A stretch of 64,000 bases of DNA, taken from assembly GCA_977017645.1 (NCBI GenBank), contig OZ360241.1, forward strand, positions 38,254,001 through 38,318,000, written 5' to 3'. The DNA is from Torpedo marmorata (lineage: Eukaryota). Position numbers and translations under genes: made by a program. Below the pieces are notes generated by a model. That model was not told the origin of the DNA, made no database searches, and was given only the letters and a program-made list of their open reading frames with translations. Of the stretch, positions 1 to 64,000 are shown piece after piece (within the stretch, counting starts at the first letter, position 1; every line of letters begins with the position of its first letter).

Positions 1-914
1 TGGGAACCAGGTGTCAGAGCCGGGATTCGAGAGGATGCTGAGGGAAAGAAGGGCTCCCGAATGGCCTTGGGCACTGAAGGCTTCCTGATTGTGTCGGAGG
101 TTTAGATCTGGAGCTCGGGCTGCCAATGAATCGAACAGGAGTCTATGCAGCTGCAGAGGCTGCAGGAGCGCCTCCATGGACACTCAGTGACTCTGAAGGG
201 ACTCTCTTTTGCTTCTCTTTCTCTCTTACTGCAAGGGGTGCCGGGTGATACTAATGGTGATTCTTTGTCTGTCCTACGGCAGGCAGAAGGCAATTTCGTC
301 TAATATTACATTCTGCACTATTACATAACAAATAAAGGAATCTTGAATTAAACTTCATTTGCCAGTCATCCAATCTATATCTTGTTGCCAACTCATCATA
401 TCCTTATCACAATATGCCCTTTGTATCAGCAGCAAACTTGGAATCCTTAGGTTGTTCCCTCCTTCAAGACACAATTGCAAACACTAAATAATTGAAGGGC
501 AAGAACCGATCACTGCAGTACTCCACGAGTTACATCCCTATAGCCTGAAATAAATACTTTTATTCCAACTCTGTTTTCAATGTGACAGCCAGTACAACAA
601 AATTGCCAATAAATACATAAAATGCTGTATATTCTCAGCAGTTCAAGCAGCATCAGGCCGTTAACTTGACTCACTGTCTGTTTCTCTCTTCACAATTATT
701 TTGGATATCCAAAATATGCATTGTTTTGGTCTTCAAGAACAAAACTGCCTCCACTGGTGCTTTAAGCAAACTGATCGGGTGGGAGGGGGTGGTTTCTTAC
801 TGATTGTAACTGTGCCTATTCATGCACTCAGCTTACCAGAACATTAGATAGTGCTCATTTGAGAATGACATTGTGGCAGCAGGTCAGAGTAAAGAGAATT
901 TTAATACAGTAGGG

Positions 915-1072
915 CAGTGGTTCTCAACCTTTTTTTCCCCCCACTCACATACCACCTTAAGTAATCTCTTACTAACCAGAACACCTATGGCATAGGATGC
1001 CATAGGTGCTCTATGGTTAGTAAGGGATTTCTTAAGGTGGTGTTTGAGTGGAAAAAAGGTTGAGAACCCCTG
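915..1072. mobile_element. hAT-superfamily (Charlie/MER5-like) palindromic MITE
   Basis: TIRs CAGTGGTTCTCAACCTTTTTT / AAAAAAGGTTGAGAACCCCTG; perfect 8-bp TSD CAGTAGGG at 907-914 and 1073-1080; the interior is a near-perfect palindrome. Confidence 0.92.
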
Positions 1073-1111
1073 CAGTAGGGAATAAAACTTGGGACTGAAA
1101 GTTCCGGTTAG

Positions 1112-1326
1112 GGGCACGGTTAGCGCAACGCTGTTACAGCGCCAGCGATCAGGATGTGGGTTCGAATCCAACGCTGTCTGTAAGGAGTTTGTACGTTCTC
1201 TCCGTGTCTGTGTGGCTTTCCTCCGGGTGCTCCAGTTTCCTCCCACCGTTCAAAAACGTACCAGGGGTGTAGGTGAATTGGGTGTCATGGGCTAAAAGGG
1301 CCTGTTATCGTGCTTGCATGTCTAAA
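1112..1326 (+). mobile_element. tRNA-derived V-SINE (HE1-like)
   Basis: B box GGTTCGAATCC, V-domain CCTCCGGGTGCTCCAGTTTCCTCCCAC and a CR1-like tail; one of at least 8 copies in the window. Confidence 0.88.
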
Positions 1327-1565
1327 TTTTTTTTATTTTTTTTTTTTTATATAAAGATGAAAACCTCTGGATTGAAATACTGTCTACTTTCAAATCATTT
1401 TTATCAAAAATATTAATACGTTATAGATCTTGACTTTCTACATCAAAATATATGAATTTTACAAAAATAGAAAGCGAACTATATTTTATAGGTGCTAGTC
1501 AAACTATTAATTACATTCTTATGTACTGAAACATCAAAACAAGAATAGGTCAATCCAGAGAAACA

Positions 1566-1800
1566 CACGGTTAGCGTAGCGGTTAGCGCAACGCAGTTAC
1601 AGCACCAGCAACCGGGGTTCGAAGCCCGTGCTGTCTGTAAGGAGTTTGTACGTTCTCCCTGTGTCTGCGTGGGTTTTCCCCAGGGACTCCGGTTTCCTCC
1701 CACCGTTCAAAAAGTACGGGGTTGTAGGTTAATCGGGTGTAATTGGGCGGCACGGGCTCGTGGGCCGGAAGGGCCTGTTACTGTGCTGTATGTCTAAATT
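1566..1800 (+). mobile_element. tRNA-derived V-SINE (HE1-like)
   Basis: Same head, V-domain and GGGCCTGTTACTGTGCTGTATGTCTAAA tail as the other copies. Confidence 0.88.
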
Positions 1801-1959
1801 AAATTTTTTTTTAAAAATTAAGAACTGCAAATGCTGGAATCTTGAGCAAACAAATTCAAATAACTCTCAGTAAATAATTTTGGGTTGAGTCCTTCTGGCT
1901 AGCCATTTCTCTCCATGGAGTTTGCCTGGTCTGCTGGGTCCCACCAGCTTCTCTTTGTT

Positions 1960-2828
1960 TGAATTAGTCAATCCATCACAAGCAGCTGGAACAAGGACTA
2001 CGTGTGCAGTAAAGGGCATTGATCCAATGAGAGACGATAGAAATTTTGGCCCACAGTCCTGCCACAACATGCCAGAAATAGAACCTCAACAAGTCTGCCA
2101 CAGATCACGGTACACAGAGAGCGGTGGGGTAGGTGACTAATGAATGACCTGGCAGCTGGAAAGCTTTTACCTCATAATATTCCTGATAGGACAGATTTTG
2201 ACTAATTTTCAGCATAGGTAGCCATAGAGTGATTGACGGACAAATAGTACAGTAAATAGTACAGTAATAGTAAAACCCCTGGTATGGGGATTGATAGATG
2301 CTGGATAAACGAATTTTCCGGTTGCTTGAGATTGTGTGTTGCGTGACTGGCAAACTAATGGTGAGGCGCGCCAATTTTAAACTTCCGTATATTATATCTA
2401 TTTATGTTCCACAATTTTTTTGCCAGTTGCTTGAGGCTGCCAGTTGCTTGAATTCCGGATAACAGAGGTTTTACTGTTGTTGGAATATTTTTGTCACTAG
2501 ATATTTTTCCTGTTAGGTCAGTGATCCCTGGCAAGGAATTTTGACTAGGTTTTATTTCCTTCACTCACGTGATTGGTCATATTTATATTCTAAAGCAATG
2601 TAGTCTTTAAACGTTTGAGGAAAGGTGAGAGTCAATTTTAGAGATACAGGTACTTTTGTTTCTGGACAATTGGTACAGTGCATGGAAACTCAGACCCATC
2701 TCTGAAGCTTTGAACAAAATAAGCACCCACGTTCTACTTCTGACCATTGAAATGCAGATCATCCAGAACTCTAATTGAACGTGTCAAGTGAGTGCATGAC
2801 AGCCACTTCTCTCTAGTTAGCCCGAGTC
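1960..2828 (-). pseudogene. DOT1L: Decayed distal part of ancestral DOT1L exon 27 (now probably 3' UTR)
   Basis: Downstream of the stop, translated remnants QSFRDGS, SPFLKR and LSSLIGSMPFTAHVVLVPAACDGLTNS resemble human HSFSDGAS, NPFLSKR and LQSLFSSVPAAAGLVHVSSAATRLTNS in the same order; several stops and a MITE interrupt them. Confidence 0.7.
2268..2476. mobile_element. Tc1/mariner (Tigger/pogo-like) MITE
   Basis: Termini AGTAAAACCCCTGGTAT / ATAACAGAGGTTTTACTG; clearly related to the copies at 15200 and 31136. Confidence 0.8.
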
Positions 2829-3058
2829 TTAATAAGCTTCCCCTGAAACCATTTTAGAATGACTAACTGAAAGGTCACCTGTAATAGGCCTGGTGCCAAA
2901 AGGAGAAGCTTGGCAGAAAGCAGATGCTGACTGGGATCCGTTGTCAGAGTTCTTGGTCAAATTGGTATCGGATATTGGAGAAAAAGTGGACTTCCATTTA
3001 CTGCTGTTGTCTGTACTACTGGAACCGAGTCCTTGCTTCCGTATTGTTAAACTTCCAA
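2829..3058 (-). CDS. DOT1L: DOT1L exon 27, coding part to first stop (GSLTIRKQ...NSSKWKSTFSPISD...GEAY*)
   Basis: Acceptor tctatag, phase 1; conserved NSSKWKSTFSPISD; TAA at 2829-2831 (end point less certain than the acceptor). Confidence 0.8.
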
Positions 3059-3524
3059 CTATAGAAATTTAAAAACACGGTCAGTACAAAAGGTAAAACA
3101 GTTCACATTAAAAAGTTGTTTTCAAGAATAAATTTATTTGAAGGTTTCTAAAGATGAGTTTAGAGTGCTTTGGTGCCAATGGATAAATGAATTGCATCAA
3201 AATTAAAATTAGAAATCACACTAATGACTTTGACAAACAAGAAGTCTGCAGATGCAACACACAGTGCTGTCTAATACTTTCCATGGATGCTGCATGACCC
3301 ACCGAGTTCCTCCAGCACTGTGTGTTGCTACACTTATAACTTTAAACATTTGAAGCTTTTAAAGTTCAATCACCACAAATGAAATAAATCATGGAGGCTC
3401 ACAAGACGAATACAACTTTAGTGAGGTCAGATGACCCTTTCCTGTGAAACTCCACCAAAGTCCAGCTGAACACATCACCTAACCTTCTCTGGTTTACGAT
3501 TGTTCGCTGAATACGTTAATTCTA

Positions 3525-4135
3525 ATACAAGAGCAGGGATGTGATGTTGAGGCTTTATAAGACACTGGTGAGACCTCACTTGGAGTACTGTGAGCAGTTT
3601 TTGGCTCCTCATTTAAGAAAGGATGTGCTGACGTTGGAGAGGGTTCAAAGGAGGTTCACTAGGATGATTCCAGGAATGAAAGGGTTATCATTTGAGGAGC
3701 GTTTGACAGCTCTTGGCCTATATTCATTGGAATTTAGGACATTGTGGGGGATCTCATTGAAACATTTTGAATATTAAAAGGCATGGACAGAGTAGATGTA
3801 GAAAGGTTGTTTCCCATGGTGGGAGAGTCTAGGACAAGAGGGCACAACTCCAGGATTGTAGGGTGTCTGCTTAGAACAGAGATGCATAGGAATTTCTTCA
3901 GCCAGAGGGTGGTAAATCTGTGGAATCTGTTGCCACAAGCAGTTATGGAGGCCAGGTCATTGGCTGTATTTAAGACAGAGATTGATAGGTTCTTGATTAG
4001 CCAGGGCATGAAAGGTTATGGGGAGAAGGTCGGGCAGTGGGGTTGAGTGGAGAAAATGGATCAGCTCATGTTTAAATGGTGGGGTAGACTCGATGGGCTG
4101 AACAGCCTATTTCTGCTCCTATGTCTTATGGTCTA
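3525..4135 (+). mobile_element. CR1 (HER1-like) LINE 3' fragment
   Basis: ORF2 C-terminal motifs LYKTLVRPHLEYC, LERVQRRFTRMIPGM, RTRGH and FFSQRVVNLWN; frameshifted; CR1 tail. Confidence 0.92.
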
Positions 4136-5031
4136 ATTAGCTGCCAGACTGCACCCTCCCTTTCTCACATGGTGAAGGCTGCCCAGATCCTGAATATTCA
4201 CTGGGCCGTTCCCAAGGATTCCTTCGTGGTGATTGTGAAGTGCTGGCAAGCTTCCATAAGTGGTCTCAGAAGATCAGAGATAATTGCATCAATTGAAGGG
4301 GATTTGTTCATTGTGAGCACCTTGTGCATGGTTAGAACCTCCAATGACAAAGGCTGCAAATTGATTTGGATCATTGTCCTCAATAAAGGACTTTACCATT
4401 TATTTCTCTAACAAAAAAAAAATCAAAGGAAGGAATAATTAGATATGTAAAATATTCATTAAACATTGATAGTTGTCTCTTCGTTTGTCTACTAAAATTC
4501 TCAATATTTTTCTTGCTATTAAAACATTTTTGTTTTGTTTCGATTCTGCATTGGTAGGTTCACTTTCACCACATTTTTGGTATAATTCTAATGCTTCTGA
4601 TATACTTTCCATGAACTTGCTCACCCCCAAGCTCCCTCCTCCATGACACTTCCAAATGTTGGTTAACCATGCTGGGCTTGCTTGTTGCACCTGTCTAGAT
4701 ATGCAAGTTCTGCAAAGATTCATTAATGATTTTGAAGATATTTCATTTTCACCTAACTGAATACTTGCAATTTCCTTCAGCTCACATATCAAGTCTCTGC
4801 TTGTGCTCACATTTGCTTCACATAGAGGCTGGCATGAGCACCAACAACAATCCTGCCCAAATTCACAATGATCCAAGAAATGGTTGAAATAAACCTAGAG
4901 GGGTGTTATTGTTAAATTACTTATTACCAGGAACTGTGCTTCATAGCTTCCATAATTAAATCAATCATTAAAGAATCATTTAACATGAAGATATTTGAGT
5001 ATTCATGATCAATCTGGTTGAAATCCACAAA

Positions 5032-6435
5032 CATTAGAACATAAAACAGTCCAAATGAACAGACTCTTCTGTCCATTGTGTGCACCAACCATGGCGCCAA
5101 CTTAAACTAATCTATTCCCTGCCTGTTTGTGTGTTTGCCTAAATGCCTCTTAATCACTGCTATCATATCTGCTTCTACCACCTCCCCTGGCAGCACATTC
5201 CAGGCACCTACCACTCTGTTAAAAACTTGTCTCACAAACTTCCTTTGAACTTTTCCGCCTCTTACCTTAAGTTTATGTGCTGTCGTATTTGACATTTGGA
5301 CATTATTCTAGTGTGGCAACCAGAACTCCACATGGTATACCAAATATGGACCAAAGTTTTATACCTCACCTCAACTTTTATACTCAATGCCCTGACTGAT
5401 GTCTGCAAGGATGCCATACGTATGCCTTCATTATCACCCTATTCAACTGTGCAGCCACTTTCAGAGAGCGATGGGCTTGCACCCTAAGATCCCTCTGTAT
5501 ATCATCCCAACTAAGGGTCCTGCCGTTTACTGTATATCTCCCGAAGTGCATCAGCTCACACTTGTCCAGATAAAAGTCAATCAGCTATTTCTCTGTCCAA
5601 ATTTCCAACTGATCTATATCCTGCTGTATCATTTGACAATCTTCCTTGCTATCCACAATTCAGCCAATTTTTGTGTCATCTGCAAACTTACAAATCAGAC
5701 CACCTACATTCTCATACAATCATTAATATAACATTACAAACAGAATTATGGTTGAATTCTGTGCTATCCAAGTCCCTTTAAAAACTGGGGAAGTTAAAAA
5801 TCTCCCACAACAGTAACCCTACTGCCTTTGCATCTTCCCACGATCTGCCTACATATCAGTTCCTCTAACTCCTGCTAGCGATTTGGAGGCCGAAAGCATA
5901 ACCCCATCTTTGTTATTTCTGAGTTCTATGCGGCCTTGCTGGATGAGCCCTCCAAAATGTCCTTTCCAAGTGCAGTCGTAACATTCTCCCCAACACCAAT
6001 GCAACTCCTCCCATCTCTTTCAAATCCACTTGACATGTCTCCACCCTGGAACACTGAGAAGCCAGTCCTGCCCTTCTATCAACCAAGTTTATGTCATGGC
6101 TACAATGTCATATTTCCATTACTAATCCAACCTCTAAGCTCATCCGCCTTACCATTAAACACCTTGCATTAAAATAAATACACTTCAGACCATCATTTCT
6201 GCCATTTCCAGTATCCAGAACCTGCCTGTTTTTCATATTTTACTTCCTCAATCTCTCCACCTGCTGACTACTACTCTGGTTCCCAGCCACCTGCCACAAT
6301 TAGTTTAAACCCTTCCGAGTAGCATTTGCAAACCTCCCCACAAAGATATTGGTGTACCTCTAGGTATCTGAAGTCTTTCCTCCTTTAGCCATGAATTCAA
6401 CTGTACTATCTTCCAATTTCTGGCCTCACTATTAA
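5032..6435 (-). mobile_element. Degenerate CR1 LINE fragments
   Basis: Minus-strand RVVGAWNVLPGEVVEA motif and RT remnants; boundaries approximate. Confidence 0.7.
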
Positions 6436-6669
6436 GTTTTCACATAACCAGTTCATCTCCACCGTGCGGCATTTTGATTTGAATCTTCCTAAAATGGTGG
6501 TGGATTAGATGAAAGGCTAGTCTATATAGGAGGAAAGGGCACATTTGTAATTCAGGAAGATTCTAACACATTACAACTCTGCTGACTATGGAATGTGGGG
6601 AAATCTGTGATTTAAAAGGAAATAATTAGAACATTTTTTCAGAAAAAAGGTCACAACAACTCAATTTAC

Positions 6670-6749
6670 CTGGGTCACCTTCCCCACAAATAGGTGTAAT
6701 TTCTTTACTCTCGATCGACACAGTGCATTGAGTCATTTTTCTTTCAATC
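6670..6749 (-). CDS. DOT1L: DOT1L exon 26 (IERKMTQCTVSIESKEITPICGEGDP)
   Basis: Acceptor tcaag, donor gtaaat; resembles human IERKIATISLESK; phases 2/1 fit the neighbouring exons. Confidence 0.85.
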
Positions 6750-7390
6750 CTTGAAAACAAAAAGCATTAATGAGTACGCTTATGACGGTGATGACACCTG
6801 ATGCCTCTGATAATCAGACACTTCAAACAGTTGAAAGAAATTAAAAATTAAACTAAGGAGCAACTTAATTAAAAGCATTAAAGCAGAATATATAAAACAC
6901 TTACCTGCACTTGTGTGGGGCCAGGCCAGAAGGAAAGTTAAGAGATTGTTAATGGGCTCCTATTTTAAGATGCAACTATTTTCAAGTGGTGATACAGGCT
7001 TCTGTATGCAATACTATTTCTTATTAATTGAAAACTATTATAGTTATAATTATTCCAAGATGGCTATTCAAAATTAAAATTCAAACCATTCCGCTTTACC
7101 ACTCAACAACAAAATTTAAAAATAGCGCAGATAACGTACTAATCAGAAGATCAATAGTCACAATAGATAAATTCAGTGGAATCACAATAAATTATTTTCT
7201 TTACTTCTCAGCTACCACGCTTGCAGCAAACTTCACTCCGATTCTCAGACTTCAAAATACAAAAGGGTCATCATACTATTTAAATTGTACTGTGTTTCAA
7301 AACAATTTTTCTACTTCAGTCAGTCGCATAAATTACCCGTTCAATATTTAAAAATTACAAGTGCATGAAATTCAGGAGAAAAAGCCCAAC

Positions 7391-7593
7391 CTTCTGTTAA
7401 TTTGCTGATTTTCCTCATCTTGTTCTTCATCAGATGTAAGTGGTGAATAATGAACACCATTTGACACAAACATTTTCTTCTTTTTCAAATTTGGAGGTCC
7501 TTCATTATCTTGGTGCGGAACTGGAGAGCTTTTCACTGAAGTCTCTGGTGATGAAATTGCTGTTATTTCCAGAGGTTGATTGATATTATTGAC
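7391..7593 (-). CDS. DOT1L: DOT1L exon 25 (VNNINQPLEITAISSPETS...HYSPLTSDEE)
   Basis: AG/GT ends, 203 nt, strong match to the human sequence. Confidence 0.93.
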
Positions 7594-8009
7594 CTAAACA
7601 GCAAAAAAAAAAAAAAAAGAAACACGATTTTGTAATGTCTGCCATTTCCGCTTTTGGGAGTGGTTTGCCTTCTGGGAAGTTTAGAGACAATGGGTGTGTA
7701 ATTATTCCAGTAGTCAACTCGGAGAGGATTATAGAGAACTATTATGATGATTCAAAGTGGGGACCATGTCACCTACTTATTCAAAAATATCAAAACAATT
7801 TCCATGAGCTGCCAGAAATGTCTTTTATTGTCCGGCATAACATCCATTCTATCCACATGACTGATAAGATGCCGTCTGAAATAATCTTTGTTAATATTTT
7901 GGAACCAAATAAAAATACACAAAGGTCTTAATGGGGACATATTCACCAGATTTAGGTAAAATGCACCTATGTGCTAACAAAATCTGTGTACTTGCACAAA
8001 TTTAGGATG

Positions 8010-8325
8010 TCCCATGGTAGGGGAATCAATGACAAGAGGGCACAGCTTCAGGATTGAAGAGCACCCATTTAAAGCAGAGATACGGTGGAATTTCTTTAGT
8101 CAGAAAGTGGTGAACCGGAATTTGCTACCACGGGTAGCTGTGGAGGCCAGGTTGTTGGGTGTATTTAAGGCAAACATTAATAGGCATCTGAATAGTCAGG
8201 TTATCAAAAGGTTATGGGAAGAAGGCAGGGGAGTGGGGTTGAGTGGGAGAATGGATGAGCTCATGATGGAATGGCGGGTCGAACATCGAGCCAAATGGCT
8301 TACTTCTACTCTGATATCTTATGGT
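8010..8325 (+). mobile_element. CR1 LINE 3' fragment
   Basis: MTRGHSFRI...NFFSQKVVN plus CR1 tail; similar to the 3525-4135 copy. Confidence 0.85.
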
Positions 8326-8751
8326 CCGGCTGAAGTGATCTTGCCATCCATCACAGTTCAGAAGAAAGGAAAACAAGCTGGTTTGCCAGCAATCAAGCCA
8401 CATGCAACTAGACCAAGCACTAGTATTTCTGCTTGGGTGATACAAAAATCAGCCTGGCGTCAGAATAAAGTAACAGAAACTTTATTAGAAGAAAATCAGA
8501 GCTGGAGGTCACAGGAGCCCTGCAAAAATAACTCTTCCTACACAGCACATCAGATAACCTGACGACTCAACTAACAGGAGTCAGCACCATGCTGCTTACA
8601 CCAGAAAATATCAGGACTGCTTCATGAGAGTGACGAGTAGATCCAGGAACTGATTAACTGCAAACTCAAGGCAACCTTGGACTGTACATTCCCATCAAAC
8701 TCAGGGGAAAAGCAAGTGTTTAAAGAGAAACCTGAAAGCTATGGTCTAAAC

Positions 8752-8982
8752 CGGCCATTCTTATTGGGGGCCATACCCCCCCCCCTCCATCCCAGGGGCC
8801 AAAGCACATTTAAGGGGGGGGGGGGGCACAGACTGAAATCAAAATATTTTTATGTTTTTAATGTCAGTAGGAGAGACGTACAGAAGAAACCAACTAAACT
8901 TGACTGCTTCACAGGGAAGGGGGCCCATAAACTTAGAGCAGAGTCCGAAGGGGGCCATAGCCAAAAAGTTTGAGAATGGCTG
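8752..8982. mobile_element. Older hAT-like MITE
   Basis: Ends CGGCCATTCT / AGAATGGCTG with imperfect 8-bp flanks GTCTAAAC / GTCTTATC. Confidence 0.5.
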
Positions 8983-9540
8983 GTCTTATCCCATAATTTA
9001 AGTGCAAACGATATAACCAACAACTTGCTTATAACCTCAGTGCTCTCAGAGCCATCTACAGTCCACACACCCAGGGTCGCCTGGCTGAGAGGCAAGAAAG
9101 GAGGGGAATATTATCAAGCAGTGAGGCAGTCAGCGTGCACTGTGTAGAATCGCTCAGCCATGACGTGCATGGCCTGAACTCCATCCCACAAACTCTTTGT
9201 CCAGTCTCACTGCCATCCCAGATTGACATGAAACCAAAAAAATCTTGTGTCAACTGGAAAACATTTTCAGAAGGAGATGAACTTAAAATTTGGAGGATAT
9301 GAACTTTGGCACAAACTCATATCCTCATCTCCATTTCTGGGAAGGGGAGGACACACACGACAGGAAAAATCAGTGACAAAATCACGACATCAAAAGCAAA
9401 TCTAACTGCGGCAAGTACACCTTCATCGCCAGAGCCCTCAACCAACCCCACCCAATGATAGAAGAGCTGATCCCTGAATCAACAATCCAGATTCTCTTTC
9501 AAAATGATTAGAAAAAAACCAAAAAAACCGAACCACCTAC

Positions 9541-10175
9541 CATGGAACTTATATTCAAAGGAGATCCTGAAGAAAGACCTAGCGAAGCAAGCAAGGATTT
9601 ACGCTTAGGAGAACTGCCTGCATTCAAGCTGGATGTCACAGAAGAACGTTTTCTCCTGCCCTTCTTTTTTCCTTCTTGAGATATTGACTGTCCAGATTCC
9701 AACTTGATGGCTGAAGTAAGTGAAGTCTGTTTGTTTAAAACAGACTGTTTTATATTTCCACCATTTGCAGTGGCAAATATTATTCTCCGTTTAGATTCGT
9801 TCTCCTGATCAGAGGCACCTTGGTCTGATGGTAAATCCTTCTTCATTACCTCCAAGAAGGCCTTTTGTGTATCTGCATACTGTAAAACCCCACCAACGTT
9901 CGGTGAACTGGCTGTTGGGTTTTGAGAACTGGAGAGCCTAGAGCTGGCTGAATGCTGCGTGGCTGAGCAGTTATGTTCAGGATTCCGAGACTGCATCAGG
10001 TGCATTGCTGGATGCTGTAGGTTTGTAGTCTGCGGGGCAGCACTGTTGGTAAGGATACCTACACTGGTGGAATCGGATTCTTCTAATGTCTTGTCATGAC
10101 TATTGAGTGTTGACTGGATGGAAGACCCAGAGTGGACTCCATTGACTGTCATAGAGCCAGATGAATAACAAAAAC
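9541..10175 (-). CDS. DOT1L: DOT1L exon 24 (GFCYSSGS...DLPSD...KRRIIF...KKKGRRKRSS...GSPLNISSM)
   Basis: 635-nt open frame, tgcag / gtaggt ends, conserved basic NLS-like motifs. Confidence 0.93.
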
Positions 10176-10339
10176 CTGCAAAACAATAAGGAATCACTGC
10201 AACAACCCCAGCTTTGATGAAAATATCGACCATCTATCTTTTGGTATTGCTTAACACAATCATTCAATATATAATATATAATAAAAAGCTTCCCAGAACA
10301 CCATGAATTTTTTACCCAACCACATGCATCAATTGTTTT

Positions 10340-10930
10340 GAACACAGTAGCAGGGAGGTCTTACTGCAGTTGTATAGGGCCTTCGTGAGACCACACCTTG
10401 AGCACTGTGTATAGTTTTGGTCTTCTAATCGGAGGAAGGTCACGCTTGCTAATGGAGGGAGTGCAGTGAAGATTCTTGGGATGGTAGGACAGACGTAAGA
10501 AGAAAGACTGTATAGAATAGGGTTATACTCATTGGAATTTGGAAGAATGAGAGGAGATCTCATTGAAACATAACATTCCGAGAGGATTACACAGGTTAGA
10601 TGCAGGAAGACTGTTCCTGATATTGGAAAGTCTAGAACAAGAGATCACAGTCTCAACACAAGGGGTAAAGCCATTTAGAACGGAAATGAAGAAAAACAAC
10701 TTCTCTCAGAGTTGTGAACTTGTAGATCTCCCTACCACAGAAAGTTGATGAGTCCAGTTCATTAAATATATTCAAAATATTGGATGTGGCCCTTATGGCT
10801 AAAGGGATCAAAGGAAATGGAGAGAAAGCAGGAATAGGGTACTGAGGTCGCATGATAAGCCATGATGGTTCTGAATAGTGGTCAGGCTCGAGGGCTGAAT
10901 GGCCTTCTCCTGCTCCCACTTTCTATGATT
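10340..10930 (+). mobile_element. CR1 LINE 3' fragment
   Basis: Degenerate LYRAFVRPHLEHC ORF2 end and CR1 3' tail. Confidence 0.85.
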
Positions 10931-11214
10931 CACAGCAAAATCTTTCAAACAGGTTATGCACTTTTTGTATTCATTCAGCTGCAAATTCTCAAAAAATTAT
11001 ATTAACCATCATTAATTTGGCTTTTACAAGGACTACCATTTCTCTTACTATATTTTTCTGCCCGTGGTTTTATTATAGATTAGCATCAAAATAAATAGCA
11101 TAATATTCAATTTACTATAGAGACAAAATCCACATCTGATCGAAGTATTAACTGTATCATCTGCGTGTAAACTGCTGCACAATAATTAGGAATCAAATGG
11201 AAAAGAAATACTAC

Positions 11215-11332
11215 CTGAGGTAGCCAATGACTGTGGTTTGTTTGCAGCTGCATTCCCATAATTAGCACCATATTGTTTGTCAAGCATCGATAAGTCACGA
11301 TTTGAAACATGAATAGGACTAGGTGTGTTTCT
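11215..11332 (-). CDS. DOT1L: DOT1L exon 23 (RNTPSPIHVSNRDLSMLDKQYGANYG...)
   Basis: ttttatag / gtagta ends, 118 nt, phase 0/1; resembles human RSTPSP...LEKQIGAN. Confidence 0.88.
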
Positions 11333-12968
11333 CTATAAAAGAAAGCATGCTAAATGAATGAGCTTAGAGCAGTTAAAACTTAGTTTCGTTGTTGCCTCCA
11401 GCGAGATAATTGAAACAATCTGCACTTGAGTCCACCAAAAAAAATACAAAAATTATACTATATAGCTCCTCACAGAACATTGATTCTGAAAAATTATCTG
11501 CAACCTTGAAACATAACTCCCTTGATATTCAGGTATAGTATTACTTGAAACAGTGGTTTAAAATTTTGTCACCAGGGCTAATTACAAGAATCAACTTTCC
11601 CAGTATTGGCCCTCCTTCACGACTGCATTTTACATTATCCTTTGCATATCTATAATTGCCAAGCTACCATCACAGCTTTAATTCTGCTATTAAACTGTGT
11701 GTGAAGACTAACTCCAATCACACCTGTAGAACATACTGGTCTGGGAATTTCTTGGACCAGGTCCCTCCTTGTTATACTGACGAGAATCAAGGGAAATCCC
11801 CATTTACACATTTTCACCACTCTTCAAACTACTGGATTCCAATGGCATACACATAAACCGATTGGCTAGTATGACAGTATGAATAATTTCTTGGGAGATT
11901 TCCTCTGCTCAGGTTAGGAATGCAATGCAGTAGGAGGATGAACTCCAGGTCCACAGAGTAAACTAGGGCTGAAAGCCATTTGTGAATAGAACCATTATAA
12001 GTAACAATTTGTTAAATTGTCCACGATTTGAGGGGAGTGCCATAGCAATGGAGAAAATTCATAGACAAGGTGTTGGGTTAATCAGCATGCTCTTTGACAT
12101 AACTGCCAATTTTTTTAATTTTTCTTATTTTTTATTTTTATTTTTTTAAAGTATCATTGCAGGTAAATAAAGTTGTGATTCAAACAGGCAGCCAGAATGC
12201 AAGCAGCAACATTGAAGTTGGCTGTGGATTTGTGCATTATTAGAAGAAATTAAAATCAACAGGCTCATAGCTGAGGTCACCAACAAAAAAAGCAAGTGTG
12301 AAAAGGGCAGGCAGAGAATGGTTAACATGAGAACTAGTTAATGATTGGCATGGGCGACTGCTCCAAAGCAACAATCCAAGCCACAGTGGCACCTCAGAAT
12401 GCCAAAGTCAAAGCAGAGGGCAATCGTACTAGGGAGTTCATGTTTGCAGTGATATTTCAGCAGAAGTTTAACAGAGCATTTATTAATGCAATGAAAAGGG
12501 GGTGAGATAAATGTTTGGAGAATGGGAGAATTAAGGGTTATGGGGAGCAGGTGGGTAAGTGGAGCAAAGTCCATGGCCAGATCAACCTAATCTTACTCAA
12601 TGGTGCTGCAGGCTCAATGGGCCAGATAGCCTACTCCTGGTTATTATGTTCTTATTAGTGAAAAGGAGAGACATAACTAAATAGGAGAGTGATGGAGACA
12701 AAAGAGACTGCAAATGCTGGAACAAAGAACATTCAGCTGGAGGAATTCAGTGGGTCCAGCAGCATCAGTCAAGGAACCGTCAACGTTTTTGGTTTCATCA
12801 AGACTGATCATGGGGAGTGATGATGTTGGAGTCATAGCTGCTAATTCAGAATTTCTTCAAAACTAAACAGGGCACTGAATTGGTAAAATTAGGAAGGACA
12901 TGGAGCAAGATCATGTTAAAACATTCAAATTGGTTATAATTTTGTGCATTTAGTAAAATATTACTCAC

Positions 12969-13121
12969 CGCTTTCTCAGCACGAACTGGTAGAACTACAC
13001 TGGCCAAAGGAATGCTGACAGGCAATTTGTTTGGTTGAACAGTGCTCAATGGAATACTGATCGGTAGGCTGGTTATGGTTTCAGAATTATTAACTGGGCT
13101 TCTGTTAAAATCTTTAGAAAG
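12969..13121 (-). CDS. DOT1L: DOT1L exon 22 with AF9/ENL-binding motifs LPISIPL and LPVSIPL
   Basis: ITSLPISIPLSTVQPNKLPVSIPLASVVLP matches human; ctgcag / gtgagt ends. Confidence 0.96.
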
Positions 13122-15199
13122 CTGCAGCGAAAGTAAAAAAATGGTTATAAAATAGTGCACAGTTACAAAATAAAAACAGTGCAAACTTTTCAAATTCGGA
13201 TTAGGTTGATGGCACTGGCTTATTTCTGAAACATGCAAAGCAATACACATTGTTAACTGCTAATCTTCCAAGATTCACCCAGAATGGCTGGCCAACAAGT
13301 CCAAACTTGGGCTATTCCTGAACAAATGCTGAGATACACCATTCCACTCCAGAGAGGAGATCTCTGGGACACCCGAATTGTGCCAGTAAACTGTTCATGA
13401 AGTCGAATTAAGCAATTTTGATTTGGCACGTTTCCCTGCTCTCAAAGATGCTTGTTAAGTACCTTTTTTAAAAACTCATTGTTGTCAAAACCATCAGAGA
13501 AAAATGACACTACAACAGTACAGTAACTGGACTCCTAGCAGAAGACCATGCCTAGGTTTATATTATTGCAGGGGCAAGCAGCCAGTGATTCCAGGGCAGT
13601 GGAACAAAATCGCCCATATTATTCAGAACAACATGCATTTTGAAATGTTGTGAATTTGATCATAATGTGCAATTTGATTGCATGAAAAATTAAGTCATAT
13701 TTAAGCAAAGGAATGGGCAATAAAATGCAGACCAATACATGGACTGCCAATTCCCTGTAGCATATTTATATTAAAATAATAAAAGGGCCACAATTAGATT
13801 ACAAGAAACAATTAATGGCTAACAGAATAACATTGTTTCAACATTCAATCCAAGATGATAATCTGAATAACCCCGTACTACAACAATCAGAAATATCTAA
13901 AATATTGCATGGAATGCAATCAATGTTTGAAAGATGTTGGAAAGTGTGGTAGACATTGCATGACTACTCAATACAAGCACGTTTTTGTACAAAAACATTT
14001 TTAAATAAACACAGATCTAAAGATACACATTCACTGAAATGCTTAAACAATGTATCCAAAATACAAATTACCAAACTGCATAATATGAACATAACAGCAA
14101 GTTAACTGCTGAACTTATTTTTTGAACAATAAATAAACTATTAGTAGATTATCATTCATGGGTGTCAACTGGCTAAACCCTTTATTTGGATTATCATCTT
14201 CACCAGAAGGAAACAGCAGAGATAATGCTCCTATCAAAATTTCATACCAATTCCGAGTTTACATCATATCAAAATAACATTTCCAGAAAATTGCTGTTCA
14301 AGTTTTGAAGCTTTTTTAATTTTATTTTTCTTTCTAGAAAGCCATTAACAAATAAAATTCATTTGAGAAATTGACAAGAGCCTTGCAGCTGGAAAATGTG
14401 GATACGGCCTAAAATGAGGAGGAACCATTTTTATGCTGACTGTGCTACTGAACTTGACATTTGCCCCAGAATATTGAAAGAATGCAGAGAAACTCAGCAG
14501 GTCACATAGCATCCATAGAAAGTAAAATGTCACACAGCATCTGTGGAGGAAAAGGGATGGTCAACGCTTTGACCCGATACATGGACAATCCCTTTCCTTC
14601 CAGAGATGCTGCTTGATCCACCACGTTCCTCCAGCAGTTTGGTTTTTTTGCTCCAGATTCCAACATCTGGAGATTTACATCTCTTTCGTGTAAATCAGCA
14701 ATGGGTTTTAAAAAGATTTTTGTGCCTAATTTGGAGCAGCACCTCTTGTCATTGTCAGAGCTAAACAGTATAGAAGCAGGCCCTTTAGCCCACCGCGCTC
14801 ATGCCAACCTCTCTGACCATTTATACCAATCTCATTTGCCGCTTTAGGACTGTATTCTTCTGTGTCTTTCTTGTCAATTTAAGTAGCTGCTTAAATTCCT
14901 CTTAAACATAGTATACACAGTAAATACATCTGACTTGGATTTCCACATTTGGCAGGGATACAAAGCCATAGAGTACAAAGGAATACAATAAAAATTATGT
15001 GCTGGACCTTGCTAGCTTTCATCAGCAGTCCTGATCTTGCCTTATTCAGCTGTTCACACGGATGTCCTCGACATCCAAGCACACACTATCAACTGCAAAA
15101 TCAGCTCACACTGACAGATTTGGATGGACAGATCCAATGGGATCACCTACCTTTGATGGCATTTGCCCAGCATTATGCTGAGAAGCAGGTAAATAAATA

Positions 15200-15374
15200 C
15201 AGTAAAACCCCTGGTATCTGGCACCTATGGGGATTGGTAGATGCAGGATAAGTAAACGGTGAAGCTCGCCAATTTTAAACCCGTATTTTTTTTATATATT
15301 TATTTTCTGCAATTTTTTTGCCAGTTGCTTGAGGCTGCCGGTTGCTTGTATTCCGGATAACAGGGGTTTTACTA
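15200..15374. mobile_element. Tigger/pogo-like MITE
   Basis: TA then CAGTAAAACCCCTGGTATCTGG ... CCGGATAACAGGGGTTTTACTA inverted termini. Confidence 0.82.
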
Positions 15375-16120
15375 TCAACAGAATCGCTCAAGAAACACAA
15401 AAGGTGCAGATGTTGGAATCTTGAGTGAGCAGAGAAGCTAGAGGGACTCAGCAGGTCAGGCAGCATCCATGGAAAGAAATAGCCAATCAGCAACAAATTG
15501 CTCTGACAAAAACATTGACTAAAACAGTTTATTAAAGAGAGCCATTTTCGATTCCCAGTAATCCTCAAAACAAAAACTTATGCAACTTGCACAGTTATTT
15601 TAAGGCACCGGGAAGCAACTTTAGTGATGTTGTGAACAGACAGATTTTACTCTGCTATTACAATGGGACTGAGAGACTGCAGATTGGAGTCCAAAACATG
15701 ATAAATTGCAGGTCCTCACCACGATGGGTTAACGCAGTCTGCCACAGAACATAAAAATCAGGCCAAGCATGATCAGCATTGAAAAATTAATCATGCTGGT
15801 ATCACCTACCACACACACTGGAGATAATGACAACATAGGCTATTCACAAATCCATGTTGAGCACTTTTTAAAAAAAAATCATGCTTTTACATGTAATGAC
15901 ATATTGGAGTCAGGCTCAATTTCTTCCTTGCGTTTCAAAAGGATTGTTTGTGTAATAATCCACGAGGAATAAATTATGCAATTCACAACTTCGCAGAGGC
16001 AGACAAATGAATGAAATATAGATAAAGAAAAAAATAAAGGGTTGACATGGCTGTAAAAATTCAACGAACGTGAATTGCACAACACTGCATTTGCTTTATA
16101 AAGCGTCAACATCATCTTAC

Positions 16121-16259
16121 CTTCTCTATACTTTTCTCGCATGCTGCCTGCTGGATTGTTGGTGATAATGGTTGTAGCTGTTCATTGGAACCATGCTGAA
16201 CACCATTAGGAACTCCTGGACTCTGATGAGAAAGACCAGTTTCTTTCTGGTTTTCATTC
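16121..16259 (-). CDS. DOT1L: DOT1L exon 21 (NENQKETGLSHQSPGVP...EKSIEK)
   Basis: tgcag / gtaaga ends, 139 nt; resembles human KENGLPYQSPSVP...EKSSEK. Confidence 0.9.
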
Positions 16260-16595
16260 CTGCAACACATTAGGTTATTATACTTCAACATGACTTTGAG
16301 GCTGATTGCACAACCATGCAGTTAAAGAAACAAATTGTTATATTTAGCTTCCTTGATGATCTCCACAAGCCATAGTAACTATCTGGGTGCTCCAGTTTCC
16401 CCCAGGTTCCAGATGAATGGGTTAGTAGGTTAATTGGTCACATAGTCATATTGGCACAGCTCTTAGGCAGGAAGGGCCTGTTACTGAACTGTATCTCTAA
16501 AATTTAAAACTACAAATCGATAGAGGCTTTATGGGAACAATGAAAACAAAACACTTCATTGAAGCGGTTTCATTTTTCACTCATCTGTCACTAAC

Positions 16596-17080
16596 CTCTG
16601 GGCACAGGCCAGTTGTACTTCATGTGCAAGCTTCCCCCCTCCTGTATGATCTTGGTTCAAATGTCGACGAAGTGCTATTTTGGCTGGAGAAAATCTGGTG
16701 TAGTCTGGAAGAGAATGACTTGATGATCTGTCCACTTTGTGTTTGCTCATAAGGTTTGGGAGGCACAGCCCGTTCTCCTGGTCTGGAAATGAAGTGCTGT
16801 ATGCATTCTGTGATTTGGAAGAAGGCCGGCTTAAAGAACTGTGAATTTCAAAAGGAGTTGCACTTCCATTCATAGAGAGTTCAGGACTCAAACCATTTAT
16901 ACTTCCCATTGGAATTTTTGGACATTCAATTTCAAGTTGGAATCTGTTTCTTTCTGCATCCATTTCATAATTCTTGTTTTTGTGACGTAGCTGAAGGGAT
17001 ATATCATCTGAAGGCATGTAGGATTTGAGCTGTATCAGTTCTTGCTGTCGTTGACACTTTTCCAATTCCACAATGCTTAT
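16596..17080 (-). CDS. DOT1L: DOT1L exon 20 (ISIVELEKCQRQQEL...PDYTRFSPAKIALRRHL...)
   Basis: 485 nt, open frame, AG/GT ends, conserved motifs. Confidence 0.95.
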
Positions 17081-18348
17081 CTAATAGTATCAGAGGAAAG
17101 CAAAAGACAGTTGGAAGTAAAAACAGCTGTAATCCATCTCTATTTTCCTGAACAATTAGAAACAGTTTCAGATACAAAACCTAAATAAATGCAATTAGAT
17201 GACAATGGAAGTTATATCAGCGTCAATGGCAATTCAAAAGGAAACCATTAACCTCCCCAAAACCTTGCATTTTTAATATTGAAAACTAATGCTACTTGAA
17301 CTTCCGACTTCAGGATACCAATCTTAAAATATTTCATGAAATTTAATCTAATCTCAATAATTTGCACAAGAATAACTATCTTTTTCAACTGAAATATGGG
17401 TTTAAATCCCATCCAAATCAATGGAATGAAAACCTGCTTCAGTATTAGTGGAATATGTGTCATAGATGACGGAAATGACGATTTCATCATCAGTAGGACC
17501 AGCAGCCAAAATAAAATGGCCACAAAATTTCACCAGCTTTGTTATTTTCCAAAGTTTTATTTAAATCTGTGGTAGTAAGTGATTCTTCTAACTCTGTATT
17601 TAAATGGAATTTCAGTTACTTCTCATCATAACCGACAAGAGAAATTTAACAACTTTTCCACTGGAGCGTATTCCTGCAAAAGCAAAGTCTTCAACCATGG
17701 AAATTCGAGTGATCTGGGGTCAATCCTGAACTCCAGTGCTGTCTGCATGTTCCTCTTGCGATCGCATGGGGTTTTCCCCATATGCTGCTTCCCTCCCACA
17801 TCCCGAAGACACTTGGATTGATAGGTTAATTGACCACTGTAAATTGCCCCCAGTTTGTGAGTAGTAGATTCGGCAGTGGCAGTGAAGTTCACAGGTTGAT
17901 AGGAATTGGCACAGGCTCAGTAAGCCTGTACTGTCTATGACCAAACTCACCAAGACAGGTGAGCTAAGGAATAAATTCAGCAATGAGGCTTGTGGACCAG
18001 GTGTGTAGATAAGGGATCGGATTTAACTAACATATAGAATAAGGATGTTCTCCTGCCACTATCATCCCAGTCAGAAATAATACAAAGACAAATTAGAGTA
18101 GAAAGACAAATCACTCAGCTCCTAGATATCAATGCATGTTTACTTCCAATCCCATGAATAAACCATTCTAGAAGATCCATCACCACAAACTTTGGAGTAG
18201 CCTGTAATCATCTTTCTCACATGTCTGATTAATAACTTTGCCAAACGGCATTTCCATTAGGAGAATGATTTTGCATTTATTCCAAAAAGGCATTGCTCAA
18301 TTTCTTTCCCCCATACAATCTATATAGAACAGCTGTGGGTAATCCTAC

Positions 18349-18474
18349 CTGAAGCTCTAAGCAGTGTCTCTGTTTTTCGGAGATCTGACTCTTCAAGGCT
18401 TGTTTCTCCTTCAGCAGGTTGTCCAAAGACAGTGACGACCAATCCAAATTAAGCTCTTCACATCGTGCTTTCAG
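18349..18474 (-). CDS. DOT1L: DOT1L exon 19 (LKARCEEL...QRHCLELQ)
   Basis: 126 nt, near-identical to human, AG/GT ends. Confidence 0.96.
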
Positions 18475-18960
18475 CTGCAGAAATTGAGCCACGTGAAAAG
18501 CCTATCGACTGCCCCTCACACAATTTGTTGAAAAATTACAGCTTCCCTTCAATATTTTAAGTCTATTGCCCTGCTATATTATGTCCCTCAAACCTGCTGC
18601 AAGTTTAAAGCAGACTTTAAAAATCATGTACTTGTTTTAAGATACAAGAGAAAGGAACATTGTTCATTTTCTACTTCAACCAACCCTGACTCAGCAACTG
18701 CGAACAAACTGATAACGATTAGAAATGAAAATGTATTTTTCATTGTATTCCCTACCTTTTTTTTTAAACCATAAACCCTAGGCAAGATTTTTTTTTTTTT
18801 TTTTTAATATAAAGAACATAACTATATTTATCAGAACTGCTATTACAACACCTGCTTTCTAGTTACAATACAACAGGTCAACCAACCCAACCCACAGAAT
18901 TTGAAAAAAGTCATGTTCTTTTTAAAATTACATCCCACTCCAAACCCTTCAAATAATTAC

Positions 18961-19098
18961 CAGCTGCAGACTTTGTTTCCTGAGGTCACCATTGTCCTTT
19001 TCCAGCTGCTTTGTCTGTTCTTTTAGCTGCCTGTTGTGCGCAATAATCTCTTTCTGTGCTTGGAGTAAATCGTTGAATGTCATGGCCTTTATACCCAA
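18961..19098 (-). CDS. DOT1L: DOT1L exon 18 (LGIKAMTFNDLLQAQKEIIAHNRQL...QSLQL), coiled coil
   Basis: 138 nt, AG/GT ends, phase 0/0. Confidence 0.95.
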
Positions 19099-19220
19099 CT
19101 GGAAGAAGATGCAAGATGGCAAATGTAAAATTTAAATGTTGTACAACTATTCTCAATTTCTCACTATTGTTCATATACAAGCATATTGGAACCTTATTCA
19201 ATTATTTAGCAAAATAATTT

Positions 19221-19444
19221 AATTTGGACATCCAGCACGGTAACAGGCCCTTCCGGCCCACAAGCCCGTGCCGCCCAAATACCCCTACAATCCACGTACG
19301 TTTTGGAGGGTGGGAGGAAACCGGAGCATCCAGAGGAAACCCATGCAGACATAGGGAGAACGTACAAACTCCTTACTGACAGCACCAGATTCAAACTTTG
19401 GTTGCTATAATAGTGTTGCGCTAACTGCTACGCTAACCGTGCCA
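19221..19444 (-). mobile_element. HE1-like V-SINE
   Basis: Reverse-complement copy of the SINE consensus. Confidence 0.88.
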
Positions 19445-20899
19445 CACCATCAAGTCATTTAGAAAATTAACAATTTTGTTTGGCAAATCCAAGCACAACT
19501 TAGACTGGAATTTAAGTAACTTAGTAGCTTCCGATAAAGTATTTGTTCAAGGTAACTTCATTAAATAATTTGATTGATTAAATCTGAATTTAAAATCCAC
19601 ATGTTTGTGATTAGCAAAAGCCAATCAATTTTAATTTACAGTGAAAGCAACCAAGAACAAAAAAGCTTGACAATAAAAAAAAACTTGGCTTAGCAAATAA
19701 CATTAATTTCTATAAAGATAGTAATCAGCACACATGTGGTCATTAAATATTTAAAGAAAACAGTTTTGAGGGATGGGGTTGAGGGCTGAAATTGGGGAAG
19801 AGAACAATTTCATCACAAAAAAACCCAGCTAAATCTGACCTGGTAAATCTAGGCAAATTTCTATGATCACACTCAAATGAAACTTGAGAATATTTTGTCC
19901 ACAGGTTTCCTTTTGATTATTTTATGCACACATTACAGTAGAGCCTTTACTCAACATAACATTAAATAAGCTTGTAAATAGATTTTGTGGAGTATAAGCT
20001 TTCAAATGAGAAAATGACCTGCTTCAATTATGTATGCTAGATGGCAATAATACAGTAGAGTATTAACTTAAGTATCTCAATTTGCGCTAAAGCCAGTTGA
20101 AATGCACTGGCTTAAAATAGCATGATAATTGTCAATCTCTCAAGCTTTTCAATTTTAGTTTTGCAAGAGCTTCAGATGCAAAATCTGAAATAGAGATTGA
20201 AAAATAAAAATTTGCATCTCTTCCCCTGTCTTTAGTCCAATCTTTATTTTGCTTTCTGCATACAATTTAAATCTAATTTATATTTCGAGGTTTATACCTC
20301 CTGGTTAAGGTTCTGCATGCCTCGATGAAGATTCCTCAAAACGTTTCGTTGAAGAGCTTCACTGTTTCTTGTCCTGCTCAGAGCCTCTGCAGAGTGCCAC
20401 TCTGAAACAGACGCCAGTTAGAAAAATTCTCCTCTCTGAATCCCGTTAAAAACATCTGTGGCAATTGTCAGCGAGGTGCATGGCAAGTAAATGCCTTTCC
20501 TGCTAACTACAAATGCAGACCACTGCTTTCAGTAACTAGTTTCTCAGCAATATTACACATGCCCCAAATAGTGAGAAGCTAGACAGAGCTTCTTTCCCTA
20601 ACCTACACCTCAACCAAGGATTTCTATACCTTAATTGTGTACTGAAAACTTTCAAAAGGGAATGGGACTCATAATTACAAGAATAGGGTCCCAAAATGAC
20701 AGCAAGATTATGTTTCTATAATACAAACACAGGAATTAAGCACCGTCCAAGTGATACCCAGTAGTGAGCTTCACAAGGAATCCATTTGCAATGTTAACAT
20801 ACTTGTATAATTTAGTAATAAAGAGAATCCTGTATTCAGGGTAATACAGATCTTAGCAAGTAGCTTTATATTTTGTAGATGTAGCCATATAACTTGTAC

Positions 20900-21001
20900 C
20901 TCTTCAAGTTTTTGCTGAAAAAGAAGGCGGACCTCTTCTTTTTGCGTTTGACAATGTCTAAACAGCTGCTGTGCTGTCCCCGTTAACTGCATGTTCTTCA
21001 A
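20900..21001 (-). CDS. DOT1L: DOT1L exon 17 (LKNMQLTGTAQQLFRHCQTQKEEVRLLFQQKLEE)
   Basis: 102 nt, AG/GT ends, matches human. Confidence 0.95.
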
Positions 21002-21293
21002 CTGCAAAAGAAACAAGAGTATTATCTTTTGTCAACAACCATCTACTAGTATTGTCCTTACTGAAATTTGTCCAGCAAAAAAAAAAATTGCATTAACTGT
21101 TGGCCTAATTGGGCATTAAAGGCTAAAAGTGGTGATTCTGATTTGATTCAAAGACTTCTATAATGATGGTGGTTAGTAAATTCTAATTCCTACCAGTACA
21201 ATTTCAATTCTGCCAATTCAGATATTAATTGGACTAACCAAGCATTATTTGTTCTCCTGTGTCAATTGTGTTTTTGAATCCTATAATTGAGGG

Positions 21294-21545
21294 TGGCACG
21301 GTTGGCGTAGCAGTTAGCGCAATGCCTTTACAGCGCCAGCGATTGGGACCGGACCAGGGTTCGAATCCCGCGCTATCTGTAAGGAGTTTGTACGTTCTCC
21401 CCGTGTCTGTGTGGGTTTTTTTCCAGGGGCTCCGGTTTCCTCCCACCATTCAAAAAACGTACCGGGGGTGTAGGTTAATTGGGGGTAAATTGAGCGGCAC
21501 GGACTCGAGGGCCGAAATGGCCTGTTACCGTGCTGTATGTCTAAA
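21294..21545 (+). mobile_element. HE1-like V-SINE, full length
   Basis: A and B boxes (GGTTCGAATCCC), V-domain and tail. Confidence 0.9.
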
Positions 21546-22299
21546 AAACATCAATAGAAACCCCAAAATATACACTGCCAGCAACAGACAATTGAGACAC
21601 CAGTTCTGAGGGAAATTTGCTTGGTGCAACGTACCACATTTGTGAATATTATTGGTTAAATGAGTTAAGGAAAACGTTATAACATTTTGTTAGAAAAGTA
21701 TGTAAAACAGTAAATGTAAAGTCTTGAGTATGGAAGAGGGCTGGTAATAAACAAAATTCTCCACAGTGAGCTAGGGTATATGTGGGTTTGGAAAGGGTCA
21801 GGGAGAGAAAACAATAGAGCTATGCGTGAGCGAGTGAGAAATTAGATTAGCAGTAATGTGGAATGTACTGTATACTTGCTAATGCCTGTCGTTTTTTTAA
21901 AAATTTGCAATAATTAAAAATATTTTACAATACTTTCATCGACTTTTAACAGCTTTTCCGAATATCAGTAATGTTCAGGAAGCAAGTCCTTGAGAGGTTT
22001 GACAGCTGCATCAATCTGTGGGTGTCTCCCTAGATCTCTATCAAAGTAGACCTGCCCATAAGAGTATTAGGTCACCCAAGACCCTCCTGCCTTCCAGCCT
22101 CTCAGTATTTGGGTTGAAAGTCAATATTCACACATCCGAGTAAAGCACAAGACAGTAGGAGGGTGAGCAATTTGTCCTCGACAACAAGTTATGACCGTAC
22201 ACCTGTAAATGAACTAGCATTGCATATTACATTACATTAATCTGGACATCTAAATCAATATTCCCTAACCACAACCCACTCAGTCCATTAATTCTGTCA

Positions 22300-23730
22300 G
22301 TCATAGAACACAGAAACAGGTCCTTTTGCCCAACCTAGCCATGCTGACGAAGGTGCCTTCCTCAGCTGGTCCCATAGCGCTGCACTTGGCCCATATCCTT
22401 CTAAACCTTCAGTATCCACGAACCTATCCAAATGTATTTTACCAGTCTCCATCACTTTGTCTGGCAGCTCGTTCCATACATCACTCAGTGGAAAAACTTG
22501 TCCCCCTTAAATTGTTTTCCTCTCTGCTTAAACCTATGCCCTCTAGTTTTAGAGTCCCTACCTTGGGGAAAAATAATGTTTCCTTATGATTTTAATAAGA
22601 TCACCTCTCAAGCCTCCTATGCTCCAGGGAAACAAGTCCCTGCCTATCCAGTCTTTCCTTATAACTCAAGCCCTCCAGACCCAGCAACATCCTTGTGACT
22701 CTTTTCTGCACCCTCTCTAGTTTAATCACAACTTTGCTGTAGCATGGACTGAAACAATGCACAATATTCACGCTGCAGCATCCTATACAGCTGTAACACG
22801 TCGCCCCAACTCTTGCACTCAATGCTCCACCCAATGAACGGAAGCTTGCCGTATGCTTTCTTCACCATCTTGTCTGTGTTGCCGCTTTCAGGGAACTTTG
22901 TACTTGCACCCCTGGATCTCTCGGTTCTATGATGGTCCCCAAGGTCCTATCATTCACTTTGCACGTCCTGCCCTGATTCAAGTTCCAAAAATGCACCACT
23001 TCACACCCGAGTTGAATCCCACTTTCCCGGTTGATTTAGATCCAGTTGTAATCTTGGACAATCTTTCTTCACTATCCACTCCACCACCAATTTTAGTGTC
23101 ATCTGAAAATTTACTAATCATGCCACGTTCAACCATCCAAGTCGTTAATATACATGACTAGCAATAGGGGACCCAACACTGACCCCTGTGGCACACCACT
23201 GATCACAGGCCTCCACTACCATCCTTTGTCTCCAACCATCAAGCCATATTTGCATCCAATTAACTAGCTCACCATGGATTCCATGTGACCTCACCTTACA
23301 GACCAACCTACCATGTGGGACCTCGTCAAAAGCCTTGATAAAGTCCATATGTAAACAATGCCGCTTCATAAAGAAAACAATTGAATTTGTGAGACATGAT
23401 TTCCATGCACAAAGCCAAGCCGTCTACCCAAATCAGTAGTTGCCTTTCCAAATGCAGATAGATCCCGTCTCAGAATCCTCTCAAGTAACTTTCCCTCTAA
23501 TGTTAGACTTACTCTCCTGTTGTTCCCTGCCTTGCCCTTGCAGCCCTTCTTTAAAAATGGTGCAACATTACCCCCTATCCAGTTTTCCAGCACCACCCAT
23601 GGTTAAGGAAGACAAAAATCTCTAACAGGACCCAGCTATTCCTTCCTTTGCATCCTACAACATTCTAGAACACTTGATCAGGTCCTGGGGACTTGTCACC
23701 TTCATGCTCCACAAGACTGCCAACATCTCT
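22300..23730 (-). mobile_element. CR1 LINE RT fragment
   Basis: Minus-strand MDFIKAFDEVPHGRL and LERVQKRVTRML motifs, many frameshifts. Confidence 0.88.
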
Positions 23731-23804
23731 CATAAAATCATCTTTCTGAAACACATTAAAGGTTTACTGTAATTTTACTGTGGAATAAATCCGATTATAT
23801 ATAC

Positions 23805-23896
23805 CTTTTCCTGGTCCAGTAACTGCTGCAAGTTTGTCTTGTACTGAGGTGTCTTCATATAAGCCATGAATTGCAGATACTGCAACCTGAAAGACT
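23805..23896 (-). CDS. DOT1L: DOT1L exon 16 (SFRLQYLQFMAYMKTPQYKTNLQQLLDQEK)
   Basis: 92 nt, AG/GT ends, matches human. Confidence 0.95.
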
Positions 23897-25664
23897 CTGG
23901 ATTTGTTCAATACTAGTTAATATATTAAAATATAATTCATTGCTTCAGTCAAAACATTGAAAAAGAGAAAACAGGTTTGTTTTTTTTAGGAGAAAAAAAT
24001 TTCAACCTTAAACTGCATTTTGAACTTAACAAATCCAGGTTTTGGTGGGGATACTGGTGAAGAAATCCCAGTTCCTATAATGTTCTTTAATACTTAAGCA
24101 CAAGCTCAAAATGAAGAAATACAAGTAAACATCTTGCAATGCAGAATCAAGTTGGGCAGCAACTGTTTAACTTCCAATGACATTTCTCTGTACTGCACAA
24201 GAAATCCTCAACATTAGAGATATTGAAAGGCAAACAAAAACTGCAGTTCCTATAAATATAAACAAGAAGAAAAACTGTGGGAAGTATTGACTTGCTGAGT
24301 CTTTCCCATATATTGCATGTCAAAATTTTAAAGCAAGCTTTTAGCAAAGATCAGGTAACATTCTGTAACAGCGTGGGGGGTATAAAAGAGTTGTACCACA
24401 TTGCTGAAAAAAGCTAACAACAAATAAAAATAAAGAATTACAGGATTTATCACTTGAGCCATTGCTCTCTATGGTCCAAAATAGCTGCAGTGAAAATCCA
24501 AAGGAATTGGTAACAAAGAAAATTCAGCAACTTTGAAGAGATCAACTATGATAATTCTCCCTCCAAAAGTCAACTTCCTCATCCACAGCACAACACTAAT
24601 CAAGACCACAAACGATATGCTATAGAAGTGCAACACAATTTCAAATTATTCATTTCTTTCATCCTCCATCTTTACATTCATCTCTCTCTAGCACAATTCA
24701 CGTGAAACACAATATGCCAATGTAAAAACAGCATGTTGCATCCAGGGCTTGGTTTCTTTCATTCATGTAATTTCCAGTGCAATTGCAATTAACTTTCAGT
24801 TACCTTCTTTCCATTGCATGAAGTAACACAGGAGCAGCTTTTACATGCAACGACATTCTACTCAGGCACCCAAAGGTTGTGCTGCAATGCCTGCAAATGC
24901 CTATTTATCATCAAGATATGAGCTAAATCTCTCTTCACCTAAAGAATGACAAAACTGAAGGCACGTCACCTTCCATCAACACTTCCTACTTTCAGTCCAT
25001 CAATTCACTCAGCTGTTATTTCAAACTACAACTCGCACGAACTTCAGCATTCAGCTCAATCAGCTTCCACTTCTGGAGCAACATTTTTTTTTCTATATCA
25101 AATCTTCAAGCCCCGCCTTCATGAAATCAAAGTTGAATATCCCCCATCCCCTTCTGGCTGCAACTTGGATCAATCTGAATATTCCAACAACTGAATTCAT
25201 ATTAATCGACTTTAAATTCTGTATTCCACAAATTACTATCCTTGCCCGATACCATGGATTAAGTGAAACATTACATCCATTTCAACGTTTTATTTCTTCT
25301 TTTCAAACCATGCATAGCATCAATGCCATCTCAAGTGATTCCTGCATTGACCCATTACATCCTGGTTCCAAACAGGACTTGACATCTACAGCAATTCATT
25401 CACACATTTGGTCAGGTTTTGTAGAATTTTCAGGTTCCCAATTCTTTACTGCTTTTCGACACATACCTGAAAAACTCCTACCTTCTGCCCCAAAGTCATT
25501 ACAATTAGCCAAAAACTCCACGCCCTCTTCACTATCCACATTACATCCTTACCACTGTTGATGAATAAGACCATTGGTTTCGTATTGGTTTACTCCAATA
25601 TAACCTTTGGGCTAATTATCCATATTGCCACCAACCAGCAATGGTTAAGCAAAGCTGACATGGA

Positions 25665-26645
25665 GACGAGAGACTACAGATGCTGAAATCTGGAACAGAA
25701 AATAAACTGCTGGAAGAACTCAGAGGGTTTAGCATTATCCCTGTGGGGAGGGAAAGAAATGGTTGACATTTTGGATCAGGACTGCATCAGGACCAAGAGT
25801 GGAGCAGGAAGATAGCTTGTACAAAGGGAGGAGGGGTGAGGTAGGTGGACTGAAAGGGGATGAAGGATGATGGGCAGACGGAGACAATTGGAAGGGGGAG
25901 GAGGTGAAGCTGGGAGACAGAAGCTAGGGTGTGATTTATGGGTGGGCAAAGTAAAGCAAAAAGGCAGATGGAGACAGGTGGGGGAGGAGTGGGTGAAGGT
26001 GGAGACAGCTAGCAGGGGGATAAGCAGGAAAGCAAAGGCTAGCAATGTTGGAATTGGAATTGTAAGGAAGGTGTTAATGGGAACCATTGGGGAGAGGTGA
26101 AGAGCAGACAGAATCAGATGGTCAAGGGGACACGGTGTGGGAACTGGACCGGTAAGTAGGTGGATGGAAGCAAATGTTTGGCAGTGGGGGAAAGGAGATG
26201 AAAAAGGGGATTAAAATGGGCAGACCAGAAGAAGGCAAAAATTAATTATTCACCTCACTGGATTGCATACTACACAGGTGAATACAAAGCATTGTGCTTT
26301 TAGTCTGTATTGGGCATCACCCTAGCTATGCTGAAGGTCAATCACAGATAAGCAAGTGTGAGAATGGGAAGGTGAGTTGGAATGGCTCTACAAATCGGTT
26401 GCCTAGTCTGCGCTTGTTCTCACCGATGTAGAAGAGGCCACATCGTGAGCACCAAATGCAGTAGGTAAGGCTGGAGGAGGTACATCACTTTGAAGGGTTG
26501 TTTAGGACCCTGGATAGTGGTTAAGGAGGTGCGAGAACAAGTGCTGCACCTCCTCTGGTTGCAGCGGAATCTGTCAGGGGTGAGGGATGGGTGGGTGGGG
26601 AGAGATGAGCAAACCAGTGAGTCACAAAGTGAGTGGTCCCTGCAG
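25665..26645 (-). mobile_element. Degenerate Penelope-like element 3' fragment
   Basis: RDHSLCDSLV...RCSTC...TIQGPKQPFKV parallels the element at 61826-64000; same terminal repeat (TGCTGGAAGAACTCAG). Confidence 0.75.
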
Positions 26646-28665
26646 AAGGGTGACATGTTGCTCTCGACATCTAACCTTTTGTTGCTCCTAGATTGACAAT
26701 ACAAACTCCCTCAGTCAAATCTCTAAAAACTTGATGTCATACACTGCCCAAACTATAATTTGCACTATGTTTAGTTCATTTGTTAAGTACTTCATGACCA
26801 ACACTGGCTCCTGGTTGAATCATGATTAGATCTGAAAATACTCATTCTCGTTTTCTATTCCCTTGCTCTTTCCTGTCTCAGCAACTTCTTCCAGTTCTTT
26901 AACTCCACTTTAGAAGCACTCTTCCAGTACAGATCTCTATCAACCCAGAATATAAAAGCTCCATCTTTACAGTCTTGTCTTGGCAAGTAAGTACTACATT
27001 GTGGGATTTGCTCCCTTAACCTGCCTGCCACACTACTATATTTATGGGCTTTGAGTTTCTCTTTAAACTTGCTCTGACCATTTTTTTTGTCATCTGCCCC
27101 AATCTTTCTTTTGTGACTCTTGACTGATAACAATCATTCAGAACCCTGGGATGGTTTGAAGATGCTCTAACATGAACAAACTGCTGTTATTGTTGTGCCT
27201 TTGGTCTCCCAACCCAACCTCTTATTCTTCATGATTGAAGTTTAAGGTGAAAAGAGACCAATATAAAAGTATTCAATCCTTGCCTTATCTAGTTGGATGT
27301 AATGGAGTTAAAAATAAAATTAGTTTTACCAGTAGTATTCCATGCGGTTGGCCTAACCAGAGGGGGAAATACTTTGGTCTTGTAGACTGCAATCTTCAGC
27401 CGAGATCAAATGAAGGTTGCTCAGCTTCAAGGGTCTATCCGCAGATTTTGCCGTAACAGAGACCTGTCACATCATACCAGTTTTTGGTTAATAATGTGTA
27501 AGGAATCTGAGATATTTAACATCTGCCAGGTCTTTCAACACATCTTTAAAGTGGCGCAACAGCAAAAGGCCGAGATGGTTTCACTGTGTCCATGGTTCCA
27601 CTTGCCAAGGAATCATTTTAAATGACACACAAACTCAGTTGTGCTACCATGGAGTGAGCTTTACCATTGTTTCTTGATGCTGAATAAATTCAAATCCAAA
27701 GTTTGAGCAGAAACTGCAGTGTCCAGTTTGCACAACTTTCAATCCATTATTGTAGACAAAACATTACTTGGGCTGCTAGTCAATCACCATAAATTCTGCA
27801 CAACGTTAATTAGAATGTTTCATTCACTTGATTCATTGTAATTAGCTGTCAAAAGTAGAGGAAAAAAAGCACCTGCAAACCATATTTGACTATCACTTGG
27901 CTATTAAGAATTTTCACTTTGGCAAGTCCACATGCAATATTATTTCCATGTTAAATCAAATAAAATTAAATAAATCTGTCATTGTTATTCAGATCACTCT
28001 TCATTCATTCCACCACCTATCATCTCTCAACCCAAAACAAGCACTAACTTTCAATTTGCATCCATTTTATTTTAAAAAAAAATTTCTTTGTACCCAACTC
28101 AATAATTCAAAGCAGCACTCAAAGACTTCACAAACTTAATCTCAAATAAGATTCTAACTTTGTACAAAGCAAATTGGGTACAAGTTCTCTTGATAACCAT
28201 TCTATGCTTTCTTATAGGTTTCAACATGTTTAGTATTTATGGAAAAGAAAAATCCATTTTATTAGGAACACTCTGATGACCTGTTTCAATTCCTTTGGAA
28301 ACTCAGGACGTATTACTAAATATATGCATTTAGGTTTGTCGTAATGGATCCAAGATGCCTGCTGTTAACATTCAAGTGGGTAGTAAGTTACAACAGCAGG
28401 AGGTAATGTAGCCACATTGAAAGCTGATCAATAGAGACTACAAATTAGATGAAAGCTTTTCATGTGATGGAAATGCAAAGGATATGATCAGCTGGTTCTT
28501 GAATTTTGTCAGATGAAATAGGAGAGTTGAAGAACAAAGTTGTTACAAAAGGGAAATTCCAGGTTACATATGCAGGTTTAAATCCAGCCACGTGCAACAT
28601 TCAAAATTCTATCATAATCGAAGCCCAAAAATAGGGTTTATATTCTACCTCAAAGTAAATTTCTC

Positions 28666-29250
28666 ATGGCAAATTTCTACAGAGGTGTGACGGAAAATGT
28701 GCTGACCGGCTGCATCATGGTCTGGTATGGGAACACCAATACCCCTGAGCGTAAAGCCCTCCAAAAGGTAGTGGACACAGGCCAGGACATCACAGGCAAA
28801 ACCCTCCCCACTATTGAGTACATCTACAGGGAACGCTGCCGTCGGAGGGCAGCAGCAATCATCAAAGACCCACACCACCCAGCACACGCTCTGTACTCGC
28901 TGCTACAATCAGGAAAGAGGTATAGGTGCCACAAGACTCACACCACCAGGTTCAGGAACAGCTGCTACCCCTCCATCAGAATTCTCAACGACAAAGTCAA
29001 TCAGAGACTCATTTAAGGACTCTTACTTGTGCACTTTATTGATTTTCTTGGTTCTCTCTGTATTGCAGTTTGTTTACATTCGTTATCTGTTTATAGTTCT
29101 TTTATTTGCTTACATGTTTACGCTGTGTAGTTTATTTTTTGCACTACCAATTAGTGGTAATTCTGCCACGCCCGCAGGAAAAAGGAATCTCAGGGTTGTA
29201 TGTGATGTGTTGTATGTACTCTGACAATAAATCTGAAATCTGATCTGATA
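28666..29250 (+). mobile_element. Rex1/Babar-type non-LTR retrotransposon 3' end
   Basis: NFYRG...LTGCIMVWYGN...IIKDPHHPAH...SGKRYR...TTRFRNS (C-terminal DUF1891-like region); tail AATAAA(TCTGA)n. Confidence 0.85.
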
Positions 29251-29968
29251 GTAACTACGTCTTTTTTATCCATGAAAGCAGCCAACATAAAGAACCCCCA
29301 TCACCCTAGTAACAACCTCTTCTCACTGCTACTCACAGAAGAAGTAACAGAAGCCTGAAGTCCTGAACCTCTAGTTCAAGAATAGTTTATATTCCCCAAC
29401 AGCTATCAGGCTCTTGAACCTCCCCTTACCACCCTAACAATAAACTACACCGGACCACAAAAAGACTAGTCTGCATTAATGCACAATTTCATTTACAGAA
29501 CATTTTTTCTTGCACTAACTGTAATTATGAATATTATATTTTATATTTATCTCTTTTCCGACTGGGGTAATCTAATGTATATTATCGTAGTTTTTTACAA
29601 AAGTGCATATGTGCATTGCCTTTATGTGTATGACAATAAACTCATCATTAATACTGAAGGCTCACAAAATTATAATTTATGTCAACTATCAAAGAAACGT
29701 AGGTGCTGAAACAAGGATGAGATTAACAGTCTTCGGTGAAACAGTACGGATTAAACCCAGAGCAATTGGCTGACTTTGCATGTCGAGACTGACAATTAAA
29801 ACAAATATTAAAGCAATAGGTAGACAATACACAGGAATGATGGAAACAAGTTAGGGAGAAGATGTTGGAGGTACGATAGCTTCATAAAGAGTAGAAAGAA
29901 CCAAAATTAAATTTACAGTCAAGAACAGCCATGCAAATAGACAAACACCAAAATGTAGCATAACTCAC

Positions 29969-30082
29969 CTAGCAGCTTCTGTAGTGCAGGTGGTGTAGGA
30001 CCCAGTAAAAACTGATTGGGTGAATAGCGTTGCACTTTGGGAGGTAGTTGGTAAAATGGACTATGAGGTGACTTATAAGCAT
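29969..30082 (-). CDS. DOT1L: DOT1L exon 15 (AYKSPHSPFYQLPPKVQRYSPNQFLLGPTPPALQKLL)
   Basis: 114 nt, tcag / gtgagt ends. Confidence 0.96.
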   Translation of the reverse strand: MLISHLIVHFTNYLPKCNAIHPISFYWVLHHLHYRSC

Positions 30083-31135
30083 CTGAAAAACAAAAGCAAT
30101 GGACTGGAGGTTTTCCTGAGCTATAAATGTTATAATTATAACTTACAATTAACCATGTGATTTAGCTAATGGCACACCAAAGCAGCTTTCTCAACAACAT
30201 TATTGAAGATTGCCAAAAATGGTTTAAAAAAAGCTGAAGGAGCACATTGATGAAACACCAAAATAAGTACTTAACTCCATCTGTTATAATTAAAGACCCA
30301 AATTAGTACCCATTAGACAAGACCAATGTCACAAGTTTAAAAGTGCAAATAAATTTTAATTGCAAGTTATTATGCCAAAACAATGAAAAACATGCCATTC
30401 AGCCATATTTAACATAATTGCACTATCAATATTTTCATTTAGTTGTCAATTACTAAAGCATGGTTCTAGGTCTGCCTAATTCCATGCAAGGTTTAGATAC
30501 GTTATATTTTCACCAGTAAATCAATTTTTCTCAATCCCAACTTGGTCCATGATAGTGGATATTGAATACTTATGTAAATAGCAGAATGGTTATTTTAATT
30601 TGAAAGAGTGTACTTTATATAGCAAAGATAATGATACATAACCAACATTTCTGGCTTGTTATGTATCTTTATGTTTGCTATATAAAGTACAGTTTGACCT
30701 GCTGAGTTTCTCCAGCGTTGTATTTTTACTTCAATCACGGTGTCTGCCGACTCTCGTGTTTTACTCACTTAGAAAGTAAACTTTCTCAGAAACATGAAAA
30801 AATGACAAGTTAAATTTAACACTTACCTGTTAACTAATAGTAAATTTCAGTTAAGACCACAATTTATGGAAGCAGAAGTAGGCCATTTGGCCCATCGAGT
30901 CCTCTCTGCCATTCCATCGTGAGCTGATCCATTCTCCTACTCAGCCCCACTCCCCAGCCTTCTCCCCATAATCGTTGATACCCTTATTCATCTCCAAGTT
31001 TTTCCAAAACTTTAGCAGACAAGTTACACAATAGTTAATAAGACAGAGCTTACAATGCAGAGGTCTGTACACCAATGGAAACTATGAGGGATTTTCAATT
31101 TCTCCATAAATTAAGTCAGAACTCAGATTATAATA

Positions 31136-31838
31136 CTGTAAAATCCCAGTATCTGGAATTCAAGCAACTGGCAACCCCAAGCAACTGGCAAAAAAAAGGA
31201 AATAAATAAATAATTTAAAAGTTTTAAATACGTTTAAAATTGTAAAAGTAAATGTTCTCCGAAGCAACACACAATCCCTTGGTGAAGATAGGAGCAAACA
31301 TTCAGCCAGCGGAGCGCCCTGGTCGTACCGCACCCGCAGCAGCTGTTTGAATAAAGTTGTGTTTGAATAAAATGGCATCGACCATGATGAAGAGCCAGCC
31401 GGTCGATGCCGCTTGCCGCTGGGGCGACTCTCCCAAAGTGTCTCCCTATCCCTGCCAAGTAAGTCTATCTTTATCAGTATTAAGTATATTAGTAAAGCTT
31501 TATCTGTAAACTTGTGGGGGGTGGGGGGTTAATTATGATGGCAGCATGGTTAGCGCAACGCTGTTGCAGCCCCAGCGACTGGGGTTCGAATTTAAATTTA
31601 AATTTTGTAAGTTTATGGGTATTACCTGATTAAAGTGAACTTTACATAATTAAGGTCTACAATACTGGGTTTTTTTCAAATTATTTTACATTTTGCACTG
31701 TTTTTTGTCTTTTAAATTGTTTCTTCTTAATGCAGGTATATTAGTTAGGCATTGAAAGAGTATGTCTCAGGCAACCGGAAAATTTACATATCCGGCATCC
31801 GCACACCCCGTAGATGCCGGATACCAGGGATTTTACTG
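31136..31838. mobile_element. Longer Tigger/pogo-like non-autonomous element carrying a SINE head
   Basis: TA-flanked TIRs CTGTAAAATCCCAGTATCTGG / CCGGATACCAGGGATTTTACTG; subterminal sequence shared with the 2268 and 15200 MITEs. Confidence 0.8.
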
Positions 31839-31930
31839 TAATTAGCAGCAATTTATCAGCAATCTATCTAGAACTGCAAATGTTAACTATATTTGGTTTA
31901 AAAAGACAAGCTAATACAATAATCTAATCA

Positions 31931-32281
<351 letters not shown>

Positions 32282-32719
32282 TTACAATTACTAGGAGAGA
32301 AATGTCTTTTTTTTTTTTATTGCTCACTCAAAACAAGTCAAATTTCCAGCTAAAAAAATTGGCATTTCACTTAATACAGATGTCTTCTAAGATCCAAACA
32401 ATCAATAAGATAAATATAACAAAAATAGTATTTAGGAAAAGCTTAATAATATGTACTTCACTTAGTGCCTTATCCATTAATAACTTCACTAAAATAACTA
32501 GACTGTGCCTGCAAAAGGCAGAAGTAAATACTGAGGAGAATAAGAACACAAGATACCAGCAAAGATTTTTCAATAAAAGATGGCATCATTAAAACCTTAA
32601 ACCCATCAGAAAAACAATCTTCTCTGGTAACAGTCTTAAGGTGAAATATAGCCAATAATTTATTACAAGAAAATTCTGAAAACTAAAAACTGAAATTCAG
32701 GGAAGCATTTAGAATCAGG

Positions 32720-32880
32720 TGTTCAGTGCCCTTCAGAAGAGGAAATCTGCCATCCTTGCCTGGTTTGGCCCACTTGTGACTCCAATGTGATTGGCACAGG
32801 ACCTCTGAAAAAGTCCCACACTCAGTTCAAGGACAACAAGGGATAAGTGGCAAATATTGGCTTTTCCACCTATGCCTAGA
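32720..32880 (+). mobile_element. Old SINE remnant with Deu-domain-like core
   Basis: GGAAATCTGCCATCCTTGCCTGGTTTGGCCC...GTGACTCC resembles the Deu-SINE core as recalled; a related remnant lies near 57840-58140. Confidence 0.45.
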
Positions 32881-33075
32881 ACCGACACTGCCCAAAAAAA
32901 ACAAAAACACGTCTGACATCCAACATAAATGGGGATTATTGCAAATTGAAATGGATTACAAAGAGATTGACATGCTTGATGATAAACTGTAATCAACAGC
33001 TACCTAAACAGTGTTTCCAGTTGCCCTTTGAAAATGAGATAGGCCATGAAATGTATTTCATTAAACACACATCAC

Positions 33076-33153
33076 CTTGGTTGGAGTTGTTGTACTACTC
33101 TTATTCTCTTTGTTTTCCTTTTGTTGTCTTCGCCTAGCTGCCTCTTGTTCCTC
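33076..33153 (-). CDS. DOT1L: DOT1L exon 13 (EEQEAARRRQQKENKENKSSTTTPTK)
   Basis: Acceptor ttacag; donor AAG/gtgatg; phase 0/0; the frame closes shortly after the donor. Confidence 0.88.
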
Positions 33154-34089
33154 CTGTAACCAAATATCATAATTCAAATCATACTATGGAGTACATATTC
33201 ATGAATTAGAGTTATCGAGTTCTACAGCACAGAAACAGAGCCTTCCGTCCAACTTGTGAGTACAGACTGAGCTGGATTCAGCCCATATCCATCGAAACTT
33301 TTCTTACATATAATACACACAACTTGAGATTTATCACAAATCAAGGGTGTCAGTGTCAAATGAAATACACAAAAGTGCTGGAGAAACTCAAGTGTCAAAT
33401 TAACTTTGTTTTGAAAAACAGAAAACATCGAATTTCATTTAAACCTGCAGAAGACCCAAGTGAAGAACATCACTCAGAAAGAACAAGAGACATTTATTTC
33501 ACTCTTGCTCTGCACTATATATTTTGGTAATGGACAAGATGGTTAAAAGAAAATAAATATATTAATACACAGGATTAAAAATCAGAAAGATATAGCAGAA
33601 AACATTTGGTGAAAAAGAGAAACAAATACTGCAGGTGCTGGAATCGAGTGAACAAAGAGGCTGGAGAGACTAGGTGGGTCAGGCAGCATCTGTGGAGAGA
33701 AGTTGAATGTAGCTTCAGTGGCAGAGTAAGGCTTAAGGTAATACTACTACCTCATCTCCAGCAACCCAGTTTCATCCTGACCTCCAATGCTTTATGGATG
33801 TACATCAACTCAGATCCCAAAGAAATCTTGTTTGATAGGTTAAATGGTTACTGCAAGTTATCCTGAGAGTAGGTTGGTGGTAGTCAGAAGGGTACCAATA
33901 GGGCATGAGAGACAGAACTGGTTTCAAGGAAATGCATGGGAAATGGGTGGAATGTGTCATGAGATCGTTATGATAGCCAGAATAGATGCAGTAGGTCAAA
34001 CGGCCTCTTCATATGTAATAAGAAAACTAAGGACAACATGAATTATCTTAATGGGACACATGAACAGCTCCTGGGAATCAGGAGAGAGT

Positions 34090-34445
34090 GAATAGCCTGG
34101 AACCATTCTCATTGGAGTTTGGAAGGATGAGGGGAGATCTTAAAGAAACAAAATTATGAAAGGAATAGATAAGATAAAAACAGGGAGGTTGTTTCCACTG
34201 GATTAGAACAAGGAGGCAAAGCCTCAAGGTTCAGGGGAGTAGATTAAGGAACTGCTTCTCCCAGTGATTAGTGAATCTGTGGAGTTCTCTGCCCAATGAA
34301 GCAGTAGATGCAGCCTTACTAAATGTATTTAAGACACAGATTTTGAATAGTAGGGGAATAGGTAGGTGAGTGGATCTGTCCACAGCTCAATCAGCCATGA
34401 TCTAATTGAATGGTAGTGCAGGCTCAATGGGGCAAATTATGTTCT
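34090..34445 (+). mobile_element. CR1 LINE 3' fragment
   Basis: Degenerate SLEFGRMRGDL region, VNLWSSLP motif and tail. Confidence 0.75.
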
Positions 34446-34755
34446 TGTACCAATTCACAGATTTTCACATTAATAAAATTCATTTTTGAATTAATAGATT
34501 AATAAATGCTCATCATTGCAAGTTTACTCATGTTTAATCTTCTCCAAAAGATATTTCCACTGGTTAAAGAATTTGAAGATTTTTTTTATTAATATTTTCA
34601 GATGATTATACTTCTACAGGTGTACAAAGGTAAAATAATATAACACGTAAAACAAGTGCAAAAAACAAAACTATAGATGCGTAACAAAAATTAGTCAAGA
34701 ATAAACATTCTGGCAACGTTGACTGCAACAATTTTAACAAGCTTAAAAAACTTAC

Positions 34756-34797
34756 CCTGAGTTTTGGATTTTTGAGACTAGAAAAGTAGTTTTCAAG
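34756..34797 (-). CDS. DOT1L: DOT1L exon 12 (LENYFSSLKNPKLR)
   Basis: 42 nt, same peptide as human, tcag / gtaagt ends. Confidence 0.96.
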
Positions 34798-35784
34798 CTG
34801 AAATGGAAAATAAAAACAAATGATTTGCTATCTTCCAGTTGTGACTCAAAAGGCAATACACAAATTGACTACCAATTTGATCACCCAGCAAAGGAAGCTG
34901 CATAGTTGTAATAAGTGAATGAAAGCATTGCCACACTCTTATTTATTGTCAGAGTACATACATGATATACAAAGATTCCACCACGAACTCACACACCTCT
35001 CACTCCCAGCAACAAAATGTGGCCCATCACTCGTGATCTGATCTACACATTCATAAGAAATAGTAGCAGTAGGCTATTTGCCCACAGGTGCCAGCTCCAC
35101 CATTCAATAACATCTTTCCTGACCTTCCATCTCAGTGCTACCTTCCTGTATTTCCCAATATCCCCTTAATAACCAAAAGTCTATCGATTTCGGTCTTAAA
35201 CATAATCTGCAACCAAGCCTCCACTGCCATCGTCAAGTTCAAGTTTAACTGTATTGTCAAATGCATTGAAAATGCAGTGATAAGGGTCATTTTGCAAACA
35301 TACCAGTAGACTTTGCATACAAAGTACAAGAGAGTACCAAAGTGCAATTATAAGGAGAGATCAGTTGGTATGGAGCAACGCAACATAACTTCACTATTTT
35401 GTGGTTCATTCAGAGTCTGATGGTGGGAAAGAACCTGTCCTTAAATCTGGTGGTGAGTGATCTCACACTCTGGAATCTCCTTCCTGACTGGCAGAGAGGT
35501 GCAGAGAATACCAAAAATTTACTCCTCTCTTCATTTCTTCATCTCAGTTTTCCCAAATTGCAGACCTCTTATTTTCAGAGAGTGAACTCCATAAGTTTTA
35601 CACCTGCATCAAGTTATAAGGATTTATATTTCGAAGAGATCACTTTGTTCCTTTGAACAGCATAAACGCAGTTTGCACAATCCCTCCTCAGAAGTAAGGT
35701 GACCCATCCCAGGAATTAAACTGATAAATCTCCTCTGTCACAAGTGCAGTAAATCTCCAATACACTAAATTTTTAAAATTTTTA

Positions 35785-36007
35785 AATTTAGACATACAGC
35801 ACGGTAACAGGCCCTTTCGGCTCATGAGCCCATGCGACCCAATTGACTACAATCCCGGTACGTTTTGAACGGTGGGAGAAAACCAGAGCACCCGGAGGAA
35901 ACACACGCAGACACGGGGAGAATGTACAAACTCCTTACAGACAGCGTGGGATTCGAACCCCAGTCCCGATCGCTGGCGCTGTAACAATGTTGCACTAACC
36001 GTGCCGC
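35785..36007 (-). mobile_element. HE1-like V-SINE
   Basis: Reverse-complement copy with B box. Confidence 0.9.
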
Positions 36008-36089
36008 CTCTACTATTCTATTATTTAAAAAATGCTGATGGTTTGGGATTTGGTTCACTTGGTTTCTTGCTCTCCTTTTAAACTCCCTT

Positions 36090-36560
36090 AGGCCCTGTTC
36101 CTGCACATGCTGCAGCCTCACTGGGACCCTGTTCCTGCTGCAACCTCACTGGGGCCGTTCCTGCACATGCTGCAACCTCACTGGGGCCTATTCCCTGCGA
36201 ATCCTACAAATTCACCAGCCCCCGTTCCCTGTGCTTCCTTCAAACTCACGTGGGCCACATTTCCTGAACTTCTTTTAAACTCAACAGAATCTCATTTCCT
36301 ACATTTCTTTGAACTCATCAGGGTCCATTTCCCATGCACCTTCAATATCATCAGCCCATCTCCGAGTTTCCTTTAAACTTACCGGAGCCCTGTTTTTGCA
36401 CTCCATTTGAACTCATCAGGACCGTATTCCTGAGGTCCTTTTCACCTCACTGGAGCCCTATTCCCATGCATCTTTTAAACGCATCAAAACTTTGTTTCCC
36501 ACATTCCCTTTAAACTGACATGGTTTTGTTTCCCATGTGCCCTTTAAACTCATCTGGTTT
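36090..36560. repeat. Degenerate minisatellite of about 28-33 bp
   Basis: Recurring CCTGTTCCTG...CTCACTGGG and TTTAAACTCA units with progressive divergence. Confidence 0.7.
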
Positions 36561-37144
36561 ATTGGAAAGTTTATGGTACCATTGTGCAACATCTAAAAAT
36601 GAGTGAATTCTGGTGGAGTAATAACAGTAATATTCTGCTGGTCTGTCACCAAAGTGCTCAGGGTGCTGGAGTTTCACTGTGAATCCATCCTTGGGTAGGG
36701 AGAACAGACTGATATGGAACCAAGCGCTCCATGTAGTAGGACATCTTTAGTCATACTAAAATCCTCTTGAAATAAAGGTCAACGCAACTTCTGCCTTCCT
36801 AACTGGTGGAGCACCTGCACTTTAATTTTGTAACTCTTGTACAGAACACCCAGATTCCCTGGGAATACCAACACCTTACAATTTCTCAACATTAACTTCC
36901 TCAATGCGTTATTTTAAGATGATCCTTAAAATCCAGATCTTTGACCAAGAAAGATCTTGCTCAGCATCCTTAATGCATCCTAAATGATCAAGTATCAAAT
37001 TGCTTGAATTCTCCCACAAAAGTTTGTGCTAATCAAATAACTGTCATGAAAAAAGTTGGACTTTTTTTTAAACCATTGATGTTTCTCCTGCAGACACCAA
37101 GATACACATAATCCTACATCCATCGCACAAAACCATTGAGACTA

Positions 37145-37411
<267 letters not shown>

Positions 37412-38257
37412 CTAACATTTTCTTCGCTTTCTTAATCAAGTTTAAAATTGAGTGCAGTAACTGAAAATCAACAAGCCGACTTCCTTCTATAAATCACTGT
37501 GCAAATGTATTCCAATTGTGCTGGATATAGCTCAGATTATTTCCCTGTTTCTTTAACAAGCAAAATGTGAAATGATCCAAAATTGTCACCCAAAGCATTT
37601 AAAATATTGAAAAAAAACTTTTAAAAATCCAAAGATTTTGCAGATTAAACAACCAGACTTCTAAACATGCCCTAATGCATCTTCATTTGAAAACATTTGC
37701 GTTAAGTTCAGTGAAAAACAGAAATCCTTCCCCCTCAATGTAATCAGTTTCTGTGTCAAGTTGTCATTCTGAATAGCAAAAGTAGTATTTATACCCATTT
37801 GTAATTTGCACCCACATGCTCCTTCTAACAAGTGATATTCTATCCAAGAGAGAAAGTACACTCTGTATCTCTCTTGACAATCATAATAAATGCTCATTAT
37901 CATGACAGAAATGCACGAATCAGAAACTTGTCTTTTGCAAAAGCTTCAATAAACCACCCATTGCCACCCACCAATCATATTCTGTCTCTCATACATCTTC
38001 TCACATAGGACCAACACCTATGGCAGAAATTTTAAACATACCAACTATTTTTAGGCTTTCGTTCCTGAAGTTCTCTTAAACTAATTTCCAATCTATTGCA
38101 AAGCATCATTAGCCTATACTTCTGACTCTTTTAGCCATCTCTTAAATATTGTTCTGCATCTGTGCTTTCTGAAGTAGCTTAGGACGATCCCTCTATAAAA
38201 GCAACAACACCTAACTATATGTTTTGTTCCTAATTACTGAAATATTATAAATTTTTA

Positions 38258-38381
38258 AATTAGACGTACAGCATCATAACAGACCGTTCCAGCCCACGAG
38301 CCCGTGCCGTCCAATTAACCTGCATTTTGAAGGGTGGGAGGAAACCGGAGCACCCGAGGAAAACCCACGCAGACACAGGGA
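38258..38381 (-). mobile_element. HE1-like V-SINE, 3' half (5' half at 45193-45271), split by the LTR element
   Basis: ...AGACACAGGGA | GAACGTACAAACT... rejoins into the SINE consensus across the insertion. Confidence 0.9.
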
Positions 38382-39308
38382 TGTTATGGACCATGACTGA
38401 CAGTTTGGACTGAGGACGGTAAGCAGGAAGGATGAAGTCTTTTGGAGTATACACTGGGACCTGGTGCTGAAAGAGTTAACTTGCTCAGGACTTCTTGTAT
38501 TTACCAGAGAGAGACATCAGGGGGAGACAAACTGTGGAAAGACACGGTGTAAAACTTTGGAAGAAGGCTGTGGAGAGATAACTCTCTCTCCACTGAAAGG
38601 CCTAAAGTTAAAACTAACTCAGTGGCAGTTTTGGAGTTGCAAAGGCGGGAAAACTCAGTAGGATCCAGGCCTGTGCATCCCAGAGAAGAAGTGGGGAGAA
38701 TAGCACAGAGTCTCTTGAATCAGAAAAGTCCAGGCTTGTGCATCCCAGGAAAAGGCTGGGAGGAAAACAAGGACTGGTGATTCGGCAGAATCCTGAGTTG
38801 TGAAAACAGCTTTTGTGAGGAACCGGCTGTGAAATCCAAGTATACGCCTTAATTCCAAAACGGATCTGAATTCGCAATCCTTATGAAAACACAAGGGAAC
38901 GTCATCAGAGAAGAAAAGCAAGCCAAGTATTCGTAAGCATAAACAGTTATTGTCTCTCTCCAACACTCATTAAGAAGTCCTTCTACCAGCCCACAGAGCT
39001 GAATTTGGAACCTGAACTTAGAGAGTGAATTTTTGTGGACTGTATTATTTTTGACTGATTTGTTTTTAAGACTGACCTGGGGTATTTGGGGAAAGTTTTT
39101 CCATTATTACATGAGGGTTTGGCACAGACTGTAATGGTCTGGGCTTTACACACACACACATCTTTTAGATAAGAATAGTGTTTATAGACGTTTATAGTGG
39201 GGTTAATTGTTGTGAAATTATATGTTTAATTGTATTTAATAAATATAAATTTAAATTTTACCCCTTTTGCATTGCGTCTTCTGTCGTTGCTGGTTTGAAT
39301 TTGTAACA
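38382..39308 (+). repeat. 5' LTR (927 bp)
   Basis: Direct repeat of 44248-45188; TG...CA termini; AATAAA near the 3' end. Confidence 0.96.
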
Positions 39309-39312
39309 AAAT

Positions 39313-39330
39313 TGGGGGCTCGTCCTTGGA
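39313..39330 (+). promoter_or_regulatory. Primer-binding site, tRNA-Pro type
   Basis: TGGGGGCTCGTCC lies just after the 5' LTR and is complementary to the tRNA-Pro 3' end. Confidence 0.85.
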
Positions 39331-39441
39331 TTTGAATTAAAAATCCATCTTGGTAATTGAAGGAATCCCAGTCTGATTTAAGGCATGCCTTTTGTAAAGC
39401 TAATTAAAAGCTAGTGTGTGTGTAACGAAAAACCAGCAACA

Positions 39442-42400
39442 ATGGATGTAGAACATTTTTTGGAATCACCTGAACCTGATACTTTAAAAAAGGCGAAAAA
39501 GGAACAGTTAGTGGCTATAGCAACAAAGTTAGGCATTGCTTCTGTGAAATGATTTATGAAAAAGGCAGAGATTGGGAGAAAAATTGTCAAATACTTATAA
39601 AAGAAAAAAAGTTTGAGGAGAGCGTGTTAGAGCAGTTTCCCAAGGGTAAACCTTCTGAAAACATACAGTTGGAACTAAAGAAATTGGAATTGGAGGCAGC
39701 CAGGGAACAGAAGGAATTGGAATTGGAGGCAACCAGGGAACAAAAGAAATTAGACTTGGAGGCAGACAGGGAACAAAAGAAATTGGAACTGGAACAAAAG
39801 AAATTAAACACGGAATTGGAACAAAAGAACAGGGAATAGGAACAAAAGAAATTAGACTTAGAGAACGATGAGAGAAATAGGAGATATATGCTGGAAAATA
39901 TAAAGTTGGAAAATGAGAGGAGACAAGAAGAGCACCAAGATCAAATTCGTCATCCTGTTGAGGGGTTTTTGGCTAGTAGAGAAGTTAGGTTGGTTCCTCC
40001 ATTTGAGGAGGCAGAAATAGATAAGTACTTCCAACATTTTGAGAAGGTGGCTGTGAAATTAAAATGGCCACAAGACCAATGGTCTCTTATGTTACAAAGT
40101 GTAATAAAAGGAAAAGCTCAGCAAGCTTATTCTACTCTTACCACGGAGCAAGCTGCTGATTATGAAACGGTGAAGAAGGCTATACTCCAGGCTTATGAGT
40201 TAGTTCAAGAGGCTTATAGACAGAAGTTTAGAAATTTAAAAAGATCAGCAACCCAATCTTATACAGAGTTTGCCTATGAAAAGGTTGTGTGTTTTGACCG
40301 GTGGTGCACATCTAAGGCGGTAAACAATGATTACAATCAATTGAGAGAATTGATAATAATGGAGGAGAGAAAAAGGTGTGTTCCTGAAGATATTAAGGCA
40401 TACTCAGATGAAAAGGAGGTGAAAACTTGGCAAAATTCAGCTAAGTTAGCAGATGAATATGCTTTAACCCACAAGCCTAAGTGGACGTCACGCAGAATTT
40501 TCCAAAAGGTCACTGTGGATAATCACAAGCAAGTGGAAAGTAAATTTGGAAGTGGTGTTAAGGAAAGGGATGAAGGAAAGTGGAAAAGGGAAAACCATTC
40601 GGGTCCCATTTGCCCCTACTGTAGGAAGGCTGGTCATATGCTAGCAAGTTGTCCAGTGTTGAAAAAGAGAGAAAAGGATGCAACACCTAATGCTTGTATT
40701 CAAAGTGAGAAGAGGCATAACACCCAGGAAGGAGATACATTTACTGACAAAGTTAGAGATGTATTTAAACCTTTTGTGACTGATGGTTTTGTTTCAGTTA
40801 AGGCAGGATCAAAACAAGTTCCAGTGAAAATCTTGCGAGATACTGGAGCTGCTCCGTCACTTGTGTTAGATAGTGTCTTGGAATTTTGTGAAGCTACTGA
40901 CACCGGTGACATAAATTTAATTAAAGAAATTGGGGGTGATGTTGAGTCCATTCCTTTGCACAAAATAGTGTTGGACTCAGACTTGGTGGAAGGACCTGTT
41001 ATAATAGGAGTGAGATCAGAGTTGCCAGTAGAAGGAGTCTCACTGTTGCTAGGCAATGACTTGGCCAAGAGTAAAGTAGTTCCTGCAGTGCGAATGACCA
41101 CTAAGCCAGTCATTGATAAGTCAGAGAAAGACTCTGATATTTATCCGGCATGTGCCATAACCAGGGCCATGTCTAAGAAAAATGTCACTGTAGAAAAGGC
41201 AGTGGAAAATAACTTGGTGAAAGAAAAAGTCAGTGATAATCAAGAACACCTGGAAAAGGTTGAGCAATCTCCTATGTTACACCCATCCACTGATAAAACA
41301 CCTAAAGGCACGGATTTGTCACTATCCCGACAGGAGCTAATAGCAAGGCAAAAGGACGATCCTGATCTTGCTGAGGTGAGGGATAAAGTTCTCTCTGAAG
41401 AGGAGTTTAAAAAGGTGCCAGTAGGTTATTATGAAAAAGATGGGGTGTTGATGAGAAAGTGGAGACCATGTGATGTTCCTGCCAATGAAGAATGGGCAGT
41501 AGTGCAGCAGGTTGTGATCCCTAAAGTATATAGGGATGCAATAATAACTTTGGCTCATAGTACACCCTTAGGTGGTCACCTTGGGGTGAAGAAAACTATA
41601 AGGAAGATAATGAAACAATTTTATTGGCCCAGTTTGAGAAGGGAGGTTGTAAGCTTTTGCCGGGCCTGTCACACTTGTCTGGTGGTGGGTAAACCTAATC
41701 AGGGTCTCCCGGAGGCACCCTTGCAACCTATCCCTGCTTTCAGTGAGCTTTCCTCGAGAGTAATTGTTGACTGTGTTGGCCCATTGCCCAAAACCAAAGC
41801 GGAGAATGAGTATTTGTTAACAATTATGTGTGCAGCCACCAGATTTCCAGAGGCCATTCCTCTGAGAAACATAAAAGCAAAGTCAATTGTAAAGGCTATG
41901 GTAAAGTTTTTCACCTTGGTAGGTTTGCCAAGGGAAATTCAATCAGACCAGGGCAGTAATTTCATGTCAGGCGTTTTCCAACAAGTGGTTGATAGACTGG
42001 GAGTTAAACAGATTGTATCCTCTGCGTACCATCCAGAAAGTCAAGGAGCCTTGGAGAGGTTCCATTCGACTTTGAAAAACATGATTAGAACTTACTGTTG
42101 TGAGAAGGAAAAGGATTGGGATAAGGGGGTTCATTTGTTGTTATTTGCAGTGAGGGAGTCTGTCCAAGAATCACTTGGTTTTAGTCCATTCAAGTTAGTT
42201 TTCGGACATGAGGTGAGAGGTCCTTTAAGATTATTAAAAGAACAGTGGATTAATAGTGATGTGCATTTAAATCTGTTAGATTATGTTTCCAAATTTAAGG
42301 ATCGGTTGCATAGGGCTTGTGAAATGGCAAAGGAGAATTTAAAGGCCACTCAACAGAGAATGAAGGTTTGGTATGATCAAAAGGCTAACATGAGAACTTT

Positions 42401-44119
42401 TAAACCTGGTGAGAACATATTAGTTCTGTTTCCCATCCATTCAAATCCTGTTAGGGCTAGATTTTCAGGACCCTATAAAGTTAAGTCAAAAATTAATGAT
42501 GTCACTTATGTCATAGAAACTCCTAATCGCAGACGAGACACACAGGTCTGTCACGTGAATATGATTAAGCCATATTTTGAACAGGTGCCGCACAAAGAGA
42601 CTGAAAATTTACCAGAGGTACTGGTTATTGATCAGGATAAGGAGGAGACAGATAAAACCAGTTTCAGAGAGGGTCATGGGACACAGAAATTGATAAGCCA
42701 GAGGTTAGAAAATTCCGTGATTTTGCGCAATCTGGAGACAAAGTTGGCTCATCTGAAAACTTCAGAAAAGGAAGAGATGAGTCAGTTATTTTTAAAATTT
42801 ATAAATTTATTTCCCGATGTGCCTCAGAAAATTTCCATCGCTTATCATGATGTGGATGTAGGAGATGCAAGACCGATAAAACAGCATCCCTATCGAATCA
42901 ATGCGGAAAAGAGCAAACTGGTAGATCAGGAAATTGACTACATGGTAAAGAACAATATCATTCGAAAGTCTACTTCCAATTGGAGTTCCCCTTGTGTTTT
43001 AGTGCCTAAGCCTGATGGAACAGTTAGGTTTTGCACTGATTATAGGAAAGTAAATGCTGTAACAAAGACAGATGCTTATCCTATTCCTAGAATAGACGAT
43101 TGTATAGACAAGGTGGGGAAGGCCAAATTTCTTACAAAAATTGACTTATTAAAAGGGTACTGGTGTGTTCCTTTGACAAAAAGGGCTAGGGAGATTTCTG
43201 CATTCGTAACACCTTTTGGGCTGTATGAGTATAATGTTATGCCTTTTGGTATGAAGAATGCTCCAGGAACATTTCAGAGAATGATTAATTCAGTAATTCA
43301 AGGGTTGAAAAACACAGGTGCTTACATTGATGATTTAATTGTAAGTAGTGAGACCTGGGAAGAGCATGTCTTTGAGCTAAAATAATTGTTCGAACGACTG
43401 TCCAAAACAAATCTCACAGTTAATTTAAGTAAAAGTGAGTTTGGACATGCTACTGTTATTTATCTGGGTTATGTTGTAGGACAGGGGCAGTTGGCGCCAG
43501 TAGAGGAAAAGGTTGTGACTATTTCCGAGTTCCCTGTTCCAACTGGTAAGAAAACTCTGAGGAGGTTCTTGGGAATGATTGGCTACTACCGCAAGTTCTG
43601 TAAAAACTTTGCTGATCTTGCGCTCCCTCTCACAAATTTGCTTAGAAAGAAAAATTTGTATGGTTGACAGGTTGTCAGGAAGCATTTGTCAAATTGAAAG
43701 CCATGTTATGCCACCAACCTGTGCTTAAGTCACCTTATTTAGAACAGCCGTTTTCTTTAGCCGTGGATGCCAGCGATGAAGCTGTGGGCGCGGTGCTGTT
43801 ACAGAAGAAGAACGAAAAGGACATTGACCATCCGGTATCCTACTTCTCGAAGAAGTTCAATGATCATCAAAGGAATTATTCAACCATAGAAAAAGAGTTG
43901 TTAGCTCTTCTGTTGGCTCTACAACACTTTTATATCTGTACAGCTCAAAAACCACTCATAGTGTATATTGACCATAATCCATTGGTTTTTCTTTGTAAAA
44001 TGAAAAATAAGAATCGACGGTTGTTGAATTGGAGTCTAATTTTGCAAGCATATGATTTGGTAATAACACATATAAAAGGGAAAGATAATGTAATTGCTGA
44101 TTGTCTTTCTAGATGTTAA
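39442..44119 (+). pseudogene. Disrupted gag-pol of the Gmr1-like element (largest intact ORF 39888-43385, 1165 aa)
   Basis: CCHC knuckle CPYCRKAGHMLASC, protease LRDTGA, integrase HHCC plus VDCVG / SDQGSNF / LERFH, RT YIDD, RNase H VDASD...EKELLA; stops near 39550, 39837 and 43383; frameshifts near 39600 and 43655. Confidence 0.93.
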
Positions 44120-44247
44120 ACTTTATCAATGAAAGTAGTTTATATTTTGTATTTGTGGATGAACATTGTGGGTTTTGTTTATATTATAACACCTCAGTTT
44201 CTAAAATTTTGTTTTTGCAGACCAAAATTTTCTTTGTGGGTGGTAGG

Positions 44248-45188
44248 TGTTATGGACCATGACTGACCATTTGGACTGAGGACGGTAAGCAGGAAGGATG
44301 AAGTCTTTTGGAGTATACACTGGGACCTGGTGCTGAAAGAGTTAACTTGCTCAGGACTTCTTGTATTTACCAGAGAGAGACATCAGGGGGAGACAAACTG
44401 TGGAAAGACACGGTGTAAAACTTTGGAAGAAGGCTGTGGAGAGATAACTCTCTCTCTACTGAAAGGCCTAAAGTTAAAACTAACTCAGTGGCAGTTTTGG
44501 AGTTGCAAAGGCGGGAGAACTCAGTAGGATCCAGGCCTGTGCATCCCAGAGAAGAAGTGGGGAGAATAGCACAGAGTCTCTTTAATCAGAAAAGTCCAGG
44601 CTTGTGCATCCCAGGAAAAGGCTGGGAGGAAAACAAGGCCTGATGATTCGGCAGAATCCTGAGTTGTGTAAACAGCTTTTGTGAGGAACCGGCTGTGAAA
44701 TCCAAGTATACGCCTTAATTCCAAAACGGATCTGAATTCGCAATCCTTATGAAAACACAAGGAGGGAACGTCATCAGAGAAGAAAAGCAAGCCAAGTATT
44801 CGTAAGCATAAACAGTCATTGTCTCTCTCCAACACTCATTAAGAAGTCCTTCTACCAGCCCACAGAGCTGAATTTGGAACCTGAACTTTGAGAGTGAATT
44901 TTTGTGGACTGTATTATTTTTGACTGACTTGTTTTTATGACTGACCTGGGGTTTTGGGGAAAGTTTTTCCATTTTTACATGAGGGTTTGGCACAGACTGT
45001 AATGGTCTGGGCTTTAAACACACACACACACACACACACATCTTTTAGATAAGAATAGTGTTTATAGACGTTTATAGTGGGGTTAATTGTTGTGAAATTA
45101 TATGTTTAATTGTATTTAATAAATATAAATTTCAATTTTACCCCTTTTGTATTGCGTCTTCTGTCGTTCCTGGTTTGAATTTGTAACA
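44248..45188 (+). repeat. 3' LTR (941 bp)
   Basis: Direct repeat of the 5' LTR with a longer (CA)n tract. Confidence 0.96.
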
Positions 45189-45726
45189 GGGAGAACGTAC
45201 AAACTGCTTATAGACAGCACCAGATTTGAATCTGGGTCACTGGCGCTGTAATAGCAATATGTTAACCGCGCGTTATGTCAAAAACTTGAGTAACTTTCTT
45301 CTCAACATTTCTTTAATATCCTGCAGCAATGTTGGTGCAGGATAGACAACATTCAAGCTGTAATGAGTGTGAAATTAAGAATTGCTGCTCTCTACAGTGG
45401 AAAGAGTTAATCAAATACACAAGGACATAATGCACAGTACTAAAATGGTGTTCATTAACAAAAACAAGAAACTGTTCAACTTGGCTTCCAATGAGAAGTT
45501 ACATGGTCCAATACCATAGCCATGTCAGTCAGTACGGTGCTAGAATGTATAATGAAACTGAACAGAAATTTCAAACTATACTCCTTTCTGAAGCAGAAAC
45601 TGAACAGATCGATTTTCCCAGTCCTTGGACCTTGGAACAAAGACATGAATATCAACAATTCCTCCAATTCAATAATAAAAGATTTTGAGAACTATGCTTA
45701 AGAAAACTATCAAACAACATGCATTA

Positions 45727-45990
<264 letters not shown>

Positions 45991-46898
45991 TCAGTTTCAA
46001 TAAAAAGCATAGATTAAGGGCATTTGAAAAATTGAGTCAATTTGGTGAATTTGCAAAATGGCAAACATTTGAACACAGCCTTGTTTTACTGGTAGATATG
46101 CTCTAACTCTTGGCCTGCACTCAAATGGACCATGACCTTAAAAAAAAAAACCCATCAAATAGGATTCCATGTCATGAACACAAAGATAGATTATACACCA
46201 CAGCTATTCAACTGGGGCAGCTTTTATTAAAGGTAGAAATAACTGGAGAGGCATATTCAGTTTCACATCTTAACAAGTTAGCTGAAGTACAAGAAAAACA
46301 GATGCATTGAAAAATGATTTTAAAAGGTTTCCTCTACTCCCAATCTTAGTCACGTGAGTCAATCCAAACAGCTAACCAAGTATTACATTCATATACAGGA
46401 TATCTAACATAGATTTTAAAAACCCAGTGACATTATACCCAAAATCAAAGTATAACATACACTTCTGCTGAAGAATTTTACTGAATCATACAGCACAGAA
46501 AACATTACTCCAGCCTTTCAGTTTCTCTCTGGGGCTACTCTCCCACCCTTTCACCAAAGCCCGACAACATTTTTCATTCTCTTTTGAAAGCTACCAATTA
46601 ATCCCCTTCCCTGCCTTGCAAGACAATGAATTCCAGATGTTAACCACTTGCTATACGAAAGAGCATTTTTAAATCACCTTTGGTCCTTTTCCAGTCATGA
46701 ATGTGAAATTGGAAACTCCATGTGAACTTAAAGTGTTATCAGGATTGCAAAATATGAGACATAAACGACCACAATTTCTAAATTCAGATTTTGATGACTG
46801 AGTTACAAAAAATGTTTATTATACTAAAGATTGTCAATCTGGCAATGTAGACTCAGTCAAGCTCAATGCAAAAAATCCACTGCTTTTCTACTATTTTA

Positions 46899-47087
<189 letters not shown>

Positions 47088-47523
47088 TCAGCCATCCAAA
47101 TTGTAACCTAAAGCAGTGCACATATAAATCATATGAATTCATTATTGTGACAAATGTTACATTGTACAAAAGCACAAAGGAACTTCAGACAAATTTTAAT
47201 AATCAAAAATATTTATAACATTTAACTAAGTGCCAAGGATCAGTTGACAATTATGAATGAAGAAATTTAAATTAACCTAATGAATTGAGAGAGAAAATCC
47301 AAACCACCATGGCCAATGTAAACTACTGCAGTTACCAGAAATTTGAACCAACAATACAAAGATATGAATATACTCAAGCATCTCTGAAACATCAACTCCT
47401 CTATTCTTTTCATGCTATTGCCAAAAATGCTGAGTAGCATATGTTATGTTATTTCATAACATTGTTTGACCACTGATTCTGTGAAAGTTAATTGTCTGCT
47501 AAACATATAATAGATTTTTTAAA

Positions 47524-47751
47524 ATTTAGACATAACAGGTAACAGGCCCATTTGGCCCTCGAGCCCGTGCTGCCCAATTAACCTACACGCCCTGTACGTT
47601 TTGAAGGGTGGGAGGAAACCGGAGCCCCCGGGGAAAACCCACACAGACACAGGGAGAACGTACAAATTCCTTACAGTGTGGGATTCGAACCCCGGTCCCG
47701 ATCGCTGGCGCTGTGAGTGTTACACTAACTGCTACACTAACCGTGCTGCCC
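47524..47751 (-). mobile_element. HE1-like V-SINE
   Basis: Reverse-complement copy with B box. Confidence 0.88.
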
Positions 47752-49166
47752 CTTGATACTGTCATAAGAGTAAACTAAAAGCAAAATACATCAAAGCCAT
47801 AAAACAACCCTGCGGTTATGACAGAGCAAAACCCTCAATTCTAAAGGCAAAATAAACCTGAAGATGGTTTAATTTTGGTCAGACGATTTGACAACTACCT
47901 TAAAGGGAACTGAGTGGGCTCCAAGAACCACTTGTCAAACAAAGAGTTAAATCTGACTCAAACTTTGGGGTCGAATATATTCCTAATGCTCATTTTCAAA
48001 TATTGAACAACTTACTTCAAGGTAGCAAACGCTTCATTTGTTACAGATTTAAAAAATCACAATTAGTACCTGGGGAATGTTTGACTATAGTGCAGAAAAT
48101 TAATTATACTTGTCTGGACAAACTACCTAGCATTAAAAGCCCATTTAAGTAATGAAGAACATGTATATACTGGAACCATGCAATGCAATCAGCAGTTAAT
48201 CAACACATTCACAGTCTTGACATTCAAATCAAAGGCTTCTCAACCATCTTGTAACCATATTGCATTATACATATGTAGGGCACAAATTTCCAAGTGTGGG
48301 TCTAGGCAATGAACTCACTCACACAACCAAAATGGTGAAAATGTTACACACTTAAGTCAGAGGAACAAGAGGTTTCCCATGGCGAAAGATGAAAAAGGCG
48401 GGGGAGTAAGAAGGGAGGAGGAGTAAGGAGGGAGGAGGTTACAATAAAGAAAATATTTTGTGTCATCAATGAAAGATTATACTCATTGATCTGTTAATAG
48501 AGACACATTGTTAGAATTATAGATTGAAAATTGAAGAGGCAAATTGTTTTTCACAAAAAGGGCTATTAAAACAAAAACAGCAATGCCTCATTGTCAAATC
48601 AATCACTATGTTTAAAAATTGGGGAAAAAATAGAAGATTGGAGAAAGAGCAATTATCCCAAACAGATGCTACGAATAGCAATCCTATGCTAATTTCTGAA
48701 AAAAATTACACTTGAAAGGAAAAGCAAGCAAAATCCATAATCACAAGCTGTAAGGCAATCCAGAATATTTTGATTTAACCAAGGTAAACTTCCAAATTTG
48801 TGAAACTATACTAACTTCATGAATTCATTGTAACAATTCTTATTTTTGTCAAAATGCAAAGATTACAATTTATTTTTGCCTAATAATTAGTTTTTGAAAA
48901 AGGAAATACTGGAAAACAAATTGCCATTAACAGGCTTCTAGTGGATTTTCAGAGAGAAAACAATCACTTTGAAGTGAGTAATGCCACTATTTGTGGAAAT
49001 TGAGAAGAATTTTTTTTAATGCAAATCAGCGACTTGGGTGCAAAATCTATTTGAAATTGTGCAGATATGGTTCCTCTTTTCAAGAAGCATGTACAAATCT
49101 CAACAGCAACAATAAATCTTCATAAATAAATAGTATATTGAAATATTTTGCTGTTGGATTGGTCAC

Positions 49167-49222
49167 CTTGTACTTGCAATTTTTTCTTTCCATTCTTCAG
49201 AAAGGAAGTCACCTCTTTCCAG
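49167..49222 (-). CDS. DOT1L: DOT1L exon 8 (LERGDFLSEEWKEKIAST)
   Basis: 56 nt, ttcag / gtgacc ends, GDF motif. Confidence 0.96.
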
Positions 49223-49324
49223 CTGAAAGAAACGAGACAAATAACAAAATAAAATTTCCCTGCACATTTAAGAAAAGTGATCAAATATTTACCACTACTT
49301 GCACAGTTTTTAAAAAATTATTAT

Positions 49325-50040
49325 TATTTTTTAAAATATTTTATTTTAAATTTTCTCAGTAGTACAACATATGTAATATAAATCATTAATTCCAGCAAAT
49401 AAAAAAACATAATTTGTATTACAGTGTATCTAACCCATCCCTTAACCCACCCTCTATAATATTGCTACCCCACCCTCCACCCTCCCTTTAATTCCTTCCC
49501 TTTACTAAAAACTAAAGAAAAAAAACAGAAAAGAAGGCATTGGTATTTCTTATTAAAAACATCTGCACGAATCGCTGCTGGGTCCACTGTTCGACGCGTG
49601 GCATTCAACAATATTTATTCTTTAAATTTGAGAGAGTCAACAGGGTCTAGGATGTAGAGCAACACATTTAAATGTTCATACCTAATGATTGGATATATGG
49701 ACGCCAAATTTGCAAAAATATCCCATATTTATTTCTCATATTATATGTTATTTTTTCCAATGGAATACAACTCCGCATCTCTATATTCCATCTATCCATG
49801 CCTAAATTTATATCTGATTTCCAAGTTACTGCTATACACTTCCTTGCTACTGCTAAAGCAATTTTTACAAATTTCAATTGACATGTTGATAACTTCAACT
49901 TTAAATTATTGATTCATATATATTGCTGTCTGCCCTGGCTTTTCAGTAACATCAAGTTTAAATCTTCGTTTTTCTATTTTACTTCTCCTTACAAATATTT
50001 AATCCTCAATGTTACTACAAAATTATTCATATTTTTCCCC
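49325..50040 (-). mobile_element. L1/Tx1-clade LINE 3' end
   Basis: IALAVARKCIAVTWKSD...IPLEKITY...IWRPY ORF2 C-terminus followed by a T-rich UTR and A-rich tail. Confidence 0.8.
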
Positions 50041-51315
50041 ACATTAATTCTGAGCCCTATTCAACAACAGTGGGAGGCAAGTTTCAAGTTCCTCCATTCT
50101 ACATTTACAAAATTATTTACTTTTACAATGATCATAATAACTCTGATGTCATGAAAAGTCTTGGTCTATTATAATCCAGCCTTTCAAGTGAAGAAACGAT
50201 TATGAATCTATATTTAGATGGTGTTGCCAGTGGAAATATATTCAAAGTAAAAATGCATGTGCAATGCCAGAAAATTCACTGAAAATAGATTGCTAACCTG
50301 GGGTGATCAGACTGTTTTTAATTTGCTTGTTGAATTTATCAGAATTAATGCACAAAGCCATCAACTGAAAGAACTTCAAGAGAATACAAAATCAAAACTT
50401 TCAGTTAGTGGATTTTCTGTGTCAAAAGGGTCTGGAACTCAAATTGCCCCACAAATTACACAGACTGACAGTTCAGTGCAGTATTGAGAAGAGTCTGATA
50501 TTACAGGAGGATGCTATTTTCTGGAATGCATTACACAAAGCCTCATTGTTTTTGTTTAGGCAGATGCAAGCTAAAGGGAGTCATGGAGCTGACAATAAAT
50601 TTGCAACATTCCATTCTTATCAGATTCCATTAAAATGGATGTGATTATTATGTTCTTACTGCACACGTTTTGTCTGCTTTTGCTTACATAAATGCACCTC
50701 AAAGCAATCTAGTTAGAAAGCTAGTGATATCCTCCTGTGCAAATTATTTTAAAATGTCATGAAAAGACCTCACACCACAGCAAAGAGGTAAACCAAGCTG
50801 AGTGGGAGCAATTAGAAAAGCTGTTAAGACCTGGTCAAAAATATGATGCATATTGACAGCAGGGAAAGGCGTTAAGATTTTGAAATTGAATGACACAGAA
50901 CAACGCCAAAGGATCTGGACAAATAATTGAACAAGTGCTATCAATGAAGCAATGAGACAAGAGGTCCAAATAAGAACAGAACAAGTGGAGATTTCATTCC
51001 TCCCTGAGGCAGGGAGGATATTGCAGACCAAGAGATTTAAATTTAATCCACAAAAAACTAGCAATCAATGTAGGTCAGCAAGTGCCTAAGAATGTTAAAT
51101 CCATATGACGTTGTATGGAGGAGGCTGGGAAAACAACAAGGCTACAATTGCAGAAGACAAAGGGCACAGGAAGAGGCTAAAGAGAATTGACTGTGAAGTG
51201 AAATAAATGGAAAGGAAAGTGAAGAATGTTAAGAGGATGAGAACAACAGACAACAGGAAAATGAGGGAGCAACCAAAGGTTCATTTTCCCCATACACGAT
51301 GAAAAAGTGCAACCA

Positions 51316-51448
51316 NNNNNNNNNNNNNNNNNNNNNNNNNNNNNNNNNNNNNNNNNNNNNNNNNNNNNNNNNNNNNNNNNNNNNNNNNNNNNNNNNNNNN
51401 NNNNNNNNNNNNNNNNNNNNNNNNNNNNNNNNNNNNNNNNNNNNNNNN
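51316..51448. other. Assembly gap (133 N)
   Basis: Run of N. Confidence 1.
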
Positions 51449-53260
51449 ATTTTAAATAACTCGATAATACATATTTATAAAATGCAAAATTATCAAAATA
51501 CATGTGATATATTTTCACCCCCCTCCCTCCCTTACTCTCACACCCTTACTATTCCAATAATATAGAAAGAGAGACCGAGAGACCGAGAGAAAGAGAGAAC
51601 GAAAAAGAAAGTATGGAGAATGTCAATCCAAAAAGAACAACTATAAGCTAATTTTATTGTGGAACACAGGTTCGCCAGTCAGATCTGATATCCAGAGATC
51701 TTCAAATCCTTAGACCCATCGTTTTTATATATGGGCTCCATATTTTGAAAAATAAATGATATTTGTTATGTAAATTATAAGTAATTTTTTCAGGTGGTAT
51801 AACTGAACAAAGTTATGCATGGCATCTTTCTAACCCTAAATCTACATCAGATTTCCATGTAATAGCAATGCATTTTTTTGAAACAGCTAAAGCAATTTGC
51901 AAAAATTCTATTTGATACATATTTAATCTCATTTTAATACTAATTCTTTTAATATCTCCAAACAAAAATATCATAGGATCCATTGGGAGTGTAATTCTTA
52001 ATACTTTATCTAAAAACTTTTTAACTTTCAACCAGAAATCATATATCTTTGGACAAACCACGTAGAGTGTACAAAAGAACCTTCCTCTCTATTACATCTA
52101 AAGCATAAACCTGATAATGTCGAATTAAATTTCTTTAATTTCTTGAGTTAAATATAATTGATGCAACAAGTTATATTGCACTAACCTATATCTAACATTA
52201 ATAATCTTCGTCATACTTTGTTTACATATTTCTTTCCAATGTTCCTCATCTATTGTTACATTCAGATCTGATTCCCATTTTAATCTTGATTTATGAATTC
52301 CTAATTTAGGCATTCTTTTTCTGTAACAATCTATATATTTGAGAAATAAATTTATTTATACCCCCATTAGTAACTAATAGTTCCAATTTACTTTGTCTTG
52401 GTAAAGTTAAACTATAACCCAACCTTTCAACTAAAAATGCTCTAATTTGATAAGAAGCAAAAAGTGTATTGTTTAATACATTAAACTTCTCTTTCATTCT
52501 TTGAAAAGTAATAAATTTACTAGCTTCAAAACAATCATTTATTTTTTTAAATTCCTTTTCGAAACCAAATTTTAAATAATTGATTGTCAATAGTAAATGG
52601 AATAAGTTTATTTTGATACAAAGGCATTTTTCGAGAAATTAACCCTTTCCCTCCTATCTCCCTATCCATTTTATTCCATATTTCTAACAGATGTTTTAAA
52701 ATAGGAGAATTATTACCTTTCCTTAATAATTTAGAATTCCATTTATAAATAACTTCTTCTTTCAAATCTTCTCCTATATTATTTAATTCTATTCTAATCC
52801 AAGCAGAAGATTTTTCTAAATCAAACATTTCATTAATAAATTTTAATTGAGCTGCTTTATAATAATTTTGAAAATTGGGAAGTTGTAAACCTCCCATTTC
52901 GTTATCCCAAGTTAATTTCTCCATACCTACTCTGGCCAACTTTCCCTTTCACAAAAATTTCCTAATAATTAAATTTAAATCTTTGAAGAATTTTTGAGGA
53001 ATTTCATAAGCAATTGATTGAAAAAGATATTGAATTCTTGGAAAAACATTCATTTTAATACAATTTACCCTTCCTATTAAAGTTATAGGTAAATCATTCC
53101 AACTTTCTAAATCTTTTTTAATATTCATAAATAATGGTAAATAATTTAATTTATATAAATTAGCTAATTTTGTGTATTTTTATTCCCAAATATTTAATTC
53201 CATTATTTGACCATTTAAATCATGTAATTTCTTTACATTTGTTATAATCTCCTTGTGTCA
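51449..53260 (-). mobile_element. L1/Tx1-clade LINE ORF2 3' portion, frameshifted
   Basis: GGLQLPNFQNYYKAAQL, KWESDL, RYRLVQYN and IALAVSKKCIAITWKSD motifs. Confidence 0.88.
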
Positions 53261-53708
53261 ATGCCTGTGTAGCTCCTTGAATGTACCCAAAAGGATCATG
53301 GAAAAACTGAAAAACTATAGCAACAAAATACAGGCCAGAATCACAAAACAAGAATGTGCTCAAGTGACAGAATGCAAGGAAATCCAAGTCATTAAGCAAT
53401 AGATACATAGCTGACACCGTGATCTCCTGCATCATTGTGAATGAAAAATCACAATTTGGCATGGATCTAGTGAAATGGGAAAGACAAGAGACAACAGAGT
53501 ACATGGATGTAATGGACATTCATTTCATGAAAATATATATTATAATGCAAAAAAAATACACTAACTAGAACATGACAAGAACATGACAACACTTTTAACT
53601 AATTCTAGCATTCAGGTTAAAAAAAATAATTGCAAGAAAACATTCATCATTTAATTTGAATAACTTTTTTTGTGATTGGGATTGATGCTTAGCATAAAAC
53701 ACACTTAC

Positions 53709-53771
53709 AGTGTACTCTCCATATTTCTTCCCATACCACCGCATCCATTTCCTGAACTCTGTATCCATTGC
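53709..53771 (-). CDS. DOT1L: DOT1L exon 7 (AMDTEFRKWMRWYGKKYGEYT)
   Basis: 63 nt, caaag / gtaagt ends. Confidence 0.97.
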
Positions 53772-54275
53772 CTTTGAAAGAGTAAGAAACAATAATGGTA
53801 TGAATAGAGAATGACAGCACATAGGAGATGATCAATGAGTTCAAGCCTGCTTCACCATTCAGAGATGATGGCTCATCAGATTTTGTTTATTCATTCAAGG
53901 GTATTGGGCCACGCAGGCTGAGCCAGCATTTAATTGCCTATCGCTGCTTGCTCTTGAGAATGCGGTGGTGAGGTGCCTTCTTCAACTTCTGCAATCCTCG
54001 AGGTGTGGATATGCACACTATGCAGTTAGGGAGTGAATTCCAGAATTTTGACACAGCACCGAAGGAGTGGCAATATATTAAATCGCACATCACCCTTCCC
54101 TCCTCTCTCCCCCCCCCCCCTCACCCCCTACAAATACTATAAAATCTTTGTTCACCAAAAATCTCGATTTATCCAATGACTTGGCATCAACTTGCCATTT
54201 GTAGGAGTTCCAAATGTCTGATAGTCTTTGTATGTAGAGTGCTTCCACACTTCATTCCTGAAAGAACCAGTTCTA

Positions 54276-54485
<210 letters not shown>

Positions 54486-54526
54486 TTACAGATTCATTAT
54501 TATTTGATTAACATGACAAATTCTCA

Positions 54527-54841
<315 letters not shown>

Positions 54842-55558
54842 TCAGTGCTTGTCTAAGTGTAGAGCAGACAGTTTATACTATATGCAATCTTTGACCTGGA
54901 GCTTGAATTAAACTGCTATTCAACACAAAATTATATTTAAAAGGAATAAACCATATATGAAGCGCTCAGAATTGTTTCCAAAGCAGACAATTCAATTAAT
55001 TCCCAACTTACTCCTCCAAACCAAAAATCACTTGTATTTATATAATGGTGTTAGAACCACAAAAAGTCTCAAATTGCTTCCCAGAAGCAAAGACAAACTT
55101 TGATATTCAAGCTACACAAAATTGTTTTAAGGTAGGTAATTAAACTTTGGTCAAAGAATTAGAATTTGGGAAGAATCTTAAAAAGGTGGAAAGGGGCTAA
55201 GATATCTTGAAACTTGAGATTTGTACACGAGGGTCTTGACAGTCAAAGATATGGTTGCCAAAGGTAGATCAATTAAAATTCACAAGTGGAGAACAGCATG
55301 TCATTTGGAAGTTTTGGGCTGATGCACTTCACAAAAAAAAAAAGCGAGTTCCTGGTTGGATTTGTGAAGAAGCATGACAATTTTGAACTGAGATTACTTA
55401 ATTGGGAGCCAAAATACAGGGCTATGAAGTGAACAGGATGATGCAAGTTAGGACAAGAGCATAGTTTGGATAATCTCAAGCTAATGGCGAGGGTTTCTTT
55501 CCAACACAAAGATAAGAAATTAAAAGCAATTATTAAGTTCCCATAATTGAATAATTTC

Positions 55559-55639
55559 AAACACCTTTCAATGGGATTCAGTCTGAAACACCTTTCAATG
55601 GGATTCAGTCTGAAACACCTTTCAATGGGATTCAGTCTG
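55559..55639. repeat. Perfect 27-bp tandem repeat x3
   Basis: (AAACACCTTTCAATGGGATTCAGTCTG)3. Confidence 0.95.
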
Positions 55640-56312
55640 AAATATCATTCAGACAGAGCAATCTCATCCCTTCCAATCAATCCCAAATTAAAGCAATTTT
55701 TTCAAGGATGTAATCCAAGTTCAAAGTGCATATGTCATTTTGTTGCTTCTGAGTCCAGGAAAAGAATGAATCACTATCTCCTCATGTCCTCCTTTTGATA
55801 ACCCACCCATGAGGAGATCCTCACTAAATGCATCCATTTTGCAGCAAGAGATGGCTAAATATACAGTCAAACGTGTTCCCTTCCTAACTCTTATATTCCA
55901 GTATATGCCATCAACATTGATTACAACTTTCCTTCTCTGTACTTTCCAAACTAAATTACCATCAGTTACAAAAAGGATAAACAAAACTACCACTCCAAAT
56001 GCAATTAAAACCAAAATTAAACCCCACTGAGTTCATGATAAAGAAGCATCTCAGACCAACTCACATACTCCACATCTAGAACCTGGATTTCTACTGGAGT
56101 TGAGATATGGGCACATTGTGAGAATAGAAAATTTTCTTTAAAAAAAGCCAAGAAACAAAAAAATTGACAAAGCAATGAAAAAGAGAAAATCTAAGATTGA
56201 TTCAACCTAGATGTGGAATAGATTTAAATTACTTTTTTTTTTTAAAAAGAATGTTTATAACATTTATTTTAAATACTGTAATATTACAAATATTCATAAA
56301 TGACATAGTTAC

Positions 56313-56376
56313 CAACTGCTGAATGCTATCCATGGCCCGGTTGTACTTCTCACATAGCTTTTGCATACTCTCAAAG
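56313..56376 (-). CDS. DOT1L: DOT1L exon 4 (FESMQKLCEKYNRAMDSIQQL)
   Basis: 64 nt, ttcag / gtaact ends, matches human [21 protein letters not shown]. Confidence 0.96.
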
Positions 56377-56783
56377 CTGAAAGATAAACAAGCACGATAA
56401 CAAAAACATTAAAAATCAAAATTAACAAAATGATTAGCGGCCAATGAAGAAAGGCATTAAGTACAATGGTCAGATCCCAATCATCTTGAGATGTATTCAA
56501 AACCAGGCTCCAGTTCGTCAAAGTAAAACAGAAGTAAGTAAAACACGAAAATCTGTAGACACCATGGTTGAAGTAAAAATACAATGCTGGAGACCTACTG
56601 AGTTTCTCCAGCATTGATAAACAAATTTCACGAACTGGAGTAAAAACAAAGTTAGTAAGCAAAATATTCACCCACTTCAAAGTCCAGAAAGATTCTTTGG
56701 CTTTCTTTACTCGACTCTAAGCTATTCCGAAACCAAAAAGCTCACCCACCACCCCACCCCCCTTTACTTTCAGCTTCTATTAA

Positions 56784-56973
56784 TCCTTTGGACTCCGTGT
56801 AGCTGTTTTCAGGGACTACCAACAAGCGCATACACTCCATGTCCCTGTTTTCCAGGACTGGATTTATAGCCAACCACCAGCTGGTTCATACTGGTGTTCG
56901 TGCTATAGATAACCCATGGACCCGGTCCGAAGTATGTATTATGAAAGGTTAAAAATGGCCGGAGTCCAAAGGG
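56784..56973. mobile_element. piggyBac-type MITE
   Basis: TTAA on both sides; TIRs TCCTTTGGACTCCG / CGGAGTCCAAAGGG. Confidence 0.85.
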
Positions 56974-57249
56974 TTAATGGTGTCCACATGAGAAATAATG
57001 GGAAACCAAACATTCCTATGCTTCTTTTAAATGATTAGCCAAGGATACAACTATTTTGTTTTACATGCATTTTACAAACATGCACATATTCTTGTTTTAA
57101 AAATTCTACAGGTATCCTTTGGATTGAGGCCTTCAATCTTTGAGTAAATAGTGAAGAAGCAACTGCATTAAACATCAAACCAACAGCTTAATCTTGGAGA
57201 AAACAGAAGAAACTTTCAATATTTAGACTACATACGCAATTATTTTTTA

Positions 57250-57468
57250 AATTTAGACATACAGCAGGATAACAGGCCCTTCCGGCCCACGCCGCCCAAA
57301 TTCCCCATTTAACCTACAAACCCTGCACGTTTAAGGGAGAGAGGAAACCTGAGCACCCGGAGGAAATCCAAAAGACATGGGGAGAACGTACAAACTCCTT
57401 ACAGACAGAGCTGGATTTGAACCCGGGTCGCTGGTGCTGTAATAGCATTGCGCTAACCACTATGCTAC
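57250..57468 (-). mobile_element. HE1-like V-SINE
   Basis: Reverse-complement copy of the SINE consensus. Confidence 0.85.
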
Positions 57469-58455
57469 CCCCGATGTTTTGTGTTTTTGGAGAATTTGAT
57501 ACATAAATAAATAATCAATCTATCAGTCATCTGAAGAAACAAAACCCACCACAAGTGCCCTGACAAGTCAAATTTATAAAGCTAAAGAGAGGGACATATA
57601 AGCAATCTAAAGCAGGGAAAATCAAAAGTATTGATAACATGAGAATAATATAAAATGTCCAAATTATACAAAAGACTGAATACTGACATGGTAACAGAGT
57701 GCTGTGTTCCTGGACTAAATATCCAGTAAATGGGAAATCCAATACCACAATTTGGATGCTGCATTATAAATATGAAAATGTGACCATGAACCTCTCTGAC
57801 CGTGGAAAAGACCCTAGTTCAATGAAATGTAATGGTGTCACAGTTAAATCAAAACCAGAGATCTGGATCACTGACCCCGAGTCACAATGATACCCAAGGA
57901 ATTTTAATTCAAGTAATTAAATAAATCTGGAATGACATCTCAGCAACTGCAAGTATGACACTTTAGCAATCATAAATAAACATCTGGATTACCTTCAGAC
58001 AAGGAAATCTGACAATCCTTAACCAGTCTGCCCAATAGGCAACTCCAGGATCAATGCAGTTAAACATTAAACCTCCCCAGTTCAGTGCCAATTAGTGAGG
58101 GAAAATAAATGGCAGCATTTCCAACAACATTCATATTCCCTTTATAAATATATTTTTTAAATATACAGGGAAGGCCTCAGGTAAAGAAAGCCACCTAATC
58201 CCAATGCAGTCTGGTCAAAAAAGATAGTTTCAATTCAGTTGACTCACCTACTTAGAAAGCCTCACAGCTGCTCAGGAAAGTAGCCCACAACCCTCCTGCA
58301 TCTCATGTGTATTACCCACCCCAAAACAAAGCACAAGATTAAGGCAATAATAAAGTTAAAACAGGTTATTGTAATTAAAAATAACTCAATTCACTTAATT
58401 TTTGAAACAAATAATCCATAGTAGATTTTTAGTTTTGTTTCCAAAGCAAATAGCC

Positions 58456-58972
58456 TGTTATATGTGGATTGTGGAGGAACATGTGGCCTCCCTGTCTGGA
58501 ACATTGTGGATGGTCACGTGACCTCCGTCTGAAACTTATTCGGAAGTCGCATCACCTGCCAATCAAGGTTGGACTCCGGCCACCCATTAGTGCACACTTT
58601 ACCGTTGGCTCATTTAAATGACCCAGTGGCATCACTGGGCAGATGCCTTGCTCAGAACAGTATAAAACATCAAAGCATACCACATTTCTCTCTCTCTCTG
58701 CCTCTTGGTCCAAGCCCCAGACATCGCTCCACGCCAGGTCGCTACTGTGGGCATCGATGGAGGAGTCACAGTAAGGTGTGCACTACACTGAGTTGAGCCG
58801 TAGTACTGCAATAGATCAGTGCTTGCAGAGAGCCGCACGCCCGTTAGTACAGGGAATCAGGAGTGTGATTGAAAGTCCCTGTCTGTGAAGTGTGTACAAA
58901 TGCGGGAGAGTGTGGGAGGGTAAGCAGCCACCAGCATTAAGAGTCCCTTGTGCTCGATGTGCCTGCTTGCAC
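58456..58972 (+). mobile_element. Probable LTR of a third family, interrupted by the Gypsy element
   Basis: Starts TGTTA; CpG-rich; CACGTG, CCAAT and TATAAAA in LTR-like order; partner LTR and remainder not in the window. Confidence 0.55.
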
Positions 58973-59117
58973 CGTTATTATTTTTGTCTCGTACTTGTGT
59001 ATTCTAGGCTTAGAAATACACTAGCACACGGAGTCGTGATGCTTCATTCATTCTTTATTGTAGTTCTAAAATGGTTCCCCCGCAGCACACAATATTTTAT
59101 ATATATTGTATATATAT

Positions 59118-59162
<45 letters not shown>

Positions 59163-59218
59163 GTGATGACATCACACGCTAGATGACATCATACGCACGC
59201 AGGCGTATATTCACAACA
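58973..59218 (-). repeat. 3' LTR of minus-strand Gypsy element
   Basis: Minus strand reads PPT GGGGGGGAAAGAG then TGTTGTG...; AATAAA at 59054-59059; contains (AT)n/(CA)n; ends TAATAACG. Confidence 0.7.
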
Positions 59219-61825
59219 CTCTTTCCCCCCCCACAAAATAAATGTTTCGTGAAAATAACATATAGGCAGCACTTATACTAAACTACGTGGTGTACATGAA
59301 CTAACGGTGAGAATCATAATTACACTACAACATAAGTATGACATGTTAAGCCGCCAAGTCACTGTACATAGTCCTTTAGGCGTTCTGAAGGACGTCTTTC
59401 CCTTTTGGGTTTTCTTGGCGAGGTAGAATCCGCTGGGATACTTTGCGACTTCTCCGGACTCTACCTCTTGTGGTAGTACCTCCTCCTCGGTTGGTGGTAA
59501 GGACTGTGAACTTAGTCTTTGGCGAGCCCCATTCGGACATTGCAAAGGACTGTGCTGCTGAGCAGGACACAGTGTAGGACTGCTGTGCTGAGCAGTCGAC
59601 ATCGAGCGGGCATCATTTCCCGAAGATATTTCTGGAACGTCATTGGTGGCAGGAGCCCAAAACGGAATCTCGTCGGGATCGTGAGCAGTAGGTGTGGCCA
59701 TTGGATCACCCACCGCTCTTAACTGGTCGATGTGCCGTTTCCATATTTTAGTTCCCACCAGTATAGAATAAGAACAGGGACTTCATTTTTTAAGAATCAC
59801 GCCTCTCACCCACGGTCTTGTACCAGTACTCACTCTCCTACTTCCAGAGATCTGATAGATTTACCTGGAGACGAGGATTGTTCCATGTGGAAGCCGATGT
59901 TCGGGTGCACTGTGGAAAGTCTTGTCTTAAGTCACACCCAAACATCAATTCTGCTGGTGTTTGTTCGTTTGGTTGTAGAGTGTGGCGTGTTTCTATATCC
60001 TAACAGAAAATCTGCGATTTTGAGATTCCATGATATATTTAGGATTTTCTTAGTCTTCATGGCCTTTTTAAAAGTTTGTACAAAACGTTCCGCTTCCCCA
60101 TTCATGCTTGGGTGGTAGGGTGCGGATAAGATGTGTCGTATATTGTTATTACGTAGGAACACCTTAAAAGCATCGGATACAAATTGCGGCCCATTATCGG
60201 AGACTAGTTCTATAGGTAATCCATATGATGCGAACATACTTCTTAGTCTTTCAATTGTCTGGTCTGTTGTTGTTTTTCGCATGTGTGACACGACTGGCCA
60301 TTTAGAGTGTGCATTGGCAACAATAAGGAAGTTTTCTCCCATAAAGGGACCAGCGAAATCTACGTGAATCCTCTGCCATGGTCGCGATGGCCATTTCCAT
60401 GGGTTAGCTTCGGCTTGAGGTGCTTTGGGTTGCATCTCCTGACAAATGCAACATCTTCTCACTGTCTGTTCAATATCGATGTCCATTGATGGCCACCAGA
60501 CATGCATACGTGCCAAAGCTTTCATTCAAACCATCCCTGGGTGATTATTGTGGAGCTCTGATAACATGGCAGCCTGCCATTTTGTAGGAACAATTGTCCT
60601 GGTTCCCCATAATAAACAACCTTCTTCAATTGATATTTCATTGCGTCGTGTATAATAAGGTTTCAGTTCGGGAGAAATAGCTTCGGTCTCGGGCCACCCA
60701 TTTATTGTGAAATATAGGACCTTTGAGAGTGTAGCTTCTTTCCGTACTTCTTTGCTGATAGTCTTTGCTGTAATTGGTAAGCAATGAAGTTGTTCTTGAT
60801 TAACAGCAGCTTCTGCCGTCCATTTAATTATCTTGTCTTTCTGTTCAATTTCAGGTAGAGGTAAGCGAGATAGGGCATCAGCATGGCCGTTTTGAGTTGC
60901 TGGTTTATGTTTCAAATCGTAATCATATGCGGCAAGCTGCATGGCCCACCTTTGAATTCTTGTTGCAGCAAGCACTGGAATCCCCTTTTTAGGGCCTAGA
61001 ATCAAACTCAGTGGTTTGTTGTCTGTTACCAAGGTAAACTTCCTACCATGTAAGTATTGGTGAAATCGTTTGACACCAAATATTATGGCGAGTCCTTCTT
61101 TATCCAGTTGTGCATAATTACGTTCACAAGCCGTCAAAGACCGGGAGGCATAAGCTACCGGTTGTTCCCCCTTTTCCGTTACTTGTGACAGCACTGCACC
61201 GAAGCCCATTGGCAAAGCATCCACCGCCAGGGTCACTTCCTTTTCTGGGTCGTAGTGGACAAGAACAGTATAGCTTGATGTCAGCAGTTCTTTCAAATGA
61301 TTGACCACGTTACTTGTCTCTTCATTCCAGCACCATTTCTGTTCTTTTCTTAACAATTGGTTCAGCGGGCTGCACAGTGTTGACATATTTGGAATGTGCG
61401 TCCGATAATGGTTAACCAAACCCAAGAATGATTGCAATTCGGCTTTATTGGACGAGTAGGCTGCTCTGCGGACGGCCTCGGTACCAGCGATATCCAGTCG
61501 AACTCCTTCACTATTAATTGTAAATCCCAAATATGTTACAGAAGGTACCATAAATACACACTTGTCCTAGCGCAGACGGACGTTTGCTTGTTGCAATCGG
61601 GCTAGGACCTTTTCCAGGTTTGATAGATGCTCTGAGTTGTCTCAACCTGTAATTATGATGTCATCGAGGTAGCATCGTACATTTATGCCGTGCAACAATT
61701 TGTCCATGATCGCTTGAAATATCGCTGGGGCTGCTGATAGTCCATATGGCATTCGGGTATAGGTGAATAACCCCAAGTGAGTATTGATGGCCACATATTT
61801 CTTTGAGGCCTCATCCAATTCGACT
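59219..61825 (-). mobile_element. Ty3/Gypsy (K02A2.6-like) pol: RT-RNase H-integrase, with stops
   Basis: RMPYGL...CYLDDII, YASRSL...NYAQLDKEGLA, H-H-C-C, RIHVDFAGP, SDNGPQF and NGEAERF; truncated at about 61825 by a Penelope insertion. Confidence 0.92.
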
Positions 61826-64000
61826 GTAAAACACGAAAATCTGTAGACACTGTGGTTGAAGTAAAAAACACAAATGCTGGAGAAACTCAGCAGGTCAAAC
61901 AGTGTCTTTTATGTAGCAAAGGTAGAAATACATAACCGACGTTTCGGGCTTGAGCCCTTCATCAAAGTATGAGAAAATGCCGGCAGGCGTCCGAACAAAA
62001 GAATGAGGGGGAAAGGGGGGGGGGTGGAAAAGGCAGGAGATGATAGGTGGAGAGAGGGAGGGGACAGCAGCAAAGAGGGGGAGGAGGGATGGCTGGGTGG
62101 GTGGAAAAAAACAGGAAGGACAGGTGAGGGGGGACGGGAAGGAAACGACAAGCAGGTTTAGTGGAAAGCAGAAAAGTTAATGTTAATGCCATCTGGCTGG
62201 AGAGTGCGCAGACAGAAAAAAAGATGTTGTTCTTCCAATATGTGGGTAGTCTGGGTGGGATAGTACATAAGGCCATGGACAGACATGGGAGTGTGACCTG
62301 GAATTGAAATGGTTGGCTACTGGGAGGTCGCTGTTGTTGCGGACGGAGAGGAGGTGCTCAGCAAAGCAGTCTCCCAATCTATGACCGGTCTCTCCAATGT
62401 ATAGAAAGCCACAAAGGGAGCACCAGGTGCAGTAAATAAGTTCTCTGGATGTACAAGTGAAGTGTAGTTTCACTTGGAAGGCCTGTTTGGGGCCCCGGAC
62501 CGTGGTGAGGGGGGAGGTGTGGCGCAGATGTTGCACCTCCTGCGGGCACAGGGGAAGGTGCCAGGGGTGCGATGGGTGGGGAGGGATGAGTGCACGAGGG
62601 AATCGCGGAGGGAGCGGTCCCTATGGAAGGCCGAGAGGGGAGGAGAAGGAAAAATGTGTCTGGTGGTGGGATCCTGTAGTAAGTGCCGGAAATTCCGGCG
62701 GATAATGTGTTGGATGCGGAGGCTGGTAGGGTGGTAGGTGAGGATGAGGGGCATTCTATGTTTGTTGCGTCTGGGGGCAGAGGGGGCCAGGGCAGATGAG
62801 CGGGAAATGGAGATGCGGGTGAGGGCTGAGTTGATGGTGGTAGAGGGGAAGCCACGTTTGTGGAAAAAGGCAGACATGTCAGAAGATCTGGACTGGAACA
62901 CCTCATCTTGGGAACAGATGCGGCAGAGACGGAGAAATTGAGAGAAGGGGATGGAATCCTTGCAGGGGACAGGGTATGAGGAAGTGTAGTCCAGATAGTT
63001 GTGGGAGTTGGAGGGTTTGTAGTAAATGTCGGTGGAAAGCTTGTCTCCTGAGGTGGAGACAGAGAGATCCAGGAAGGGGAGAGTGTTATCGGAGATGGAC
63101 CAGGTGAGTTTGAGATCGTGGTGGAAGTTGGATGCGAAGTGGATGAAGTTGACAAGCTCATCGCGGGTGCATGAGGCAGCCCCAATGTAGTCGTCGATAT
63201 AACGGAGGAAGAGATGAGGGGTCTTGCCTGTGTAGGCTTGCAGCATGGATTGCTCCACAAAGCCCACAAACAGGCAGGCGTAGCTGGGACCTATGCGGGT
63301 ACCCCTGGCTACTCCTTTGATTTGGAGGAAGTGGGATGAGTTGAAGGAGAAGTTATTGAGAGCGAGGACAAGTTCTGCCAGGCGGAGGAGGGTGGTGGTA
63401 GAGGGTGACTGGTCGGGTCTTTGGTCCAGGAAGAAGCGAAGTGCTTTCAGACCTTCTATGTGGGGGATAGAGGTATTGGACATCCATGGTGAAGATGATG
63501 CGGTCTGGTTCAGGGAATCTGAAGTCATTGAGAAGATGGAGGGCATGTGAGGTGTCGCGGATGTAGTTGGGGAGGGATTGGACCAGGGGAGAAAAGATGG
63601 AGTCAAGGTAAGATGAAACTAGTTCGGTGGGGCAGGAGTAGGCAGAAACAATGGGTCTGCCCGGATGGTTGGGTTTGTGTCTCTTGGGTAGAAGGTAGAA
63701 ACGGGCAGTGCGGGGGTGGGGGAGAATGAGGTTGGTGGCCGTGGAGGGGAGGTGACCGCAGGTGATGAGGTCGGAGATGGTGTTGGAGACAGTGGCTTGA
63801 TGTGCAGTGGTGGGGTCGGTAGGAGGAGGTGTCTGAGAGCTGCCAACTGGCCTCGGCAAGGTAGAGTTCAGTGCGCCAGACCACAACCGCACCTCCCTTG
63901 TCTGCGGGTTTGATGGTGAGGTTGGGATTGTTGCAGAGAGTGGAGGGCAGAGCGTTCTGAGGAGGTGAGGTTGGAATACGAGAGGGGGGTGGTGAAGTTG
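61826..64000 (-). mobile_element. Penelope-like element (RT + GIY-YIG endonuclease), continues beyond the window
   Basis: RFYLLPKRHK, LRYIDD, LPFLDL and IYYKP...YLDY in the RT; CxxC...IYCTWC...LYIGET...RL...EH in the GIY-YIG domain; frameshifted. Confidence 0.93.
61928..61970 (-). ncRNA. Minimal type-I hammerhead ribozyme motif in the Penelope terminal repeat
   Basis: Minus strand TTGATGA-A-GGGCTCAAGCCC-GAAAC-GTCG-GTT; the core has U in place of C3. Confidence 0.65.

Follow-up and report, generated by a model that had tools for sequence, protein, structure and literature searches.

The window analysed here, a 64-kb stretch of DNA at G000:C54:38254001-38318000 in a 6.2-Gb genome, holds most of the DOT1L gene on its minus strand, with exons in order from 56444 to 2877 by tblastn. 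Ten of these exons were checked and all were without stop codons; the largest is 94% identical to that of Narcine bancroftii, 84% to that of Mobula and 72 to 81% to those of sharks, while the catalytic exons at 54799-54569 and 54383-54288 are open and 100% identical to Narcine, in whose protein the DOT1 family (PF08123) covers residues 115-317. Judging from the largest exon, the DNA likely comes from an electric ray. A genome search with the stretch 2480-3100 returned a single match in G000, where the DOT1L tail is single-copy and has no processed copy. Given open exons for the DOT1 catalytic domain and a single locus with intact last exons, the locus is predicted to be a functional orthologue of DOT1L, the vertebrate H3K79 methyltransferase. 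The features in present use at the 3' end of the gene are the following, with exon numbers taken from an earlier sequence-only reading of this DNA:

6670 to 6749, minus strand: DOT1L exon 26, intact, ending CCAG/gtaaat, 93% identical to Narcine residues 1206-1232 by tblastn
2879 to 3058, minus strand: the 180 nt of exon 27 that are in use, open without a stop, with the KWKSTFSPISD motif, 93% identical to Narcine
2873 to 2881, minus strand: internal 5' splice site D1, CAG/gtgacc, phase 1, on a Gly codon
1 to 2878 and continuing beyond the window start, minus strand: last intron in present use, leading to the long and short last exons
L001:2473-1890 (= G000:C54:38246473), minus strand: long last exon, 193 aa, ending SGVKPR, open, with a canonical acceptor
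L001:1256 (= G000:C54:38245256), minus strand: short last exon, adding Asn and a stop

Exon 27 begins at 3058 after a TAG acceptor, and its frame, if read past 2879, ends 15 codons further on at TAA 2829-2831, as the sequence-only reading had noticed. Both last exons are intact and lie outside the window, 10.4 and 11.6 kb beyond the donor at 2879; the long one shares 187 of 193 residues with Narcine, and the short one was the sole candidate in a scan of window positions 1-2900 plus 40 kb of flank. The donor at 2879 and both acceptors are in phase 1, so the frame is kept in either case. Sequencing runs were compared as assembled contigs of guessed kind from six of 21 runs, and three of them bear on the splicing. 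The X4 contig, from a run of uncertain species, covers 2877-3060 (184 letters) with no difference to the genome, and its two loose ends correspond to exon 26 and to the initial 30 bases of the long last exon. X18 and X20, both relatives, have contigs in which the donor at 2879 is joined to the short last exon, itself found independently, and the 3' end of exon 26 is the loose end beside 3060 in all three runs. Across the runs, the loose ends found at 2877 agree with the initial bases of the long and of the short last exon. These joints were seen with a repeat-free query stretch, the repeat-rich comparison having been swamped and having shown none. Since the junctions fall at canonical sites and no processed copy occurs in G000, spliced RNA is the plain reading of these contigs. 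The predicted DOT1L products would be about 1486 aa with the long last exon and about 1294 aa with the short one, which are the lengths of the Narcine models. Human DOT1L has one short-ending and one long-ending isoform.

On the intron side of the donor, the minus strand from 2878 to 1960 can be aligned to the 277 residues that form the second part of exon 27 in sawshark DOT1L (P0136, isoform X1). The proposal that an ancestral coding sequence was lost here and is still visible as a fossil is thus borne out, with 277 codons affected by sawshark numbering rather than the roughly 230 first estimated. The fossil of this extension, whose parts are called segments B, C and D, is composed as follows:

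2613 to 2878, minus strand: fossil of segment B, now intron, with about five frameshifts and three aligned stops; the first stop on reading through is TAA 2829-2831
2607 to 2613, minus strand: site of a 37-codon deletion; alignments stop at 2613 and restart at 2607, and 37 shark residues are absent
2481 to 2607, minus strand: middle fossil, of segment C, containing AATAAA at 2556-2551
2268 to 2476, no strand assigned: MITE within the fossil, with terminal inverted repeats and very high depth in other runs
1960 to 2212, minus strand: fossil in which the end of segment C is followed by D, the conserved last block, aligned to sawshark

Segment B shares 49 of 84 residues with sawshark P0136 at a score of 131 (60 shuffles: mean 36.5, largest 60), positions 2607-2484 share 19 of 40 at a score of 46 (reached by none of 200 shuffles), and positions 2212-1960 share 41 of 83 at a score of 86 (largest of 60 shuffles, 59). 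The last block, for which homology had been claimed at 2040-1960, was upheld with 18 of 31 identical residues and a score of 72 (largest of 200 shuffles, 52). Overall, the fossil was significant in five of six piecewise tests against sawshark or chimaera, the weak one being chimaera against 2090-2267, where 11 of 200 shuffles reached the score; rodent P0076 showed 38% identity over 42 residues (E 0.63). Frameshift counts and positions are approximate, as strict frameshift alignment gave two short blocks and lower penalties gave longer ones. Two short peptides that had been taken as remnants, QSFRDGS and SPFLKR, are indeed present (starting at 2712 and 2628) near the homologous positions, but they lie one base off the homologous frame and their letters match by chance; the homologous frame there reads KASEMGL..ALYQLSRNK..SHLSSN, with 23 of 31 residues matching shark.

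Besides the frameshifts and stops, the 37-codon deletion took out the second donor, D2, that sharks use, and no GT is found at the expected position of the ancestral exon-end donor D3, the only two GT in 1860-1965 lying elsewhere. The MITE at 2268-2476, already named by the sequence-only reading, is corroborated by its terminal inverted repeats, which recur in another element at 15200-15374. The stretches flanking the MITE, 2607-2484 and 2212-2106, both align to a single motif within shark segment C, with scores of 46 and 43, reached by 0 and 1 of 200 shuffles, respectively. This double match may reflect an old duplication; at the DNA level a duplication around the MITE did not rise above shuffles (50 against a largest value of 57 in 500). 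Further into the intron, a repeat of about 250 nt has two copies at 1100-1345 and 1560-1815, with cores 82 to 86% alike, which we take to resemble a tRNA-derived SINE. No Pfam family was found in the extension or in the long last exon, and the extension is low in complexity.

Nothing was found to favour an error in the assembly or a second, dead gene copy; the single copy in G000, the open upstream exons and the repetition of the lesions in independent runs make this explanation hardly conceivable. That the stop itself is an assembly error is excluded, because the contigs of X1, X2 and X3 that span it have no listed difference at this position; in 2700-3202 X2 has four other letters, all listed, and no gap. 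The stop being real and common to these three runs, the sequence-only reading had concluded that exon 27 is the last exon, that DOT1L is truncated to about 1308 aa at TAA 2829 and that the fossil became 3' UTR, a reading to which AATAAA at 2556-2551 and a read-through contig in X20 also lend something. Nevertheless, both last exons are intact, and all three RNA-like runs have contigs with the junction at 2879; one of the two exons reached from CAG/gtgacc gives the protein back a tail of 193 residues. Moreover, the read-through contig of X20 has a depth of 15.9 against 365 for the junction, contig depth being a weak measure, and it extends beyond AATAAA; the stop is not kept in X20, and no listed batoid model ends in this way. 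We therefore regard the truncation as very unlikely. The figure of 1308 aa stands as the length of a read-through product if the upstream part equals that of Narcine isoform X1, and fails as the actual end of the protein, since the transcript is spliced at 2879. Reading through to TAA 2829 likely gives a minor product, and a transcript that ends in the intron is possible in view of the X20 read-through contig and the AATAAA in the fossil. The lost sequence thus became intron, and its downstream exons are intact and joined to 2879.

Comparison among close relatives revealed how the former coding sequence behaves at present. Relative to the window, X20 differs in 30 of 372 letters of the fossil and in 6 of 184 letters of the used exon (Fisher p 0.029), with six indels in the fossil and none in the used exon (p 0.19). 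Its read-through ends after 18 codons at a different stop, as reconstructed from the 23 of 30 differences that were listed, and since X20 is colinear with the window over the 37-codon deletion, it has this deletion too. In the contig of X3, position 2623 is followed directly by about 2156 (loose end with 26 of 30 letters alike, by eye), which amounts to an additional deletion. Differences in lesions between close relatives are expected of an intron without constraint. Frameshifts, stops, the deletion, the MITE and a divergence faster than that of the used exon together show that coding constraint on the extension has been lost and that the change is fixed, going beyond mere alternative splicing. 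The lesions were compared in the close relatives X1, X2, X3 and X20; their first stop is not the same in the window and X20, and they do not demonstrate lesions common to all rays. The X18 contig over 2715-2768 (54 letters, depth 3) is too thin for dating lesions. One candidate frameshift in the used exon, the four letters GATC added at 2934 in X3, was rejected as it resembles a proximity-ligation scar, an origin suggested by the letters themselves.

The distribution of the extension across vertebrates was drawn from protein models. It is a coding exon in sawshark, chimaera, coelacanth, tetrapods and teleosts. Sawshark P0136 (1759 aa), chimaera P0189 (1773 aa), coelacanth P0013 and the tetrapod proteins share with ray DOT1L the exon order, the DOT1 domain PF08123, KWKSTFSPISD and the SGVKPR end, and they differ in keeping 277 to 290 residues past the donor position, with a terminal LQS(L/F)F block. 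For bony vertebrates, a sample composed mostly of birds, 167 of 178 proteins contain exon 27; the last block was found by pattern in 158 of these 167 and by eye in one more, one protein ends otherwise, and a D1-like donor was seen in none of the 167. Seven bird isoforms (e.g. P0028) use a later internal donor, about 209 residues past the KWK motif, and omit the last block; two snake proteins flagged for a short exon proved false on re-check. Among the 11 chimaera proteins, four have the entire extension and eight have D, with D1 used in none. Squalomorphs (sawshark and sevengill shark) likewise contributed 11 proteins, two with the whole extension and six with the last block D, and the others use D1, D2 and an internal acceptor in differing combinations. 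In galeomorph sharks, the first 113 residues of the extension occur in 29 of the 45 proteins listed and the rest in none, two of the galeomorph clusters being listed in part (15 of 28 and 15 of 24). The D1 donor is in use in models of sawshark, catshark, basking, white, bamboo and zebra shark and smooth-hound. A Scyliorhinus canicula protein of 298 aa named 'abl interactor homolog' (P0276) corresponds to a DOT1L tail with segment B joined to the long last exon; it is likely a misnamed processed copy and lies on another contig than catshark DOT1L.

The batoid set comprises 33 of the 45 members of three clusters, all of them RefSeq models, from nine species (Narcine, two Mobula, Hypanus, Hemitrygon, Leucoraja, Amblyraja, Rhinoraja and Pristis). 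Segments B, C or D occur in none of these 33 proteins, and exon 27, included in 28 of them, ends at the D1 donor in all 28. Searches with the extension as the query, run against cluster representatives, returned no batoid protein among 105 hits (4123 candidates) or among five hits (3608 candidates). Judging from these models, the loss of the extension is likely common to all rays and skates; it would thus not be special to one species, and would reach wider than the sequence-only reading supposed. A recent decay, confined to electric rays, with an open extension in other batoids that annotation missed, would agree with the fossil having been compared in close relatives only and with the dependence of RefSeq models on transcript support, which can leave rare isoforms out. 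We consider this unlikely, although less so than the other alternatives, because the same pipeline that found no extension in 33 listed models of nine species finds it in sharks, and because the extension searches recovered no batoid protein among the representatives.

The origin of the donor can be approached from amino acids, as read here in place of shark or chimaera DNA. The residue at the donor, aligned by eye, is Gly in nine of nine elasmobranch rows and Asp or Glu in seven of seven others, being Asp in chimaera and Glu in coelacanth, caecilian, alligator, bird and rodent. At the D1 position, a GT donor in phase 1 requires a Gly codon, and hence the contrast between Gly and Asp or Glu fits a new donor. 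It might instead be supposed that damage came first, with a frameshift in the ray ancestor and the later recruitment of a cryptic donor at 2879 as a rescue; the D1 sequence gtgacc matches the donor consensus modestly and no lesion carries a date, both of which this order of events would accommodate. Sharks, however, use D1 while the sawshark extension is fully open, so the donor predates the damage, and we rate damage first as marginally less probable even than the truncation. In our judgement, the best explanation, and a highly probable one, is that the window holds a dead 3' part of DOT1L exon 27, cut off by the internal donor at 2879, from which the transcript is spliced to one of two intact last exons; the 277 skipped codons have undergone decay within the intron, probably from the time of the ancestor that rays and skates share.

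The fossil, its lesions, both last exons and the junctions from 2879 were observed directly, whereas the origin of the donor, the reach across all rays and the order of events are reconstructed; we infer the following order for this history. In early elasmobranchs, an Asp or Glu codon would likely have changed to Gly (GGT), thereby creating a GT donor in the phase of the old exon-end donor, so that skipping the extension would have kept the frame into both last exons. The extension would then have become optional, as the full, partial and skipped forms that stand side by side in the sawshark and sevengill models suggest. In rays, productive transcripts likely came to be of the skipped form alone, and selection on the extension would have lapsed, after which the frameshifts, the deletion of D2, the MITE and the loss of the old donor could have accumulated.

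On a broader scale, the cartilaginous fishes may present a series of stages from exon to intron, with two independent losses of the last block, in rays and in galeomorphs, after the donor became optional; we would put this at an even chance. If true, the series would run from chimaera without the new donor, through squalomorphs with all forms open and galeomorphs without the last two segments, to rays without all three. Rays are the sister group of all sharks, and a correct reading of the series would therefore imply two separate losses of the last block, which teleosts through mammals retain. The galeomorph models that lack the last two segments of exon 27 are a possible second loss.

The conversion of coding sequence into intron is reported as rare in vertebrates, and the survey of Hoh and colleagues gives three human cases and names, while leaving unexplored, the kind of event by which exon sequence is added to an intron already present (PMC12124190). 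The ray case is an intronization through a shifted 5' splice site: a sequence that is a coding exon in outgroups is now spliced out in frame and has lost constraint. As in the intronization described there, an exon that codes elsewhere in vertebrates has turned intron with a frame-keeping length; in contrast to it, ray DOT1L gains no new intron, and a new donor shifts the 3' part of an exon into the intron that follows (PMC12124190). At 831 nt the segment is also large, and the optional stage seems still to be represented among living sharks. The process is thus known and the case is new as an orderly example of it, the ray isoforms themselves being already encoded in RefSeq models. Narcine bancroftii XP_069784826.1 (1486 aa) and XP_069784829.1 (1294 aa), together with other batoid models, have the same donor, last exons and lengths; these models carry no remark on a lost segment or fossil, and the loss becomes visible only by comparison. 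Literature listings for DOT1L isoforms, for its exon 27 and C-terminal region, and for sharks and rays, with subscription journals mostly outside their scope, showed no paper on this loss, and the accessible part of PMC9043692 holds nothing on DOT1L isoforms.

For the protein, the AF10 and AF9 regions of human DOT1L have been placed at residues 419-670, 628-653 and 863-900, and the function of the long C-terminal region beyond these sites is described as unknown in the same review (PMC8944089). The mapped AF10/AF9 binding regions lie far upstream of the lost part, and in the predicted proteins they and the catalytic domain are untouched. The finding does not change what DOT1L does, and its meaning for the protein is a predicted internal deletion; accordingly, the idea of a natural deletion test survives as an internal deletion and not as a truncation. 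The locus offers a well-resolved vertebrate case of coding sequence becoming intron. In rays, about 277 residues of the DOT1L tail, including its best-kept block, can go, while KWKSTFSPISD and both last exons stay, which points to the parts of the tail that merit testing.
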